Shown here one piece after another: positions 1 to 64,000 of a stretch of 64,000 nucleotides of DNA. Each line of letters starts with the position of its first letter. Position 1 is the first letter of the stretch. The notes beneath the pieces were generated by a model. That model was not told the origin of the DNA. It ran no database searches and was given only the letters and a program-made list of their open reading frames with translations. Source of the DNA: a virus. The stretch is from positions 1-64,000 of IMG/VR virus record IMGVR_UViG_3300037148_000025. The stretch is one strand, 5' to 3'. The translations under genes and the position numbers were made by a program.

Positions 1-217
1 ACAGGCTAACGTCGTGCCTTGCCCATGATGGTTTACCACCATCCACGGTCCCGGACGCGCTACAGGCTAACGTCGTGCCTTGCCCATGATGGTTTACCAC
101 CATCCACGGTCCCGGACGCGCTACAGGCTAACGTCGTGCCTTGCCCATGATGGTTTACCACCATCCACGGTCCCGGACGCGCTACAGGTCAATGTCGTGC
201 CTTGTCCATGATGGTTT
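1..217. repeat. 61-bp tandem repeat: 3 identical copies plus a degenerate partial 4th; probably continues off-window
   Basis: Unit ACAGGCTAACGTCGTGCCTTGCCC...GGACGCGCT starts at 1, 62 and 123; a variant starts at 184. Confidence 0.95.
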
Positions 218-223
218 AGGGAC

Positions 224-257
224 AAAAAAGCCCGGACCCTGTAAAAGCAGTCCGGGC
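224..257 (-). terminator. Rho-independent terminator of the early minus-strand operon
   Basis: GCCCGGAC/GTCCGGGC stem followed by T6 on the minus strand, just downstream of the ORF ending at 297. Confidence 0.8.
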
Positions 258-296
258 AAGTATTCTAATGATCTCTAATAATTATTCACCTGTATT

Positions 297-1235
297 TTAA
301 TCTACTCCTCTGAATTTTCTTCCCGGAGTGATCTCGACTAGTTTGGAAAGCTTTCCGGATATATCCTCCATTTTCTCATGGATAGAGGTCTTGAAGCTTT
401 CATCTTTTTTGATCACATCCACCGATAAGTTTGGATGAATGATTTTTTGTACTTCATTCACAAGCGCATCGAGATCTGCATCATTCGTAACATTTCGCGC
501 CTTAAATGTGTCCAAAAAATCTTGTAGATTCGTGACCGTGCTGGCGAATAGACGCTTGGGCTTTCCGTCTGCATTGGGTTCGAGAGCCGTCTGCAAGTGG
601 TTTACCAGTTCAAAAAAATTCTCGCGCAGTGCTAAGACAATTCCTTCTACTGCCTGTTCGATTTTTGCCTGTGCCTTGCTCACTTCTTTTTGATATGTCT
701 CTTCATTCATGCCAGCGGGCACACTGAAAGAAAAATACTGGTATTCAAACGAGAAAAAGCTTTTCAAGCTTTGCACAGATGGGTAATCCGCCGCACTGTA
801 TAGCAGTTCCACGGAAAGTCCCAACTCGTGTGCAAGCTTTTCTAGTTCATTCTTCGCATTGTCGCACAGTGCAGGATAAGCTTCGATAAACGCATTAACC
901 AATTCGTTACGCTCGTCTATGAAAGCTTCGCATCGGTCCGTTACAGAATCTACCAGTTCACGAGACAAGAGTAGGATACCCATGTCTCCATACGGCAAAC
1001 ACACGTTGTAAAGGTATGCGCGCATCTGTCCATCGGCAGAACGTATCGCATCCAATTCTTTAGACTCTAGCAGAGTCTTCTGGATTTTCACAAGACGAGT
1101 ATTCGCAGAATTGTTAGATGCTAGCACACTGTTGGAAACCTTTTTTGTGTTACCTAGCACGTGGAAAGCAGTGCGGAGAAAAACTGTCTTGTCAATTATT
1201 TTCGTTGCGTCTGTGATTTTAGCAGTCATTTTCAT
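297..1235 (-). CDS. DUF3150-like alpha-helical protein
   Basis: 312-aa ORF (CLPYG..., FIEAYP, YPSVQSLKSFFSF); resembles DUF3150 proteins that accompany AAA/CbbQ modules. Confidence 0.55.
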   Translation of the reverse strand: MKMTAKITDATKIIDKTVFLRTAFHVLGNTKKVSNSVLASNNSANTRLVKIQKTLLESKELDAIRSADGQMRAYLYNVCLPYGDMGILLLSRELVDSVTDRCEAFIDERNELVNAFIEAYPALCDNAKNELEKLAHELGLSVELLYSAADYPSVQSLKSFFSFEYQYFSFSVPAGMNEETYQKEVSKAQAKIEQAVEGIVLALRENFFELVNHLQTALEPNADGKPKRLFASTVTNLQDFLDTFKARNVTNDADLDALVNEVQKIIHPNLSVDVIKKDESFKTSIHEKMEDISGKLSKLVEITPGRKFRGVD

Positions 1236-1270
1236 TCATCCTTTTCTGTGCGCGTAACGCACGGGTTAGC

Positions 1271-1597
1271 TTACAAAAAATTCTCGTTTAGCCATGATAC
1301 CTCAAATTCCATAGCCAGTGACCGTGACCGAAAATCTATCGGAATGATGGGACCGTGGACAGGTGTTAGATTGATTCTCCATAGACAATGCCACGTACGC
1401 GTATACTCTGACACTCTACCGGCATCGCCAAACAATGCGCGTAACGCGTAAAAGATAACGCGCAGTGTATGGCATACCGGTTCAATGTGACTTGCGCGTT
1501 TAACAAGAGAATCGCTAGTCAAAAATCCTCTTGTCATATCGTTAACTAGAAAACGAGTCACAGCATTTTCATCAATGGTGAAAAGGTAAGTTTGCAT
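1271..1597 (-). CDS. Hypothetical protein
   Basis: 108-aa ORF; start overlaps the upstream stop (TAATG). Confidence 0.65.
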   Translation of the reverse strand: MQTYLFTIDENAVTRFLVNDMTRGFLTSDSLVKRASHIEPVCHTLRVIFYALRALFGDAGRVSEYTRTWHCLWRINLTPVHGPIIPIDFRSRSLAMEFEVSWLNENFL

Positions 1598-1800
1598 TAC
1601 CGTCCTACTTTCACACTTGTCAGATTCGTTTCACGGTACTCGGGTTTACTGATTACTTTCGTAGTTTCCCCAATCTCCGCAAAAAGTTTAACAACGTCGT
1701 CACAGCCTTGACCGTGGAATCCTGTCAAGTCTACACTAAAAGATGCGTCTGATTCGTCGATCACAATTTTAATCATTTTCGCCATGTTCCTACACTCCAA
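1597..1800 (-). CDS. DUF2997-like small protein (likely start 1785)
   Basis: IKIVID...VDLTGFHGQGC...KPEY motif, positioned after the DUF1257-like gene. Confidence 0.65.
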   Translation of the reverse strand: MECRNMAKMIKIVIDESDASFSVDLTGFHGQGCDDVVKLFAEIGETTKVISKPEYRETNLTSVKVGR

Positions 1801-2233
1801 GATACTGCAAGGTTATCTTGCCGTTTTTTTGAGTAGTTGAAGCTAAGCGCATACCCTTACTAGCAGCTTGCCGCATAATGCCATGCTTTGCATACGATAC
1901 TGCTAGACGCGTTAACCATGCCTTATTTGCATAATGAGAATCATACTCTGAGATTATCGCACCGTACAATCCAGTTTTTGTATCCTTGCGGAATCCAAGG
2001 TCATTCGAAGAACTGCCACTTAGGACAGAGTCAACATGCTTTCGGCGAATGATAATCTCCGCCTTATCGCCGGATGCATCAAGATACGTAGTTACGCGCC
2101 CGCAAAAATCGTACATAAGTTGAGGGTTAGTGTTACGCTCAATCTGCGCGATAGTAAAGCCCATGTCTTGCAGTGCAAGACATAACAATTCAGCATCATG
2201 AAACTGCGTTTTGTTTTCGGAATACTTACTCAC
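1790..2233 (-). CDS. DUF1257/Ycf35-like protein
   Basis: GTG start after GAGGTG; SKYS..KTQF.D..LL..AL.DMG...NDLGFRK...Y.AI..EYD. Confidence 0.65.
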   Translation of the reverse strand: MSKYSENKTQFHDAELLCLALQDMGFTIAQIERNTNPQLMYDFCGRVTTYLDASGDKAEIIIRRKHVDSVLSGSSSNDLGFRKDTKTGLYGAIISEYDSHYANKAWLTRLAVSYAKHGIMRQAASKGMRLASTTQKNGKITLQYLGV

Positions 2234-2412
2234 TGTGACACCTCGTTTAGGAAAACTAAGCCCGCATCGATTAATGCTCCTGCCATGCGCCCATAGCATC
2301 CTTGTAACTGCCACACTAGACCAGAATTGACAAGATCTTGGAAAAGAGCAACTGTTTCATCCTTGTCTAATTCACCGTTTTCCCATCCTATCATAGCATC
2401 AAGTTGATTCAT
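2230..2412 (-). CDS. Small conserved phage protein
   Basis: ATG at 2412 after GGAG; WENGEL...LFQDLVNSGLVWQLQGCYGR. Confidence 0.7.
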   Translation of the reverse strand: MNQLDAMIGWENGELDKDETVALFQDLVNSGLVWQLQGCYGRMAGALIDAGLVFLNEVSQ

Positions 2413-2455
2413 TTTTTTTTCTCCATTCTGAGTGTACGCTGTACACTCCGCTGTC

Positions 2456-3988
2456 TTACCTGATTTTTCTTCCGCTTGTCTCTGACACTGTAGAGACACT
2501 AGACACTTGCTCAGCATACTGGTATATGCCGGGATAACTTGCCGACAAATACTTCCCGGCACAGTCACGGCGTAATCCATCGATTAGCGTACCACTCGAC
2601 TGTGACACCGGTATGACATACGTAGCAGCGTCACAAAGTGATAGCTTAAGACGGTATGCCTTAGAGCAACACTCTTCAATTTCGCGGCCTGTCCATCCGT
2701 TGTCAGATGGGAGTGTATCTGATACCGGGATACTAAAACGCTCACGATGAATTGTCCATATTGATGCACGCTCTATGTCTGTTGGCAGGTCAAAGAAGAA
2801 AATGCCGTCACGGAATCTAGAGCGCAATTCAGGAGGCAAGGCGTCAATACTATTGCACGTGCCAATGCAGAGTACCCGCTTGTCTGATACCGCGTCTACA
2901 GTAGCAATTGCAGCGCGGAGGTTGGCCCCGGACGAACCGACAAGACTTGACTGCATACCGGCAAGGTCAAACTTAATAAACGGTATGCCATACGATGCAG
3001 CGATAGCTTTCGCTATTTGCGATTTTCCTGCACCCGGTACTCCGATAAACAATGCACCCCGCATTTTTGTATCTTCCATCCAAGTCAACATATTCTGTGT
3101 TAGTTCTTGTTTCACTCCGCTTGTGTCTGTGCTACTCCCTGCATAAGCTTTTTCAATCTCGTCGATGAAGATAATGCAATGCGGTTGCTCCCTGCCTGTG
3201 AGCAAAGCTTGCATATAAGCTTTAATGGTCTGGAGTCCACCGATAGCGTCTAATGACTCTTTACCATTGGACACTGATAAACCGTTAGTCTGGTTTATCG
3301 TTTGACGTTTACGACTCCATAACTCCTCGACATTAAGACTCTTGTGTTCAATGTCAATACTCATGGCGACACTTTGTTCGGCGGGAAAGTAAGGCAGTCC
3401 AATCAAGGCGTCCACTGCCTTGAGTAATTCATCGGCGTTAGGTTCCGGTAGTTTGGCGCATTTGAACGTATCGCATACCACGTTTTCGAGTGTCTCTCTT
3501 GTCGGCAACGGTTCATCTAGCACTAACACATCATGGGATAACTCGGATGGAAGTGTAGCTCCCTGTCCACAAAGCATAACTAGCATGTTACCGTGTGCCT
3601 TGAAGTCGTTGCGAAGATTCCAGATAGCTTGAATCACGTTTGAGTCAGACCAGTGAAGATGAGTATTTGACAAGAAAATGATGCAGTCGTCTCCAATTAC
3701 AGGGACTTCTTGCACATTTTTCTTACTCACTAAGCGTAGCGCTTCGATCAAGCTTTCAGACGCTACGGGTGTAGACTCCAGCACAGAGAAAAGCGTATTC
3801 AATACGTTTTTGCTCTTGGGAGTAATGGCTTGAAAGCCATTGATACAATCCCATAAAATCAATGGTGGAATATCATCGGTGAAAAGCGAGCGAATAGCGT
3901 CTACCGTGGACTTAGAGTCAAACGTTCGCACTGCGACAAGTGGAGTTGATACTTGTCGCGCGGCTGTGAAGCTTTTCAAAAATTCCAT
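2456..3988 (-). CDS. Ycf46-like AAA+ ATPase with transposed Walker A/B blocks
   Basis: Degenerate N-terminal AAA domain, IGGL, IIFIDEIEK, GVPGAGKS, TCN...LPPEL.SRF..IFFFDLP, GWTGREIE. Confidence 0.85.
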   Translation of the reverse strand: MEFLKSFTAARQVSTPLVAVRTFDSKSTVDAIRSLFTDDIPPLILWDCINGFQAITPKSKNVLNTLFSVLESTPVASESLIEALRLVSKKNVQEVPVIGDDCIIFLSNTHLHWSDSNVIQAIWNLRNDFKAHGNMLVMLCGQGATLPSELSHDVLVLDEPLPTRETLENVVCDTFKCAKLPEPNADELLKAVDALIGLPYFPAEQSVAMSIDIEHKSLNVEELWSRKRQTINQTNGLSVSNGKESLDAIGGLQTIKAYMQALLTGREQPHCIIFIDEIEKAYAGSSTDTSGVKQELTQNMLTWMEDTKMRGALFIGVPGAGKSQIAKAIAASYGIPFIKFDLAGMQSSLVGSSGANLRAAIATVDAVSDKRVLCIGTCNSIDALPPELRSRFRDGIFFFDLPTDIERASIWTIHRERFSIPVSDTLPSDNGWTGREIEECCSKAYRLKLSLCDAATYVIPVSQSSGTLIDGLRRDCAGKYLSASYPGIYQYAEQVSSVSTVSETSGRKIR

Positions 3989-4033
3989 TGTTCTACTCCA
4001 TTCTTCTGAGCGTATACGATACGCGGTTGATTA

Positions 4034-4195
4034 CTACAGTGAAGGAATCAACTCAAGGTGCTGGCGAAGCCATACTGCATATGTGCCATGCTTAGCGCGT
4101 AACTCGTTAGCAAGTTTAACGGCATCGGTATACCGTACGCGCTTGTTAGTTTCCTTGCCATTGACTACTACAGCGTAAAAGATTCGATTAGTCAT
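4034..4195 (-). CDS. Small hypothetical protein (53 aa, MTNRIFYAVVVNGK...)
   Basis: GGAG RBS; ORF lies between two copies of the GCGTAT-N3-ATACGC motif. Confidence 0.6.
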   Translation of the reverse strand: MTNRIFYAVVVNGKETNKRVRYTDAVKLANELRAKHGTYAVWLRQHLELIPSL

Positions 4196-4237
4196 TTTCA
4201 TTCTCCATGATACAGGTTAGAGCGTATACGATACGCG

Positions 4238-4324
4238 TTAGCGTTTTTGGCATCCATTCATTAGGTCTGCAATTGCAAGGATGATAAAATACAAAGTACA
4301 TCCGAAAAGAATGGGAACGATCAT
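4238..4324 (-). CDS. 28-aa hydrophobic peptide
   Basis: AAGGAG RBS; MIVPILFGCTLYFIILAIADLMNGCQKR. Confidence 0.5.
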   Translation of the reverse strand: MIVPILFGCTLYFIILAIADLMNGCQKR

Positions 4325-4361
4325 TTTTCTCCTTCAAGCGTATATGATACGCGGTTGACTG

Positions 4362-4604
4362 TTAACGGATAATGGTAATTAGTGCATCGCCCCGAAAATG
4401 GTGACAATTACCATCCACGAAAATCACGCCTAAAACGTTATCAGCGGATGGGCCGATGATGCGCTGGATTACTTCGCTATCATCTAACAGATAGTCGCCT
4501 ATCCTAAGATGATCGGCACATACGGTGCGCAATGCACTGCGACTGTGCGGAGTGTTCAGGAAACTTGCAACTGTCACTTGTGTTCCTCTCTCTCTGTCTT
4601 GCAT
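4362..4604 (-). CDS. Hypothetical protein
   Basis: 80-aa ORF at the head of the early operon. Confidence 0.5.
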   Translation of the reverse strand: MQDRERGTQVTVASFLNTPHSRSALRTVCADHLRIGDYLLDDSEVIQRIIGPSADNVLGVIFVDGNCHHFRGDALITIIR

Positions 4605-5063
4605 TACCAGAATAGCATGTCCTCAGAATATGTTGTCAAGAACTATTTTCATATAATAGGATACAAGGTGTTCATAGTGTTCATACCATCAAATATCTTT
4701 TAATAAAGTGTATCTGCCACGGACCATTTATATTCGCTTTTCGTTCGTTTATTCTTCGCCATTACTTCGCCTATTCTGATAGAATCGTATGTATCCTCTT
4801 TGTATTCAATAGTTTACATTCACTTTTTGATTTTTAAAATCCTCCGTGTGCTCCTGCAAGGCACGTATACGATACGCGGTGACCAAAAACGAGACAAAGG
4901 GCACAGACAAGCCATACAGAGCGATAGAGCGATATTTATACAAGAGTAAACATAGCAAGATATAAGTCTAATGTAATCATACTAATGCAAACATTTATTA
5001 CACTTCATCGAATGTTATACATTAGTAAACAGTTTTATTGATAATAAACAAGTTATGAAGTCC

Positions 5064-5108
5064 ATACCCTGGTAGGGTATCAGTTGATAGTATACCCTGG
5101 TAGGGTAT
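5064..5108. promoter_or_regulatory. Two identical 17-bp palindromes ATACCCTGGTAGGGTAT
   Basis: Located at 5064-5080 and 5092-5108. Confidence 0.6.
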
Positions 5109-6011
5109 ATATCAGGTCGTAGTCAAAAACTGCTATGCAAAAATTACATAGTCCAATGCGGCACAAAGGGACACATAGAACACACTGGTACGCTATACGC
5201 GGTCACTAATTATCGGCATAGATAAGGTGTCAGAGAGTAGATAGACGCGCTACAGGTCAAGTGCTGATCACGGTCAATCGGTATACGATACGCGGTCACT
5301 AGTTGTCGCTCTATTTGTATGAGTGTATATAATCCTGTATGCGACTATCCTGTTGTCCTGCTACCCGGCATAGATGCAGTAGACCATAATGCAATAGACC
5401 AGTATGCTCCCTGTCCAATGGTTACGCTTATAGCTACGCTTATATGTATGCCGTACATAGGTTGTTAGTTGAGTGTTGATGGGATGAAAGTAAAGTTGAT
5501 AGGATGAATATGTTGATAGCATGAAAGTAAAGTTGATACGCTGAAAATTAGTATATACGAATATTCGCATATACTTTTTCCTTTTTAAAATGTCAACATT
5601 ACCCTGTATTGTTTACATCGTGCTGTAAGCCCGGTATTTTCTACGACTTACGAGGAAGAGGAGAATTAAGAGCAAAAAGTAGGATGCACCAAAACGATAA
5701 GACCGGAATGGGCAACTAATTGATTAGTAATCTGTAAGTCACTGAAAGTGCAGGTCTTAGGTCGTAACCAACCCTGCTAAACACGGATGCCGTACGGGTC
5801 TCCGCCGTACCCGCACGACTCACGGAAACGGACCCGGCATAAGCATGAACAGATATTGTTTTCAATAGTTTATATATAAGGTACTATACTACAAAAATAG
5901 GGTACCAATCTTTTTAAGAAAGGTACCCTATTCTTTTAGAGTTTATACTAATTTTAAAGGTGGTATGATAGTATAATACAGTCAGTGACTTACAAATGGC
6001 TACGCCTATTA

Positions 6012-6644
6012 CTAATCAACAAGACACCGGGATAGTGGCGTATATGTTTTCATCCTTAGGCTAGCAATCTCTTCCTCCTTCTGATCGAGTTCGTGTTGCT
6101 GCTGATCTATTACGGAGACAAGACGCATAACCAACCCTGTAGACCACGGAGTAGAGTGATTCTCATGGCTGCGCCTATCTCCCGGTCTTGGTAAACTATG
6201 GGCGTAGCCATTAGGGACAGCGTCGGGGACAGCGTCGGGGGCATGGGGATGTACCTCATGATTGTCCCCAAAGAATCCTTCTTCCATTCCGGGTAACACA
6301 CCGGTACCACTTCGCACATAGACTTTCAGACCCTTGGGAGACTTAATCTCTCCGAAGTTCCTAGTGTCTTGGAGTGGGTGACAGCATGAATAGGCGGAGC
6401 CACATGTATGCTTGAGAGCGTGCAGCAATCTTGTACTCTTGCTTGTGCTCTTTTCCGAAGTTCCTGCGGAAATATTACCAGCATCCTGTCCTGACTCCGT
6501 CTGTGCTGCCCCTGTCAGTCCTGCCGCCTTCTGTCCTGACTCTGCGTGGTTCTTAAACCCTCCTGCATAACCAACCTGCACACCTGCATAAGCTGGCATA
6601 CCCGGTTGCCATGATCTCTCATAATCATTCCTACTAATTATCAT
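6012..6644 (-). CDS. Hypothetical protein with C-terminal coiled coil
   Basis: 210-aa ORF with GGAGGAG RBS. Confidence 0.65.
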   Translation of the reverse strand: MIISRNDYERSWQPGMPAYAGVQVGYAGGFKNHAESGQKAAGLTGAAQTESGQDAGNISAGTSEKSTSKSTRLLHALKHTCGSAYSCCHPLQDTRNFGEIKSPKGLKVYVRSGTGVLPGMEEGFFGDNHEVHPHAPDAVPDAVPNGYAHSLPRPGDRRSHENHSTPWSTGLVMRLVSVIDQQQHELDQKEEEIASLRMKTYTPLSRCLVD

Positions 6645-6679
6645 ACTTCTCCTCCTTCTTAGTTCTTAGTTCTTAGTTC

Positions 6680-7060
6680 TTAGTTCTCCCTAACTCTTTG
6701 CACAGAAACCAACCCTATCCCCTGCTCCTTCCGAAGTCCCAGAGCATTATAGGCTACTTCAGACAGATCGATGCTCCAGTTTGACTTCTTCCTATCGGTA
6801 ATCCGTACATGAATAGCCGCATGATTTTTTAGGTTCGTAATCTTAACCAGAGTCCCAAGCTTCCATCCGTTGAATGATGCTGAGTACTCGTTCCTATCAT
6901 ATGGCCTCCCATTCGCCATGATTTTTCCTTCCCTCTTTCTATTGTAGAAGGTAGCGTAGGTTGTCCCTGATGGTTTATGGACAGCATGGGGAGTAGCTTT
7001 CACTACCGATGTAGTCGGAGAAACTATTGCCAAAGCAACGTAAAGAATGTGTTCGAGCAT
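6680..7060 (-). CDS. rlpA: RlpA-like double-psi beta-barrel lytic transglycosylase with signal peptide
   Basis: ATFY...MANG..YD....A...GTLVKITN...VRITDR...IDLS..AY.ALG. Confidence 0.85.
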   Translation of the reverse strand: MLEHILYVALAIVSPTTSVVKATPHAVHKPSGTTYATFYNRKREGKIMANGRPYDRNEYSASFNGWKLGTLVKITNLKNHAAIHVRITDRKKSNWSIDLSEVAYNALGLRKEQGIGLVSVQRVREN

Positions 7061-7062
7061 CT

Positions 7063-7245
7063 TTATTTCCTACCTCCTTCTAGCCTTGTAATGTCCGCAA
7101 GCAGAGATTTTGAGAACTCACACAACTGGTTGAACGACGCCTCTTCTGTGTTGCCCGTCCTTTTGATCCACTCTTGCTTAAGAATCTTGGCAAACTCCTC
7201 TGAAGTTACAGATTCATAGGCAGATACAACTTGTTGTTCACTCAT
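7063..7245 (-). CDS. Hypothetical protein
   Basis: Translationally coupled ORF with RBS. Confidence 0.6.
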   Translation of the reverse strand: MSEQQVVSAYESVTSEEFAKILKQEWIKRTGNTEEASFNQLCEFSKSLLADITRLEGGRK

Positions 7246-7448
7246 TTTTCTCCTTCGGCATGTACTTCGCTAGGTACTTCACTAGGTACTTCGCTTGATT
7301 CGGTAGCTCCGACGTGCTTCTCGCACACCGGTTGACGTGAAGAAAGGTTCTTACCAAACCTTCCTGTAATGAAGCGCCAAAAGGACGCTGGCTGTAAGCA
7401 CTCTACACATCTCCGTGGTGTGCAGTAACTACTCATATGTTCGTACAT
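7242..7448 (-). CDS. Small Cys/His (Zn-binding-like) protein
   Basis: CVEC...CEKH; SEVP repeats; AGGAGG RBS. Confidence 0.6.
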   Translation of the reverse strand: MYEHMSSYCTPRRCVECLQPASFWRFITGRFGKNLSSRQPVCEKHVGATESSEVPSEVPSEVHAEGEK

Positions 7449-7629
7449 ATTCCTCCTTGTTTAAAATCTGAACTTCCTACTAGTCTATAGTTATCTACAC
7501 GATCCACCTTGGTTGATCTTGTAACTATTTGACATTCTCATGATCTACTTAAGTTGATCTTGGATCAAATGCACTGGCTCATTCAACTTAGGTTGATTAT
7601 CATCTTTATATTATATGTACGCCATACCC

Positions 7630-8307
7630 CTATGTTATGCGAACTGGATTTAACTTAAAATCAATTAGATGTGGCTTATTAACTGGTTTATACTGCTCAT
7701 TGCATATCGACACATTATAGAAAACAGTTCCTGCTAACTCATTGTCACCAACTAAGACTCCACCTTGGTCTGCCCCTGCGTGGATGTGCCCGAAGATATG
7801 AAGTTTAGGTCTAACAACCTTAACCGTAGTTAACAACTCTTCGCAGCCTACATGTGCTACTCCCCATAGCTCTCCTACTTCATCCATAATACCAAAAGGC
7901 GGTCCGTGTGTTATAAGAATATCCATATCACGAGGTATTTTATCCCAATGCTTTTCAATCTCTGGTCCTCTTTGAACATTGAATGCCCAATTGTTGAACT
8001 TAGGCTGATAAGGACTTCCCCAAAAATTTACTCCATTAATAGTTACTCCAGAATCCTTAAGGTAGATGGTTTCTCTAAAAAGACTAAGACATTCTATCTC
8101 CTCATCTTCAAATAACCTGTCGTGATTCCCGGCGATTAGTATCTTGTACACATGAGGAAGTTTATTCCAAAAAGCTGCGAAATCCGCAGCTTCTTGTATA
8201 CGATACCCCGCATTCATCAGATCTCCAGCAAAGATGACCACATCTGCGTCTGGAACTTTTACATTCTTGTGTAATCCGTGGGTATCGCTAAATGCTGCTA
8301 TTTTCAT
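7630..8307 (-). CDS. Calcineurin-like metallophosphoesterase (MPPED/239FB-like)
   Basis: SDTH, AGD, GNHD, THGPP, FGHIH motifs. Confidence 0.9.
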   Translation of the reverse strand: MKIAAFSDTHGLHKNVKVPDADVVIFAGDLMNAGYRIQEAADFAAFWNKLPHVYKILIAGNHDRLFEDEEIECLSLFRETIYLKDSGVTINGVNFWGSPYQPKFNNWAFNVQRGPEIEKHWDKIPRDMDILITHGPPFGIMDEVGELWGVAHVGCEELLTTVKVVRPKLHIFGHIHAGADQGGVLVGDNELAGTVFYNVSICNEQYKPVNKPHLIDFKLNPVRIT

Positions 8308-8912
8308 TCTTCGCTCCTAGTCATTCCCTGTGGGAACGTATTCGGTACGTCTTTCATAACATCTTGAATCTCTTTCATCTTGAGGGCTATCTCATCTAAA
8401 GATACTGGGAACATATTCCAAGCATCTACACCAACATCTAGAGACAATGCAGACTCTTCTCGTGTAACCCCTTGAACACTTCTTGATAAACCATTGTGAC
8501 TATGGCCGTAAAGCTGCCACGATCCTCTGTTTGACCCATTCCACGTTCTCAATGCATAATGACAAAGCACAATCTTGGGGAACCCGGCAGGGTGTATCTC
8601 TGCGATGTCTTTGTTCCAAATAAATAAGTCTCTCAAGTTCTTGTTATGGTCGATTAGTTCTTCATGATTACCTCTCACATAATAATGCTGCCCATTAAGT
8701 CTTTTAACAATACTAACTGCTTCTAATAGTGGAATAGTTCTCCAGAAAATGTCTCCAAGATGATAGACAAGATCGCCTTTCTTCACAACAGAGTTGTGGT
8801 TTTCAATCAACCCCTCTTTCATTTCCTCAATATCTTTGTATGGACGATTGCAAAACTTTATTACGTTGTTGTGTCCATAGTGCTCATCGGAAGTTAGCCA
8901 ACAGTTGTTCAT
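8304..8912 (-). CDS. Phage metallophosphoesterase
   Basis: TSDEHYGH, HLGD, GNHE, LCHY, YGHSH, DVGVD motifs. Confidence 0.9.
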   Translation of the reverse strand: MNNCWLTSDEHYGHNNVIKFCNRPYKDIEEMKEGLIENHNSVVKKGDLVYHLGDIFWRTIPLLEAVSIVKRLNGQHYYVRGNHEELIDHNKNLRDLFIWNKDIAEIHPAGFPKIVLCHYALRTWNGSNRGSWQLYGHSHNGLSRSVQGVTREESALSLDVGVDAWNMFPVSLDEIALKMKEIQDVMKDVPNTFPQGMTRSEE

Positions 8913-8921
8913 ATTTCCTTC

Positions 8922-9128
8922 CTATTCAAAACCTTCATCAATCTCCCAATCTTCTGCGAGCAATTCGTCTGCACCCATCATGGCGTCCTGTGTAGCACCC
9001 TTGGGGGAGTGGAGTTGAACTACAGGAAATCTCTTCGGTATCAGCCACCAATATAGTGGAGGCCATTTAGGACGCCTTACCCGCTTCCCTTCTTGCATCC
9101 ATTTCGCGGCTTGCTTAATATCTGCCAT
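8922..9128 (-). CDS. DUF2829/Tad2-like small protein
   Basis: A..M..GKRVRR..W ... DELLAEDWEI signature. Confidence 0.6.
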   Translation of the reverse strand: MADIKQAAKWMQEGKRVRRPKWPPLYWWLIPKRFPVVQLHSPKGATQDAMMGADELLAEDWEIDEGFE

Positions 9129-9146
9129 TATTTTGTCCTTTCCTTT

Positions 9147-9365
9147 CTATTCAAAACCTTTCCCACCACATTGACAGTTTTCATAACCATCTTCGTGATG
9201 GTCACTGCTACAATTCAAACAAAAACTTACTAGCTTTCCACATGTCTTTCCCGCTGAATATCCACAAAAACACTCATGCACATTCTCCCAAATAGCATAA
9301 CCATTTCCTTCTATCTGGGGTTTGTAGTTATCACACGGCTGTTTCCCTACTGTAAACGTTCCCAT
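9147..9365 (-). CDS. Cys-rich hypothetical protein
   Basis: 72 aa with multiple CxC/CxxC and HH; AAGGAG RBS. Confidence 0.6.
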   Translation of the reverse strand: MGTFTVGKQPCDNYKPQIEGNGYAIWENVHECFCGYSAGKTCGKLVSFCLNCSSDHHEDGYENCQCGGKGFE

Positions 9366-9378
9366 ATTGCTCCTTTCT

Positions 9379-9468
9379 TGGCGGGGAAGGTAGGATTCGA
9401 ACCCACGATACCCTTTCGGGTATGCCGGTTTTCAAGACCGGAGCCATCAACCACTCGGCCACTTCCCC
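9379..9468 (-). tRNA. tRNA-Ser(UGA)
   Basis: Cloverleaf, long variable arm, G73, encoded CCA. Confidence 0.95.
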
Positions 9469-9575
9469 GCTCGGCCAACCCTCCATTAATAACCATTGTA
9501 TCACATACCACATAAAAAAGCAATACCCTTTCGGGGATTATTTTAGATAGACTTCTCGCTAACATATTGTGGACA

Positions 9576-9652
9576 TGGTGCCCAAGGAGAGAGTCGAACT
9601 CACACTGTGCGGCTTTTAAGGCCGTTGCCTCTTCCAGTTGGGCTACTTGGGC
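9576..9652 (-). tRNA. tRNA-Leu(UAA), short variable arm
   Basis: Anticodon loop CU-UAA-AA, TTCGA T-loop, CCA. Confidence 0.85.
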
Positions 9653-9745
9653 AATTTTATTGTCCGTGTTTCGGCTGGCCCCCGAAAATCTCTCGTCTAT
9701 CCATCCCTTTACAGGTTCATAGCGCCGGACAATCTTGGTTGTTGT

Positions 9746-9940
9746 CTAGTAATTGCAAGTGATGATGGGTGGGCCTATATCGGGCCTAGGATCATAAAGA
9801 GGCATCGTTTGTGGAGTGTAAACGGGATAGAACGGCATCGGATATGTTGGCGGCGCTAGAACCTGCTCGTCTTCTGTAACTGTTACCCGCTTGATTACCT
9901 TGCCTTCTTTATTGAGTATCTCTGTCGTTGTTGTTTTCAT
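9746..9940 (-). CDS. Small Pro-rich hypothetical protein
   Basis: GGAGG RBS before ATG at 9940. Confidence 0.55.
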   Translation of the reverse strand: MKTTTTEILNKEGKVIKRVTVTEDEQVLAPPTYPMPFYPVYTPQTMPLYDPRPDIGPPIITCNY

Positions 9941-9961
9941 TGCATCCTCCTGAATGTGTTT

Positions 9962-10044
9962 TGGTGCGAGCAGAGGGACTTGAACCCCCATGATTGCTCA
10001 ATGGGTTCTAAACCCATCGCGTCTGCCAATTCCGCCATACTCGC
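9962..10044 (-). tRNA. tRNA-Leu(UAG)
   Basis: Cloverleaf, loop UU-UAG-AA, CCA. Confidence 0.95.
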
Positions 10045-10054
10045 ATAGTTACTT

Positions 10055-10129
10055 TGGTGGGCAATGCTGGACTTGAACCAGCAACTTCCACCTTGTAAAA
10101 GTGGCACTCTACCATTGAGTTAATTGCCC
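10055..10129 (-). tRNA. tRNA-Val(UAC)
   Basis: Cloverleaf, loop UU-UAC-AA, CCA. Confidence 0.95.
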
Positions 10130-10173
10130 GGTATTATATACCGTTTCATGTAAGATTTGTATCATATACATAG

Positions 10174-10250
10174 TGGTGGGGGAGGGTGGATTTGAACCAC
10201 CGATTTCAGCCTTATGAGGGCGGCGAGATAGGCCACTTCTCTACTCCCCT
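10174..10250 (-). tRNA. tRNA-CAU (Met; A1:C72 mismatch is initiator-like)
   Basis: Loop CU-CAU-AA, CCA; lacks the three consecutive G-C anticodon-stem pairs of canonical fMet. Confidence 0.85.
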
Positions 10251-10255
10251 AAACT

Positions 10256-10329
10256 TGGTCGGGGTACGTCGAATCGGACGACGACCACAGGTTTCCAGAA
10301 CCCGGATGCTGCCATAACACCTTACCCCG
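10256..10329 (-). tRNA. Atypical tRNA-Pro(UGG) (C33, A37, UCC T-loop)
   Basis: C1-G72/A73 Pro identity elements; loop UC-UGG-AA. Confidence 0.75.
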
Positions 10330-10335
10330 AAACTG

Positions 10336-10602
10336 TTACTTACAACCTCCGGAACAATCAATTGGATGCCCTGCTCTGCACATTGTCTTTTTGTCCCGCT
10401 TCTGCACAAAGGCATACATTGTGTCTCCACCTTCCATTGGACACACAGGACATTGTACACGAAACTTGCAGGGCTTTCCAGCATTGCTTCCCGCTGTAGA
10501 GCTAGACTTCTTTTGTCGTGCAAGTTTGTTGATACCTGCTTGACGTGCTCCTACATCCATACGGGGTGCTCGACCCTCATCTTCCAAAAACCATGTAGTC
10601 AT
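10336..10602 (-). CDS. Cys-containing hypothetical protein
   Basis: CPVC...C..GH..DC; RBS present. Confidence 0.55.
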   Translation of the reverse strand: MTTWFLEDEGRAPRMDVGARQAGINKLARQKKSSSTAGSNAGKPCKFRVQCPVCPMEGGDTMYAFVQKRDKKTMCRAGHPIDCSGGCK

Positions 10603-10613
10603 ATCTTCCTTTC

Positions 10614-10692
10614 TGGGGTGAAGTGCCGGATTCGAACCGTGCGAAAACTGGATTCACAGTCCAGCGCATTAAACCTCTCTGCCAACCTCACC
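10614..10692 (-). tRNA. tRNA-His(GUG)
   Basis: G-1/C73, loop CU-GUG-AA, CCA. Confidence 0.95.
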
Positions 10693-10799
10693 ATAAATTT
10701 AGCAGATTTCCTCTTTCGGCCCTCTGCAAACTGTCAAACATGTTTTTCTGCACTATACCCCGGATGGAGTATTTTTCATCTCCTATCCTCATGCTGGTG

Positions 10800-11160
10800 G
10801 TCATGTTAGCACCGCTGGCTCATTAAATCTTAATGGCCCGTTCTGTTTCCAAGTGGGCCAATCTCAGGTTAACTTACATTAACCAATTCTGGCAACATTT
10901 CGTTGCTAGTCTCATTGTCATTACTGACAGTGATTCCTGCAAGAAGTGCTTCCATTAACGTTGAATTTTCATTCGCAGTTATTGTTTTCCGCTGTTAAGG
11001 TAGTCGGCTACCTGCATGTCCACAACACTTAACCAATACTGTCGAAACCTTGACGTGCCCATAAATTTTATTGGTGGACACGACGGGAGTCGAACCCGTG
11101 TCCAATATTACTAATTATTGCTTCATACATGCTTACTCGCAACGGGGTGCTAGCCGCCAC
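10800..11160 (-). ncRNA. ssrA: Two-piece (circularly permuted) tmRNA
   Basis: Acceptor piece ending GGUUCGACUCCCGUCGUGUCCACCA (3' end at 11072) precedes an 11-nt spacer and the 5' end GGGCACGUCAAGGUUUCGAC (11060). G3-U70 pair and A73 present. Resume context AUAACU-GCG; tag ORF 10976-10869. Confidence 0.9.
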
Positions 11161-11221
11161 ACTAAACATTAGACTATACTAATAGCCTTCTCCTGCACTT
11201 GGATGAACCCCGAAGATTAAA

Positions 11222-11332
11222 CTACTTTGACTCTTTCTTCAGCTTCTTAATTAGCTTCTTATCATCCTTCTTGTCCTCACGTTCAAACTTTCCGACAAGA
11301 CCCTTCTTTGCTGCTTTCTTCTTAGCTGCCAT
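11222..11332 (-). CDS. 36-aa Lys-rich basic peptide
   Basis: AGGAG RBS; MAAKKKAAKKGLVGKFEREDKKDDKKLIKKLKKESK. Confidence 0.6.
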   Translation of the reverse strand: MAAKKKAAKKGLVGKFEREDKKDDKKLIKKLKKESK

Positions 11333-11350
11333 TATTCTCCTATTTATTTT

Positions 11351-11422
11351 TGGTGGAGCGACCAACCCCTTATAATCCCGCCCCGCGCCCCTGCCCTACG
11401 TCCACCAGAGGATTCCCACTCC
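11351..11422 (-). ncRNA. Putative CCA-ended tRNA-like RNA of unknown class
   Basis: 7-bp stem GGAGUGG/UCGCUCC plus ACCA; 72 nt; no D, anticodon or T arm; G-tract interior. Confidence 0.4.
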
Positions 11423-11493
11423 GGGCATTGCGCCCGGTAATCTAGCCTTCATACCGAAAGGCATGGGCTAGAAACTTGTTGACATTAAAGTGC

Positions 11494-11676
11494 TTACAAC
11501 TTCTTGATGTCAGCCACGACTGCTGAAACATCCGCTTTGACTGTTGAAACAAAACTGGGAACCTTTGCTTGCAACGCTGTGAAGTCTGCCGTTACCTTCG
11601 CCTTAAAGCTGGCGTTCGAGAAGTATTCATATACTCCGATTGCAAGGGCTACTACTGCCACAATTTCAAATACCAT
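11494..11676 (-). CDS. Small membrane-anchored protein
   Basis: N-terminal TM helix, AAGGAG RBS. Confidence 0.65.
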   Translation of the reverse strand: MVFEIVAVVALAIGVYEYFSNASFKAKVTADFTALQAKVPSFVSTVKADVSAVVADIKKL

Positions 11677-11767
11677 ATTTTCTCCTTAATGTTACTACAA
11701 CGGGGGATTCACGCCCTCCACCAGCTAGTTATCATGGTCTAGCAACCCCTTTCCTGACTATAAGTAC

Positions 11768-11796
11768 ATTATACCACGTCTTTTCTAGTTTGTCAA
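11768..11796 (-). promoter_or_regulatory. Sigma70-type promoter
   Basis: TTGACA-17-TATAAT with extended TG. Confidence 0.8.
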
Positions 11797-12206
11797 GCCC
11801 TTTTTTGCCTCTTCTCCAACATTTTTTTCTGATCTGACACGATTTCCTGCACTAAATACCCAAGGTGATAGGCAAAAACTTCTTCTTCATGCTCGGCCTC
11901 TATCCATCTAAATATATTAGAAACAGTATGGTACGCTTCATGCACAATTTGATTTGATAGGGCATCGGTATGCAGAAACAGGTAACTTCTGGCTCTATTT
12001 GTAGAATACAAGTGAAAACCTCCAGAGTCGGAAATTTCCTCTAATCTATGGGCGGTTAGGTTTAAGCCATCTCGTTTAATTATGGCTTTCACTGCTTCTC
12101 CCAGATTGTTTACGAAGAACAGATACACTCTGTAGTCAAATGGAGGAAAAGGAATCATTGTCTCTGCCTCAATTGCCGGTATTTTTTTTATAATAGATTT
12201 CTTCAT
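11793..12206 (-). CDS. HEXXH (zincin-like) phage protein
   Basis: IVHEAYH...EEVFAYHLGY. Confidence 0.65.
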   Translation of the reverse strand: MKKSIIKKIPAIEAETMIPFPPFDYRVYLFFVNNLGEAVKAIIKRDGLNLTAHRLEEISDSGGFHLYSTNRARSYLFLHTDALSNQIVHEAYHTVSNIFRWIEAEHEEEVFAYHLGYLVQEIVSDQKKMLEKRQKRA

Positions 12207-12207
12207 A

Positions 12208-14916
12208 TTATTTCTCCCAACAGTTGCCAATATGGAACTCAGACTTCATTTCCACCTTGTGCATCTTAACCGCTGCCGCACGTTTGAACGCATCGCTGAT
12301 TAGCTCGGCCACGATCTTACCAAATCTTTTTGGACATTGAACCACTAACTCATCATGAACAAATTTCAGAAGTTTAGCCTTGTATAGAGGCAGTGTATTC
12401 CACAGGTACGGTATACCATTGGCATCAACAGCGGAAGACATCGCCAGCTTTGCAATTGTGGCATTCGTTCCCTGAATAGCATGGTTCTTCCCTTGGCGCT
12501 TGGAACCGTTTGACATTTGGTAATAGCTTCTTCCAATCTCGTTTGCGTTCGGCTGGCGATGAGATAGCTCATACATCTCTCCAGCATTCGGCTTTCTCTT
12601 CTTGATTATTAGGAAGGTTTCAACATTCTTCTCACAGTCCGCAATTGGCAAACGAAGCTTGTCTTCATTATACTCTTTACAGTTTTCTAGTGCGCGTGCT
12701 CTAGTTGGGACAGGAAGAATTCTGCGTCTCCCATAGAGATCAAACGCTTTCTGCTTTTGCATCGCGTCGGTTCCAGACTTCTCAAGATAGGCCCAGATAT
12801 TGGGGTTCTTCTGCTCGTGTAGGGCCATTAGAACCTTAGCCTGTGCCAGAGTCTTCTTAATTTCTGTAGCAAGTTTGCCCGGACCTCCACCATATGCTAG
12901 CAAGAAGTTTGTGCTCTTATTGTCTCCTCTGCGTGCCCTGTGTAAAGGACAATTACATTTCTTCCTTTGCGGTGTTCCTGTAGCATTCAGCTTGAAGTAC
13001 TCGCAATCCGGAAGTGCTTCTTTTGGCCACTCAACTTCATAAAGAAGTTCTGCTCCCATAGAGTGTACATCTTCATCTCTGGAGAACGCCTCAATCCAAC
13101 GGGCGTCATCTGCTGCCTCTGCAATAATTCGCAGTTCTGCTCCAGACATATCGTCAGTGATAATTACATATTCTTCAGCGTGAGTTGTACATGTTTGCCC
13201 ACATTTATTACACCAGTATGCAGAACCATTCCACTCTGTTTCGCTTTCACAGCAATCGCTGATTCGTATCGACTCATCAGGAGGATCGGCTATAAAACAA
13301 CTGCGAACCTCTGTGTCCTGCGGTAAGTTCTGCCCATTAGGTTTAGAAGAACTGCTACGACCCGTCTCAGCGTCATATTGGTTAAATTCAGAGTGCAGCC
13401 TTCCATCGCCGGGGTGCAGCCATCCCTCTTCCTTGCTCGGCTTTGTCTTCCATTCTTGCGCCCACGCATCGCCATAGGTTCCAATCTCTTTAGCAAGGCC
13501 GTGATATTCCTGTATCTTACCTAAAATTGGAACAATTAGCTTCCATTTCTCCATAACCTCATCATCAAGGCTATCGATTGCTGGCCTGGTTTTGCCAGTA
13601 AATTTCTTATCTTGTCCTTTTTCCTTAATAACCAAACGCGGCTCATTCTCAACAAGGACTTTCAAAAGCTGAGCGCCAGAGTTGTAATTAATAAGTGCAT
13701 CTCCTTCACACTGGTCAATCAGCTTAAGAATTTGTGTACGCTTTTTTCTTAACTCCCCATGCTTCTTTTTCAGGTTTTCTTTGTTTTCTTTACGCTTCTC
13801 CTCAAGCGTAACAAGTTTCTCCTCTAAAGAAGCACAGTTTAAATCGACTATTCCGGTTTTTTTCTGTTCACGTAGCGTGGCCTTAATTATAAGGTTTATT
13901 TCAATCTCTTTTTGACTAGGAGCAGTTAGTGCTTTCCATGCAGCCTCAAGAGTATCAACCTCTTCTTGACTGATGCTCTCGGTTTTTGAGCCGACCAACG
14001 GCAAAAAATACTCATCAAGTTCATGAAGAACTTCTGTGAATCGAATCTTGCGTTTAGCTACCCTTTCAAGCCATTTTTCTCGATCTATTCTTTCGCCATG
14101 AACGTGCATATCCACAAATGATCCAATTGCATCGTTCTCAATCTGGCAAATCTCCCTAAGATTGTCTCCCAAAAGAAGTTGATCCAACTCAGTAAGCAGT
14201 TTTGCTTTCTCAGGATAACCTGCGTCACGCAGTGCTCCCGGAAGCCAACCCGCTGTGATTAGATTTTGCACCGCTTTTATCGCCAATGGGATGCGAGTAT
14301 CCAATGCAGCATACTCATACTGAGCGTCAGATAGTTCATCATCCAGATTAAAAGATGTCTGTAATGTTTTGTCAATACTCTTATAAAAATATCTTCCTAA
14401 CATCTCTTCCATAGAGTAAAACCCGTAGTTCTTTAAAGATGCTTGTCCACCTAACCCAGAATATATACATTTTTCTACCATCATGCAATCATAGAATCCA
14501 TTAGTACGAATTCCAAAGTTCCAATAGAAGCATTGATATTCAAATGCCAAGTTCACGCCGACCTTAGTGATCTCATGTGAGCATACAAACGGAACCAGTT
14601 TGTTTAGTAGGTCTTGCAGCCGGGGGGCTTTGCCAAGATTCTTGCCATAATCACCTTGACAATCATAAAGAATATCTGAGCTACCATCACAAAACTCCTT
14701 TAAATCAATAACATACTGTTCCTTATTATTGCCAAACTGTATGGTCCTTACTCGCCGCCAATAGAAGTCGTTAACTACTGTTGTTTCAGTATCCCACCCA
14801 TATTCCTTATGTGTTGAAAGGAAGCTGAGTAGACTTGCTACTGATTCATCGTCAACAACTCTCGTTATGTTGGGCGGGGGATTGAGAATCAATGGTATGC
14901 GTTCTTCATTAAGCAT
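12208..14916 (-). CDS. polA: Family A DNA polymerase with 3'-5' exonuclease
   Basis: DTETT, YAALD, TGRSSSSKPNGQN, D.SGAELR, KSTNFLLAYG, NHAIQG, VHDE. Confidence 0.95.
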   Translation of the reverse strand: MLNEERIPLILNPPPNITRVVDDESVASLLSFLSTHKEYGWDTETTVVNDFYWRRVRTIQFGNNKEQYVIDLKEFCDGSSDILYDCQGDYGKNLGKAPRLQDLLNKLVPFVCSHEITKVGVNLAFEYQCFYWNFGIRTNGFYDCMMVEKCIYSGLGGQASLKNYGFYSMEEMLGRYFYKSIDKTLQTSFNLDDELSDAQYEYAALDTRIPLAIKAVQNLITAGWLPGALRDAGYPEKAKLLTELDQLLLGDNLREICQIENDAIGSFVDMHVHGERIDREKWLERVAKRKIRFTEVLHELDEYFLPLVGSKTESISQEEVDTLEAAWKALTAPSQKEIEINLIIKATLREQKKTGIVDLNCASLEEKLVTLEEKRKENKENLKKKHGELRKKRTQILKLIDQCEGDALINYNSGAQLLKVLVENEPRLVIKEKGQDKKFTGKTRPAIDSLDDEVMEKWKLIVPILGKIQEYHGLAKEIGTYGDAWAQEWKTKPSKEEGWLHPGDGRLHSEFNQYDAETGRSSSSKPNGQNLPQDTEVRSCFIADPPDESIRISDCCESETEWNGSAYWCNKCGQTCTTHAEEYVIITDDMSGAELRIIAEAADDARWIEAFSRDEDVHSMGAELLYEVEWPKEALPDCEYFKLNATGTPQRKKCNCPLHRARRGDNKSTNFLLAYGGGPGKLATEIKKTLAQAKVLMALHEQKNPNIWAYLEKSGTDAMQKQKAFDLYGRRRILPVPTRARALENCKEYNEDKLRLPIADCEKNVETFLIIKKRKPNAGEMYELSHRQPNANEIGRSYYQMSNGSKRQGKNHAIQGTNATIAKLAMSSAVDANGIPYLWNTLPLYKAKLLKFVHDELVVQCPKRFGKIVAELISDAFKRAAAVKMHKVEMKSEFHIGNCWEK

Positions 14917-14922
14917 AGAGCC

Positions 14923-14951
14923 ATTCTATCATGGAATGGCTTTAAAGTCAA
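14923..14951 (-). promoter_or_regulatory. Sigma70-type promoter of the polymerase gene; probably gives a leaderless mRNA
   Basis: TTGACT-17-TAGAAT; ATG begins 7 nt after the -10 box; no SD sequence. Confidence 0.65.
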
Positions 14952-15192
14952 GATTTAAAAATTTAAATCTTCTAAGTCCTTTAGATTTACGGTTACTGTG
15001 GGAGTCAGTGTAAACTGTATGGCACTTGAGGGGCACTAACTGATAATATATTAAAAACCATATATTAATATTTTCTGTGTTTTCGCTTTTTGTTCGCTTT
15101 CTCTATTTACAAAAAATTTTATTTTTAAATTAATAAGTCTTTTATAATCAAAGACATATCTGGGTTATGGGAGACATATTTAAAAAATGGAC

Positions 15193-15221
15193 TTGACAAA
15201 TTTCAATTACCGTGTTACAAT
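15193..15221 (+). promoter_or_regulatory. Sigma70-type promoter P1
   Basis: TTGACA-17-TACAAT, extended TG. Confidence 0.8.
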
Positions 15222-15363
15222 AATATTGTTCGTGACCGAAACCCCAACTATGTAATAACAGGGGTGTGTACGTTTTGGCGAAGCCTGATCAGTTGTGGGG
15301 AGTTTGGTTAGATTATCCGGATTATCTAAAAAAGATACTTTCTATGTTTTTTTGCAATAAAAC

Positions 15364-15392
15364 TTGACAAATAGGCAGTTCTGTGGTACAAT
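15364..15392 (+). promoter_or_regulatory. Sigma70-type promoter P2
   Basis: TTGACA-17-TACAAT, extended TG. Confidence 0.8.
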
Positions 15393-15444
15393 ATAGAAAT
15401 ATTGAGTCCATTGTGTAGTATGGAGCATCTAACAAGGAAGAACT

Positions 15445-15624
15445 ATGAAGCTAATGACGGGTTGGGTTGGGAAAGATTTTAGGAAAGCTCGTTTTGGAAA
15501 CCAGAATGCCCGATCAAAGATGATTGAATTACTAAAGCCTGACCCAATCGTTGAGCACTACCCAAAAGAGAAGAATTTATGGAAAAAAGTCTTCAAAATT
15601 CCTGAAAATAAGGGAATTTCTTAA
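15445..15624 (+). CDS. 59-aa basic hypothetical protein
   Basis: AAGGAAG RBS downstream of P2; contains GNQNAR. Confidence 0.5.
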   Translation: MKLMTGWVGKDFRKARFGNQNARSKMIELLKPDPIVEHYPKEKNLWKKVFKIPENKGIS

Positions 15625-15686
15625 GATAAAAATAAAACACAGATATTTTTGTTGGGTTGAATCAAAAGGAGTTACCTGCCAAAAAC

Positions 15687-15715
15687 TTGACAAGGAATTT
15701 TTAGTGTGTTATAAT
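15687..15715 (+). promoter_or_regulatory. Sigma70-type promoter P3
   Basis: TTGACA-17-TATAAT, extended TG. Confidence 0.85.
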
Positions 15716-15910
15716 TGAATTATAGAGAGAAAATAATTATAGAGAAAAGGCAGCAGGCTCCTCCTAGTTGTGAATATAGGCGCGAAAACGTCACCACAAC
15801 TACCTGCTGTCTGAATTATTATCATATGGGAGGCGGGGGAAGAGTGCAATGCTCTTCCCTCAAGAATTGAGCAGAGGGACGAATAGGTGGAAATCTGTTA
15901 AATTTATGAT

Positions 15911-16158
15911 GAGACGGAGTTTATCGAAGTTGCTTCCAAGAATTCCACCAGGACTTGCAGCGAATGTGGGAGCCTATCTGGACCTACAGGGTTTGCAGGA
16001 CTGTCGGTAAGGCAATGGGTGTGTTCGTGTGGAGCGAAGCACGACCGCGATATAAATGCGGCTCGTAACACTCTATTAGCTGCGGCAGGATATGCCGTCG
16101 AGAGTTACGCATAAGCGTAACGTCTGAAATCCCCACCTTTAGGTGTACGGAGTATCAG
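15911..16158 (+). mobile_element. tnpB: IS200/IS605 remnant: 3' fragment of tnpB plus right end / omegaRNA scaffold
   Basis: Startless frame ...STRTCSECG...WVCSCGAKHDRDINAARN...* (stop at 16114), then GAAATCCCCACCTTTAGGTGTACGGAGTATCAG, which resembles an IS605 right end. Confidence 0.85.
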
Positions 16159-16174
16159 TAGTATGGAAAACAAT

Positions 16175-16315
16175 ATGAAGAAGTTTTTGCTAGGACTTGT
16201 TCTAGTTTTCTGTTTTGCAGTTCCAGTTGCATCACAGGCGCAGGTAGTGGTTGTTGTACATCCCCACCACCATCATCATTACAATCACCATCATCACTAT
16301 CCCCGTGTTAATTAA
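16175..16315 (+). CDS. Secreted His-rich peptide
   Basis: MKKFLLGLVLVFCFAVPVASQAQVVVVVHPHHHHHYNHHHHYPRVN: signal peptide plus poly-His. Confidence 0.75.
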   Translation: MKKFLLGLVLVFCFAVPVASQAQVVVVVHPHHHHHYNHHHHYPRVN

Positions 16316-16408
16316 TATGAATCCCACCAACGATTGCCCCCACGTCTCACAGGAGTGGGTTAAGCGGCAATGGGAAGTATACCATACAGTTAGGAAGAGG
16401 ACGCGTAT

Positions 16409-16591
16409 ATGATACATGCCACAGTTTGTAATCACAACTTAAATGGCACAGACCGAGACGTAGCTGCTGCCGAAATGAGGCAGGCTATCAAGGATCAGGC
16501 GAAAGCCCAAGAGAACTCTTTCCCTTCCGACCACGTTGCAGATACAATTGTCCCTAATAGTTTTGTAACAAGTCAGACAAGTAAAGAGTAA
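16409..16591 (+). CDS. Hypothetical protein
   Basis: 60-aa ORF with RBS; shares an N.FPS motif with the next ORF. Confidence 0.55.
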   Translation: MIHATVCNHNLNGTDRDVAAAEMRQAIKDQAKAQENSFPSDHVADTIVPNSFVTSQTSKE

Positions 16592-16607
16592 TAATAGGAG
16601 AAACAAA

Positions 16608-16847
16608 ATGACAAATGTTGCTATTCCAGTAGTCGCACCAGTAGTTCCAATAGTCAGTGCACCCGCGACCAAAGAGCTAATCGCTAAAGAGAAGGCAAAG
16701 AATAATTTTCCTTCACAGTCGCCATATGCTGTAAAATCTTCACAAAAAGTAGCAGAGTATAAGGAAACACCAGTAGTTTCTGCTAAAGTGGAAAGCCAGT
16801 ATCCAAAAGTTGCGCATGTTCCATCTAATGCCCCAGTGGTTATGTAA
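16608..16847 (+). CDS. Hypothetical protein
   Basis: AGGAG RBS. Confidence 0.65.
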   Translation: MTNVAIPVVAPVVPIVSAPATKELIAKEKAKNNFPSQSPYAVKSSQKVAEYKETPVVSAKVESQYPKVAHVPSNAPVVM

Positions 16848-16858
16848 TAGGAGAATAA

Positions 16859-17050
16859 ATGTTTTCAATCATTATTTGTCTTGTGGGTCTGTTGGTGTAT
16901 TTGCTAACTCCAGTGCCAACCCCTATTAATCCAAGGGTAGCAAGGGTTACAGATGTTGGAAGGATTATGTTTTTTCTTGGTTTAGCTGCCTTGTTGCTGC
17001 TAACTGTTTTGGGACATCCATTTTTGCTTCCTCATTTGTTTTTTAACTAG
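16859..17050 (+). CDS. Small 2-TM membrane protein
   Basis: Two hydrophobic helices; RBS. Confidence 0.7.
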   Translation: MFSIIICLVGLLVYLLTPVPTPINPRVARVTDVGRIMFFLGLAALLLLTVLGHPFLLPHLFFN

Positions 17051-17181
17051 TTTAAACAGGACCGCTGCATCTTAACATGCTTAAAAATTGCGGCCACGGG
17101 AGGAAAACTCCCGATTTTTGTGGGGGAAGGATAAATGTTCTTCCCCCTTAACACGGTATAACATGGACGCAAAAGGGCCAG

Positions 17182-17604
17182 ATGTTTTCTAGAGTGAAGA
17201 TAAAGCGGGGAGCATTGGATCACTTTAGGAAAAAAGCGAGAGCGGCCTTTCCTCTAGAAATCCAAGCGTACATGATTGGAAAGATTGTGTCTGTAAATGA
17301 AATCGACGTTACCAAAATTGTTTATACCACAGAGTATGGTGTACAGACTCGTGGGAGTGTCAGTTGGTACTTGGCAGATTTAAATGCAGCAAAAATTAAA
17401 GCCAGCAAGATGGGTCAGACCATCGTTGGAGACATACACAGCCACCCGTCATGGGATGCAGTGATGTCGAAGGATGATTATGCCGTCTGCATAAGAGAGG
17501 CGTATTCTATACAAGGGATTGTATCTGTCAGTAACAAAAAGCGAACACGTATTCATTTTTGGACACCAAATTCAGCACTAGAGTGTCAAATAGTCTACAT
17601 TTAA
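17182..17604 (+). CDS. JAB/MPN+ (Mov34) metalloprotease
   Basis: N-terminal E (FPLE) plus HSHP...S..D JAMM motif (GDIHSHPSWDAVMSKDD). Confidence 0.85.
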   Translation: MFSRVKIKRGALDHFRKKARAAFPLEIQAYMIGKIVSVNEIDVTKIVYTTEYGVQTRGSVSWYLADLNAAKIKASKMGQTIVGDIHSHPSWDAVMSKDDYAVCIREAYSIQGIVSVSNKKRTRIHFWTPNSALECQIVYI

Positions 17605-17631
17605 GAAATCACTTAACTCTGGAGGGAGTAA

Positions 17632-18249
17632 ATGATAGAACCAAATCCAGTGTTATTAAAGAACACACAAGAAGAGATTGACAATATTATAGAGGAATCT
17701 GAAGAGGATGTATCTTCTGACCCCAGTATTCCAGAGTATCCCGAAGATCAAAAGTTTTGGGACCAGATGCGTGTTGAGAATACAGAGTTAAAGAACATCT
17801 TAAAGACAAAGATTCTGGATAACCCAAGAGTTTCAAATCTTGAACTTCTTGAAGCGTGTCGAATAATTGCCTCGATCAACTATGTGTATGTACAGGAAGG
17901 TTTGTTACATCGTGTAAAACGTACAACACCAACAATTCTAGAAAGCCAGAAGAAATATTATGAAGCTTACGAAGAGTTGTTTAAAAACAGGGACAAGGAA
18001 AGATTAAGAGTAAGGCGCGGGTATTTAAGAAAGCGAATCGAGCAGGCTAAAAAGAAGGTGATTTTAGTTCACCCAGATATTGTAAAATCATGGGTAGCCG
18101 AATTAAAAAGGATTGAAACTCACCTTAAAAAGAGAATAAAAGTTAAGGTTCCCGCAGATGAAGCTATTCTTATTGCCTCTGAAGAAACCAATCAACGTGT
18201 GCAGCAGATATTAGCAGATATTGCATCGGGCCTTGTGGGAGGGGAATAG
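17632..18249 (+). CDS. Hypothetical protein
   Basis: 205-aa ORF with RBS. Confidence 0.7.
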   Translation: MIEPNPVLLKNTQEEIDNIIEESEEDVSSDPSIPEYPEDQKFWDQMRVENTELKNILKTKILDNPRVSNLELLEACRIIASINYVYVQEGLLHRVKRTTPTILESQKKYYEAYEELFKNRDKERLRVRRGYLRKRIEQAKKKVILVHPDIVKSWVAELKRIETHLKKRIKVKVPADEAILIASEETNQRVQQILADIASGLVGGE

Positions 18250-18698
18250 TGCGAATTTTTAGAACAATAGATCGCATAGAAAGTTTGTTAGAAGCAAACA
18301 ACATATTACTCCAGCAAGTTAGCCATAAAATTAGTTGGCTATTAGCGCATCACAGTTTTACAGTTAGTATTTATCAGGAGACTCAAATGGCACTTGGAAA
18401 TATTTCAGCCGGTACTTCCGGCACTTTTGTAGCAGTTCTTAACGATAACGGATCGCCTATTGCTCTGCCTACTACATCAACTTTCGCATGGTCATCGTCT
18501 GATGCGACCGTAACCTTTACTGAAAGCACGGATACAACTACTGTAGTAGCATTGGTTCCAGCCGGTGATCTTGGGACTAGCGTGACTATTACAGCCTCAA
18601 CTGTAGGTCCAGACGGTATAACTTATAGCGGTTCTGTTACCGTGGCTCTTACTCCTGTTGCTCAAGCATACACAGTAACAGTTACCCAGTCGGCATAA
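18249..18698 (+). CDS. Ig-like beta-sandwich protein; second in-frame start at 18387
   Basis: Thr/Val-rich, WSSSD motif; AGGAG precedes the ATG at 18387. Confidence 0.6.
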   Translation: MRIFRTIDRIESLLEANNILLQQVSHKISWLLAHHSFTVSIYQETQMALGNISAGTSGTFVAVLNDNGSPIALPTTSTFAWSSSDATVTFTESTDTTTVVALVPAGDLGTSVTITASTVGPDGITYSGSVTVALTPVAQAYTVTVTQSA

Positions 18699-18725
18699 GA
18701 TGTTCCTGATTAATTCGGAGGAAAT

Positions 18726-18929
18726 ATGGGAGCATCTTTTGAAGTAGACATAGTTGAAGCGCAGAAATTTCAAAGCGTGTGGGACTTCCGGGGGGTAGCT
18801 ATTCCGCTGCCTCCCGAAGCCGCATATTTTGCAAGAGATTTTGCTAATGTAGTTATACGAAACTTCATTGAACTTTGTCAGCAACAAGCAAAGGAAAAGA
18901 AAGAGTTAAAGAAGGTTACTCTTTTGTAG
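18726..18929 (+). CDS. Hypothetical protein
   Basis: GGAGG RBS. Confidence 0.65.
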   Translation: MGASFEVDIVEAQKFQSVWDFRGVAIPLPPEAAYFARDFANVVIRNFIELCQQQAKEKKELKKVTLL

Positions 18930-18954
18930 TTTAAAAAAAAACACAGGGGAAACT

Positions 18955-19266
18955 ATGGTAGAGCAACTTAAAAATAAATGGCAGCAGAGTATTCCAGAGT
19001 GGGTCAAAGTTGTTACTCCTCTTCTTTTTGGGTTACTTAGTATGACTTGGTGGTTAAGCGCGCAGAACACAGCGATTGATAAACGCTTGGCAGATATTGA
19101 AGCCAAGCAACAAGAAATGTCTCAAACCTATGCTAAAGAAAATAATGAGCTATTTCTTTTTGGGCAGAGGATTGGAATTATTGAGACTTACTTACATTAC
19201 CAAGAAGATCGCCACGGGCATTCGGGAGAATTTCCATTACCGGTGATAGAACTTCCGGCTAACTAG
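18955..19266 (+). CDS. Membrane protein with coiled coil
   Basis: One TM helix followed by heptad repeats. Confidence 0.65.
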   Translation: MVEQLKNKWQQSIPEWVKVVTPLLFGLLSMTWWLSAQNTAIDKRLADIEAKQQEMSQTYAKENNELFLFGQRIGIIETYLHYQEDRHGHSGEFPLPVIELPAN

Positions 19267-19308
19267 GATGTTTCTCCGGCCCAATGGCAGAGCATGTGGG
19301 AGGAGCCA

Positions 19309-19830
19309 ATGGAAGAAATCTATAAAGACAAAAATCCCGGCTCTGTTTGGGTAGGCGATGATAACGATTATCTAAAAATTCAAGGCAGAGATGGTTGGGC
19401 AGCAGCAAGAATGTGTAAGTATGGTCCCGGAGGTCACCAACAAACATTGGGATATACTACACTGGGAGCACCCAAAGGAAAAAATTATCTCTCCGTTCAA
19501 AAAGGAAATCATCTTGCAGTAAATCTTATTGACACAACTGATCCGAACTTCGTTCCCTTCGAATGTATAAAGATCGCACTAGACTTCATCAAGGCGAAAC
19601 TACAGGAAGGGAAAAAGGTTTTGGTTGCTTGTAATGCAGGACATTCGCGCGGCCCCTCAACGGGGCTTGCCTTTTTGCGTTCGGTAGGAGATATGCCTTA
19701 TAGTTTTGGTAGAAGCGAGACTATTTATCATACAATATATCCTAAGTATAGTCCAAACATGGGAATAAGACAGATTATTAGAGAACATTGGTCAGAATTG
19801 GACGGTTTGGAGATTTCAGATGGCAAATGA
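19309..19830 (+). CDS. Dual-specificity/tyrosine phosphatase (CX5R)
   Basis: GKKVLVACNAGHSRG. Confidence 0.85.
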   Translation: MEEIYKDKNPGSVWVGDDNDYLKIQGRDGWAAARMCKYGPGGHQQTLGYTTLGAPKGKNYLSVQKGNHLAVNLIDTTDPNFVPFECIKIALDFIKAKLQEGKKVLVACNAGHSRGPSTGLAFLRSVGDMPYSFGRSETIYHTIYPKYSPNMGIRQIIREHWSELDGLEISDGK

Positions 19831-20542
19831 TAGTGCATTAGACAGCATAAAGGATCAAGTTTCAAATGTAGAGAGAAATCTTTCAGATACATTTCATGTG
19901 CCTGATATTTCCAAAGCGTTAGATACAGTTTCCGATACAGCCGAGAAAGCAGTTAATACAGGGAAAAATCTTGTTGACAAAGCAAAAGCTTATGTAAATA
20001 AAACTGCCCCTCCCCCCGCTCACACACCAAGTTACAAAGACGGGACAGATTACGTTCCTAAAACTGGACCAGCTAAATTACACAAAGGTGAAGCTGTTTT
20101 AAATAAAGAGGATGCTAAAGAACATCGTAAGGAAAAAGGAAATGACATGTCAAAAGAAAGTGTAATGAAGGAAGCTACCTCTTCCATGGCAGGAAAGAAA
20201 GAAGAGAAGCCCAAGAAAGAAGTTGAATCCATTCATACTCGCCACGCAAAGAACGGTGGGTATATTCACACTCACCACCACACACATCCAGAGCATCATC
20301 CAGACGAGGAACACATCTCAAAGGACCAAGATGCAATGGCAGACCATATGTTGCAGAACATGGGACAGCCTAACCCCGGAGAAGCAGAGGCAGATGCGGG
20401 GCAAAGCGGTATTCCCGGAGACGCGGGCGCAGCAGGGGCCGGTGCAGCAGGGGCAGGTGCAGGAGCGCCACAAGCAGCATCAGCAACTCCTCCACCAGCA
20501 GCAGGAGCACCGCCAGCAGGTGCATCTCCTATGGGAATGTAA
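19820..20542 (+). CDS. His-rich, low-complexity hypothetical protein
   Basis: YKDGTDYVPKTGPAKLHKGEAV module; HTHHHTHPEHH. Confidence 0.7.
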   Translation: MANDSALDSIKDQVSNVERNLSDTFHVPDISKALDTVSDTAEKAVNTGKNLVDKAKAYVNKTAPPPAHTPSYKDGTDYVPKTGPAKLHKGEAVLNKEDAKEHRKEKGNDMSKESVMKEATSSMAGKKEEKPKKEVESIHTRHAKNGGYIHTHHHTHPEHHPDEEHISKDQDAMADHMLQNMGQPNPGEAEADAGQSGIPGDAGAAGAGAAGAGAGAPQAASATPPPAAGAPPAGASPMGM

Positions 20543-20551
20543 GGAGATATT

Positions 20552-20752
20552 ATGGCAGGAAAAGAAAAAGTTGAACTATCCAATCATAGGGTAGTGATGC
20601 ATTTACACAAGGGCGGATTGCATCGAGCACTGGGGATTTCTGAAGATAAGGATATTCCCGAAGAAAGGTTAGATACTGCTTTAAATAGCAAGAATGAGCA
20701 TGTCAGAAAAATGGCTTCCCTTGCAAAGACAATGAAGAGTTGGAAGAAGTAA
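20552..20752 (+). CDS. Small basic protein (LHKGGLHRALG module)
   Basis: AAGGAG RBS. Confidence 0.7.
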   Translation: MAGKEKVELSNHRVVMHLHKGGLHRALGISEDKDIPEERLDTALNSKNEHVRKMASLAKTMKSWKK

Positions 20753-20760
20753 GGAGTTAT

Positions 20761-21288
20761 ATGAGTCTGTTACCACCCAGTGATAAAAATTTAGACAACG
20801 GAAATCAAGTGACGACACAGGCAGCAAGTAAACCGGCACCGGCATCTCCAAAACCTGCTTCAACAGGAAAAACGGTAGCAAAGGATTCTCTTGGTATAAT
20901 TGGGGCGGCATTAAGCGGGGCCAGTAAAGGTGCTTCATCCGATAGCTCTGGAAGTCAAAGTCAAATGGCTCATCATTTTGAGCCAGCAAGCTACAAAACA
21001 GGCACGGCATACGTTCCCAAAACTGGACCAGCGATCTTACATAAAGGTGAAGCAGTTATTCCGGCCAGCGAAAATAAGTCTGAAGGAACGGTTTCTACCC
21101 ATAGAGCACTTATGCACCTTAACCATGGTGGATTGCACAGGGCGCTAGGTCTTAAAGAGAGTGACGGAATTCCCAGAGAGAGTGTGGAAACGGCGCTTGG
21201 AAGCAAGAATGACCACGTAAAGACCATGGCCGGACTCGCCGGTGTGGTGATGGGACCGAAGGAACAGAAGGAACCGAAGAAAAAGTAA
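20761..21288 (+). CDS. Hypothetical protein fusing modules of the two preceding ORFs
   Basis: YKTGTAYVPKTGPAILHKGEAV plus LNHGGLHRALG. Confidence 0.7.
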   Translation: MSLLPPSDKNLDNGNQVTTQAASKPAPASPKPASTGKTVAKDSLGIIGAALSGASKGASSDSSGSQSQMAHHFEPASYKTGTAYVPKTGPAILHKGEAVIPASENKSEGTVSTHRALMHLNHGGLHRALGLKESDGIPRESVETALGSKNDHVKTMAGLAGVVMGPKEQKEPKKK

Positions 21289-21306
21289 TGCATATCTGGG
21301 AGGGTC

Positions 21307-23334
21307 ATGCAGATCAGTAAATTAGAACAACTTTATGAAGAGTGCAGACATCTCCCTCATTATCAATACAGAGATATGGACGATGAAGAGTTTTCCAAAC
21401 GAGCAGTAACTAGTTTTGGGCGATTGAACGAGAAAAATAGAAACATAGTCCTTAACTCTTGGAGCAAGAAACTCGGAAAGTCCAGTGGTGAGTTGGATGC
21501 ATCAGATATTCGTAAACTTGTTGTTTACAGATTTGCGGCCCAGACTAACCTTTATTTTTTATGTCATTTACTTGAGAAGTATGACCAGACAACACTGCAA
21601 ACACACGAAGAGATTTGTAATGACTTCTTCGTGCATAAAGACCCAACATTTTCAACATTTGAAGCATTTGCTAATCAGTACTCAGACCTAAAGGAAAGGC
21701 TTTTGTTAGTGCCACGTGGAGGATATAAAAGTTCGATTGACATTGCTGATTGCGTACAATGGACCATTTGTTTTCCAGCAATTACAATTCTTATTCTTAC
21801 GGGAGTTTATAAACTATCAGGAGATTTTCTTGGGGAAGCGAAGCAACATTTTACACATGATGAGAGTGGACAGAAAGACGATAAGGGCGATGTAATTTTA
21901 CAGCCTCGTCAAATAATGGATAAGAAAACTGGTGAATGGTCCGATAGCATGTTTCAGGTTCTTTTCTCTGAGCACTGCATTCCACCTAATACTGGAACAC
22001 AGTTTGAGTTTCAGACACCGGCTGGTGGAGATGACAAAGAGCCAACAATTAGAGCGGCGTCTATTGAACAAGCCTTATCTGGAATGCACTTTGGTGTGTT
22101 GAAGTTGGATGATGTGGTAACAAACGAGAACAGCCAAAATCAAGATCGAATTAGGACCATTAATAATCAAATTAGTATTAACAAAGCTATGTTGAATCCT
22201 TATGGATTCTTCGATTTAATTGGGACTTGGTATGACGAGTTCGACCAGTATGGAATTACGGTAAGACAGGAAGAGAAGTTTGCTGAAGAAGAGGGATTAA
22301 CGAATAATATCCACGGTTCAGTTGATAGTGGAATTTTTAATAGCAGTGTATTTGTCAAGGTTTATTTGCGGTCTGCATGGTGGCCTACGGATGAGGCTAA
22401 GAAATCTGGAAAGGTAGACGATGAGATGACCAAGAGCGATTATGTTCTTTGGTTTCCCGAACGCCTGAACTATGAATTCTTAGAGCGCGAGTGGAAGAGA
22501 GATGAGGGCACTGGCAACTTTGCTATTAAGTATTTAAATAATCCTCGTAAAATCAATAATGTTAAGTTCCCTCGGGAGCTACTAGTACGGCGTACCATTC
22601 CTCATTATCAGTTTCCGCAGCAGGGAATAGTGGTCACAGCGGTTGATACCGCGTACAGCGTCAAGTCTTGGGCAGATTATACAGTTGCAATGACTGCGTT
22701 GATTTTTGGTGGACGCTTCTACGTTATTAACATGGTTAGGGGAAAGTATAACGAGTATGACTTACCGAAGGTAATTGCTAATGTTGGTTATAAATGGAAG
22801 CCCAAGAGAATTGCCATTGAGGACTCCGTTGGGGTCAAATGGATGGGTCGAGAACTCAGACGAGAAATGGATGCACTCAAAATTTCTATTCCTGTCGAAT
22901 TCTGCTCGTTGGGCTATGGTACAAAACTTCGTTCGAAGCAGCTTAAAGCCAAACCCGTTCTCAGATTACTAGGGGATGAACGTTTGTATTTTCTGAATTC
23001 CTGTGAAGGACTGGCAGAAATTTACACAGAGATGGAGCAGTTCACAGGGACTAGTGATGATAAGCACGACGACATTGTGTCGGCCATTTCTCTTCTAGTC
23101 GAGCAGTTTGGCGGCTATGCAGACATGGACAGAAAAATTAGTATAGCTTCTTCCGATTTTGCAGCCGATGCGAAGTCGAAGGCTCGGCACGATATGATTT
23201 ATTGCGCCGGGGAGTATGCGAGTCTCAATCAGAACGGAAGCGAAGACCCGAAAACGGCCTATGCATTACTGAACAGCCCGGCACAGCAGGTGCAGGAAAA
23301 ATATGCTGACCCTTTTAGCGATTTGATGGGATGA
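21307..23334 (+). CDS. terL: Terminase large subunit
   Basis: LVPRGGYKSS (Walker A), LKLDDVV (Walker B), IGTW, AVDTAY..DYT, HDDIV nuclease motifs. Confidence 0.92.
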   Translation: MQISKLEQLYEECRHLPHYQYRDMDDEEFSKRAVTSFGRLNEKNRNIVLNSWSKKLGKSSGELDASDIRKLVVYRFAAQTNLYFLCHLLEKYDQTTLQTHEEICNDFFVHKDPTFSTFEAFANQYSDLKERLLLVPRGGYKSSIDIADCVQWTICFPAITILILTGVYKLSGDFLGEAKQHFTHDESGQKDDKGDVILQPRQIMDKKTGEWSDSMFQVLFSEHCIPPNTGTQFEFQTPAGGDDKEPTIRAASIEQALSGMHFGVLKLDDVVTNENSQNQDRIRTINNQISINKAMLNPYGFFDLIGTWYDEFDQYGITVRQEEKFAEEEGLTNNIHGSVDSGIFNSSVFVKVYLRSAWWPTDEAKKSGKVDDEMTKSDYVLWFPERLNYEFLEREWKRDEGTGNFAIKYLNNPRKINNVKFPRELLVRRTIPHYQFPQQGIVVTAVDTAYSVKSWADYTVAMTALIFGGRFYVINMVRGKYNEYDLPKVIANVGYKWKPKRIAIEDSVGVKWMGRELRREMDALKISIPVEFCSLGYGTKLRSKQLKAKPVLRLLGDERLYFLNSCEGLAEIYTEMEQFTGTSDDKHDDIVSAISLLVEQFGGYADMDRKISIASSDFAADAKSKARHDMIYCAGEYASLNQNGSEDPKTAYALLNSPAQQVQEKYADPFSDLMG

Positions 23335-23513
23335 CCGGAGGCTGTGTGACCCCTACTCTGAATGAACTAAAAAAGAAAGTTGTGGAAGACTATCAAAGAC
23401 AGCTTCCCGGAGAGCGTTTATATGGAAAAATCTTTTCTGTCTACGTTCTTGACAAATACGCAAAATTATTGCTACGGATTTACAGAAAGGTAGAAACGCG
23501 AAAGGAACACTAA
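23331..23513 (+). CDS. Small hypothetical protein
   Basis: Translationally coupled to both neighbours. Confidence 0.4.
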   Translation: MTGGCVTPTLNELKKKVVEDYQRQLPGERLYGKIFSVYVLDKYAKLLLRIYRKVETRKEH

Positions 23514-24109
23514 TGATGGATAATGGTTTTTATACATATCTCTGGTTAAGAGAGGACGGCACGCCGTACTACGTGGGAAAGGGGCGTGGCAAACGTGCAT
23601 TCCGTTGCGGAGCGCCCCCTGCGGAACGAGTGATAATACAATATCACCCGAGTGAGCGGGATGCACTTGTTGCGGAAGTATTTTTTATTGCATACTACGG
23701 TCGTAAAGATTTAGGAACTGGGTGTTTAAGAAATTACACGGACGGTGGAGGGGGAGTAAGCGGTTGGATTTGTTCTGCTGAAGCAAGAGCAAAAATGTCT
23801 GCTTCGAAAATGAATCATGCAACATCAGATGAAACAAGAGCAAAGCTGTCTGCTTCTAGGAGAGGAAAGGTAGCATCCGATGAAACAAGAGCAAAAATGT
23901 CTGCTTCTAGGAGAGGAAAGGTAGCATCCGATGAAACAAGGGAAAAAATGTCTGCTTCGAAAATGAATCATGCAGAATCAGATGAAACAAGAGCAAAAAT
24001 ATCTGCAAATCATGTAGGAATGAAAGGAAAAGTTCATTCAGACGAGACTAAAGCAAAAATTCGACTTTCTAGATTAGCCTGTATAGAAAAACGTAAGCGA
24101 GAGGAGTAA
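23513..24109 (+). CDS. Free-standing GIY-YIG-like homing endonuclease with NUMOD3 repeats
   Basis: FYTYLWLREDGTPYYVGKG...LRNYTDGG, then about 6 SDETRAKMSAS repeats. Confidence 0.85.
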   Translation: MMDNGFYTYLWLREDGTPYYVGKGRGKRAFRCGAPPAERVIIQYHPSERDALVAEVFFIAYYGRKDLGTGCLRNYTDGGGGVSGWICSAEARAKMSASKMNHATSDETRAKLSASRRGKVASDETRAKMSASRRGKVASDETREKMSASKMNHAESDETRAKISANHVGMKGKVHSDETKAKIRLSRLACIEKRKREE

Positions 24110-24111
24110 AA

Positions 24112-26223
24112 ATGGCGGAAATACAGCCTGACGGTGGAAATCAAACACGCGAACTCACTCCTATGGACTATGGGGTAGGGGGTGATCTTAGGACATCTGA
24201 TGCCGAGGTTGCTCTTGTTGTCGGCGCTGCCAGTAAAGCCGAAAGTTTTATTAGTGACAAGCAGTATTCTCTTTTATGGCGTGATGCTGATTTGCTTTAC
24301 CAGTCTCCTCGTCCCATGTCAGTCTACGAAAACACGTATGTTTTAGAACCCAACGTGCAGCGGTTTACAGTCGCAAAGGTTATGAATTCTATTGTCCCCC
24401 AATTGTACAAAGGACTTTTCTATCAAGACCCACCGATGGTACTACGTCCCCACCCAGGTACGTCTCAGAACGTTGTTGATGCAAAAACGGCTCTATTTTC
24501 CGCATTGCTCGATGATTGTGGATTTAAGATGGAGGTAAAATATGGGCTGGAGCAAATGGCGCACTTAGGGACAGGTATTTGGAAGTGGGGTATAGAATAC
24601 AAAGAAATTATTACTAAAACCAGAATTTCCACTGTGAGCAAGCTTCCGTCCGGCCCTTCACCGGTAGAGCTTCAGAGCATTGTTCCCACGAAAGATGCCC
24701 CAAAAATTACAACCACGAGCAGATGGGTTCCTCGTCCGTTTTTTGAGAGCAGAGAGATTAGCAAAGTATTAGTGGACCCCCATTGTTCTGTGGGTGACAT
24801 TCGTAGAGCAAAGTTTGCTGTAGATGTCCGGTACATGAACTATTATGAGTTGCTCGATCTTGTAAAGGGCATCGAAGCACTTCCAGATGAGCATCCTGAT
24901 AAGGAGGGGTGGTCACTTCCCAGTGAGGCAGAGTTGCGGTCATGGTTTATGCCGCCAACGAATGCCGGAATATCAGAAGCCTCTGCTACAGATCGAGCCA
25001 CATATGTAGAGGGAATTGTTCACCATGCAGAGGAAATGAATATTCAAACTTCTCCAGATTTGCTGATGAAGTCGATGGAGACGCTAGAGTATTGGGACAA
25101 GAAGAGAAAGATACTTGTTATTGATCGTAAGCACAAGCTGTGTTCTCAAAAAAATACATTTAGTTGCCTTCCTTTCTTTTCGGCAAATTGGTGGAATCGT
25201 CCGAAAGCATTTTATGGTATGGGTCTGGGCCTGATTGTTGGACAAAATCAACGTGTGGATCAGGGCACCATTAATGCTATTCTGAAGATTCTGTCATTTG
25301 GTGTAAACCCAATTTATTTGCGCAAAAGGGATTCAAACTCGCCTACGCAGATGATACGTACTGGGTTGGGTAAAATCCTGACAGTTGACGGGGAGACTAA
25401 AGACGCTTACCATCTGTTAGAAGCGCCCAAGGTTCCTTCAGATGTGTGGTCGGCACTGTCTGAATCCGAGAAGGCCACAGAAAGTAGCTCCGGTGCTGAC
25501 TCGCAACTTGTGCAAGGTTCCACAGCAGGTCCAAGATCATCGATGGGGCGCACAGCTACTGGGGCAACTCAGCAAGCAGGTGCAAGTGCAACTCGATTAG
25601 ATGGTCCTCTGGACAATTTTATCGAGCAGGTCTTTAAGCCGTGGTTGTACAGACTTGATCAATTAGTGTTCGAATTTTTCTCTGACGATGAAATCTTCCA
25701 GATTTTAGGTGTAGAGAAAGGTAAGGACTTCGAATTTGATATGCAGGAATTCCACGATGCAGTAATCGAGTATGAGGTTCTTGCGGGCGCATCGCTGGCA
25801 GCGAAGAGAACTATGAGTCAGTCGATGACCTTGATTACTCAGATTTTTGAGAACCCAACCATTCAGCAGAATCTTGCGGAGATCAATGAAGAGTATATTG
25901 ACTTTAGAGAAATTCTTAAGATGTGGATGGAAGCGAGTGAGTGGAAGAATTTCAATGATATTGTGAAACCATTGACGCAGGCAATGAAAGCAAAGCAGGC
26001 ACAAAAATCACAAGCAGCACAACAGCAGGGTAAGCAAGCTACACAATCTGCTATTAGTGCTCAGAATGCTAGTCAGAAAGCGCAGCTTCAAGAGCAATCA
26101 ATTCAGGGCAGAATACAAGAGCGATTGATTGTGGGCGCTGTTTTGAATAGTGCAAAAGGAGAGGCCAACGAGGGTACTCCCGATACGGGGGGTCTTGGTG
26201 GTGAAGAACCAACGGTAGAGTAA
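24112..26223 (+). CDS. Portal protein
   Basis: 703 aa after terL; GTGIWKW, FYGMGLG, R.ATGA motifs typical of podovirus/P22-like portals. Confidence 0.85.
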   Translation: MAEIQPDGGNQTRELTPMDYGVGGDLRTSDAEVALVVGAASKAESFISDKQYSLLWRDADLLYQSPRPMSVYENTYVLEPNVQRFTVAKVMNSIVPQLYKGLFYQDPPMVLRPHPGTSQNVVDAKTALFSALLDDCGFKMEVKYGLEQMAHLGTGIWKWGIEYKEIITKTRISTVSKLPSGPSPVELQSIVPTKDAPKITTTSRWVPRPFFESREISKVLVDPHCSVGDIRRAKFAVDVRYMNYYELLDLVKGIEALPDEHPDKEGWSLPSEAELRSWFMPPTNAGISEASATDRATYVEGIVHHAEEMNIQTSPDLLMKSMETLEYWDKKRKILVIDRKHKLCSQKNTFSCLPFFSANWWNRPKAFYGMGLGLIVGQNQRVDQGTINAILKILSFGVNPIYLRKRDSNSPTQMIRTGLGKILTVDGETKDAYHLLEAPKVPSDVWSALSESEKATESSSGADSQLVQGSTAGPRSSMGRTATGATQQAGASATRLDGPLDNFIEQVFKPWLYRLDQLVFEFFSDDEIFQILGVEKGKDFEFDMQEFHDAVIEYEVLAGASLAAKRTMSQSMTLITQIFENPTIQQNLAEINEEYIDFREILKMWMEASEWKNFNDIVKPLTQAMKAKQAQKSQAAQQQGKQATQSAISAQNASQKAQLQEQSIQGRIQERLIVGAVLNSAKGEANEGTPDTGGLGGEEPTVE

Positions 26224-26349
26224 GTAAACCGAACGGTTACTGTTTAGTTTGTAACCGTTCGGTCCTGAATTAAAATTGCCGTCTCTAAAATAACCGATAA
26301 ATTGCGATGTTATTCGGCGCAAAGACGGCAGCATTCTTAGGAGAAGAGG

Positions 26350-26715
26350 ATGATAACAACCGAGAATAATTTGAAGACATATGAGCCGGAGATCAGTCTT
26401 TCGGCTCAAGAAATAGGCGATTTGTCAGGGATTGTTTATCATCCCGGTTTTGCAGTTTTTCAGAAGATTGGAAAATCGACTGTAGACAGGTTTATCTTGG
26501 CGTGGCTCAATCAGAAGACCGATGCAGATATAATCGAAGCGCACAGATCGGCTAAGGTTGCCGCACAGTTGTACACGATGCTCATTAATCGGATTAATCA
26601 GGAAGTGACTGATTATCGAGACACGGTAAAGGAAAATAGCAAACCAGTTGATTCTGGTGAATCTTTGGACATGGGAGAAATTGCAGCAGAAGACGTTGGG
26701 GAGGCGTTTATCTAA
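26350..26715 (+). CDS. Head-associated hypothetical protein
   Basis: Lies between portal and scaffold. Confidence 0.65.
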   Translation: MITTENNLKTYEPEISLSAQEIGDLSGIVYHPGFAVFQKIGKSTVDRFILAWLNQKTDADIIEAHRSAKVAAQLYTMLINRINQEVTDYRDTVKENSKPVDSGESLDMGEIAAEDVGEAFI

Positions 26716-27692
26716 TGGCAGATGAAATTGTAGTAGAGCAGCCTGTAGTAGAGCAGCCTGTAGTAGAGGTTGTAGAGGAGCCTTTGGTAGAGCAGAGGTA
26801 CACTTATCAGCCCAAGGATGAAACTGGACGGTCCATAGGTGGGCTTCAAGTAATCAAGTACCATACACAAGAAGAATTAGTAGAGAAGTTCCAAGAGCAG
26901 AACACCCTCCTTATTCGTAAATTACGTAAAGAGACGCGCAACAATCGTCTTGGCATTCTGGAGGATGAACCTATTTCCGATGATGCCCAACGTTTTACGG
27001 GTGCGGTTGAGTTTAAGCCCCGTGAACTGAGCAATGAGGAGCGTTATGAGATTGCTCATAAACTTTTGGACCCTACCACGGCGTATGAAGCAACAGAGAC
27101 TTTGATTGAAGCTGGAGTAGGAGCGCCTCTTAAAGTTATTGGTGAAACTTTACAGGGAGTACAGCAAGATAACATTAAACTTCGTGCAAGAATAGAAGTT
27201 GATTCTTTCATTGCAGAAAACCATGATTATTATAAATGCTCTGAAAATCAGGAAGCAATCATAGCATGGATGCTTCGGTATGATCTTGCCCCAGTTAAAG
27301 AGAATTTTCAGAAGGCATATGACACCCTGAGAGCACAGGGCGTGCTTATTGAGAGCGGTGCCGTTGAGGAGATTCCTGTGGCAGTAGAACCAGTGGTCGT
27401 TCCGGTAGTGGAACCTGTTGTAGAAGTTGTCCATGAATTGTTACCAGTAGCCGAGATTCCTATCAGGGTTTCAAGTGGGTTGACAAGGGCTAACTCATCA
27501 GATGTTGGTGTGGTTCGTGCTCCCGGAAGCGGGATCGCCTATGAATTTATTCAGGACGGTCAAAAGAAGGTTTTTACCGGACTTGCAGCCGTGCAAGCTA
27601 TGCCAAGTGACGAGTATAAGCGTAGACTTCTTACTGACAAGACTTTTGGTGTAGAAGTAGACAAGTTGGAAGCAGCAGCGAGAAAGAGGTAG
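26715..27692 (+). CDS. Putative capsid scaffolding protein
   Basis: Acidic, upstream of the capsid gene; C-terminal MPSDEYKRRL helix. Confidence 0.6.
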   Translation: MADEIVVEQPVVEQPVVEVVEEPLVEQRYTYQPKDETGRSIGGLQVIKYHTQEELVEKFQEQNTLLIRKLRKETRNNRLGILEDEPISDDAQRFTGAVEFKPRELSNEERYEIAHKLLDPTTAYEATETLIEAGVGAPLKVIGETLQGVQQDNIKLRARIEVDSFIAENHDYYKCSENQEAIIAWMLRYDLAPVKENFQKAYDTLRAQGVLIESGAVEEIPVAVEPVVVPVVEPVVEVVHELLPVAEIPIRVSSGLTRANSSDVGVVRAPGSGIAYEFIQDGQKKVFTGLAAVQAMPSDEYKRRLLTDKTFGVEVDKLEAAARKR

Positions 27693-27695
27693 GAT

Positions 27696-28133
27696 ATGAC
27701 AATTCGTGAGTATCAGGAGAAGGATGCTTGCGCGGTCTGCGCTATAAATCGTGCTTGTTTCAAAGATGCAGAACCAGATTCAGAACTTTTAGAGGATTTG
27801 AAGAAGTATAAAACGTGGGTTGCTGTGGCAGAAAATGGATATATTCAAGGATTTATCTCTGGACATGTTAAACACGGTATACCATACATCGACAATGTTT
27901 CTGTTCTTGAACTATATAGAGGAATGGGTATAGCAACAGAACTTATAGAGACGTTTGAAAAGAGTTTTAGTTGGCGGGATAGTCTGGGTAATGGTACGGC
28001 GTACTGGCTTCAAGTAGCATCGGACAATCCGGCGCAAAGGTTGTATTTTGATCTTGGATACAGGGTTGAATCTGTAGACGAGAATTTTTATGGCAGGGGA
28101 AAACATGCACTATGCATGCACAAAACTGCTTAG
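27696..28133 (+). CDS. GNAT (RimI-like) acetyltransferase
   Basis: V...YRGMGIATELI...N.A..LY..LGY. Confidence 0.9.
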   Translation: MTIREYQEKDACAVCAINRACFKDAEPDSELLEDLKKYKTWVAVAENGYIQGFISGHVKHGIPYIDNVSVLELYRGMGIATELIETFEKSFSWRDSLGNGTAYWLQVASDNPAQRLYFDLGYRVESVDENFYGRGKHALCMHKTA

Positions 28134-28368
28134 CAATAAATTGGTATACGATACGCTTTTTCTATATCGCGTATCATATACATTGGTATCGCAGTGGATT
28201 ACTGTAGAGCCACCAAATTAGCGTGAGGGAACTAAAGCCGAAGTCTAGGCTAAAGGCAGTGAAAGCACAGTCGGATTACTGGAGCAATTAACTGACGCAA
28301 GGGACTTAAATTCTTAGTAACTCTTGGAGGAGAAGTTTTAGGAGTTTTTTGTACTAAGGGAAATTACA

Positions 28369-30650
28369 ATGGCTAGTTATTCACCATCAAGTAATGGACA
28401 GTCAAATCTGCCTCAGTCAACGGTCAAGTATTATGATAAAAAGTTCCGCGAGAATCTGAAGGCTTAAAATTTGGGTCTTCTAAAACTTGACTATATCGGT
28501 GGAACCGTGCTATAATGGACACATTATGGCAGACAATACCGAGGAAAGACAGAATGCTGCAATTAAACAACTTTTCACAACCGCATTCTGAATCCCTAGA
28601 GACTAATACGTCAGGAATTGTAGGAAATTTTACTACGATTAAGATAGAGTCCGATCTGCGTGGTGACATGCAGAGTGAGCCAACAGTGATGTTGGATTCC
28701 TAAACACAAATACAAACACCATTCGTAGCATGTTCCGAACGTTTGGACTTGCCTACAAAGAGTGGTAATCAATATGAACTCTTTATGTATGTACCTATGG
28801 CTGCTAACACAACTCAGACTCTTGAGGGAACTGTTGGGGCAGGTATTTCAGTAAACGTTTTGACTACAACGGCCACCATTGGCGAATATGCAGATTACGC
28901 TAACTTTAGCTCGCTTTCGTTAGCTACGGCGATTAATTAATCGGTTGCCGTTAAATGGTTCTATATCGGTGAACCTCTGCTTAGCAGACAATACCGAGGA
29001 AACTTGAATGAAAGAAAAAACTAAGGCGTATTTAGCAGGATTGTTCGACTCAGAAGGAGATGTGTCTATTAGTAGACATATTTCTAAAGAGAGAACGTAC
29101 GTTGTTAAAGGTAAAGAATATACTTACGAAAATTACACTTCATATGGAGTAAGTTTGGCAGTATATAATACATATTTACCTTTAATGAAATATTTAGTTA
29201 AGCATTTTGGTGGAACATACCGAATGCTACGAAAGGAAACTGAAGTTAGACAAAATGTGTATGCGTGGAAACCGGATGGTTCTAAACATGCACTAAAAGT
29301 TCTAAAATTAGTTTATCCTTATGTTGCAATTAAGAAGAATCAAGTAAATTTATGTATACAATTTTTAGAACTTGAAGGAGAGACAGTTCCAGAAATTAGA
29401 AAAAATTTGTATAATGAATGTTTAATTGCAAATTCAAGTTCCGTAACGACTGACACGAACCATATTGTTAAATGGAAAATTAATCTACAAAATGCTTATT
29501 TCTCCGCGATTTTTGATGGAGAGGGAACAGCAGCGGTATACCACGGTCCTACTATTTGGATTGCTAATTCAAATAAAAGCCTTCTGGAAACAGCAAAGAT
29601 TTTATTTAATGCCAATAATGTAACTGGCGGATATAGAAAAAATGCAAAATCAGATAGGTTACCTGAGTATAGAGTTTGCGTTCCTGTAGAGCAAATGGAA
29701 AAGTTTATTTTAAGAATACTCCCGTATTCTACAATAAAGCATGAACAACTTCTTTTGGTACTTGAAGCTTTAAGGGGGGTTTCAAAGGAACGGAAGAAGA
29801 AAATTCAAGATAAACTTTTTATGATTAAACATCCATTGTCAATAAAGATACAGTCTGGACTCACAAGTGATTGTGAGAATTCTCTAACAGAGATGTTAGA
29901 AGATAATAACAATATCACGACAATACTGTAGAAAACGTAGCACGTGAACTTGCATATCGTCTTGGCGAATCGCTGAGCGGCCTTGTTCGCGCAACGGCTG
30001 ACGGTGCGGCAGCGGTTGATACAAGCGTTCTTACAAAGCTTGCAGCAGGCGCATCACCATCAACCGTATTTACAGCACTGAGTCTTGATCAGATTCGTAA
30101 TGCTGTGCAGAGTCTTGCAGGTCGTTCAGTTCGTCCGTTTGACGAAGCAAGCAAGACATTTGTAGGTGTAATTCACCCATTTGCTCTGGGCGATGTTCTA
30201 GCTGACGCTACTAATAACTCACCTATCGACATCTTGAAGCACACTCCAGTTGGTCTAGCACGTATGGAAGACCTTATTTCTGTTGATTTGACAGAAATGA
30301 TTGAACTTCCTTCAACTGGTGTTCGTTTCTTCCAGACTAACCAAGTTACAACCACACCTAGCTACAATTCTGGCGCTGGTGCATCAATCTTTACTGCTCT
30401 TCGTACCTACATCTTCGGACGTGACGGTATCTTTAGCATTAAGCTTGGAGCACAGGGCGACACAGGCTTTGGCGACGGTGAGTGGAGCAATATTAAGTGT
30501 AACGTAGTACAAAATGCTGCACCTAGCGTTGCTGATCCTGAAGGGTTGATCCCCGGATGGACTAGCTATCGTGTACATTTCACGACTTCACTTGGTCCTG
30601 ATACAACAATCAGAATCCGTGAGATTGACGCTGCAAGCGCAATTAGCTAA
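28369..30650 (+). CDS. Major capsid protein (N4-gp56-like), spliced: exons 28369-28464, 28713-28933 and 29918-30650 (349 aa)
   Basis: Joined exons total 1050 nt in one open frame: MASYSPSS...ENLKA|QTPFVACSERLDLP...LATAI|DNTVENVAREL...DAASAIS; follows the scaffold gene. Confidence 0.85.
28465..28712 (+). ncRNA. Group I intron 1 (248 nt, no ORF)
   Basis: P/Q/R/S-like elements (TATCGGTGG, AATACCGAGG, AGAGACTA, AAGATAGAGTCC); P3 CTTGAC/GTCAGG; IGS TTTGGGTCTTC pairs with ligated exon GAAGGCT|CAAA. Confidence 0.9.
28934..29917 (+). ncRNA. Group I intron 2 (984 nt) with homing endonuclease ORF
   Basis: Same core as intron 1; P7 GACTG/CAGTC; P3 ATGGTTC/GAACCAT; IGS TCGGTTGCCG pairs with ligated exon CGGCGAT|CGA. 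Confidence 0.9.
29008..29931 (+). CDS. Double-motif LAGLIDADG homing endonuclease
   Basis: YLAGLFDSEG and YFSAIFDGEG motifs; AT-rich. Confidence 0.9.
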   Translation: MKEKTKAYLAGLFDSEGDVSISRHISKERTYVVKGKEYTYENYTSYGVSLAVYNTYLPLMKYLVKHFGGTYRMLRKETEVRQNVYAWKPDGSKHALKVLKLVYPYVAIKKNQVNLCIQFLELEGETVPEIRKNLYNECLIANSSSVTTDTNHIVKWKINLQNAYFSAIFDGEGTAAVYHGPTIWIANSNKSLLETAKILFNANNVTGGYRKNAKSDRLPEYRVCVPVEQMEKFILRILPYSTIKHEQLLLVLEALRGVSKERKKKIQDKLFMIKHPLSIKIQSGLTSDCENSLTEMLEDNNNITTIL

Positions 30651-30670
30651 GGCTAAGTCTAACTAATTAT

Positions 30671-30694
30671 GTGGGAGAGAGAAATTTCTCCCAC
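30671..30694 (+). terminator. Hairpin after the capsid gene
   Basis: GTGGGAGA/TCTCCCAC stem; weak U tract. Confidence 0.45.
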
Positions 30695-30714
30695 ATTATG
30701 AAATAGGAGAAAAA

Positions 30715-31701
30715 ATGGGAAACGTACAAGAGTCATATCCGGCTCAAACTACAGGTTTAGGTGTAGCGGCTAAAATCTCTGTTGTAGGTAACTTGGCAGG
30801 TGGAAGTTCAGTTCCGGGATATAACAATGTTGTTCTATCTAAGACTGGTGCTACATATGCTGGAGTAACCTATCCAGAAACATTCCAGCTTAGTCCTAAC
30901 ATTGAAGATGCCGGTGGAAATGAACTTACGCCGGGCACAGCATATGCTTTGACATCTGTTGCAAGTTCTAGTGGTTCTACTGCGGTGTATACAGGAACAA
31001 TTGTAGCAGGAGCTAACGCCCTAGTCGGGAAGACATTCGTTGTTGCAGGTTATGTTGCCGCAGCAAACAATGGAACATTCATCTGTACAGCGAATAATGG
31101 TTCTACCACAATCACGTTGGAGAATGCAAGTGCTACGTCTGCTACAGCGCAGACAGCAACTGCAACTTCTCAGGAAGTTATTGCAGGTAATGTATACGCT
31201 TTAACATCGGCTGCAAATGCTGTTGGTGCTAATACAGTTTACACAGGAACAGTTGTTGCCGCTGCTCACAGTTTGATTGGTGAAACCTTCGTGGTTGCAT
31301 CTTTCGGGACTGCGGCAGATAATGGCACATTTGTTTGTGTGGATAACAACGGAACTACAACTTTAACCCTTGCAAACGCGAATGGCGCAGCGGAGTCGGC
31401 TCAAACAGCGACTGCTACGCAGCAAGTAGCTGTAGGCGAGTATTCACTTACATATGTTGTATATGATTTTAAGACAACTAGCACAGGGACAGACAGCCCC
31501 TCAAGCACACCTGAAGCAATTGTATCAGTTAGTGCAAACGGTCTTTTGACTGCTCTTTATCCGGGCGGGAGTGTGGTAGAAGTATCATACCCAACTTTTG
31601 ATAATGAGTCTGGTGTAACCGGGGCAGCATCAGGAAATCCAATGTATAACTTGCCGAAAGACAAGATTTACGCAGAGGTTTCGGTAACCGTATTACCGTA
31701 A
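30715..31701 (+). CDS. Virion structural (decoration-like) protein with duplicated beta module and Ig-like end
   Basis: Directly after the capsid gene; two ~80-aa repeats (VYTGT...NGTF.C...NG..T.TL.NA). Confidence 0.6.
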   Translation: MGNVQESYPAQTTGLGVAAKISVVGNLAGGSSVPGYNNVVLSKTGATYAGVTYPETFQLSPNIEDAGGNELTPGTAYALTSVASSSGSTAVYTGTIVAGANALVGKTFVVAGYVAAANNGTFICTANNGSTTITLENASATSATAQTATATSQEVIAGNVYALTSAANAVGANTVYTGTVVAAAHSLIGETFVVASFGTAADNGTFVCVDNNGTTTLTLANANGAAESAQTATATQQVAVGEYSLTYVVYDFKTTSTGTDSPSSTPEAIVSVSANGLLTALYPGGSVVEVSYPTFDNESGVTGAASGNPMYNLPKDKIYAEVSVTVLP

Positions 31702-31724
31702 TCGTTCTAATACTGGAGGGTATT

Positions 31725-32000
31725 ATGATGACACAAAATGATGACGTAGACAATATGGAAGTTCTACGTCATCACAATCGAGCACTGCGCAATGTTAACA
31801 AAAGCTTGCGCAGTGGTCAGAAAAGTTCTCAGGAACATTCAGATGAGTTGTTTTTGGAACTGTGCAAGTCGGAAACAGACAGTCAGATTGCGATGGAAAA
31901 AATCAGAGCGTTTGGCGGGATAGAATGCGGCTCTGGTGATTATAGTTTTATAGTCGATAAGTGCCTACAAGCCTTAAGCGCCATAGACCAAAGCAAATAA
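31725..32000 (+). CDS. Hypothetical protein
   Basis: GGAGG RBS. Confidence 0.6.
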   Translation: MMTQNDDVDNMEVLRHHNRALRNVNKSLRSGQKSSQEHSDELFLELCKSETDSQIAMEKIRAFGGIECGSGDYSFIVDKCLQALSAIDQSK

Positions 32001-32026
32001 TCACAGGAAGTTCTTTAGGAGATAGC

Positions 32027-32212
32027 ATGGCCGGTGAAGGAACTAACTACTTTAATAAAAAGGTTGCACAGTATGAGCCGGTTGTATCTGCGGCTCAGCA
32101 AGCAACCGCAAAACTTGCAGCGGCAAAACAGGGACTTTCTTTGTTAGGTAAACCTAACATTACTCAGGCAGAAGCAGAAAGTTTAGTTGCTTTGTACGTT
32201 CAGGCAGAGTAA
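32027..32212 (+). CDS. Hypothetical protein
   Basis: AGGAG RBS; followed by a GC hairpin at about 32217-32236. Confidence 0.6.
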   Translation: MAGEGTNYFNKKVAQYEPVVSAAQQATAKLAAAKQGLSLLGKPNITQAEAESLVALYVQAE

Positions 32213-32403
32213 AAGACGCGGGGCTTCGGCTCCGCGCAAAGTTTTCATATATATGAAAAACCATATGATGTGGATTACTGAGTATGGATTAACATATATA
32301 TGCTTGCGGTCACTTAGCCCGCGCAGGCGGTTGACTGCACTGCTTTATTCCAAGGGTCGCGGCCTTTATTTTAGAGCAGACACGTTTTTGCAAGCTGGAG
32401 GGC

Positions 32404-33057
32404 TTGATGACAATTACACCAGAAGAAGTCCAGAAGCTACAGGGGACACGCCTCGACGCTACGGCACCATGGGACAGCTACAGTGCAGAGTTAGATACTA
32501 AGATGACCCCGGAGTTAGCCGCTCAAGTGGCAGAGTACTCCACAAAGTATTACCAAGATGCTCCATCGAGTAATCAGTCTCAGGAGGTATTGGCAGAGTT
32601 AAAAGAAGGAAATGACGAGAATGCAAAGCAGTATCAGTGGCTGAAACCGGAAGAGTATGCAGATGTCGAAGCCAGAATCGGTAAGGTAATGACTCATGAG
32701 GAGTTCATATATAAACTTAGACGAGCCGGTTTAACATGCTTCTATAAGCAGCATCCACAACCGGACAAAGCTGTTTTGTTTGTGTCGCGCACTGGATTTT
32801 CTGAAGCTGAAGTAGCTTGTTGGGCACAAATCGGGCAGATGCCTGAATTATCGATTATGAACTTCGATCGGTATGGTATACCACTTGCAGAGAGGAGACG
32901 TGGTTGGCGTACTTGCCTTCTACAGCTAATGTTGAAAGAAATGATTACAGAGGAGATGGCAAATCGTATATTTGGTAAACCTCGTAGCGATGCGGCGTTT
33001 GATAGGTATAATGCAACGGTACAGGAGATTAGGAAGATTCACACCGGTGTACAGTAA
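32404..33057 (+). CDS. Hypothetical virion-module protein
   Basis: GGAGG RBS; RRRGWRT motif. Confidence 0.7.
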   Translation: MMTITPEEVQKLQGTRLDATAPWDSYSAELDTKMTPELAAQVAEYSTKYYQDAPSSNQSQEVLAELKEGNDENAKQYQWLKPEEYADVEARIGKVMTHEEFIYKLRRAGLTCFYKQHPQPDKAVLFVSRTGFSEAEVACWAQIGQMPELSIMNFDRYGIPLAERRRGWRTCLLQLMLKEMITEEMANRIFGKPRSDAAFDRYNATVQEIRKIHTGVQ

Positions 33058-33083
33058 TAGATAGAAAAATAGGAGAGGAGACT

Positions 33084-33674
33084 ATGACAAATTTGAATGA
33101 TATTGCGGGAGATGTTTCTACACATTCGGCAGAGACACCAAAGCCTAGCAAGAAAATTGATGCTTTGGATGCGGAACTTAAACAACTTGCATTGGAAAAT
33201 GCAAAGCTTGAACTTCAGGAGAAAACACTTAATTTACAAGACCTTCAAGAGCGCCTTGCTGAGCGTGGGATGAAGCGTGAAAACAGGCTTCAGCGAAGTG
33301 TTATCAATGGTCAAACATTGAAGCAGCTTTCCGCAATCGACAAAGCAACACAGAACCGCTGTAACCACAAGAAAGGCGGAAATGGTGCTCAGGGTGTTGT
33401 AGGCGGAAAGGGGGATGACTCTCAGTACGCCGTACTAAAGCATACGTTTGCTAATGGGGATATGTGGGTTCGCTGTTTACGTTGCGGCAAGACTTGGAAG
33501 CCTCCTGTCAGACGCGCTTATAAGACTGACGAAGCCTATAAGGGAGCATGGGCAGTATATGAGGAAGCTAAGGAATTTCAGACAAGAAATACACCTTCAA
33601 GTGCATATTTGTTCCGCTACTCGGATAATGGAGAGTTTTATAGGGAAGCCACAGAAGCTACAACATTGAAATAA
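33084..33674 (+). CDS. Coiled-coil plus Zn-finger protein
   Basis: Heptad repeats; CNH...CLRC. Confidence 0.7.
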   Translation: MTNLNDIAGDVSTHSAETPKPSKKIDALDAELKQLALENAKLELQEKTLNLQDLQERLAERGMKRENRLQRSVINGQTLKQLSAIDKATQNRCNHKKGGNGAQGVVGGKGDDSQYAVLKHTFANGDMWVRCLRCGKTWKPPVRRAYKTDEAYKGAWAVYEEAKEFQTRNTPSSAYLFRYSDNGEFYREATEATTLK

Positions 33675-33686
33675 TAAGGATCAAAC

Positions 33687-35036
33687 ATGGCATCAATAGT
33701 TCAAATACCTTTTGTAACTAGCGCAGGCGGGAACTTCACCTTACCACACACTTTAGGTGTAGTTCCCGGTTCCGTTGTTTTTGAGTTAACCAGTGTAGGA
33801 AGTGTTTGGTTTCAGCCCACACGTTTTGACGCAAACAATCTTTATTTGATAGCATCAGGTGCAGGAGTAACAGGTTATGCTATTGTTTATGCCAGCGGAA
33901 GTCCATTTCTTTCTTCATCTGTTTTTGGAAATTCAACAATCCAGCTTCAAGAAGTTGTAGATGATGCATCTACTTTAGGAGATGTAGCCCCCGCCCTTGC
34001 GACGGGTGGATTTTCTATGTCACCAGCATTATCTATTGCCAATGATGTTATGCAGGCAATTATCAATGGTGGAAATGCAGGTCAAGCATATAACTGGAAG
34101 TGGAATCGTTATAATCTTCCTACATTCCCAGTAAACAGTGTGCAGCAAGACTACTTTATCCCGAATTTGTTTAATATTGGTTGGCTTGAGAGTGCATGGA
34201 TGGTAGATATTAACCAGACATCGGTTCCTAAGCAGAGATTTCCAATTGAGATCGACAGGGACTTGTTGGTAACTAATAACCAAGGTGGATATACGGCCAA
34301 GGTTTCGTGGTTGCCGAACAGTATGTTGATGACAGGAACATGGGGAGCAGCGCCACAAGGACCAACAGCAGGAAATCCAAGCGGTCAGATTACTGTATCC
34401 GGTCCCAGTATGAGCGGGCAGCAGAATCCGGGTCCGGGTGTAATATATACTAATCCTCTTGGAACTTTGCTTACTCCATATAATGCTACGACTGCAATAC
34501 AAGACCCCAATGGAAACTTATGGTGTCTTACAACATATGGAATTTGTGGGAGTGTGGAACCAACGTGGCCTGCCAGTCCTACATATCCTACTTTGCGTAA
34601 TCCAAATTTGCTTTCAACAACGGTAACCGATGGAGGTTGTGTTTGGACAGCAATTAATCCGGTTGGTCAAGGTATCAGGGTTAGTCCTACCCCTCCTCAG
34701 TCTGGGGTAGTATGGGTAATACAAGTTGTTGGGCAAATGGTTGCCCCCAGATTCACCAATCTTACACAATATTTGAACCCTCTGCCCGATAATTTTGAGT
34801 GGGCTTTCAAAAGTGGGTTTTTCGCACAATGTTATAGACGAAATCCCGATCCCAAAGTTAGAGCCAGATTTGCTCAAGAGCAGCAACTATGGCTGGAGTC
34901 CTTAGATAAGGCTGTTAGACAGGCAGATAGGGAACCGGATGATTTCGGATTTTATCCGGGAAATGTAGGGGTTATGGACACAGGTTTTGGAATCAATCAG
35001 ATTACACCCTCACTTCCGTTTGGACCATGGAGTTAG
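33687..35036 (+). CDS. Putative head-tail adaptor/structural protein
   Basis: YNWKWNR...QQDY; paralogous features to the next ORF. Confidence 0.55.
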   Translation: MASIVQIPFVTSAGGNFTLPHTLGVVPGSVVFELTSVGSVWFQPTRFDANNLYLIASGAGVTGYAIVYASGSPFLSSSVFGNSTIQLQEVVDDASTLGDVAPALATGGFSMSPALSIANDVMQAIINGGNAGQAYNWKWNRYNLPTFPVNSVQQDYFIPNLFNIGWLESAWMVDINQTSVPKQRFPIEIDRDLLVTNNQGGYTAKVSWLPNSMLMTGTWGAAPQGPTAGNPSGQITVSGPSMSGQQNPGPGVIYTNPLGTLLTPYNATTAIQDPNGNLWCLTTYGICGSVEPTWPASPTYPTLRNPNLLSTTVTDGGCVWTAINPVGQGIRVSPTPPQSGVVWVIQVVGQMVAPRFTNLTQYLNPLPDNFEWAFKSGFFAQCYRRNPDPKVRARFAQEQQLWLESLDKAVRQADREPDDFGFYPGNVGVMDTGFGINQITPSLPFGPWS

Positions 35037-35056
35037 TAATTTAGTATAAAAACTAC

Positions 35057-35094
35057 GGGAGACGTCTTGGCATTTCGCCCGTCTCCCATTTTTA
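35057..35094 (+). terminator. Rho-independent terminator
   Basis: GGGAGACG/CGTCTCCC stem plus T-rich tail. Confidence 0.6.
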
Positions 35095-35116
35095 TTTTTA
35101 GTTGCACGGAGAGGTT

Positions 35117-36043
35117 ATGGCACTGAGTTCTATAAAATTGATACAGACGCTTGAATGGGCAAAACGCTTTATCTCACAGCGTCCTACAGCATTAGGAAAT
35201 TTCAATGAGCCTGCTGTTAGCAGTGCTAATACAGTTCTTCAGACCATTGTTAGTCCTCCATTCTCGTGGCCGTGGAACCGTGCAGTAACCGGGTTTGTTT
35301 GTGTTCCGGGACAGCAGGATTATACCCTGTTTAACTGGCAAGTTGCTACTAATGTATCAGCAGGAACTGTTACAGTGGACAGCAACGGTAATTCACAGAT
35401 TGTGACCACTGGTGGAGTTACGGGAAGCACTGCTCCAACGTGGAACCCAACCACAGGACAAGTTACGAACGATGGATCAACCGTGGTTTGGATGAATTCT
35501 GGTCCAATCGGTTTGTCCGGGGGGTCTACAACTTATAATTTTGGTTGGATCGAGACGGCATCCATAAAAGCGACTAATCCGAATACTTCAGCCCAAGAGT
35601 GGAAGGAGATCGAAGTTAAGTTGTGTCTTTCCGCTGAATCTGCGAAATCCAGACCACACGATATTTCGGCACAACTATTTGACTCATTGGGGAACGTAAC
35701 TTTCAGACTTATGCCTTGCCCAGATCAGGCATACCCAGTGTCCATCACTATTCAGCAGAAGCCAACATTAATCACAAGTCTTAATGGAACATGGGCACCA
35801 ATTCCAGACTCGTATTCCCATATATATAATTGGGGAATGCTGAGTCTTTTATTTTTGTTCACAGACGATCCCCGCGCTCAGATGGCAGAGCAGAAATTTT
35901 TAGCACATATTTTGAGTTCTAGCCAAGGTTTAACTCAGACACAGTTTAATATTTTCCTGTCTCAATGGCAGACGGTCACAGGGTTGCAGCAGACGCTTCC
36001 GGCGTCTAACCAGCAAGGAATTCAAGGGCGAGGGAGTGTATAA
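35117..36043 (+). CDS. Putative head-tail adaptor/structural protein
   Basis: FSWPWNR...GQQDY...P.PDQAY. Confidence 0.55.
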   Translation: MALSSIKLIQTLEWAKRFISQRPTALGNFNEPAVSSANTVLQTIVSPPFSWPWNRAVTGFVCVPGQQDYTLFNWQVATNVSAGTVTVDSNGNSQIVTTGGVTGSTAPTWNPTTGQVTNDGSTVVWMNSGPIGLSGGSTTYNFGWIETASIKATNPNTSAQEWKEIEVKLCLSAESAKSRPHDISAQLFDSLGNVTFRLMPCPDQAYPVSITIQQKPTLITSLNGTWAPIPDSYSHIYNWGMLSLLFLFTDDPRAQMAEQKFLAHILSSSQGLTQTQFNIFLSQWQTVTGLQQTLPASNQQGIQGRGSV

Positions 36044-36324
36044 TGTCGCAGGCATCTTTAACTGTCAATACGTTCATAACACCTGATGGAAGTCCTGTTT
36101 CTAATGGGTTTATTCTTATTAGGCTGAGCCAAGATGGGTCTGCATCTGGAGAGCAGATTACAACCCAATTTGTTAGTATTCCTTTGGATGTGAATGGAAC
36201 TATTATTGGAAGCCCTGTGTTTTGGGTGAATGCATACATTAGTCCTTCGGGAACGTATTATATACAGTCGGTTTATTCTGCCACGGGACAGTGTGTCTCT
36301 GGTCCTAATAGAATTACGGTTTAA
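36043..36324 (+). CDS. Small structural protein; paralog of the C-terminal domain of 36705..38210
   Basis: NGF...LSQDG...PSGT.Y...GQ.V.GPN. Confidence 0.6.
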   Translation: MSQASLTVNTFITPDGSPVSNGFILIRLSQDGSASGEQITTQFVSIPLDVNGTIIGSPVFWVNAYISPSGTYYIQSVYSATGQCVSGPNRITV

Positions 36325-36340
36325 GATTATTGGAGAGATA

Positions 36341-36688
36341 ATGAACTGGAAAAAATGGTTAGTATCAGTTTGGAGCGAAGCGGACGGGACAGGGAGTAGC
36401 TCCCGACTTATAATTTCTTTGCTTGTTTTATTTATTATAACTGTAGGTGTTGGTTTTACCATAGCAGTTCACAAGCACTCCCTAGCAATGAATGATTTTA
36501 ACAGTTTTCTTGTCACTTCTGGGGCTTTTATTGTGACTACTTGTACTCCCTTGTATGCAGTAAATAAGGGAGCAGCAGTCATGAAGGGAAAAACGGATGC
36601 AGCGGCCAGCGTAGCAGCCAATACTTCTAGTGTTCCGGAAGTAAGTGTAATTGCCTCTGGTAATTCCCCTAGTGTGGATGTCAAGTAG
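36341..36688 (+). CDS. 2-TM membrane protein (holin-like)
   Basis: SSSRL followed by two TM helices; RBS before 36341. Confidence 0.5.
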   Translation: MNWKKWLVSVWSEADGTGSSSRLIISLLVLFIITVGVGFTIAVHKHSLAMNDFNSFLVTSGAFIVTTCTPLYAVNKGAAVMKGKTDAAASVAANTSSVPEVSVIASGNSPSVDVK

Positions 36689-36704
36689 TTAAAAGGATGT
36701 AATT

Positions 36705-38210
36705 ATGTCATTTGGAATTGTCAAGACGATATTGGTTACCGATCCATCAAATAATGGACCCACTCCTGTTGTATTCGATTTGTCTGGGAATGCGTGGACT
36801 AGCGTAGATACAGTTGATCCATCGGGGGTTGTGCAGGAGTATTCAAATATAGGAAACTTATTGAATACCTACACAATTGACACCGTACCATGGGCAGTTG
36901 ATTTGAACGGATATTTATGGGGAACCGGGCCCGGAGATGCAGTAACAAAATTTACTACAGCGGGTTCCGTTATTGGCACATATTCTGTGGGATCAAATCC
37001 ATCTCAGTTAGCCATTGATTCTTCTAATAATGTGTGGGTGTCGTGTCCGGGAAATCATTTAATCACCGGGGTGGTTACAAAACTATCGAATAGCGGCGTG
37101 CTGCTTGGAACCTATAATACTGGAAATTGGCCGGGAGGAATCGCCATTGATTCATACCAGAATGTATGGGTTGCCGATTGGACAGATGCACGTCTTCTAA
37201 AATTCTCTAATTCAGGAGTATTGATTGGAACGTATGGTGCTGATTGGGGCGGGGCAGCCTCTAGATTTATTACCATTGCACCAGATGACACTATTTGGTG
37301 TACGCAGGATGAAAATTATTATGTTAAACATGTTGCAAACGATGGCAGTTTAATTGGCGCTTATTCTATAAATACTGGGGATGGAGTTAAGTTAGATTCT
37401 TCCGGAAATGTTTGGTTTGCATCAAATGGTAGTGGTACGACTAATGTATTTGAGTTATCCAGTTCTGGTGTAGTTATTAATGCATATATTGCGAATTTTA
37501 TCTCGTCCGGACTTTCAATTGATTCATCTGGGAATATATGGGTGACTAGTCATTCCGAGGGAGGTTCTACTGTAAATGCAATAACTATTTTAGGGAACAA
37601 TGGAAACCCTGTACTAACTAGCGTAAGTCCTTCTTTTGTGGAAGAAGGAAGCGGAAACACGGTTATTACATTAAGTGGCTCAGGTTTTGTTTCTAACTCT
37701 ACTGCTTATTTTAATTCTACAGCACTGGTTACTACTTTTGTTAGTTCTATCGAACTTACTGCCACGATTCCATCTAGTCTTCTGGTATCCGTGTCCAGCA
37801 GTTTGATTTCTGTATCTCAGTTGTCGGGAACGAGTAATACAGAACCCTTTACAGTTATTTCAGATCAAGCCAATCAGGTAGTTGGTGGAAATTTTGTAGA
37901 CTCAGAAGGTAACCCTTTAGAAAATGGTTTTTTGTTATTTGAATTATCCCAAGATGGAATTGTAAACACATCAACAAGAGTATGTTCTAACTATACTGTA
38001 CAGATTTCTCTTAATTCTTCGGGAAGCATTTCGTCTATCCCGTCATATTTCTTATTTCCTAATGATACTATTACACCATCTGGAACGTTTTATATAGTAT
38101 CTGCATTTACAGCAGAAGGGCAAAAAGTCTGGGGTCCGAATGTCCAGAATATATTATCCACACCCTCACCATTCAACGTATCTGCATGGGTTCCTGGACA
38201 ACTTAATTAG
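36705..38210 (+). CDS. NHL-repeat beta-propeller plus IPT/TIG domain protein
   Basis: Repeated P..IAIDS..NVWV; PVLTSVSPS...ITLSGSGF. Confidence 0.8.
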   Translation: MSFGIVKTILVTDPSNNGPTPVVFDLSGNAWTSVDTVDPSGVVQEYSNIGNLLNTYTIDTVPWAVDLNGYLWGTGPGDAVTKFTTAGSVIGTYSVGSNPSQLAIDSSNNVWVSCPGNHLITGVVTKLSNSGVLLGTYNTGNWPGGIAIDSYQNVWVADWTDARLLKFSNSGVLIGTYGADWGGAASRFITIAPDDTIWCTQDENYYVKHVANDGSLIGAYSINTGDGVKLDSSGNVWFASNGSGTTNVFELSSSGVVINAYIANFISSGLSIDSSGNIWVTSHSEGGSTVNAITILGNNGNPVLTSVSPSFVEEGSGNTVITLSGSGFVSNSTAYFNSTALVTTFVSSIELTATIPSSLLVSVSSSLISVSQLSGTSNTEPFTVISDQANQVVGGNFVDSEGNPLENGFLLFELSQDGIVNTSTRVCSNYTVQISLNSSGSISSIPSYFLFPNDTITPSGTFYIVSAFTAEGQKVWGPNVQNILSTPSPFNVSAWVPGQLN

Positions 38211-38220
38211 GAGAATTTAA

Positions 38221-41200
38221 ATGGGTAACAATCTTCAACTAGCTGGAGCGCAAAGTCAGACACAGGTTAAATATAGTCCCCTGTTCGTTTCTCGTTTTTT
38301 TAGTGGTATCTGGACCAATCGTTCTCCTTTACGTGATGCCACTACTACGCGTTTGATCGAGCATTTTTATGGTCAAGCAGGAGATGCGCTTATTTCTGGT
38401 CTTAACGTTGAGATTACAAATAAGCTAACCCTAGCCCGTAGACCCGGAACATCTCCGTTGGACAGCAATAGCTATGATTCTCCAGACCGTTTCTATGAGT
38501 TTCGTCTTTTTGATACTTCTACAGAGCAAATTAATCTAATGATTGATCAAGCCAATGCTCTGTATTCTTTATACAAAGGAGGAGGGAGTTCTTCATATCC
38601 TACATACAATGGGGTAAAGAGGCTTGTGTTTACCAAGAGTGCAGGGGCAGGACAATCCTATATGCAGTCGGTTGGAAATAGCCTGTATTGGGGAGATGGA
38701 GTTGACAACCAGAAGTGGCTTGAGAGTCTTGTGGTTTGGTCAGATGGTGCCCAATGGAACAGTAGTTCATACCCATATTATACTACTTTTCTGATCGATC
38801 CTAATGGAAATGTTCAACAGTTAGTTCCGATTGCAATTCCGGTTACAGACGTTGCCATTTCCGCAAACGTTCTGACAATCACATCTTCAGCAACACTAAC
38901 TAGTTTTCTGTCTACAGGGATGTATGTATCGTTTCCTGAGAATATGAATGCTACATTTTTAAATAACCAGACCGTTTTGCTTACTGGAGTTACTACCAAT
39001 ACATTTACAGCAAGTTTCACCAATGTTGATTATGTTGGGACAGAGACTGATATTGATGCCATGCAAGCCTATGGTGGAGTTAATCCGGCATCGGGGTCTA
39101 CAGTTCCAACGTGGAGCACTGTTGTTCCATCTAGTTCTAACAATTTTGCCGGTGGAGTAACTTTAGATGGACAGGTTAAGTGGGTTAATCGTGGAAGTGC
39201 TGTAAAGAATTGGGGAATTGCTCCTCCTACTTCTCAGCCTCTTTTTGATCTTGGTGCATCATCTGTTTCGTGGGGAGCGGGCGTTTTCTACTCATTAGTT
39301 AGTGTGGTGGTGGATTCAAACGGAAATTTGCAGCAGGTTACTACGCCGGGTCTAAGCGGTAGCTCTCAGCCAACTTGGGCAACTACTATTGGTCTTACGA
39401 CGTCAGATGGTCAAGTTACGTGGACCATGATTCAAACTGTTGCTTTAGGTGTTCCTAAATCTCTTACTTGGGAACCAAATACAGAGTATACCCAGAGTAC
39501 TACATTGAATTTGACTTCTATTGCGGTTGCAGTAGGTGGAAGTACAGTATACTCCGGTGCGATTACGGGCGGAGCGGATAATGCATTTGTTACCACTCCT
39601 CCGACGATGTTTGTTATTACAGGGGCTATTGATGTTGTAAATAATGGGGTATTTCCTTGTACAGCATCTACTACCACATCTATTACATTAACAAATCCAA
39701 ATGGAGTGTCTGAAACCAGTTCGTCGATTGTGGCAACCATCCAAGGCTCTTTCGTTATTGGCAGTACCTATGGAACAACCGGTAACATCAATTGTCTGTT
39801 TATGTTGGGTCAAAATACTCAACCAAGTCTTATTGGCAGTGTGAAAGCATATTTATATGCAGGTGTTCATTCTGGAAGTGGCGTTGGACGGTTTACGCTT
39901 ACACATCCAACAAGTACATCTAGTGCTCTTGCCAGCACTCTAACTCAAAATAGTTTAGATTTTGCCGGTGCTCCTGAAAGTGGCAGTATGTTTAGTTGGG
40001 ATAACTTATTTGATGATTTCAGTACTTCAGGTGGTGGGGCCAATTTAACATGGGATACTGTTAATGCAGCCGGTGAGGTAGTTAGCTTCAACACCCCATT
40101 CTCTAATTTTATTAACACCTATGAGTTGATTATTCTTGCAACATTGAATGTTCCAGTAGCCGGTACTTATACTTTTTCCATCAGTCACTACGATGGTATG
40201 ATATGGGGAATTGGAAATGGGGCTACATCGACCGGGGGTTCAGGTTATCCTAATAATCAAGGACAGGTTGTTACAGCAGCAGAAGGATACCCTAATTTTG
40301 GGGGAACCAACGGAGGTACTCCGGGTGGAGGAACTTATGACCCGGTTACAAACACATTCTCAGGTTCTGTTGGAGTTACCGATACGTTTCAAGTAACGTT
40401 TCCTGCTCCCGGAAATTATCCAGTAGAAGTTGATTATAGCTATTGGTATCATGACGGAATGCAGTTAAACGTTATGTGTAATGGCGACATTTTAGCCAAT
40501 ACAAGTGGAGGTTCTGGAAATCCTACAAGCGGAACAAGCGAACCAATTTGGCCTTCTTGGACAGTATCAAATGCTCCTTTGTATCCCACGGTTACAGAGT
40601 CTAGCGGACAGTTAACTTGGTATAATCTCGGCCCTGTGACGGATTTTTCATGGGCAGCAAATACAACATTTACATTACCAGATACTACAATTGTAGACCC
40701 TAATGGCTATGAGGAAGCACCATATAGAACTGGTGTTACTGGGGCAATTGCTCCCACATTCTCTACCGGCGCAAACTCGCTTACCTATGATAATCCAAAT
40801 CTAATTTGGATAAATGAGGGTATTGCTGCAACGGTTAAAACTGGAACGTTGAGTACATTTAATGGCGGTTGGACATATTGGGTAGCATTGGTCGATACAT
40901 TAGATGATACTGTGTCTAACTGTAGTCCAGCATCTCAGGTAACAGGTAACTTTATCGGTATTAATGGGGTATTTTTGGAACCGGGAAGCGGTTTGCCGGA
41001 TAAAGCTGTTATAGACCCGCAGTCAGATTATGTAGCCATTTTTAGAAGCACAGACGGTCAGTCTGTTCCTCTTTTGATACCGGGCCAGCTTTCTGATTGG
41101 ACTGTACCATTAAGTGTATATCTTACTGATGGGTATACCGATAAAACGCTGGATGTAGGCTTGAATAACGAGATATTGGGTGCGATTGATGGAGAGAATA

Positions 41201-42285
41201 CTCCTCCGGGCGCTGGAGCAATCAATTTAACTTATCATCTTGATAGAATTTGGTACAGCATTGGAAATGTGGTTTATTGGACGACCGGTCCTGCCACTCC
41301 ATGCGGAAATGGTATAAATGGAACAGCACCATTAAACTTTTCATCTATGCCGTCTCTAGTAAAACGAATTGTTCCTACAGCATCTGGGGCATTTATTTTT
41401 ACCGTTTCAGACATCTATATTATTCAAGGGAACGGAACAGCGCAAAGTCCGATTCAGGGAGCACTTCCTATGGCTCCGGGGGTGGGATTGCTTAGTTATA
41501 ATGCTTTAGATTTACGCGGAACATTAATAGGGTTTTTTACAACAGACAATCAATTTGTTATTTTGAATCCCGAGAATGGTATAAGTTCTGCAAGTTTGCC
41601 GATTGGAGATCAGTTTCGGTTAACGAATGGAAATCCCGGACAGAACTGGAATCCTGCTAATGTATATGTAGCATGGCACGTTGAAGGGGAAGATCAGGCG
41701 TGGTATGTGGGAGATGGTGCAACAGGTTGGTATAAATTGATGGATACACCGGCTCCTGAAAGCGGAAACACATGGTCGCCTTATTCTATTATCACAGGAG
41801 GAGCGGGAGCTATCCAAAGCGTTGAAGTGACTCCGGGAGTTCATCGTCTTTTAGTTGGACCTACCGGTACAGGAAGTATCACACAGAGAGATTTAACGGT
41901 ATATTCCGATAGTGGCACATCATACCCTGCATATGCTACTATTGGTTCAGTGGTATTGGCCCAACCGGGTCAGATTGCTGAAGTAGCTTTTATTACAACA
42001 GAGTCTATAAAGGTTGGTTCTCCTCTTGTGATTGGACTTCTTGTAGACGAGTGTTTACCTTATTATACAGGACCAATTGATATTCTGAAGGTATGGGTAA
42101 ACGATCCTCCAAACTTAAAACCAAGTAGTTCTTTGTACAGTCAGCGTTTCTATTTGTCCGAGTTAAAAGATGAGACGGCGGCGATGCGCCATTGCCAGTT
42201 GCAAATCATATTTTCTCCGTATGATACAGTGGCCAATGAGTTGCTTTCAACAACCATTTTTGGCACTTTTTCGCAAGAATTATAA
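38221..42285 (+). CDS. Large tail protein (nozzle/stabilization-like) with inserted carbohydrate-binding-like modules
   Basis: 1354 aa; N-terminal LARRPG; repeated PTW...T.DG..W; PA14-like insert. Confidence 0.6.
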   Translation: MGNNLQLAGAQSQTQVKYSPLFVSRFFSGIWTNRSPLRDATTTRLIEHFYGQAGDALISGLNVEITNKLTLARRPGTSPLDSNSYDSPDRFYEFRLFDTSTEQINLMIDQANALYSLYKGGGSSSYPTYNGVKRLVFTKSAGAGQSYMQSVGNSLYWGDGVDNQKWLESLVVWSDGAQWNSSSYPYYTTFLIDPNGNVQQLVPIAIPVTDVAISANVLTITSSATLTSFLSTGMYVSFPENMNATFLNNQTVLLTGVTTNTFTASFTNVDYVGTETDIDAMQAYGGVNPASGSTVPTWSTVVPSSSNNFAGGVTLDGQVKWVNRGSAVKNWGIAPPTSQPLFDLGASSVSWGAGVFYSLVSVVVDSNGNLQQVTTPGLSGSSQPTWATTIGLTTSDGQVTWTMIQTVALGVPKSLTWEPNTEYTQSTTLNLTSIAVAVGGSTVYSGAITGGADNAFVTTPPTMFVITGAIDVVNNGVFPCTASTTTSITLTNPNGVSETSSSIVATIQGSFVIGSTYGTTGNINCLFMLGQNTQPSLIGSVKAYLYAGVHSGSGVGRFTLTHPTSTSSALASTLTQNSLDFAGAPESGSMFSWDNLFDDFSTSGGGANLTWDTVNAAGEVVSFNTPFSNFINTYELIILATLNVPVAGTYTFSISHYDGMIWGIGNGATSTGGSGYPNNQGQVVTAAEGYPNFGGTNGGTPGGGTYDPVTNTFSGSVGVTDTFQVTFPAPGNYPVEVDYSYWYHDGMQLNVMCNGDILANTSGGSGNPTSGTSEPIWPSWTVSNAPLYPTVTESSGQLTWYNLGPVTDFSWAANTTFTLPDTTIVDPNGYEEAPYRTGVTGAIAPTFSTGANSLTYDNPNLIWINEGIAATVKTGTLSTFNGGWTYWVALVDTLDDTVSNCSPASQVTGNFIGINGVFLEPGSGLPDKAVIDPQSDYVAIFRSTDGQSVPLLIPGQLSDWTVPLSVYLTDGYTDKTLDVGLNNEILGAIDGENTPPGAGAINLTYHLDRIWYSIGNVVYWTTGPATPCGNGINGTAPLNFSSMPSLVKRIVPTASGAFIFTVSDIYIIQGNGTAQSPIQGALPMAPGVGLLSYNALDLRGTLIGFFTTDNQFVILNPENGISSASLPIGDQFRLTNGNPGQNWNPANVYVAWHVEGEDQAWYVGDGATGWYKLMDTPAPESGNTWSPYSIITGGAGAIQSVEVTPGVHRLLVGPTGTGSITQRDLTVYSDSGTSYPAYATIGSVVLAQPGQIAEVAFITTESIKVGSPLVIGLLVDECLPYYTGPIDILKVWVNDPPNLKPSSSLYSQRFYLSELKDETAAMRHCQLQIIFSPYDTVANELLSTTIFGTFSQEL

Positions 42286-42298
42286 TAGGGGTATATAA

Positions 42299-43036
42299 AT
42301 GCCAACATTACAGGAATCTAGCACTAAAAATTTAGATATGAGTAATTATACCCCAGTTACCAATGAGGCTTCTCCTTCTATGGGTATACCGGCTCCATCT
42401 GTAAGCGTGGAGCCGGGAATAAACCCTTTTATGAGATGCCCGTTGCCTTCTCTTGGTCAAACTGACCCTGATTCTCAGAGGCAGTTTTATAAAGGAAGTT
42501 CTACTTCACAGACTAGATTTTTTACTCCTCCTGCACCAGTAAGTGGAAGTGGTACATATGTTACTAACAACTATTCGAATATTTCGAATAGTTCGAGTGG
42601 TTCAGGTGGGGGAAGTTCTAGTGGGGGAAGCGGAGGCAGCATAACGGGAATTACTGTAACACAGGCATCCCTTGTTGCAGCTAGTCTTGGACCCGGAGGT
42701 AAGTTTTCTGGGTCTATTACACTCAGTAAGTCATTCCAGCTTTTAGGATTGACCGCAAGTGCTCCTTGTCGTATTCAAATATATGGTTCACGGGTCGCTC
42801 AGCTTGGGGATTTATATAGAGGTCTAGATGTTACTCCACCAGCAGGCTCTACTCAGAACATTATCACTGATGTGGTATTAGATACCTCTCCTTATACTTG
42901 GACATTTCAGGATCGTATGGGCTCTAATGGGGAGTCTCCTGTGACTGCAAGGGTATATGTTACTATCACAAATTTAGATATAACTACCGACAATATTACA
43001 GTGGGTATTTCATACGTTCCATTGGCAACTAGTTAA
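42299..43036 (+). CDS. Tail-associated protein
   Basis: Gly/Ser linker, beta-rich C-terminus. Confidence 0.55.
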   Translation: MPTLQESSTKNLDMSNYTPVTNEASPSMGIPAPSVSVEPGINPFMRCPLPSLGQTDPDSQRQFYKGSSTSQTRFFTPPAPVSGSGTYVTNNYSNISNSSSGSGGGSSSGGSGGSITGITVTQASLVAASLGPGGKFSGSITLSKSFQLLGLTASAPCRIQIYGSRVAQLGDLYRGLDVTPPAGSTQNIITDVVLDTSPYTWTFQDRMGSNGESPVTARVYVTITNLDITTDNITVGISYVPLATS

Positions 43037-43045
43037 GGAGAATTT

Positions 43046-43324
43046 ATGAACCGCGAATGTATAAGTCCGGGTGGAGGAGTATACCCAATCACAGGTGATG
43101 CGACTTCAACGGCAGGTTCTCCTATAGTGAGAGTTGTTGGATTACAGGGAACTCCTGTTGCGAATGCGGGGTTATACTCAGGGCAAGTATTACAATATAG
43201 TGCGGACGAAAATTCATGGGTTCCTGTTTTGGAGGCGCAGATTTTATGCAATGGTGTTGCAATCTCGGATGACCCTAATATTAGTGTGAATGTAGTGAAG
43301 CCTGTTCTAGTAAATGGAGTTTAA
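43046..43324 (+). CDS. Small tail/fibre-associated protein
   Basis: VVGLQG.PV...GQVLQY...W.P. Confidence 0.55.
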   Translation: MNRECISPGGGVYPITGDATSTAGSPIVRVVGLQGTPVANAGLYSGQVLQYSADENSWVPVLEAQILCNGVAISDDPNISVNVVKPVLVNGV

Positions 43325-43326
43325 GT

Positions 43327-43968
43327 ATGTCTATAAATTTGAATAATAATCTTCCTGCTCCCCCAACTGGAGGAACAAATGTAAATTTTCAGGAAGATGG
43401 CAGTGGAAATGTCAGTGCATATGTTGGTCTTGCTTCAAACAAGATTATAACTGCTCCGGTTGTGAAGTCATATGTGCTGTCGGCTGCTGCGACTGCGGCA
43501 GGAGGCTCTACGGTTTATACAGGGACAATTGTTGTTCCTGTAAACAGTTTAGTAGGATTGCTTTTCACAGTTTCCGGTTTCGTAGCCACTCCTGCAAATA
43601 ACGGTACGTTTCTTTGCACCGCGAATAATGGGACCACCACAATTACCCTTGCAAATACGGCGGGGGTTTTTGAGGTTCAGGCAGCGGCGGCGATTTCCGG
43701 CTCTCTTATCCTTGATTGTAGCCTTGGCAACAGCTTCTTTGTTAACGTGACTGCACCTATAACAAGCATGAGTATAACCAACCCGACAGATGGGCAGGAG
43801 ATTACGATACTCTGGCAGCAAGATGTTACCGGACACGCTGTAGCAGTTGCTGGTAACCTATTAGGGACATTTAGTGTCACACTCACGGCAAACAAACATA
43901 GTTGTTATAAGTGGACGTACAATTTAGCGGATACTAATTGGTATTTAATTAATTCTAATAATATGTAA
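43327..43968 (+). CDS. Tail-fibre-associated protein
   Basis: Shares a beta module with 30715..31701. Confidence 0.55.
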   Translation: MSINLNNNLPAPPTGGTNVNFQEDGSGNVSAYVGLASNKIITAPVVKSYVLSAAATAAGGSTVYTGTIVVPVNSLVGLLFTVSGFVATPANNGTFLCTANNGTTTITLANTAGVFEVQAAAAISGSLILDCSLGNSFFVNVTAPITSMSITNPTDGQEITILWQQDVTGHAVAVAGNLLGTFSVTLTANKHSCYKWTYNLADTNWYLINSNNM

Positions 43969-43979
43969 GGAGAAAAAAA

Positions 43980-44729
43980 ATGTCATTTGATAAGATTTTT
44001 TATGGACCGCCTAATAGTGGTGCTCATGGTATTGGAGCATTAGGAGTAGATATTTCTAGCAAATCGTTGTATGTCTCAACAAGAAACGGTTGGGAACTGG
44101 CTGCTTCTGCAAATCCACCAATAGCGACTGATTCCGCATTAGGTGTGGTAGAGCCTGATGGGACAACAATTACAGTTACAAGCGGTGGAGTGATTTCAGC
44201 CGTTGGCGGCGGGGGTAGCGGAGCATTGACACAGATCGGGAAGGTTGTGGTTGGTTCTCCTGTCCCAAGTATTGCTTTCAATGCTATACCGGGAAGCTAT
44301 ACTAACCTGCAACTTATTATCAACGGACAGAGCAGTTCTAACGTCGGTTCACAGGATGATGTTCATGCAACTTTCAATTCCGATAGCAGTGCTGATTATG
44401 ATATGACATTTCTTGTGGGCAATGGTAGTTCTGCGGTAAGTTCACAGCTAACTGCTCAAGATTATTTTATTGTTGCTACACTTAATAATGTGGCAACAAC
44501 AGGAAAAGCGGGGTGTGTAAACTGCTTAATTTTGTCGTATACAGGGACAGCATTCTACAAAGAGATAATGTGCAATCAGCATTTTTGGAATGCGGGCTCA
44601 TTTTTGCAACCAATGCTAGTTTCTGCGGATTGGAACAGCACGGATGCAATCACCAGTATTTCACTTGTGCTAAATAGCGGTAGCAATTTTGTGGCAGGAA
44701 CGACAGCGACTCTTTATGGGATGCAGTAA
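43980..44729 (+). CDS. Tail-fibre-associated protein
   Basis: F..IP..Y..L.L...W.ST.AITSI...G....LYG C-terminal domain. Confidence 0.6.
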   Translation: MSFDKIFYGPPNSGAHGIGALGVDISSKSLYVSTRNGWELAASANPPIATDSALGVVEPDGTTITVTSGGVISAVGGGGSGALTQIGKVVVGSPVPSIAFNAIPGSYTNLQLIINGQSSSNVGSQDDVHATFNSDSSADYDMTFLVGNGSSAVSSQLTAQDYFIVATLNNVATTGKAGCVNCLILSYTGTAFYKEIMCNQHFWNAGSFLQPMLVSADWNSTDAITSISLVLNSGSNFVAGTTATLYGMQ

Positions 44730-44769
44730 TAATTTTTCAGGATTTCACAGGTAGACCGGGGATTGTAAA

Positions 44770-45333
44770 ATGACAAAATGTAACGTGAACGGAATAAATG
44801 AAATCGATTTTACTTTCCCCGGAGCCAGTGCTGTAACAGTTAATGCCGGAGTTGCATCTCTTACAGTGTCTGAGCCTTCTGGTACTGCAAATGAAGTTAT
44901 GGCTACACCGAATGGAAGTTCGGGTGTAGCCTCTTTACGCGCAATAGCTCCTACTGATTTACCAATTGCAACCACTTTAGCATTAGGCGTAGTTGAGCCG
45001 GACGGAACGACAATTACTATCACAGGCGCAGGAGTTATTTCATCCGTTGGAGGGGGCGGAAGCAGTGTTTCTGTAGTTACCAAGACAGCTAATTATACGG
45101 CTGTGAACGGGAATCTTGTACTTTGTAACACGACATCTGCAAGCTTCACTGTGACACTTCCTGCTCCTACACTGGATTCTACGGTATCAGTCAAGAAGAT
45201 TTCAAGTGATGTAAATACAGTGACTATAAGCCCGTCTTCTGGTTTGATTGAGGGTGTGGCTACGATGACGATCACAACTCTAGGTGATTGCATGGACCTT
45301 GCCGCAGATGGAACAAATTTTTGGATTATCTAG
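44770..45333 (+). CDS. Tail-fibre-associated protein
   Basis: KTANYT...C.TT...FTVTLP...DG.NFWI. Confidence 0.6.
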   Translation: MTKCNVNGINEIDFTFPGASAVTVNAGVASLTVSEPSGTANEVMATPNGSSGVASLRAIAPTDLPIATTLALGVVEPDGTTITITGAGVISSVGGGGSSVSVVTKTANYTAVNGNLVLCNTTSASFTVTLPAPTLDSTVSVKKISSDVNTVTISPSSGLIEGVATMTITTLGDCMDLAADGTNFWII

Positions 45334-45347
45334 TCAGGAGCAATTGA

Positions 45348-47714
45348 ATGAGCAACTTTGGCGGAATAAAAATTGAAGATGGAGCAGGGAACCCGATAGT
45401 ATCGACGAGTGGTGCGCTTAATGTGAATGTCACAAATTCTTCGACGATTGGTGTACTAACGGCGGAAGCGTCGGGGGGTGCTGCTCCGGGAGCGACTTTC
45501 AATGGTTCTACAAATATAGCGATTGACTACCACACTGTAGGGGCTGATGTGGCGGGTGCGGCGGCGGCAGTGACGCTGAGCGGTTTAGGGGGAGTTCCAA
45601 CTAGTACTACGGTCAATGGTCATGCACTTAGCAGCAATGTCACAGTTTCAGCATCAGATATTACAACGGGTACTTTACCTCATGCACAGTTACCAACACT
45701 TTTGTCTGGAGATATTCCTGCTAATGCGGCAAACACTTCGGGCACAGCATCCAATCTTAGTGGAACGCCAACTTTACCCTCTGGTACGAAGGCAGCTACA
45801 CAGACTACAGGTGATAATACAGCAGACCTTGCAACCGATGCTTTTGTAAATGCATCCATAACTGCATTGTCTCTTGGAACTGCTTCTACAAAGGCAACAT
45901 CCTATTTCCAGACAGCACTTACTAACCCAGTTACAGGACCGGGCAGCGGTGCAACCGTTGGTCATCTAGCAGTTATGGGAAACACTTCAGGGACAAGTAT
46001 CACCGACGGAGGGGCAGTTCCTGTAGGAACAGTTACTCTTAGCGGTTCTCCAGTTAGTCCTAATATTGCAGCATTCTCCTCATCTAGTGCAATAACGGCA
46101 GCTACTTCAGCCAACATCCAGACAGCCATTGGTGCGAGTGTATATGATACCAGTGGAGCAGCAGCTACAGCACAAAGTAATGCAGAAACTTTCGCAGCTA
46201 ACGCCAGCAATATATCGTCTGGCACAGTTGGTATAGCATACCTGCCTACCGGAACTAGTTCAAGCACTGTAGTAAAAGGCGGAACAATTACAGCGGCTGG
46301 ACCCATTGGAAGCACAACAGCAATTCCCATATTAACATATAATGCAGCCGGACAGTTGACGGCGGTAACCACCGCTACCCCCGCCGTGAGTGCAGTTGCT
46401 GGTAAATCATTAACAGGAAGTGGTGCGTCTATTCCTACGGGTCCAACATCTTCCACAAATGGAGATTTAGTTAGCTTTACTGGTGCAGCGGGTCAGATTG
46501 CCGATAGCGGTATTGTAGCCAGCAATGTTCCCTTGCTTAATGCAGCGAATTCGTTTACCAACGCCGGTACTACTACATTTCAGCAGGGTTCGTCTGGTAT
46601 CGCCCTTGATGCCACGACCCAGACCGTCGGCACGACGTATGGGACTGGGGGGTATTTAATCATCAACGCAGAAGGTCCGACATCGACAACTGGCGCATCA
46701 ATATTTTTGGGTGGAAGCGCTCGTAGTGACGCAAATAAAAACGCGATCACGTTCAACGAAAACAACACAGAGTACGCACGGATTGATGGGAATTATACTG
46801 GGCATACGGCGGGCAACGTCGGCATCGGGACGACGGCACCAGGTCAAAAGCTGGATGTTTCAGGCAACATCAATGTAAACACCAACGGCACTCCTGCTCT
46901 CATTTCTACTTTCAAACCAACTTCTACTTCAGGAAACAACATCTTCATCGGTGGAGGTGGACAGAGTTCAGTGTATGACGGCACAAATGTATATACGGGT
47001 TCATATAATACGGCGGTAGGTATGAATGCTCTCCAGTCCAACACGACAGGCTACTACAACTCTGCGCAGGGGGTCGGAGCCCTTTACTCCAACACGACAG
47101 GCTACTACAACTCTGCGCAGGGGGTCAGTGCCCTTTACTCCAACACGACAGGCTACTACAACTCTGCGCAGGGGGCCATCGCCCTTCAATCCAACACGAC
47201 AGGCTACTACAACTCTGCGCAGGGGGCCATCGCCCTTCAATTCAACACGACAGGCAGCAGCAACTCCGCGCAGGGGGCCGGAGCCCTTTACTCCAACACG
47301 ACAGGCAGCAGCAACTCCGCGCAGGGGGTCAGTGCCCTTTACTCCAACACGACAGGCAGCAGAAACTCCGCGCAGGGGTACCAGGCTGGCTACAATTCTG
47401 ATGTCGCACTACAAACAATGACCAACAGCACCTTCCTTGGTTATGGTGCTAACTCATCGGTAGACGGAATAACCAACTCAATGGCTCTTGGTAACGGTGC
47501 TCAGGTAACGGCAAGCAATCAGGTAGTTTTGGGAAATAGTGCGGTAACGAAGACGTTATTAAACGGCAACGTCGGCATCGGGACAACAACGCCGAACAGT
47601 CCTTTAGCTGTAGTTGGTCTTCCGTTATATTCAACTAATGCTCTTGCCATAGCAGGTGGACTTGCAGTAGGAGATTTTTACAGAGTCGCTGGTGTAGTAT
47701 CAGTGGTCTATTAA
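45348..47714 (+). CDS. Tail fibre/spike protein
   Basis: ASDITTGTL and GNVGIGTT motifs; 17-aa NTTG..NSAQG..AL repeats. Confidence 0.75.
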   Translation: MSNFGGIKIEDGAGNPIVSTSGALNVNVTNSSTIGVLTAEASGGAAPGATFNGSTNIAIDYHTVGADVAGAAAAVTLSGLGGVPTSTTVNGHALSSNVTVSASDITTGTLPHAQLPTLLSGDIPANAANTSGTASNLSGTPTLPSGTKAATQTTGDNTADLATDAFVNASITALSLGTASTKATSYFQTALTNPVTGPGSGATVGHLAVMGNTSGTSITDGGAVPVGTVTLSGSPVSPNIAAFSSSSAITAATSANIQTAIGASVYDTSGAAATAQSNAETFAANASNISSGTVGIAYLPTGTSSSTVVKGGTITAAGPIGSTTAIPILTYNAAGQLTAVTTATPAVSAVAGKSLTGSGASIPTGPTSSTNGDLVSFTGAAGQIADSGIVASNVPLLNAANSFTNAGTTTFQQGSSGIALDATTQTVGTTYGTGGYLIINAEGPTSTTGASIFLGGSARSDANKNAITFNENNTEYARIDGNYTGHTAGNVGIGTTAPGQKLDVSGNINVNTNGTPALISTFKPTSTSGNNIFIGGGGQSSVYDGTNVYTGSYNTAVGMNALQSNTTGYYNSAQGVGALYSNTTGYYNSAQGVSALYSNTTGYYNSAQGAIALQSNTTGYYNSAQGAIALQFNTTGSSNSAQGAGALYSNTTGSSNSAQGVSALYSNTTGSRNSAQGYQAGYNSDVALQTMTNSTFLGYGANSSVDGITNSMALGNGAQVTASNQVVLGNSAVTKTLLNGNVGIGTTTPNSPLAVVGLPLYSTNALAIAGGLAVGDFYRVAGVVSVVY
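47040..47380 (+). repeat. 51-bp coding tandem repeat, about 7 copies
   Basis: AACACGACAGGC at 47040, 47091, 47142, 47193, 47244, 47295 and 47346. Confidence 0.9.
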
Positions 47715-47739
47715 GTTTTTTCAAGAAGTTAAGGAATTT

Positions 47740-48204
47740 ATGATTACGAGTCGGTTTATTAATCCTGATGATTATCCTCTTTTGAAAGAAAGCTTGGCGG
47801 CAGACGAATATCATAGGAATACTCCGTTGGATTTTTTTATTGAAGCCAACACAGTGTGTTCTGTATTCTCAGATGAAGCTGGTCCTGTTCTATTTGTGAG
47901 GGGCCATCCATTGTTTAACACTGAAGACACTAGTTGGTACATGGTGCGCCTTGACATCCAGTTCTTGAATAACCGAGATGCTAAACGAAACATGAGGGTA
48001 ATGCTTGAAGGGTTTCCTATTCTAGAGGCACGAGCTAAAGAGAACGGCTTCAGGGGTTTTCTTTTTGAGAGCATAGTCCCACTTCTCAGAAAATTCTGTA
48101 TTAAGCGGCTCGGCTTCGAAGTTTTTGATGAGCAGTTCTTGGTAAAGTATTTACAGGAAGATGCAGTTCGAGAAGTTGACAAAGTGTCAGAGGGTGTGCT
48201 ATAA
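47740..48204 (+). CDS. GNAT-like virion assembly protein
   Basis: Precedes the internal-virion genes; F..KRLGF ending. Confidence 0.45.
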   Translation: MITSRFINPDDYPLLKESLAADEYHRNTPLDFFIEANTVCSVFSDEAGPVLFVRGHPLFNTEDTSWYMVRLDIQFLNNRDAKRNMRVMLEGFPILEARAKENGFRGFLFESIVPLLRKFCIKRLGFEVFDEQFLVKYLQEDAVREVDKVSEGVL

Positions 48205-48902
48205 TGAAAATATACAGAAAGTTGGAATACTCGCTAGTCGGTACAGAATACGTTCTTATGAATAGCGAGTGGTTTGATTATTTTGGTCCGGTAGAGAAGA
48301 TGTGTGGGGCGACGGCAGCACAGACTGGCATACAAAATTCACAGATTGGTTTTATGAGCCAGTTGCAGTCGCAGGCAAGCACCGTGTTTGGTAATTCTTC
48401 TACTGTTTTTAGTAGTCTAATGAAGACATTTGCCCCAATTGTTCAAGCTGGTCCAGATCAGCAAGGATTTTCTCCGACCTTGAATGCCAATTTGAATTCT
48501 CAGGCTATCACACAAACGGCGCAGGGCTATAAAAATGCTAAAGCAGCTGTAGGCAATGAGGAAGCAGCTATTGGGGGAGGAAACACATCGTTGCCAAATG
48601 GGGCGACTATTGGAGCCGATGTTAACCTTGCATCTAGTGCAGCTAACCAGACATCCTCGGAACTAAGTCAGATCACCCAAGCGAACTATGCACAAGGTAA
48701 TAAGAACTATACGTCAGCTGTTGGTGGGGAAGAGGCACTTCCGGGAGTATTTACACCGGCGAGTGGGGCGGCAGGAGAAGCAACCGGGGCGGGTGAAGCG
48801 GCAGGTAGCATGGCTAATCAAATTTCTTCGGAGAATAGCAGTTGGGTAGGAGCAGTAACAGGTGCTCTCGGTTCAGCAGCCGGTGCAGCCGCAAAGATGT
48901 AA
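48204..48902 (+). CDS. Putative internal virion (ejection) protein
   Basis: Ala/Gly/Gln-rich helical protein in podovirus-like gene order. Confidence 0.55.
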   Translation: MKIYRKLEYSLVGTEYVLMNSEWFDYFGPVEKMCGATAAQTGIQNSQIGFMSQLQSQASTVFGNSSTVFSSLMKTFAPIVQAGPDQQGFSPTLNANLNSQAITQTAQGYKNAKAAVGNEEAAIGGGNTSLPNGATIGADVNLASSAANQTSSELSQITQANYAQGNKNYTSAVGGEEALPGVFTPASGAAGEATGAGEAAGSMANQISSENSSWVGAVTGALGSAAGAAAKM

Positions 48903-48951
48903 AAAGATGTAAGTTGTTAGTAATATATTAGGGACATTAAGGAAAATAAAT

Positions 48952-51807
48952 ATGCCAACTCCAAGTTCAGCAGTAGTAGATACTCAAGATTCAGCGTCTA
49001 GCCCATATCAGGGAGTGTCAACTCCTCCTCCCGATGGCACGGCGGGAGATGTTGGTAACACATCTGTAGCAACTGCTCCAGCGCAACCGGTGCAAGCTGC
49101 ACAGCCAACTCAAGCAGCGCAAGCGACACAGCCAGCGCAGCCAACGCAGGCGACGCAGCCGGGGCAACAGGCACAGCCAGCACAAGACGGCAAACCCTCT
49201 CCTGCGTCTAAAAACGCTACATCTGTGACTCCTAATGCTCCGGTAAATCCCGCTACTCCTGATCCTTCTCTAGAAGCGTCCAAAAAGACGGCGTCAAGGG
49301 TTACAAAAATAGCACAAATTTTTACTGGTGGTCCCCGCTATTCCTATACGGTTGATGACTCTGGAAAGACGATAAAAACTGAGGTTCCCGTTAGTGGGAA
49401 GCATTTAGGTCTTGCTATTGCTATGGAAATGTTATCAGGAGCATTTGCAGGATTGGGAGCAAAGCCGGGTCCGAATTTCTTAGGTAACGCTGGAGCAGCC
49501 GGTCTTCAAAAAGGTGAGGAAATTGCAGGTCAGAGACAGCAACAGGATCAAGCAGCACAAAAACAGGCACAGGAAGATTTTGCAAATAAAGCACAAGTGA
49601 CTGAGACAAACCTTAGAATGTACTCTATGGCTCGTACTGTGGGGAATATGGAGGAAGAATCAACCGATAAGTATATTGGTCAGTATACTCCAACCTTGAA
49701 CTTGCTTAAAGAGAAGGCTCCTAACTTCATCGAAGGTCCGGTTAAGTATAGTGATTTTGCAAAGTACAATGTAACGGCGGATAATGCAATTCCATTTATG
49801 CGTGTTGCACGTTTGGGGTCAGACGGTAAACAGGTGAAGAATGCCCAAGGTGTACCACAATGGGATGTTGATTACTACATTGTGAAACCCGGACTAAAAC
49901 TTACTAATTTGTTCACAAAAGACGACATGGCTACAGCAAAAGAAATGGGATTGTCATGGGCAGGAAACGACTCAGTGATGACATCTCCAATCGAGTTAGC
50001 TAATTTCTTAAATATTAAGTCAAAGCTTGCTAGCTGGAATGTTGGTAATGCTAAAGTTGCTAGTATGTTTAAAGAGGGAGATGCAGCGGGACAGAATCCT
50101 CAAGGAAGTTCGGTAACTCCTACGAAGTCTCCTGAAATTAAAGACCCAAAAATTTCCTCATTAGCTGAAACAGCGGCTACGACTAATGGAGTTCGTCCCG
50201 AATATGTAAAGGCTTTGATTACACAAGAGAGCCACGGTAATCCGAATGCTGTAAGTCCTACAGGAGCCAAAGGTCTGATGCAGCTTACCCCATCTATGGG
50301 AAACTTGTATCCTAAAAATCCATTTGATCCAGAGCAGAATGTGAATGCTGGTACGGCATACCTTTCTCAATTATTGAAGACCTATAAGGATGATCCTAAA
50401 AAAGCTTTTGCAGCTTATTATAGTGGTCCTTCTGCGATTGGCCCCAATGGAGAAATACAAGATACCGCCCAACACTCTGCGGAAAATACACAGAATTATG
50501 TTAATAGTGTGTCGAGTATGGTTGGTTTGGGAGAGAAACCATCACCTAACCCAAATGCTGTTCCTAATGCGGCCCCGGCTAATAGATTGTCGTTAGAACA
50601 ATGGAATGCCAAGAACCCTACTACAGGTTCAGATATGGAAGCTTTTATGGGAGCTATGAACGGGCTTACATCCGACAAAGCTGATATGATTGGTGACGCA
50701 CTTGCTCATCTTCATTCTACAGGAAATGACTCAGCGGCTAATAATATTGCCGCATTTATGAATCAAGGAAATCCTGATTTTATTCGTGATCACGACGATG
50801 CGCTTACTGCGCAGCGTTTGCAGGAAAAATCTGATGTAGGAGTGAAAGCAGCAGAAGAGAAAGCTAACTTTAAAGCAGCGAGTGATGCAAAAATATCATC
50901 TGCTCAGCAGGCATTTTTAGTTCCTCCTGATAATTTCAAATTTGATCCTAAAGTTTTTGATATGAATTCCGTTGATGCCAAAGCTGCACTGATTAAGCAG
51001 GGAGTCAAGATTCCGTTTAACTTTGATGCCCTGTGGTTAGTAGGACACCTTAAAGCACCAATAAGCACCATTCTTCCAGTGAGAACAGCGCAGAAATTTT
51101 CTCCCAATGAAATGGATGCTCAAACGGGTGCGTCATACATCAATGAGTTTATTAATCCTGGATATGACCAAAAGAATTATATACCGGCTCAGAAAGTACT
51201 TGCTGAGAATGCATCTGGAAACTCTAAGAATGGCATGGCTATTCAGAATGCTGGAGTGGCTGCGCAGCATTTAACTAATTTAGAGCAGGCAGCTAGAGCA
51301 ATGAATGGCGATTTAACTACAATGCCCTATCTAAACTCCCTAATAAATACTTATCATTTCCAGACCGGCGCATCTCCGGTTGTAATTTATAATGCAATTC
51401 TTCCAATTGCAATTCAAGAGGCCAGCAAGGTAAGTGCAGGCGGGGCGGTTCCATATGAAGATCAGGTAAAGAAGAATGAAGATAACTTTAAGGGTGCTCT
51501 TACTTTAGCACAGAAAGAAGGGGCTATCGAGGCTGTAACTAAACTGATGTATGGAAGAATTAGCGCAATTGATGAAAATACTTATGATATTACTCAGACG
51601 CATTTAATCAATGTTCCCAGTGGAGCAACTAAAATTTTTAAAAACTATGGGTTAGACACGCCGTGGGAGAAAAGCGGGGCCGGGCAACAACAACAATTTA
51701 AACCCAATGATACTTCTCAATATGCACAGATAAGCAAGTCCGGTAAAATTGGCATGGATGGTTCGGGTCATAAGTATATTATCGCAACGGGTCAACCGAC
51801 GCAGTAA
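48952..51807 (+). CDS. Internal virion protein with SLT lytic transglycosylase domain
   Basis: QESHGNPNAVSPTGAKGLMQL...AAYYSGP...ENTQNYV. Confidence 0.85.
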   Translation: MPTPSSAVVDTQDSASSPYQGVSTPPPDGTAGDVGNTSVATAPAQPVQAAQPTQAAQATQPAQPTQATQPGQQAQPAQDGKPSPASKNATSVTPNAPVNPATPDPSLEASKKTASRVTKIAQIFTGGPRYSYTVDDSGKTIKTEVPVSGKHLGLAIAMEMLSGAFAGLGAKPGPNFLGNAGAAGLQKGEEIAGQRQQQDQAAQKQAQEDFANKAQVTETNLRMYSMARTVGNMEEESTDKYIGQYTPTLNLLKEKAPNFIEGPVKYSDFAKYNVTADNAIPFMRVARLGSDGKQVKNAQGVPQWDVDYYIVKPGLKLTNLFTKDDMATAKEMGLSWAGNDSVMTSPIELANFLNIKSKLASWNVGNAKVASMFKEGDAAGQNPQGSSVTPTKSPEIKDPKISSLAETAATTNGVRPEYVKALITQESHGNPNAVSPTGAKGLMQLTPSMGNLYPKNPFDPEQNVNAGTAYLSQLLKTYKDDPKKAFAAYYSGPSAIGPNGEIQDTAQHSAENTQNYVNSVSSMVGLGEKPSPNPNAVPNAAPANRLSLEQWNAKNPTTGSDMEAFMGAMNGLTSDKADMIGDALAHLHSTGNDSAANNIAAFMNQGNPDFIRDHDDALTAQRLQEKSDVGVKAAEEKANFKAASDAKISSAQQAFLVPPDNFKFDPKVFDMNSVDAKAALIKQGVKIPFNFDALWLVGHLKAPISTILPVRTAQKFSPNEMDAQTGASYINEFINPGYDQKNYIPAQKVLAENASGNSKNGMAIQNAGVAAQHLTNLEQAARAMNGDLTTMPYLNSLINTYHFQTGASPVVIYNAILPIAIQEASKVSAGGAVPYEDQVKKNEDNFKGALTLAQKEGAIEAVTKLMYGRISAIDENTYDITQTHLINVPSGATKIFKNYGLDTPWEKSGAGQQQQFKPNDTSQYAQISKSGKIGMDGSGHKYIIATGQPTQ

Positions 51808-51816
51808 GGAGATTAA

Positions 51817-54800
51817 ATGGCTGGTCAACAAGTGGTCGAAAAAGGTCCGGGATATACCGTAACAGGAAATCCCGGTGGAATAGATACGGTACATACTGGT
51901 TCTGTTATGCCGGGGGGAGAAGCACAAACTCCCTCCTCTTCTTTGGAAGGTGTTTCTAACCCTCCAAATGAAGGCAATGTATCTGATGTGACTACCCCTG
52001 CCAATGAGATGCAGACTGGTCCCTCGGTAGATGACAATACATTTGCAGCTAATCCTAGCTATAAACCAAATCCAGAGGACAGTGAGTTTGTATCTAATCC
52101 AGCTTACAAACAGGCAGAGAAACCCAAACCAGCCAGTGAACTTTCCCAAGAGCGCAACGCTGCTTTTGCCAAAGGTGGTGTGTCTGGGAATGCCGAGGGA
52201 ATTGGGCTAGGTGCTGCTGAGACTGTTTCAGGAATGGGTGAGACTCCTTTAAAATCAATTGCCACGCTTGATGATATATCATACAACTTGGGTGAGAAGG
52301 CCGCTGATACTTTAGGTATTAAAGACCCTGTGAAACGTGCGGAGTTACACGCAGCATTGCAACCTGTTCTCCCAACATTGCCTGATTTTGCACGTGCATG
52401 GTTGCATGAGGTTGCTGGAGATAATGAACAAGCATCTGGTCCAGAATTGTTAGGTCAAGGTATTTCCAATATCGGTGAGTTCATTCTTGGTGATGAAGCT
52501 CTTCAAGCTTTGCCTTATGCGGTACGTCTTGAGCGTGCTGCAAAAGCCATGAAGACTATTCAAGGCTCTCCACGTCTTGCAAACGCACTGCGAGTTGGTG
52601 CGAGGATTACCAGTCTTGCCGCACTGCATGGAACTGAAGCAGGAGCAGTGCAGGGTGTACAATCTGAATTGCACAACCCCGGAGATCAAGCGGCTGCTTG
52701 GAGTTCTGCAAAGAACATGGCAATAACGGGTGGATTGCTCGATGCTCCGATGTCAGCTATTAGTTCTGTTATTGGAAAAGGTGGACAGGCAGCTAATACT
52801 ATAGATGATTTGTTATCCAAGGTCGGTGAAGGGACTGGAGCGGGAGAGGCAGGAACTGATATGCGTCCAGTTGAACACTGGAGCTATAAGAAGGGTATGA
52901 AGGTTACTGATCCTAACGCTACGCAAATTGGTAATGGCGCAGAAACAAAACGTCCTGTAGTTCCGGGAACACAGTTCTATGAACCCGGAGTAAAGGAACC
53001 TCAGATACAAGCAAGACCATATAAGTATTCCGGCCAGATCGACTACAATAAGATGTATGATCGAGATGCCGATCCTCTCAACATTCAAACACAGGCGCAG
53101 GAACTTACTCAGAAAAACGGAAAGCCTTTTGGACAAAATGTTGAAGAGTTGATTAAACAAAATGGTTTTGACGGCTATCGTAGTCAAGGGGTTGTAAAGT
53201 CTTTTGCCCCTGTTAATGTCAGTCCTGCGTATAGGGACGAGAAAACGGCATACTCTTTTGTCAGCCCAAATGTTTACGAAAATTTAGGAGGAATAGGAGA
53301 CGCTCAAAAACAGCTTTCTTCCAAAGAGCAAGGTCTTACAAAAAACTTGTCTCAACGCTTGTCTGGGATGTTGGGGTTGGATGCTGAAACGAAAGACTCT
53401 CTGGGAAATTGGAAAGATGGAGCGGAAAATTCTACGACAAGTAGGTTTGATCCGAGTACTGACCCCGATGCAGTAGATTATCATACCGCTTTGATGGGGA
53501 GAGTAACTAGACAGAAAGCTGTTATGTCCTTCCATCCCGGAGAAGGAGACGATTCTCTGTTTAGATTTCATGTTCCTTCTTCCGAAGCTGGACCTGCCTC
53601 TATTGCCGAAGTGTTGGACAAGAACGGGATTGAAAATAGAACCTTAATTCCTACTCCGAGCGGATATGATGTTGTAGTATCTAGTACTGGGGGGCAACTT
53701 CGTGACGCAGTGAAACAGGCTGCTGAGGAAACCGGTGCAGGAAAAGTTTTAGAGCAAACCGGAACCGAGAAAATGTATGGTAGCTGGAATGACCGGGCTG
53801 CTGGTCAGGAAAACATTTCGGCAAGAATTGCTGAATTAGAAGCCAAACACCCGGAGTGGGTGAAAATTCGTCACGCCTTTGAAACAGACCCCGACAGTCT
53901 TGAATTAACTAAGAATCTCCAATTCGCAGAGGGAAAGACCTCTCCCCCTAGAAGTAAGTCTCCTGTTGTTCCTACTCGTGCTAACGTTAACTCTGAATTA
54001 GCCTCTAAGGTAAATGACGCGTTTGCCCCTCAACGAGAGGCAGCGCAAGAGGCGTTAAATCAGGGAAACGATACTATTTCACAAGCAGGAGAGATTGGGA
54101 ATGACCTTGCACGAAATGCACCGACCGCATCCGAGATAACTCAATCAGCGCAGAAGTATGCTAAAGATGCACATGATGCTTTAGGGACAAATTATCAAGC
54201 ACAGGCCGGTGCTATTAAAAAGGCAGCAAGCGGGACTACTGTTGATTTTGCAGGAAGCCCTTTGCAGAAAGCGGCTCAGACGATTGCGCAAGGTGGTCAA
54301 GATTCCGCTGCTCCTCTGGATCAGGCTTTTTCAGTTACTCGTCCCGGCTCAGCAAAGGCCAATGCGTTAGTCGATGCACTTTCAGATACCGAAGGAACAC
54401 TGGGTATAAATGATAAGGGAGAACCGACACAGCTAACTGCCGATCATCTTCTTTTTTATGAGAAAAAAATAAATAAGTTGATTCGTAATACCGGGTGGAT
54501 GACAGATGAGCAAAACGCAGATCGTGACATCTATTTCGAATTGAAGGATGGTATACATGACACTCTTCAACAATTAGCTGAGAAATCTGGTAAACCAGAC
54601 TTGGTTAATCAAGTCACCAAGATGAATACGGATTACAGAAACGGTATTCAACCTTATCAGAACGCAGATGTTAAGGCTGCTTTACAAGGTAATAGCAATA
54701 ATATTGCCAAGCGTTTTATGGGCGGGGAAACAAGCATCAAGGACATCCAGGCATTTAGAAAAGCAATTGGCGAAGAATCTTTTGGAAAATTTTCTGATGA

Positions 54801-55701
54801 TTCATTACAGAGAACTGTAGCAGATTCTGTTGACCCAAAGACAGGGGAACTTAGTTTCCAGAAGTTATTTTCAAACTGGAATAGAATTCCTTCTGAGGTT
54901 CGCAAGGAGATGTTTGGTAAATCTATAAGGGCAGGGGTGCTTCAGGATGCAATTTCTCAGGTGCAGAATGTTAATGCTCTTGGGACAATTCCAAATGCTA
55001 CAGCAGCATTGAAGGACATTGATAAATCTATTTCTCAGATACTGGGCAACGGGGATATTACCTCATTACTAAAAGACCCAGAGCGTGTGAAGAATCTTGC
55101 CCAAGTTGTTGGTCCAGAAAATATGGCTGATCTTGGGAAAATGATTATGGCTAATCAGTTGAGAGAAGCCGCAACTACTGCGACTGGAGAAATTGGCGAT
55201 AAGGTAGATACAACAAAGCTATTAGATTTTGCTAAGTCTTTGAAAGATTCCCCAGAAGTAAAGGATGCATTTTTTAGACCTACACCGGAAGCAGTCGCAA
55301 ATTACAATAAGTTAATGGCCGGTCTTCAAAATGTGGATTCCGTTAAGAATGCAGTTAAGTATGGTATACTGGCTCCGTCTCTTGCAGTAGCTGGTGGTAT
55401 GGCAGGTCATGCGGTTGGTTCCTATTGGCTTGGTCACACTTTGGCGTATACATTTGCTGGAGTGATGGCAACCATGGCGGGCGAGAGAGCACCAGTTGTC
55501 AAGAAAATCTTGGAAGATGTTGCTAACAGTCCTAAGATGTGGGGGGCGCTCAAGGCTCTTAATAACCCAACCCTGAAAAGCACGTTGGCTCCGGCTGTTG
55601 TTGGCACTATTGGAAAAACTTTTGGTGGTGGTGGGTTTACTAACACTACACCAAACAAGAGTGTCTATGCAGATGCTGCTAACTCATTAGGAGGAAAATA
55701 A
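51817..55701 (+). CDS. Large internal virion (ejection) protein
   Basis: 1294 aa, Ala-rich and helical; follows the SLT protein. Confidence 0.6.
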   Translation: MAGQQVVEKGPGYTVTGNPGGIDTVHTGSVMPGGEAQTPSSSLEGVSNPPNEGNVSDVTTPANEMQTGPSVDDNTFAANPSYKPNPEDSEFVSNPAYKQAEKPKPASELSQERNAAFAKGGVSGNAEGIGLGAAETVSGMGETPLKSIATLDDISYNLGEKAADTLGIKDPVKRAELHAALQPVLPTLPDFARAWLHEVAGDNEQASGPELLGQGISNIGEFILGDEALQALPYAVRLERAAKAMKTIQGSPRLANALRVGARITSLAALHGTEAGAVQGVQSELHNPGDQAAAWSSAKNMAITGGLLDAPMSAISSVIGKGGQAANTIDDLLSKVGEGTGAGEAGTDMRPVEHWSYKKGMKVTDPNATQIGNGAETKRPVVPGTQFYEPGVKEPQIQARPYKYSGQIDYNKMYDRDADPLNIQTQAQELTQKNGKPFGQNVEELIKQNGFDGYRSQGVVKSFAPVNVSPAYRDEKTAYSFVSPNVYENLGGIGDAQKQLSSKEQGLTKNLSQRLSGMLGLDAETKDSLGNWKDGAENSTTSRFDPSTDPDAVDYHTALMGRVTRQKAVMSFHPGEGDDSLFRFHVPSSEAGPASIAEVLDKNGIENRTLIPTPSGYDVVVSSTGGQLRDAVKQAAEETGAGKVLEQTGTEKMYGSWNDRAAGQENISARIAELEAKHPEWVKIRHAFETDPDSLELTKNLQFAEGKTSPPRSKSPVVPTRANVNSELASKVNDAFAPQREAAQEALNQGNDTISQAGEIGNDLARNAPTASEITQSAQKYAKDAHDALGTNYQAQAGAIKKAASGTTVDFAGSPLQKAAQTIAQGGQDSAAPLDQAFSVTRPGSAKANALVDALSDTEGTLGINDKGEPTQLTADHLLFYEKKINKLIRNTGWMTDEQNADRDIYFELKDGIHDTLQQLAEKSGKPDLVNQVTKMNTDYRNGIQPYQNADVKAALQGNSNNIAKRFMGGETSIKDIQAFRKAIGEESFGKFSDDSLQRTVADSVDPKTGELSFQKLFSNWNRIPSEVRKEMFGKSIRAGVLQDAISQVQNVNALGTIPNATAALKDIDKSISQILGNGDITSLLKDPERVKNLAQVVGPENMADLGKMIMANQLREAATTATGEIGDKVDTTKLLDFAKSLKDSPEVKDAFFRPTPEAVANYNKLMAGLQNVDSVKNAVKYGILAPSLAVAGGMAGHAVGSYWLGHTLAYTFAGVMATMAGERAPVVKKILEDVANSPKMWGALKALNNPTLKSTLAPAVVGTIGKTFGGGGFTNTTPNKSVYADAANSLGGK

Positions 55702-56111
55702 TGTTAAGACAAGACGACTTTTTGAAAGGGCAACTCGTCATGTATGGCTGGAGAGCAGGGCACAAGTATGGTGGACACCTTGCTTCTACAGCCATAATGA
55801 ACGTTATCGCAAACAGAGTAAAACTTGGTTGGGGGAGTTGGTTAGAAGTTATTCATGACATGCCACTAAAGTCTGCTATCGTGGAAAAATCAGATGAGAT
55901 GCCTTTGCTTTGGGATCCCGTATTCATCAAACTTTTGCACGCAGTGGAAGGGGTGTTTGATTCCTCTTCTCCAGATCTTTCCAATGGGGCAGTTTATTTC
56001 GTAGACCTTGCGGAGCCAGTGACAAACCCGTGGTTTCAGGAGAAAATTTTAGATCATTTAGAAATTCACCGACGAGTAGCTGATCTTAATTCTTTAACAT
56101 TTTTCGTGTAG
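55701..56111 (+). CDS. SleB/Hydrolase_2-like cell wall hydrolase (divergent)
   Basis: AIMNVIANRV...D.SNGAVYF...PW. Confidence 0.55.
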   Translation: MLRQDDFLKGQLVMYGWRAGHKYGGHLASTAIMNVIANRVKLGWGSWLEVIHDMPLKSAIVEKSDEMPLLWDPVFIKLLHAVEGVFDSSSPDLSNGAVYFVDLAEPVTNPWFQEKILDHLEIHRRVADLNSLTFFV

Positions 56112-56134
56112 TAGTATTTTAATAGGAGATAAAA

Positions 56135-56605
56135 ATGGCAGAGCCTATCACATTAGCGGGTCTTGTACTCGTATATGAGATTGCGAAATATTGGGTGCCT
56201 GTGATTGCTCTGATTTGGGGAGCATTTAAAGTAGTCACGTGGTCGAAAGAAACTTTAGTATATTTAAAAGAGAGAGTACATTCACTTAATGAAAGCACTA
56301 ATGGCCTACGAAAAGATGTAGAAAACCAAACAAATCTTCTTGGTCAGAATTTATCAAAACAGACAGAAATTTTCAGTGATGGTATGGCAAAACAGACGGA
56401 CATCTTTAGTAAAGGTACTGCGCAACAAACTGTTGCATTCGTTGCGGAAGTCAAGGAGTTGCGCAGTGATTTGAGGTCGTTTTTACTGCCCACACTTTTC
56501 CAGTCTATGCCCCAAGCGTCTGTGAGGGCGAAGAGTAAACCTACGGTGCAGAAGAGGTCCGCAGCAAAAAAGTCCAAGAAAGGGCTTGACAAGAAGTCTG
56601 TTTAG
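56135..56605 (+). CDS. Membrane protein with coiled coil (holin/antiholin-like)
   Basis: N-terminal TM helix, basic C-terminus. Confidence 0.5.
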   Translation: MAEPITLAGLVLVYEIAKYWVPVIALIWGAFKVVTWSKETLVYLKERVHSLNESTNGLRKDVENQTNLLGQNLSKQTEIFSDGMAKQTDIFSKGTAQQTVAFVAEVKELRSDLRSFLLPTLFQSMPQASVRAKSKPTVQKRSAAKKSKKGLDKKSV

Positions 56606-56614
56606 TGCTACAAT
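56586..56614 (+). promoter_or_regulatory. Sigma70-type promoter
   Basis: TTGACA-17-TACAAT, extended TG. Confidence 0.75.
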
Positions 56615-56651
56615 AAGAACATGATTGAAGTTCGGACCAAATCGGAGGAGA

Positions 56652-57860
56652 ATGAGTAAAGTACAGGATACGCAGATTTTGCAGCAGGACGCACTGGTTG
56701 AAGATATGCAAAAGCTTCTTCACAAGCATAAAACCGTAACCAGAGATTTTTACAGGCACCATGGTTCATTCCCGGAGAAGGTATGGAGTGAATCCTTTCC
56801 AACATTTAAGGCGTTTGTAGCAGCGGCTATTCCATCTCAGGAGGAAGAAGTTGTTGATAATAGTTTAGGAGCAAGTGATGAGGCTGTAAAGTCTTTTCAG
56901 TATGAAGATGTTCGACGTTTACTTCGTGATGGTCCAAGGTCTACAGAGGCTCTCGCGGAAGCTTTGAACTGTTCTCCAGAGCGGGTAGTAGAAGCTATTG
57001 AAGAAATGAAAGATCGCGGTGCAATGTTGTTCACCACAGTTGGCGGACTTCACAACTTGAATGAAAGTTTTCTGTTAGAACCGGGGAAGAGCGCAGTTCA
57101 TGGAACCAAGGATGAGTGGACGCATATTTTTGGATTCACTACAGATAATCATTTGTGCAGCAAACATTCCCGTTTAGATGTTTTAAATGCAGCATATGAC
57201 CATTTTGAGAATGAGGGTATTACTACTGTTTTCAATGCTGGAAACTGGATTGATGGGGAGGCTAGGTTTAATAAGACAGAGTTGATAACTGCTCCCGGAA
57301 TGGATCATCAACTTGATTATCTTATTGATAATTGGCCTGTACGAGACGGAATTGAAACTCATTATATTGCCGGTGACGATCATGAAGGATGGTATCAGCA
57401 ACGTGAGGGTGTAGAAATAGGGCGTTATCTTCAGATGAGGGCGGAAGAAGCTGGCCGTTATGATCTTAAGTACTTAGGGTATGGGGAGGCCGATGTTGAA
57501 TTGCAGTTTGGCTCTGGTTCTTCTGTTATGCGCATTGTTCATCCCGGAGGAGGGTCGGCTTATGCAATCTCATATACTGACCAGAAGCGTGTAGAGTCTT
57601 ATCAAGGAGGGGAAAAGCCTCAAGTTGAACTTGTTGGGCACTATCATAAATTCAATTATGGCTATCCGAGGGAAGTTCATACTTTACAAGGTGGATGTAC
57701 TACTGATCAGTCCATGTTTATGCGTAAGAAGAGGTTGCAGGCACATGTTGGATACTCGGTTGTTAAAATTAAGCAGGATGAGCACGGGGCAATTTCTGGT
57801 TTTGCCGTTGAATGGCACCCGTTTTTTGACAGGAAATATTACGAAAAAAGGTTTGTGTGA
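56652..57860 (+). CDS. HTH plus calcineurin-like metallophosphoesterase
   Basis: TDNH, AGNWIDG, AGDDHE, HPGGG, GHYH; winged-HTH segment. Confidence 0.8.
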   Translation: MSKVQDTQILQQDALVEDMQKLLHKHKTVTRDFYRHHGSFPEKVWSESFPTFKAFVAAAIPSQEEEVVDNSLGASDEAVKSFQYEDVRRLLRDGPRSTEALAEALNCSPERVVEAIEEMKDRGAMLFTTVGGLHNLNESFLLEPGKSAVHGTKDEWTHIFGFTTDNHLCSKHSRLDVLNAAYDHFENEGITTVFNAGNWIDGEARFNKTELITAPGMDHQLDYLIDNWPVRDGIETHYIAGDDHEGWYQQREGVEIGRYLQMRAEEAGRYDLKYLGYGEADVELQFGSGSSVMRIVHPGGGSAYAISYTDQKRVESYQGGEKPQVELVGHYHKFNYGYPREVHTLQGGCTTDQSMFMRKKRLQAHVGYSVVKIKQDEHGAISGFAVEWHPFFDRKYYEKRFV

Positions 57861-57891
57861 TGCTGTAGAAAGGGGTACCGTGGGAAACGTA

Positions 57892-58056
57892 ATGAGTATG
57901 CAAGCTATTCCACTATCACTGGCTGTGCTATGTGTAAACTGTAAAATGGTTTCAGATGCGGTGTGGGCTTGTCCTTCATGTGCTGGAACCGTTCTTATAA
58001 ATTTGGGCGGTATTTTGGATCGTGAGGAGAAATCCAAAGAGAGGAGCGATAAATGA
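57892..58056 (+). CDS. Small Zn-ribbon protein
   Basis: CVNC...CPSC. Confidence 0.5.
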   Translation: MSMQAIPLSLAVLCVNCKMVSDAVWACPSCAGTVLINLGGILDREEKSKERSDK

Positions 58057-58235
58057 TGAAAACAGTAGACTTTGATCCCCTAGCAAGCGTTGGAGACATT
58101 ATTAAAGTTGATGGTCATAACTATCGAATTACTAAGAAAGTAAAAACAGCCATTGCTGTTGAGCGTTATTATTGGTTCGACAGGCTGTATGACTGGGTTA
58201 AAGAAATTGGGGAGAAAATAGTTGAATATCGTTGA
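58053..58235 (+). CDS. Hypothetical protein; paralog of the next ORF
   Basis: VDF.P...DGH.Y...AV.R.YW shared with 58222..58428. Confidence 0.6.
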   Translation: MMKTVDFDPLASVGDIIKVDGHNYRITKKVKTAIAVERYYWFDRLYDWVKEIGEKIVEYR

Positions 58236-58428
58236 TTTTCGTCCTAGTTCTCTTTTCTGTAACATTGATGTTCATGAACTATTCATACACGATGATGGTC
58301 ATAAGTATATGCTTATGGCAAGAGATGCTGTAAAAGTATATGCAGTACGTTGGTACTGGTGGAATAATATTTTGGAGAAGATTGCGAGGAGATTTTCAAG
58401 ATATGCCAAAGAAGAATGTCAGGATTAG
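58222..58428 (+). CDS. Hypothetical protein
   Basis: Paralog of the previous ORF. Confidence 0.55.
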   Translation: MNIVDFRPSSLFCNIDVHELFIHDDGHKYMLMARDAVKVYAVRWYWWNNILEKIARRFSRYAKEECQD

Positions 58429-58918
58429 TCCAAAGTCGAAAGCAGACGGACCTAATCCTAAGGATGTTATAGGTAGTAAAAAAGTTTCATTGACAAAGCT
58501 TCCTGCAATTGCTACAGCGTGGGGAGCAATGGCAATGATGGACGGTGCCGGAAAATACGGGCCGTATAATTTCAGGGATAAGTCAGTCCAAGCTAGTATT
58601 TATGTTGATGCGGCGAGGCGTCATCTAGATTGTTGGTTTGAAGGTGAAGAGTGCGCCAGAGATAGCAAGGTTCACCATCTCGGCCATGCGCTTGCTTGTA
58701 TTGCTATACTTCTAGACACACAAGCAACCGGGAACTTGATTGACGATAGGCCGTTACTGTATGATGAGGATGGTAATGTAATAGACCCATCATGGTATGC
58801 GGATTTTTTAGATAAGTTAAGTGGAATTATCAAGGAGAATAATGCCAGCAAAATCGAAGGCACAAATAGGGTACATAATGACCCACCAAAAAGAGTTTGG
58901 AGGAAAGGAAAAAGTTAA
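58403..58918 (+). CDS. dATP/dGTP diphosphohydrolase (DUF5664-like)
   Basis: GA.KYG.YN.R...Y.DAA.RHL..W..GE..DS..HHL.HA.AC. Confidence 0.8.
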   Translation: MPKKNVRISPKSKADGPNPKDVIGSKKVSLTKLPAIATAWGAMAMMDGAGKYGPYNFRDKSVQASIYVDAARRHLDCWFEGEECARDSKVHHLGHALACIAILLDTQATGNLIDDRPLLYDEDGNVIDPSWYADFLDKLSGIIKENNASKIEGTNRVHNDPPKRVWRKGKS

Positions 58919-58991
58919 GAAAGAGTGGCTTGATCCAACAAAGGGCAAAAAGTTACCTAAGAGGGTGAAAAATGGAAAAGCAGTCAAGTAA
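58842..58991 (+). CDS. 49-aa basic protein (MPAKSKAQ...)
   Basis: AAGGAG RBS; overlaps the 3' end of the preceding ORF. Confidence 0.5.
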   Translation: MPAKSKAQIGYIMTHQKEFGGKEKVKKEWLDPTKGKKLPKRVKNGKAVK

Positions 58992-59086
58992 AGAATATTA
59001 TGGACCATGGAGCCAGATTGAAGAGTGGGCTGGTAAGTTATGGGCAGGTAATTTTTTCTTAATGAAGAAACTAGAAGGAGATCGGT

Positions 59087-59878
59087 ATGGTAACACCAGC
59101 GGTAACACCAGTAGTCGTTACGGCGACAAAGGCGGCAGTAGTCACACCAGCAGCACCAGTAGCAGCAGTGGCTAGTCAGACATGGCTTCAAAAACACACT
59201 ACACTAATTATTGTTTTTCTAGCTTTAGTCCTAGCAGTGTTTCTTGCTCAGAAATACTTTTCTTATGTTGACGGTGTGGATTCTAAAAAGCAGCAGGTTG
59301 CTCTTGCAACCCTTGCTACACAGAAGACTGCGACTGACCAAGCTTTGTCTCAGGCCGCTACAACCCTAAAGGACTATCAAACGGCATTAAATGCTGAGGT
59401 AGTGCAGAATGCACAGCTTTCGGCAGCTATTTCTAGCAGGAATAAGGTATTGGTCCAGCAGCAGGCTACAAATGCCACGCTTGCTCCGACGGCTCTTGCA
59501 ACACATTGGGCAGCGGACATTAATAAGCCTTCTACAGAAGTTGTCTCGAATATATCAGGGACAACTGTAACAGATGATGCGGCGATAGCAACTGTAAACC
59601 AACTTGATTCTGTTCCGGTTCTACAAGCAAACCTTCAATCGACACAGGCACAGGTGGACGATTTAAATGTGCAATCAGGAAAAGCATCGGCGTTAATTTT
59701 GCAAGGACAAACTGCGGTTACTGATTTAAAGACAGAGTTAGTAGATCAGACAAAATCATGCACGGCACAGGTAAATTCTCTTAAGGCTGCGGCCCGTAAG
59801 AGTCGTTTGAAAACATTTGCTTGGGGCTTTGGAACAGGGTTTGTTTCTGGATTGTTTATCGGTCTAAAAGGTCTATAG
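59087..59878 (+). CDS. Spanin-like membrane coiled-coil protein
   Basis: N-terminal TM helix, long coiled coil, C-terminal hydrophobic segment. Confidence 0.5.
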   Translation: MVTPAVTPVVVTATKAAVVTPAAPVAAVASQTWLQKHTTLIIVFLALVLAVFLAQKYFSYVDGVDSKKQQVALATLATQKTATDQALSQAATTLKDYQTALNAEVVQNAQLSAAISSRNKVLVQQQATNATLAPTALATHWAADINKPSTEVVSNISGTTVTDDAAIATVNQLDSVPVLQANLQSTQAQVDDLNVQSGKASALILQGQTAVTDLKTELVDQTKSCTAQVNSLKAAARKSRLKTFAWGFGTGFVSGLFIGLKGL

Positions 59879-59879
59879 C

Positions 59880-59908
59880 TTGACAGATAAGTAGGTCCGT
59901 GGTATAAT
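59880..59908 (+). promoter_or_regulatory. Consensus sigma70 promoter for tRNA-Ala
   Basis: TTGACA-17-TATAAT, extended TG. Confidence 0.85.
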
Positions 59909-59923
59909 GTTCTTAGTGGGAGT

Positions 59924-59999
59924 GGGAGTGTAGCTCAGTTGGGAGAGCGCAAGTTTTGCATACTTGAGGTCGCAGGTTCGATCCCTGTCACTTCCACCA
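59924..59999 (+). tRNA. tRNA-Ala(UGC)
   Basis: G3-U70 pair, loop UU-UGC-AU, CCA. Confidence 0.95.
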
Positions 60000-60384
60000 A
60001 AACTATCAGGGAGAAGTATGCATAAGCATGTTTTTGACACAAAAGTAGGTTACGAAATGCCGGGACCGCCCTATTACAAAATTCTTATATTTTGTAAGTG
60101 TGGTGTGTTTGAAACATATGATGTCGTTAGTGGAGAAAGAGGAGCATGGGAAAACCAGAAGAGAATAAGTCGGTACGCTGTACGAGGGTTAGAGACAGGG
60201 AAATTCTCGGAGACTACTACCGAGATTTAGCTAACAATTATGGTCACTATGTTCCCCATACTAAGAAGGATGGAACAGTAACTGCTCCTGCATTGCAATG
60301 GCCTTTCCATCCAGACATTTCTGAGTATGAGAATTTGTAGAATTGGTATATGATACGCGTCTTTTACCAACTGGTATTATATAC

Positions 60385-60459
60385 TTCGGGTTCGTTCAAT
60401 GGTTAGGACACCGGGCCTTGAACCCGTGAATCGGAGTTCGAGTCTCTGACCCGGAGCCA
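60385..60459 (+). tRNA. tRNA-Gln(UUG) with C33
   Basis: U1-A72, G73, loop CC-UUG-AA, CCA. Confidence 0.8.
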
Positions 60460-60481
60460 GAAAGGACAGCACGGAAGTTAA

Positions 60482-60557
60482 TCCGGGATAGCTCAATTGC
60501 TAGAGCATTCGCCCTGTAAGCGAAAGTGTGAAGGTTGAAGTCCTTTTCCCGGAGCCA
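60482..60557 (+). tRNA. Atypical tRNA, anticodon UGU (Thr), with C33
   Basis: Perfect stems; loop CC-UGU-AA; T-loop UUGAAGU; D-loop lacks GG. Confidence 0.7.
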
Positions 60558-60560
60558 AAC

Positions 60561-60635
60561 ATACTCATGGTCTAACGGCATGATGCACGTCTCCAACACG
60601 TTGAGGTTAGGGTTCGAATCCTTATGAGTATGCCA
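60561..60635 (+). tRNA. tRNA-Trp(CCA)
   Basis: Loop CU-CCA-AC, G73, CCA. Confidence 0.85.
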
Positions 60636-60688
60636 AATGAACGAACGGTTAGTAGATGATTCAAGATGCCAAATTTTAAGGAGAAATA

Positions 60689-61057
60689 ATGTTTACATAC
60701 AAACAAAGTACAGGTGAGTTGACCTTAAATAGTCAGCCATTTGGCAAAGGTTACAGTGGTATGCAGGGTGTTGGATATGATAATCCAGCAGAGCAATTCG
60801 TGAAGGATGTAGGTCCAATTCCAGAAGGTTTTTACACCATTGAAGGACCGCCTTTTAATACCACAGAACATGGTCCATTTGTCATGCGGCTAACACCAGA
60901 TGCAGCAAACGATATGGAGGGACGCAGCGGATTCCTTTGTCATGGAGATAGTGTTGTTCACCCCGGTGCGGCCAGTGAAGGTTGTGTCATTATGCCCCGC
61001 TTAGTTCGGGAGGCTATGTGGAGTTCCGGAGATCGCAGGTTACAGGTTATCGCCTAA
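60689..61057 (+). CDS. Tlde1/DUF2778 (L,D-transpeptidase-fold) protein
   Basis: GYSG...GPIP.G.Y.I...RSGF..HGD...ASEGC. Confidence 0.85.
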   Translation: MFTYKQSTGELTLNSQPFGKGYSGMQGVGYDNPAEQFVKDVGPIPEGFYTIEGPPFNTTEHGPFVMRLTPDAANDMEGRSGFLCHGDSVVHPGAASEGCVIMPRLVREAMWSSGDRRLQVIA

Positions 61058-61086
61058 CAAGTTGTCAGTAATAGTTTTGTAGAAAA

Positions 61087-61117
61087 AGCCCACTTCTAAC
61101 GGAGTGGGCTGTGTTTT
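61087..61117 (+). terminator. Terminator hairpin
   Basis: AGCCCACT/AGTGGGCT stem. Confidence 0.6.
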
Positions 61118-61140
61118 AGTCTAAAAGGGGGTATCAAAAT

Positions 61141-63006
61141 ATGAAAGAGTGGTCAAATCTTTCTAGAATAGTCTATCGCCGGACCTACAGCCGAAGGGAT
61201 TCTGGAAGTTATGAGAATTGGGAACAAACAGTTGAAAGAGCGGTTGCAGGAAATGTAAAGGGACACAATGTTCCTGAAGAAGAGATTAAAGAACTAATCA
61301 AGTATGCGAATGAGCGCAAGGCTGGACCGGCAGGAAGAGGCTATTGGTTTTCAGGAGCGCCCGCGCAGGACAGGATTGGTGGGGCAGCTTTAGTGAACTG
61401 CTGGTTCTTCACAGCAGATGATTGGAACAACTTTGTAATAGCGCAGGATTTGCTCATGTTAGGTGGTGGAGTAGGAATGAGTGTTGAGAGCCAGTTTACA
61501 AGCAAGCTTCCAAAAGTAAAGAAAGATGTTCACGTAACTCACAAGGCAACTAAGGATGCGGACTTTATTATTCCTGATTCTAGAGAAGGCTGGTGTGAAC
61601 TTACGCGCAGGGTGTTGGAGAGCTATTTTGTTACTGGAAAACCATTCACCTATTCTACGGTCTGTGTACGAGGATATGGGGAACCTATTGTGGGCTTTGG
61701 TGGTGTGGCGTCAGGTCCATTGCCTCTCGTTCGATTCGTTGAGACTTTGAGTGCCATTCTTGTTGCGCGTGGAGGAAAGCACGTTAGGCCGATAGATGCG
61801 GCAGATCTTCTTACTGCTACTGGTGAGATGGTCGTGGCAGGAAACGTTCGGCGCAGTGCAATCATTATTCTTGGGGATTGTTGGGACAAGGAGTATCTAA
61901 AGGCTAAGCGTTGGGACTTAGGATCGATACCTACTCACCGTAGCTGTGCCAACTATTCTGTGATCTGTGAAGACATTGAAGATTTGCATCCCCTGTTTTG
62001 GAAGACCTACGAGCAGGGAGAAGCTTTTGGGATCGTCAATCGGACAGCAATTCAGAAGTATGGTAGAATGGGGGAACTGAAGCCAGATTCAGCCACAGGC
62101 ACAAACCCCTGCGGGGAGGCTACCCTTGAAAATGGTGAGCCATGCAACCTCGCAGAAATTCCAATTTGTAATTTGGAATCTCAAGAGGAGTTTATCAAGG
62201 TTTCAAGGCTCATGTTGAGGTATACTAAGCGTGTGACCATGGAGAAATATCACCATGCTGTGACTCAGGCTGTCATTGAGCGTAACAGGAGGGTAGGAAT
62301 TGGAATCACCGGATGCTTGGCATCCAACCTATTCGTCCCAGAAGTTCTTGACAAAGCATATGCAGCAATTCAGGAAGAAGACCAAAAATACTCTAAAGAA
62401 TTAGGAATTCCTACTAGTAAAAGAACTACTTTATGTAAGCCATCTGGAACTATGTCAAAAGTTATGGATTGTAATGGTTATGAGGGTATACATGCTGCAT
62501 TTAGTCGATACATAGTTCAACGTATACGTGTGGCATCCAATGACCCACTGATTCCCCGCCTGAGAGCAGCCGGACATAAGATGGAGCCGGTTCTTCTGTT
62601 TGATGGAACGCTTGACCAGCAGACTCAAGTAGTAGACTTCTATGTGCAGGCTCCTAATGGCTACCCTGTAGCAGATGAAGACTGGAATACTTGGAAGCAG
62701 CTTGATACACTAAAGTTTGCTCAGAAGCATTGGGCAGACCAAGCAGTTTCTGTAACAGTCTATTATGAACGCACAGATATTCCTAAGATCAAAGAATGGC
62801 TAGCACAAAATCTCAGTTCTGTCAAGTCGATTAGTTTTCTATGCCACAGTGACCACGGATTTAAGCAGGCACCTAAAGAGGCAATCACGGCTGAGCAGTA
62901 TCAAAAGATGTCAGCTAAGATTAAGCCGATTAAATTGGATGATGTTGGGGAGGGAAGTATGATCGAAGGTCTGGAGTGTAGTGGGGGAACGTGCCCTGTT
63001 CGCTAA
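61141..63006 (+). CDS. nrdJ: Class II (B12-dependent) ribonucleotide reductase, monomeric type
   Basis: RTYSR, NCWF, GNVRRSA, TNPCGE, CNL.E, KPSGT, C-terminal C.GG.CP. Confidence 0.95.
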   Translation: MKEWSNLSRIVYRRTYSRRDSGSYENWEQTVERAVAGNVKGHNVPEEEIKELIKYANERKAGPAGRGYWFSGAPAQDRIGGAALVNCWFFTADDWNNFVIAQDLLMLGGGVGMSVESQFTSKLPKVKKDVHVTHKATKDADFIIPDSREGWCELTRRVLESYFVTGKPFTYSTVCVRGYGEPIVGFGGVASGPLPLVRFVETLSAILVARGGKHVRPIDAADLLTATGEMVVAGNVRRSAIIILGDCWDKEYLKAKRWDLGSIPTHRSCANYSVICEDIEDLHPLFWKTYEQGEAFGIVNRTAIQKYGRMGELKPDSATGTNPCGEATLENGEPCNLAEIPICNLESQEEFIKVSRLMLRYTKRVTMEKYHHAVTQAVIERNRRVGIGITGCLASNLFVPEVLDKAYAAIQEEDQKYSKELGIPTSKRTTLCKPSGTMSKVMDCNGYEGIHAAFSRYIVQRIRVASNDPLIPRLRAAGHKMEPVLLFDGTLDQQTQVVDFYVQAPNGYPVADEDWNTWKQLDTLKFAQKHWADQAVSVTVYYERTDIPKIKEWLAQNLSSVKSISFLCHSDHGFKQAPKEAITAEQYQKMSAKIKPIKLDDVGEGSMIEGLECSGGTCPVR

Positions 63007-63008
63007 AC

Positions 63009-63068
63009 AAAAAATAAAATACCCCATGTTAGAAGAATGTAACAAACTTCTGACATGGGGTATTTTTT
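63009..63068. terminator. Bidirectional terminator between convergent arms
   Basis: ~20-bp stem AAAATACCCCATGTTAGAAG/CTTCTGACATGGGGTATTTT flanked by A and T tracts. Confidence 0.85.
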
Positions 63069-63076
63069 GTGTTTAA

Positions 63077-63442
63077 TTAGTGGTTGATTATCTCTACTAC
63101 AGTTAACGAGTCTTTAAGTTGTCCGTAAACATTTGGGGAGACATTTACACACCCCATGGTCACGTTTCTTCGTTGGTCAGGGTCGCCGGAATTTAACCGT
63201 TCTTTACGATGCTGTGCTGGATTACGTAACCACAGTCTGTGAATGGCATATACCCTATCCGGTAATTCGTTGAATACCAGAATGTCTCCACCATATCCGG
63301 GAGCCTTAGTCAATTTGTGTACCACAGAGAAAACCCCAATTGGCGTTGATCTGCCTACCAGAGCCGGGTAGCAGACTTGTTGCGACTGCTGCGGGGTTTG
63401 AAAGCAAATCAGCGCCGAATAGAGTAGAATCGTGGCAAACAT
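63077..63442 (-). CDS. YkuD-like L,D-transpeptidase domain protein
   Basis: TP.G.F...YAIH...TMGCVNV. Confidence 0.75.
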   Translation of the reverse strand: MFATILLYSALICFQTPQQSQQVCYPALVGRSTPIGVFSVVHKLTKAPGYGGDILVFNELPDRVYAIHRLWLRNPAQHRKERLNSGDPDQRRNVTMGCVNVSPNVYGQLKDSLTVVEIINH

Positions 63443-63999
63443 TACTGACTAATTTTCTTGTTCTCAGTCATTGGAGCTATTGGAGTTACCGGCACTTCTG
63501 TACCCTTTTCGGGTACAGTTGACGCCGGAATGGGTACAGGAGATACAGGAGACATAGGAACTACGGGAGCCACTGTCGGAACCTGCCCAATAACTTCTGG
63601 AACCGGTACAGCAAGAGCTAAGCAATCTTCTGTAGTAAGTTTCGCTCGCTTTGCTGCGTTGGTTGAACAGAGTATCTTTGCTGCTGCTGTAAAGTTGTGC
63701 ATGAGAGCAAAGCTACGCGCTGTCTCACGAGAATCGCATCCCTTATCAATCTTTCCCCCACCAAGTGCTGCACCGAAGAAAGGTGAAGACGCACCGGCAG
63801 AAAAACTCTTGAAGCATGGAGCCGTGGGAAACGAGTCTGGAGCATAAGCTATTGGAGTTTGACGCACTTGATTGTACTCCGAAGATATTGTAGTGGAGTT
63901 ACCCGATCCAGTGCTGTTGTTTGCAGCGGAAGCTGTACCGCCATTAGCGGTTCCCCCGGTTCCCCCGGTTCCCCCTGAACCGCCCTTAGACACAGACAC
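63442..63999 (-). CDS. Hypothetical protein, 5'-truncated by the window edge
   Basis: Open frame to the window end; Gly/Thr-rich, then Cys-containing domain, then Pro-rich tail. Confidence 0.65.
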   Translation of the reverse strand: MSVSKGGSGGTGGTGGTANGGTASAANNSTGSGNSTTISSEYNQVRQTPIAYAPDSFPTAPCFKSFSAGASSPFFGAALGGGKIDKGCDSRETARSFALMHNFTAAAKILCSTNAAKRAKLTTEDCLALAVPVPEVIGQVPTVAPVVPMSPVSPVPIPASTVPEKGTEVPVTPIAPMTENKKISQ

Positions 64000-64000
64000 A

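Follow-up and report, generated by a model that had tools for sequence, protein, structure and literature searches.

The gene under study lies on the minus strand at 2456-3988 of the analysed window, a 64,000-nucleotide stretch of a metagenome-derived virus record from peat soil (IMGVR_UViG_3300037148_000025), and encodes a protein of 510 aa (P0001), with the stop codon included in these coordinates. It is the only long ORF over 2800-3260, and a GGAG sequence is located 9 nt before its ATG. Downstream on the same strand is a gene for a small DUF7417 protein (2230-2412; PF24192, E 2.3e-17; phrog_3908), the likely start of which is the Met at 2412, since the longer ORF to 2580 overlaps the ATPase. 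This is followed by a gene for a DUF1257 (Ycf35-like) protein (1790-2314, minus strand; PF06868, E 7.2e-8, above the cut-off) and one for a 67-aa protein that is only weakly DUF2997-like (1597-1800, minus strand; PF11211, E 0.078, below the cut-off). The fifth downstream gene (297-1235, minus strand) encodes a 312-aa DUF3150-like protein, whose best ESM Atlas cluster carries DUF3150 on 18% of its members (TM 0.86) and whose best BFVD hit is a 'DUF3150 domain-containing protein' (E 8e-15). The AlphaFold model of this protein had a pLDDT of 87.5, though comparison of its fold with the PDB returned only generic helical-bundle matches (Z <= 8.9, ClyA and designed bundles) and was not informative. 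A megablast search of window positions 1-12000 against cultured phages gave no match.

The 510-aa protein scored above the gathering cut-off of the Pfam AAA family (PF00004; E 1.1e-20, 74.9 bits against a cut-off of 21.2), though this score was summed over three separate stretches. Reading the translation directly revealed a GGL motif (residues 250-252), Walker B (CIIFIDE, 271-277), LTWMED (301-306), Walker A (GVPGAGKS, 316-323), pore loop 1 (SSLVGSS, 347-353), sensor 1 (VLCIGTCN, 372-379) and the Arg-finger segment (LPPELRSRF, 384-392), such that Walker B is encoded before Walker A. The AlphaFold model (mean pLDDT 87.3) is a confident two-domain, p97-like prediction. Its N-terminal domain (residues 1-235; 3284-3988) is an AAA-like alpha/beta fold without a P-loop, comprising five strands and a helical lid, and aligns to p97 D1, whilst the second domain opens in the normal manner with GGL and helix alpha0 (residues 253-264; together 3197-3250). 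This is followed by a segment designated block B (residues 270-309; 3062-3181), which contains strand beta3 (271-275) with Walker B (3158-3178), the pore-loop-2 region (DTSGV) and helix alpha3 (292-306), ending in LTWMED. Block A (residues 310-368; 2885-3061) comes next, and comprises beta1, Walker A (3020-3043), alpha1, beta2, pore loop 1 (2930-2950) and alpha2. The start of block C (residues 369-392; 2813-2884) contains beta4 with sensor 1 (2852-2875) and the Arg-finger helix (2813-2839). The helical lid (residues 404-480; 2549-2779), with helices at 404-417, 434-446, 451-464 and 466-476, carries the classical-clade GWTGxEI motif (431-437) and aligns with the p97 D2 and Vps4 lids. The secondary-structure order of the modelled domain is beta3-alpha3-beta1-alpha1-beta2-alpha2-beta4-beta5.

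A phmmer comparison with p97 aligned query residues 309-387 to p97 D1 39-113, residues 270-315 to the following p97 segment 99-144 and residues 371-457 to 141-236. A profile constructed from 56 normal-order phage relatives likewise mapped onto the protein in four out-of-order pieces, with profile positions 17-275 corresponding to residues 2-260, 354-392 to residues 271-308 (i-E 1.4e-8), 294-352 to residues 310-368 (i-E 2e-16) and 392-440 to residues 369-416, the junctions being of 0-1 residues. By comparison, the Streptococcus satellite Javan368 protein matched the same profile as one collinear piece. This constitutes a clean exchange of a 39-residue block (beta3-alpha3) and a 59-residue block (beta1-alpha1-beta2-alpha2), in which both the N-terminal flank (N-domain, GGL and alpha0) and the C-terminal flank (sensor 1, Arg finger and lid) remain collinear with the normal-order relatives. 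These results confirm the motif order noted in the sequence-only reading, and support its proposal of an internal segment swap with intact catalytic motifs rather than a terminal circular permutation. However, what is rewired is the chain connectivity, whilst the evidence suggests that the spatial arrangement of strands and helices is the usual one.

The protein does have two AAA-like domains, and the N-domain contains a conserved VLVLDE at 154-159, hence we considered whether the DE strand could belong to the first domain, with a cryptic Walker B following Walker A. This is very unlikely, as the DE strand lies after the GGL and alpha0 elements that open the second domain, the N-domain already has five strands and its own lid, and residues 271-308 match the Walker B/alpha3 positions of the normal-order profile. 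Furthermore, block A ends at residue 368 and sensor 1 starts at 369-372 with no residues between them, residue D369 being situated in an indel-prone spot.

An assembly or sequencing artefact was also considered, given that the window originates from a metagenome, but is refuted by conservation of the order across the family. All 119 near homologues, the 150 best 50%-identity representatives (each matching as one collinear stretch, E < 1e-146, from 2530 clusters at E <= 1e-30), the cultured Tunturiibacter phage Tunturi_3 (gp103, 43% identity) and 80 of 80 Acidobacteriota genome loci have Walker B before Walker A. Amongst 338 distinct homologues from independent metagenomes, the junction lengths were almost invariant, at 10 residues in 332 and 17 residues in 313. 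The identical protein was seen on 18 contigs, and the gene was found in 14 peat DNA runs; contigs from two DNA runs spanned it with no difference, and no joints or indels were apparent, although these runs may be the source of this DNA. Contigs from RNA libraries covered parts of the gene, one of which bridged the junction of blocks B and A, though DNA carry-over cannot be excluded and transcription is not claimed.

The catalytic residues were strongly conserved in 152 representatives at or below 50% identity. Walker A K322, Walker B E277, G351 of pore loop 1, sensor-1 N379 and Arg-finger R391 were retained in 152/152, as was a Ser or Thr at position 323, whilst G316 and G319 were each retained in 151/152, D276 in 147/152, T377 in 144/152, Arg at position 390 in 126/152, G251 in 148/152, and W432 and G434 of the lid in 149/152 and 147/152, respectively. 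Pore loop 1 usually has Leu rather than an aromatic residue. The N-domain is already a dead AAA-like fold, yet it is very unlikely that the entire protein is a catalytically dead relic kept only as a scaffold, since this invariance is the pattern of an active site under selection. In addition, the only very long permuted homologue (P0145, 896 aa) is explained by an intein inside its sensor-1 motif, and inteins generally appear to favour functionally essential sites.

In structural comparisons, the best fold matches of the model were to the classical AAA clade proteins Cdc48/p97, Vps4 and spastin/FIGNL1. Model residues 1-480 aligned to p97/Cdc48 D1-D2 at Z 17.7 over 403 residues, and the C-domain superposed on p97 D2 at Z 15.6, with an rmsd of 2.8 A over 202 of about 246 residues and 25% identity, whilst Vps4 gave Z 16.4. 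The protein shares with these the Walker A and B motifs, sensor-1 Asn, Arg finger, a hydrophobic-Val-Gly pore loop and a GxxGxE lid motif without a sensor-2 Arg, but differs in the chain order of beta3-alpha3 relative to beta1-alpha2 and in the Leu of pore loop 1, and has no N-terminal substrate or adaptor domains of the p97 or Vps4 type. As these superpositions were sequential, about 44 residues of the C-domain, approximately one block, were left unaligned, and the three-dimensional position of the moved strand is therefore not directly shown. Mean-field DCA (Meff 265) paired beta3 with beta4 (I275-C374, I273-C374 and I278-G376), beta1 with beta4, beta1 with beta5 and alpha3 with alpha2, as the normal spatial arrangement predicts. 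This support is weak, however, because the raw top pairs were dominated by columns next to indels, and after gappy columns were filtered the strand-pair signals were only just above the 99th percentile and included one pair that does not fit (beta2-beta5, F340-G395). It thus remains possible, though unlikely, that the moved block packs elsewhere, giving a new sheet order, or inserts into a neighbouring subunit as a 3D domain swap. Against this, the Walker B Asp/Glu pair is kept together with the P-loop Lys, sensor-1 Asn and Arg finger, which makes sense only if they still meet at one ATP site, and the block itself was modelled at a high pLDDT of about 85-91.

The closest relatives of normal order are the Ycf46-like AAA ATPases of large tailed phages and satellites (phrog_8638), including gp050 of Rhizobium phage vB_RleS_L338C and JavanS368_0002 of Javan368. 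These share the degenerate N-domain followed by one active classical AAA domain and lid, as well as sub-family motifs (SGV after Walker B, LTxMQE and LP(S/P)E(L/F)LRR). L338C gp050 also shares the genome setting, with DUF1257 (gp052) and DUF2997 (gp053) genes downstream in the early/replication region, the latter (E 2.5e-5) being the positional equivalent of the 67-aa protein encoded in the window. However, in these relatives Walker A precedes Walker B, their identity to P0001 is only 23-26%, and the permuted protein matched phrog_8638 only in four stretches. Phylogenetic analysis placed the permuted proteins in one clan (SH-aLRT 100) separate from the normal-order proteins, suggesting that a single origin is likely, although the tree sampled only the top hits of two searches and lineages in between may exist. 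Of the neighbouring genes, that for the DUF3150-like protein was the most constant, being found in 71/81 viral loci (nearly all downstream of the ATPase) and downstream in 55/63 genome loci with enough flank, whilst DUF1257 was found downstream in 18/81 viral loci and 57/80 genome loci. Searches of NCBIfam and PADLOC gave only sub-threshold P-loop matches to IetA/IteA, CDC48 and FtsH. The match to the anti-phage ATPase IetA/IteA (NF042959) scored 32 bits against a cut-off of 510 and covered only residues 312-359, hence we reject a defence-system assignment.

Taken together, we consider with good confidence that the gene encodes a real and probably active classical-clade AAA+ ATPase of the Ycf46-like phage group, in which two adjacent chain segments of the single catalytic domain have changed places. 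The three rewired connections, alpha0 to beta3, alpha3 to beta1 and alpha2 to beta4, would all join the N-terminal ends of neighbouring strands on the face of the sheet away from the ATP site and pore loops, and we infer that the usual 5-1-4-3-2 sheet and active site can therefore form unchanged. The swap likely arose once, in an ancestor of normal order, and the most likely inferred route is a partial tandem duplication (A-B-A-B) followed by loss of the outer copies. It is now fixed in a large family of phages and prophages, mostly of Acidobacteriota. We infer that the protein works as a ring-shaped, probably hexameric, ATP-driven protein remodeller or unfoldase, with the DUF1257, DUF2997 and DUF3150-like proteins encoded downstream as its likely partners.

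Non-standard motif orders are known in other enzymes. The circularly permuted GTPases (YlqF/YawG/RsgA group, order G4-G5-G1-G2-G3; cpRAS; PMC2430557) are also P-loop NTPases that retain their fold and activity, and their origin is usually explained by duplication and loss, but they belong to the TRAFAC rather than the ASCE/AAA+ class, and their change is a true circular permutation of the whole domain with new termini, whereas here two internal segments are exchanged and the domain's termini stay put. The permuted DNA methyltransferases (Bujnicki 2002, cited in PMC10853773) are natural families of one Rossmann-like fold with different linear orders of the catalytic motifs, though of unrelated fold and chemistry, and are comparable by analogy only. 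Full-text literature searches, which did not cover subscription-only papers, found no description of this order in AAA+ proteins.

A more speculative possibility, which we regard as unlikely, is that the swap is not a neutral re-threading but changes how the motor couples its parts. Helix alpha3, whose end carries the inter-subunit signalling motif (LTWMED here), is now covalently joined to the P-loop strand instead of the sensor-1 strand, whilst the pore-loop-1 helix alpha2 is joined directly to the sensor-1 strand, which could give a distinct coupling between ATP state, pore loops and neighbouring subunits. It would also make this the first natural AAA+ lineage to show that the ASCE core can fold and work with Walker B made before Walker A.

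In every described AAA+ and, more broadly, ASCE P-loop ATPase, Walker A comes before Walker B, an order that is treated as a fixed feature of the fold and is built into every family profile. The module of DUF1257, DUF2997 and DUF3150-like genes surrounding the permuted ATPase has no known function, yet is widespread in phages and, judging by the Ycf46/Ycf35 names, in cyanobacteria and plastids. The presence of a family member in a cultured phage-host pair (Tunturi_3 gp103) makes the question directly testable. The existence of a large natural family that retains its key catalytic residues with the two core blocks exchanged suggests that the core tolerates a non-circular permutation, and offers an explanation of why profile searches fragment or under-score these proteins. 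It also offers a case study of permutation, probably by duplication, inside a domain, and a ready-made natural experiment on the folding order and allosteric wiring of AAA motors.

The only long open reading frame found across window positions 2800-3260 was located on the minus strand at 2456-3988 and encodes a protein of 510 aa (P0001), with a GGAG sequence lying 9 nt before its ATG. The order of the motifs in the translation was exactly as proposed in the sequence-only reading, in that GGL (residues 250-252) is followed by CIIFIDE (271-277), by DTSGV and LTWMED, running to residue 306, and only then by GVPGAGKS (316-323), SSLVGSS (347-353), VLCIGTCN (372-379) and LPPELRSRF (384-392). The Pfam AAA profile matched this protein well above its cut-off, but did so in three stretches.

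A phmmer search against solved structures aligned residues 309-387 of P0001 to residues 39-113 of p97 D1, whilst residues 270-315 were aligned to the p97 segment that follows (99-144) and residues 371-457 to 141-236. A profile was then built from 56 normal-order relatives and mapped onto P0001, which revealed four pieces: profile positions 17-275 mapped to residues 2-260 (N-domain, GGL and alpha0), positions 354-392 to residues 271-308 (block B; i-E 1.4e-8), positions 294-352 to residues 310-368 (block A; i-E 2e-16) and positions 392-440 to residues 369-416 (block C). A single residue separates block B from block A, and none separates block A from block C. The same pattern was obtained with four other family members, whereas the normal-order protein Javan368 gave one collinear piece. 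The swap is real at the sequence level and, as both flanks are collinear, represents an exchange of two adjacent internal segments, not a circular permutation of the domain.

The possibility that this order is an artefact was excluded by its occurrence throughout the family. All 119 near homologues have Walker B about 45 residues before Walker A, and a profile search of 1.84 billion representatives retrieved 2530 clusters at E <= 1e-30, of which the best 150 all matched as one collinear stretch at E < 1e-146. In an alignment of 152 sequences, E277, K322, G351, N379 and R391 were invariant, and D276 was kept in 147. The junction lengths hardly varied across 338 sequences, with D306 to G316 spanning 10 residues in 332 of these and A360 to T377 spanning 17 residues in 313. 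Among the homologues, P0145 (896 aa) was found to harbour an intein-like insert of roughly 400 residues, between residues about 377 and 786, with a homing-endonuclease-like middle and placed exactly inside the sensor-1 motif (IATC, the insert ending HN, then CNS). Two long members of the normal-order family (P0346 and P0355) carry Hint/intein Pfam domains and lack a contiguous P-loop. Another permuted homologue, P0210, has a zinc-ribbon-like insert (CPKC...CERC) at residues about 170-195, in the lid of the degenerate N-domain.

A total of 264 viral contigs with a relative were retrieved from IMG/VR, and 513 stretches from GTDB genomes. The best 80 of the latter were almost all in Acidobacteriota assemblies, some on megabase contigs and with several copies per genome, and all 80 had the swapped order and no stops. 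For instance, one Acidobacteriota MAG held four separate copies of the permuted ATPase on different contigs (loci L089, L094, L095 and L102) and another held three (L088, L111 and L113), some of these contigs being megabase-sized, which suggests several related prophages or another multicopy mobile element. One cultured phage, Tunturiibacter phage Tunturi_3, encodes the permuted protein as gp103, at 43% identity.

The genome from which the window derives is a complete virus record of 89.4 kb with terminal repeats. The gene occurred at 98-100% of sampled words in 14 peat metagenome DNA runs, though these may include the source sample, and partly in RNA-library contigs. Contigs of two DNA runs spanned 2300-4100 with no difference, indel or joint, and one RNA-library contig bridged the junction between blocks B and A. 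One RNA-library contig (run X16) differed at 7 positions in 151 nt (3653-3803) whilst the neighbouring contigs were identical; a closely related strain is probably present in the same peat samples. In addition, contigs of two DNA runs and one RNA-library run left the window sequence behind position 4025 with the same 30-nt consensus, and the 18 nt at 4008-4025 were also present at a second place in those contigs. This looks like a population variant at the GCGTAT-N3-ATACGC element just upstream of the ATPase gene.

Normal-order relatives with the same N-domain were identified at 23-26% identity, including gp050 of Rhizobium phage L338C, its large family on contigs of 90-110 kb, and the protein of the Streptococcus satellite Javan368. 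L338C gp050 is followed by DUF1257 and DUF2997 genes. The ATPase of the window is followed by genes encoding a DUF7417 protein, a DUF1257 protein (E 7.2e-8), a weakly DUF2997-like protein of 67 aa, a protein of 108 aa and a DUF3150-like protein of 312 aa. The mechanically called reading frame of the DUF7417 gene (2230-2580, minus strand) overlaps the 3' end of the ATPase gene by 125 nt, but the Pfam match starts at residue 63, so that the real start is probably the Met at 2412, 44 nt after the ATPase stop. The DUF3150-like gene (297-1235, minus strand) was the most constant neighbour, accompanying the ATPase in 71/81 viral loci (nearly all downstream of it) and lying downstream of it in 55/63 genome loci with enough flank. 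Its product is predicted to be a small beta sheet plus very long helices (pLDDT 87.5), and had no informative match among solved structures. The permuted protein therefore sits in the same kind of module as its normal-order cousins.

The phylogeny of these proteins was inferred after the blocks had been re-ordered, for alignment only, and included 39 permuted proteins, 30 normal-order proteins and Javan368. It was found that the permuted proteins fall on one side of a branch with SH-aLRT 100, and a single origin from a normal-order ancestor is the simplest reading. The route by which the swap arose is inferred; we favour a tandem duplication (A-B-A-B) followed by loss of the outer copies, though no intermediate was found.

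An AlphaFold model generated with an alignment of 65 sequences had a mean pLDDT of 87.3. The predicted order of elements in the second domain was alpha0 (253-264), strand 271-275, helix 292-306, strand 310-316, helix 322-332, strand 337-340, helix 350-368, strand 372-378, strand 395-399 and the lid. The whole model aligned to p97/Cdc48 D1-D2 (Z 17.7, 403 residues), which indicates that the N-domain is a degenerate D1-like AAA fold without a P-loop, whilst the C-domain aligned to p97 D2 at an rmsd of 2.8 A over 202 of about 246 residues, and to Vps4 at Z 16.4. The unaligned remainder is about the size of one block, which is what a sequential aligner must leave out, and the position of the moved strand is thus not directly shown by these superpositions. 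A mean-field covariation analysis, although noisy (Meff 265), gave its best strand-strand signals for beta3-beta4 (I275-C374, I273-C374 and I278-G376), beta1-beta4 (L313-G376) and beta1-beta5 (F314-F399), along with alpha3-alpha2 contacts. All of these fit the normal 5-1-4-3-2 arrangement, but one further pair (beta2-beta5) does not. From the established ASCE topology it may be inferred that the three new connections all join the N-terminal ends of adjacent strands, on the face opposite the ATP site, and that they keep right-handed crossovers.

The protein carries the catalytic motifs of the classical AAA clade and its predicted fold is consistent with that clade, the exception being the linear order, and it was not collinear with any curated profile. 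The nearest precedents for motif re-ordering in P-loop NTPases are the circularly permuted GTPases (PMC2430557), which belong to a different class and show a different kind of permutation. No description of an AAA+ protein with Walker B before Walker A was found in full-text literature searches, albeit without most subscription journals, and this family-wide internal permutation of the AAA core thus appears to be undescribed.

The conserved features of the family, namely the P-loop Lys, the Walker B Asp-Glu pair, the sensor-1 Asn, the Arg finger, a hydrophobic-Val-Gly pore loop and a classical-clade lid motif (GWTGxEI), point, by inference, to a probably active, ring-forming, substrate-threading AAA motor. 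The gene lies in the early/replication part of the genome, with phosphoesterases and a DNA polymerase nearby. The swap links the end of alpha3 (LTWMED, the position of the inter-subunit signalling motif in classical AAA proteins) to the P-loop strand and, speculatively, may therefore alter allosteric coupling.

Follow-up and report, generated by a model that had tools for sequence, protein, structure and literature searches.

The major head gene of an uncultured peat phage carries two group I introns that end in A in place of the usual G, and its pre-mRNA is spliced in nature exactly at U28464/C28713 and U28933/C29918. The gene lies in a window of 64,000 nt (the whole stretch of DNA that was analysed), which is part of a complete 89-kb phage genome with terminal repeats. 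The phage is a relative of Tunturiibacter phage Tunturi_3, whose cultured host is Tunturiibacter psychrotolerans X5P2, and has one head gene only, made of three exons and two group I introns. Within the phage's own genome, no member of the intron family is found beyond these two. Exon 1 aligns to residues 3–31 of Tunturi_3 gp6, and exon 3 is 83.5% identical to the Tunturi_3 major head protein. We consider it likely that both are genuine, functional introns of one phage family, in which guanosine initiates step 1 and an A positioned by P9.0 and P10 serves in step 2. The gene is laid out as follows.

28369–28464, plus strand: exon 1 of the major head gene, 32 codons, with the 3′ end ...CTG AAG GCT (from the ORF list)
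28465–28712, plus strand: intron 1, a 248-nt ORF-less group I intron, ending in A28712
28712, plus strand: last base (omega) of intron 1, A, defined by the RNA joint 28464→28713 ('both = 0') and by the intronless homologue
28713–28933, plus strand: exon 2, QTPFVAC...ATA plus AT
28934–29917, plus strand: intron 2, a 984-nt group I intron with a homing-endonuclease ORF, ending in A29917
29917, plus strand: last base (omega) of intron 2, A, defined by the RNA joint 28933→29918 ('both = 0'), with C29918 and G29919 excluded
29918–30650, plus strand: exon 3, C plus GAC AAT ... through the TAA stop

The intronless head protein of Tunturi_3 is continuous across the intron 1 site (...FRENLKA|QTPFVAC...) and across the intron 2 site (...ATAI|DSTVENV...). 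Both junctions are fixed because this gene is uninterrupted at the two positions. For intron 1, G is absent from 28696 through 28724. The Gs on either side are rejected as intron ends, since G28695 results in a stop and G28725 is out of frame and removes QTPF(V); intron 1 is thus left without a usable G end, as an earlier note on this DNA had argued. For intron 2, coding alone permits two pairs of sites: a 5′ site after U28933 with the end at A29917, or one after U28934 with the end at C29918. The C29918 end (ATT|GAC) codes equally well but is ruled out by the RNA joint, which is AT|C. The G29919 end would require a 5′ site that follows an unpaired A, would replace D by N, and is contradicted by the RNA joints. 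The note had also stated that both introns start with TAA. This holds for intron 1, whose first codon is an in-frame TAA, but not for intron 2, where the frame that runs on from exon 2 is ATT AAT TAA and reaches its stop only at the third of these codons.

The joints 28464→28713 (skipping 248 nt) and 28933→29918 (skipping 984 nt) are present in contigs of all four peat metatranscriptomes. The joined contigs extend up to 2.6 kb with 0 mismatches, and both joints have 'both = 0', meaning that the joint cannot be shifted. Therefore, the last intron bases are A28712 and A29917. In contigs of all four runs, the introns are removed precisely and the exons ligated, as expected of a group I intron. 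The note had placed both junctions and both terminal As at these positions; two of the checks that it proposed, joined exons in RNA and continuity of intronless homologues, confirm it. The evidence consists of assembled contigs instead of raw reads, in which neither rates nor an added 5′ guanosine are visible, and all four runs are of peat RNA and date from 2024–2025, perhaps from one campaign. In each of the four, the mean depth of joined contigs exceeds that of intron-bearing contigs, a rough hint of good accumulation of spliced mRNA. In RNA, exons are several-fold deeper than introns and the 5′ leader, a pattern unlike that of DNA. Among the RNA contigs of the four runs, which show presence and not absence, neither alternative or cryptic joints nor intron circles or back-joints are listed.

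Intron 1 matches Rfam RF00028 with 50.3 bits (gathering score 50), and the two halves of intron 2, which flank the inserted ORF, match with 15.1 and 28.8 bits. The group I core, with P3–P9 and the R and S elements, is found together with this covariance-model match. The hand model of intron 1 has 57 pairs, 26 of them with compensatory change, and 94.1% of cells are paired, compared with 36–42% in a control with the partners slid. In intron 2 all helices pair, and P3 and P6a covary with the related introns L057 and L121. The P1, P10, P7, and P9.0 pairings of both introns are checked base by base.

28470–28480, plus strand: internal guide of intron 1; 28474–28480 form P1 with exon 1, and 28470–28473 form P10 with 28713–28716
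28599–28604, plus strand: P7 5′ strand of intron 1; G28601–C28651 is the guanosine-binding pair, and A28600 is bulged
28648–28655, plus strand: P7 3′ strand (28648–28652) and J7/9 of intron 1; A28654–U28711 and U28655–A28710 form P9.0
28907–29191 and 29760–29877, plus strand: partial Rfam RF00028 matches in intron 2
28941–28950, plus strand: internal guide of intron 2; 28944–28950 form P1 with exon 2, and 28941–28943 form P10 with 29918–29920
29446–29452, plus strand: P7 5′ strand of intron 2; G29448–C29855 is the guanosine-binding pair, and C29447 is bulged
29851–29859, plus strand: P7 3′ strand (29851–29856) and J7/9 of intron 2; G29858–C29916 and A29859–U29915 form P9.0

A U–G wobble, as expected of a group I intron, marks each 5′ site (U28464–G28474 and U28933–G28944), both sites are backed by the RNA joints, and P10 adjoins P1 in both introns. 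The guide pairings and canonical G–C guanosine-binding pairs that the note had described therefore stand. The binding pair is the second P7 pair, beside the bulged base, and is G–C in all five aligned introns; the first P7 pair covaries, being G–C in four and A–U in one. P9.0 is 2 bp long in both introns, and in intron 1 it directly precedes the terminal A. A terminal G is near-universal in group I introns, although not strictly defining, and here its place is taken by A28712 and A29917. A natural intron ending in A can be recognized by a terminal A that is defined by ligated exons and accompanied by an unchanged G–C binding pair, and both introns combine the two features. As a separate observation, both introns are built without P2 and P7.1/P7.2.

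The ORF of intron 2 runs through the ribozyme into the following exon.

29008–29931, plus strand: LAGLIDADG homing-endonuclease ORF, 307 aa (PF14528, E 1.3e-8; phrog_5046, E 1e-27)

Two LAGLIDADG-type motifs lie on one chain, LAGLFDSEG near residue 9 and AIFDGEG near residue 165; a match to PF00961 is weak and below the cut-off. Domain 1 is located in the P6a loop and domain 2 in the P8 loop. Residues 143–156 are encoded by P6a′-P6′-P7-P3′-P8 and the tail by P8′-P7′-P9-P9.1, and the stop codon is 14 nt inside exon 3.

Of 31 distinct related head-gene introns, 16 have A and 15 have G as the last base, a tally that takes only junctions mapped against uninterrupted homologues and settles mapping ties by a rule (U at −1, G preferred). 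In the Tunturi_3-type head gene A endings occur at six sites, and one more lies in a different major-head gene (L168); their contexts vary among UA|C, UA|G, and CA|C. G-ending members include L053 and L064, at the site QY|EMF. Intron 1 and the 231-nt L030 are examples of A-ending introns that are ORF-less. Introns 1 and 2 are related, in accordance with the note, but are not mutual closest relatives, and intron 2 groups with G-ending introns. Of the proposed 'phage lineage of omega-A ribozymes', the family kinship holds, but the last base alternates and has switched at least three times on the tree. No compensating core change is found in the A-ending introns, and the R and S elements are common to the two classes. 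The second P9.0 pair covaries (U–A, C–G, A–U), and the first changes from A–U to G–C in intron 2. A 2-bp P9.0 together with a P10 of at least 3 bp is present in 15 of 16 A-ending introns versus 2 of 12 G-ending introns (P9.0, Fisher p = 0.023; P9.0 plus P10, Mann–Whitney p = 0.001; the sequences are related). When relatedness is corrected for, the association gives p = 0.25 in a sign test that is without power because only three independent contrasts exist. Blind prediction of splice sites from P1/P10 and open frames, meant for a tally of more than 100 further members, was dropped; it places the 3′ site correctly in about half of the known cases.

Textbook accounts treat the terminal G of group I introns as invariant, because the guanosine site must hold a G for exon ligation. 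In Tetrahymena mutants of omega and the guanosine site, engineered by Michel, Been and others in 1989–1991, a terminal A reportedly works well only when the binding pair is changed from G–C to A–U. Introns 1 and 2, unlike these mutants, keep the G–C pair despite the terminal A. With the introns of T4 td, nrdB, and sunY and of Staphylococcus phage Twort (RF00028), they share the P1–P10 architecture, the 5′ U–G wobble, the P7 G–C pair with its bulge, a 3′ site set by P9.0 and P10, stop codons at the intron start, and homing-endonuclease ORFs in peripheral loops. However, these canonical phage introns end in G, and the endonuclease ORF of intron 2 threads the core instead of occupying one loop.

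Natural precedents are rare but documented, as the note had said, and introns 1 and 2 are a working example of this exception. The mitochondrial ND5-717 intron of hexacorals (sea anemone, mushroom coral) is accepted as a group I intron though it ends in A. It splices less efficiently than a G-ending intron of the same organelle (PMC6545197), and the absence of 3′ splice-site hydrolysis and full-length circles in introns of this type is a proposed consequence of the A. The phage introns resemble it in the natural terminal A, the otherwise normal G-binding site, and the perfect in vivo exon ligation in RNA data. However, ND5-717 is inherited vertically as a lone organellar intron at one site and has host genes in its P8, whereas the phage introns are small and mobile, two of them share one structural-protein gene, and A and G alternate among close relatives and sites. 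A bacterial group I intron without a terminal G, reported to self-splice, is the one in the 23S rRNA gene of the intracellular bacterium Coxiella burnetii; it is a single intron and interrupts an rRNA gene. A paper title describes it as an intron that 'lacks the canonical omegaG' (Raghavan et al. 2007, J Bacteriol 189:6572, as listed in PMC5423948 and PMC11019260).

In the mechanism that we propose, step 1 would be ordinary, with free guanosine at the P7 G–C pair (G28601–C28651 or G29448–C29855) attacking after the P1 wobble U. In step 2, the terminal A would not be base-recognized as a G is, but would be kept in the same pocket by two short flanking helices: P9.0, between the two intron bases right before omega and J7/9, and P10, in which the guide pairs with the first three to four exon bases and which stacks directly on P1. 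Attack by the 5′ exon would follow, and the exons would be ligated. Given P9.0 and P10, the terminal base may be free to evolve as A or G in this family. Ending in A may even bring an advantage, since an A would support neither 3′ splice-site hydrolysis nor intron circularization and would not compete with free guanosine. The strong form of this proposal, that terminal-base recognition is dispensable, that P9.0 and P10 alone set the 3′ site, and that A was repeatedly selected as it avoids G-dependent side reactions in a highly expressed late mRNA, is tentative.

An unlikely alternative is that a terminal A is too poor for self-splicing and that step 2 is rescued by a maturase activity of the intron 2 LAGLIDADG protein or by a host or phage RNA chaperone, so that capsid synthesis would be gated. 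Model ribozymes in which omega has been engineered from G to A are crippled, and in Tetrahymena and T4 td this change reportedly impairs exon ligation strongly; a helper is therefore conceivable. The two-domain LAGLIDADG protein would be a candidate, as some fungal mitochondrial proteins of this type are maturases, and the lower splicing efficiency of ND5-717 fits the same reading. However, intron 1 and L030 end in A yet encode no protein, and A endings at the sites described above accompany several different endonuclease genes or none. In addition, the intact P9.0 and P10 of the A-ending introns point to purely RNA-based site fixing, and joined contigs have the greater mean depth in every RNA run, although this is a rough measure. 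The slow or helper-dependent late-gene switch suggested by the note thus finds no support.

Conversion of the terminal A before step 2, for example by deamination to inosine, which can stand in for guanosine in the Tetrahymena reaction, would be invisible in mRNA, as omega leaves with the intron. We regard it as barely credible, since unspliced RNA contigs covering 28435–28742 (two runs) and 28904–29947 show no A-to-G change at 28712 or 29917, and the contexts of the terminal As mismatch the bacterial tRNA-deaminase motif. It is also very improbable that the gene with the introns is nonfunctional or only weakly expressed and that the joined contigs stem from an intron-less strain that co-exists with the phage and has the same exons, or from DNA of that strain present in the RNA libraries. 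Contigs alone are unable to separate transcripts of such a strain, and records very near the phage may be hidden from 30-mer scans, so the absence of exact matches to either joined-junction 30-mer in IMG/VR and JGI metagenome contigs is a weak negative. Nevertheless, the phage genome is complete with a single head gene, 14 DNA runs dated 2018–2025 contain the intron-bearing sequence, and the excess of exon depth over leader and introns is unlike DNA. An intron-less allele would also be a target for the predicted intron 2 endonuclease, whose expected site is AI|DNT. Even if this reading were correct, the intron boundaries and terminal As would be unchanged.

Splicing with a guanosine-initiated step 1 and a positioned A in step 2, our preferred reading, can be studied here in a compact natural system: a 248-nt ORF-less intron and its 984-nt relative lie in one essential gene, with exact splicing in field RNA. 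Close relatives differ only in omega (A or G) and in the presence of P9.0/P10, making the choice of the 3′ site and the role of the terminal base directly testable. If base recognition is indeed dispensable, the family would constitute a natural mutational series on the same core for dissecting step 2. Intron mappers that need or reward a terminal G will set the 3′ end wrongly in about half of the family, and phage head genes will then be mis-annotated as fragments.

The exon 3 product of the interrupted gene shares 83.5% protein identity with gp6, annotated as the major head protein, of the Tunturiibacter phage Tunturi_3 (PP885686), a podovirus of 97.6 kb whose acidobacterial host comes from tundra soil (PMC11924767). 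Tunturi_3 gp6 in turn matches PHROG 1357 'major head protein' (E 1.2e-13). The portal gene, two unknown genes, a GNAT acetyltransferase gene and the head gene follow in the same order in both phages. The GNAT gene (27696-28133, +; gp5 in Tunturi_3) lies immediately 5' of the head gene, and the RNA contigs of the 235-nt untranslated leader between them (28134-28368) are of lower depth than those of the exons. The IMG/VR record is 89,414 bp long, carries direct terminal repeats and is rated complete; the window is its first 64 kb. The phage also encodes a permuted (two-piece) tmRNA (RF04321, 110 bits), which adjoins a cluster of six tRNA genes, and a further cluster of four tRNA genes.

10935-11132, -, permuted tmRNA
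9382-10691, -, six-tRNA cluster
59924-60632, +, separate four-tRNA cluster

The Rfam group I model matches 28369-28673 with 50.3 bits (gathering score 50), as well as 28907-29191 (15.1 bits) and 29760-29877 (28.8 bits), which are the two halves of a second intron with an ORF between them. Tunturi_3 gp6 has no intron and reads continuously through ...FRENLKA QTPFVAC... and ...SLATAI DSTVENV.... In the window, ...FRENLKA runs into a stop and QTPFVAC resumes 248 nt on; likewise, ...ATAI(N) runs into a stop and (I)DNTVENV... resumes 984 nt on. When all in-frame cut-site pairs are compared with the intronless homologue, the sole options for intron 1 are U28464 with A28712 or the non-canonical C28463 with U28711, and those for intron 2 are U28933 with A29917 or U28934 with C29918. 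None of the scanned pairs gives a G ending for either intron, and the whole stretch between 28696 and 28724 contains no G. As ends of intron 1, G28695 is rejected because it runs into a stop, and G28725 because it is out of frame or, if the 5' site is also shifted, loses five conserved residues.

The window stretch is present in 14 peat metagenome runs (2018-2025) and six peat metatranscriptome runs. We compared the assembled RNA contigs of four metatranscriptome runs, which may belong to one campaign, with 28300-30700. In each of the four runs, 28464 is followed directly by 28713 in one contig (248 nt skipped, intron ends TA..TA) and 28933 directly by 29918 in another (984 nt skipped, intron ends TA..CA). 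Both joints are unslidable ('both = 0') in every run, the contigs have zero mismatches to the window, and a single 2,612-nt contig spans 28713-28933 plus 29918-30700. No other joint is listed for these contigs in this interval. The unslidable joint 28933 to 29918 settles the ambiguity of intron 2, whose end is therefore A29917 and not C29918. The two A-ending group I introns described in the earlier note, with their splice sites and terminal bases A28712 and A29917, are confirmed by Rfam, the intronless homologue and the RNA joints predicted there. Unspliced contigs also occur in the RNA runs and have A at both omega positions (omega, the last intron base). The joined 30-mers have no match in IMG/VR or in 241 million JGI metagenome records, a search set that possibly leaves out near-identical records; an intron-less strain, even if one exists, would give identical intron boundaries. 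In all four runs, joined contigs have a greater mean depth than intron-bearing ones; because contig depth is crude, this difference serves only as a hint of good accumulation of spliced mRNA. The proposed role of the introns as a late-gene switch is unsupported.

The secondary structure of intron 1, numbered from 28465, is as follows. P9.0 pairs the two bases before omega with J7/9, and P10 pairs the first 3' exon bases with the internal guide.

P1, exon -7..-1 with 10-16
P10, 6-9 with exon +1..+4, immediately beside P1
P3, 22-27 with 146-151
P4, 32-37 with 73-78
P5, 44-52 with 59-67
P6, P6a and P8, present in the model
P7, 135 and 137-140 with 184-188, A136 bulged
P9 and P9.1, each closed by a GUGA loop
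P9.0, 190-191 with 246-247
Omega, A248

In an alignment with four ORF-less relatives (five sequences), 94.1% of the cells pair, and both sides have changed in 26 of the 57 pairs; when the partners are slid by 1-3 columns, just 36-42% of the cells pair. All five sequences have G-C as the guanosine-binding pair (G137-C187). The next pair up covaries (G-C in four sequences, A-U in the fifth) and thereby sets the register of P7. This core recurs in intron 2, where all helices pair perfectly; P3 and P6a of intron 2 covary with those of two relatives that belong to its subtype (UGGUUC/GAACCA, UCUUGC/GCAAGA, UUUGGC/GCCAAA). A LAGLIDADG ORF of 307 aa (29008-29931, +) is interwoven with the intron 2 ribozyme, a layout also kept in the related loci L057 and L121.

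Domain 1, within the P6a loop
Inter-domain linker, residues 143-156 (14 residues), encoded by the P6a'-P6'-P7-P3'-P8 core strands
Domain 2, within the P8 loop
C-terminal tail, encoded by P8'-P7'-P9-P9.1
Stop codon, 14 nt into exon 3

At least 262 head-gene relatives are present in IMG/VR; about one third of the best 80 are interrupted, at many and varied sites, and the core motif of the window introns occurs in more than 116 further viral loci. Codon-exact mapping against an uninterrupted homologue from the retrieved loci was possible for 53 intron instances. The introns form two families. The window's family has a common core and a 3' tail consisting of CCUAAACA, about five bases and omega. 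With duplicates removed and mapping ties decided as G, its 31 distinct introns comprise 16 with a terminal A and 15 with a terminal G; the second family ends in G in all eight cases. The A ending is found in all five distinct introns at LKA|QTPF (sites named by flanking residues), in all three at VIH|PFALG, at GV|IHP, QY|EMF and YA|DYA, at AI|DNT in the window alone, and in an intron of a different major-head gene (L168). QY|EMF, YA|DYA and GV|IHP harbor both A- and G-ending introns. On a tree of the core blocks with the last three bases left out, six changes of the terminal base are required, at least three of them across well-supported branches. Intron 1 falls within a mostly A-ending clade and intron 2 beside a G-ending intron. 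Together with the near-even division of the family, these changes and placements argue for a labile terminal base rather than a single clean A-ending lineage, so the proposed phage lineage of omega-A ribozymes needs qualification.

A-ending and G-ending members do not differ in the core elements R and S, among them the G-C binding pair. The binding pocket is not re-tuned for adenine, and the difference lies in the surroundings of omega. Of the A-ending introns, 15 of 16 combine a 2-bp P9.0 with a P10 of 3 bp or more, versus 2 of 12 G-ending introns. Covariation is seen in P9.0, whose second pair is U-A, C-G or A-U and whose first pair changes from A-U to G-C in intron 2 of the window. In established work on T4 sunY and Tetrahymena, the choice of the 3' splice site is regarded as resting on the terminal G, P9.0 and P10 with some redundancy among them. 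On the simplest reading, the two helices, when both present, would place the terminal base well enough for ligation, whatever its identity. The association of the A ending with P9.0 and P10 is not proven, because the sequences are related and offer only three independent contrasts. Since the binding site is intact, splicing would begin in the ordinary way, with free guanosine attacking in the first step.

A natural terminal A is known but rare. Like both window introns, the hexacoral mitochondrial ND5-717 intron ends in A, and its exons are ligated perfectly in vivo (PMC8146996, PMC6545197). For ND5-717, the terminal A has been proposed to confer an advantage because it prevents circularisation and hydrolysis at the 3' splice site (PMC8146996); such an advantage in the window introns is speculative. 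A natural terminal A is also reported for one Coxiella 23S rRNA intron, described as lacking the canonical omegaG. Group I introns in major capsid genes of phages are likewise already known. What is new is that one essential gene carries two terminal-A introns, that field RNA evidence covers both junctions, and that A and G alternate across a family in a manner coupled to P9.0 and P10. No new principle is involved; the introns provide a clean, small and testable natural system.

Tunturi_3-like head genes are intron hot spots (IMG/VR relatives L003-L198, e.g. L019, L026, L030, L064, L121 and L135): two unrelated group I intron families occupy nine or more insertion sites, often with two introns in the same gene. 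The window's intron family has also invaded a different family of head proteins (L144/L168, phrog_1357). The 5' parts of the head genes in L041, L042, L043, L079 and L082 give overlapping or duplicated protein matches and may contain extra exons, duplications or degenerate introns. In L057, a 40-nt head-gene insert (2813-2852) has a P1-like guide, GUACUUC, facing exon GAAGUAU, with U at -1 and a terminal G; it has no ribozyme core, and a complete intron lies about 100 nt 3' of it.
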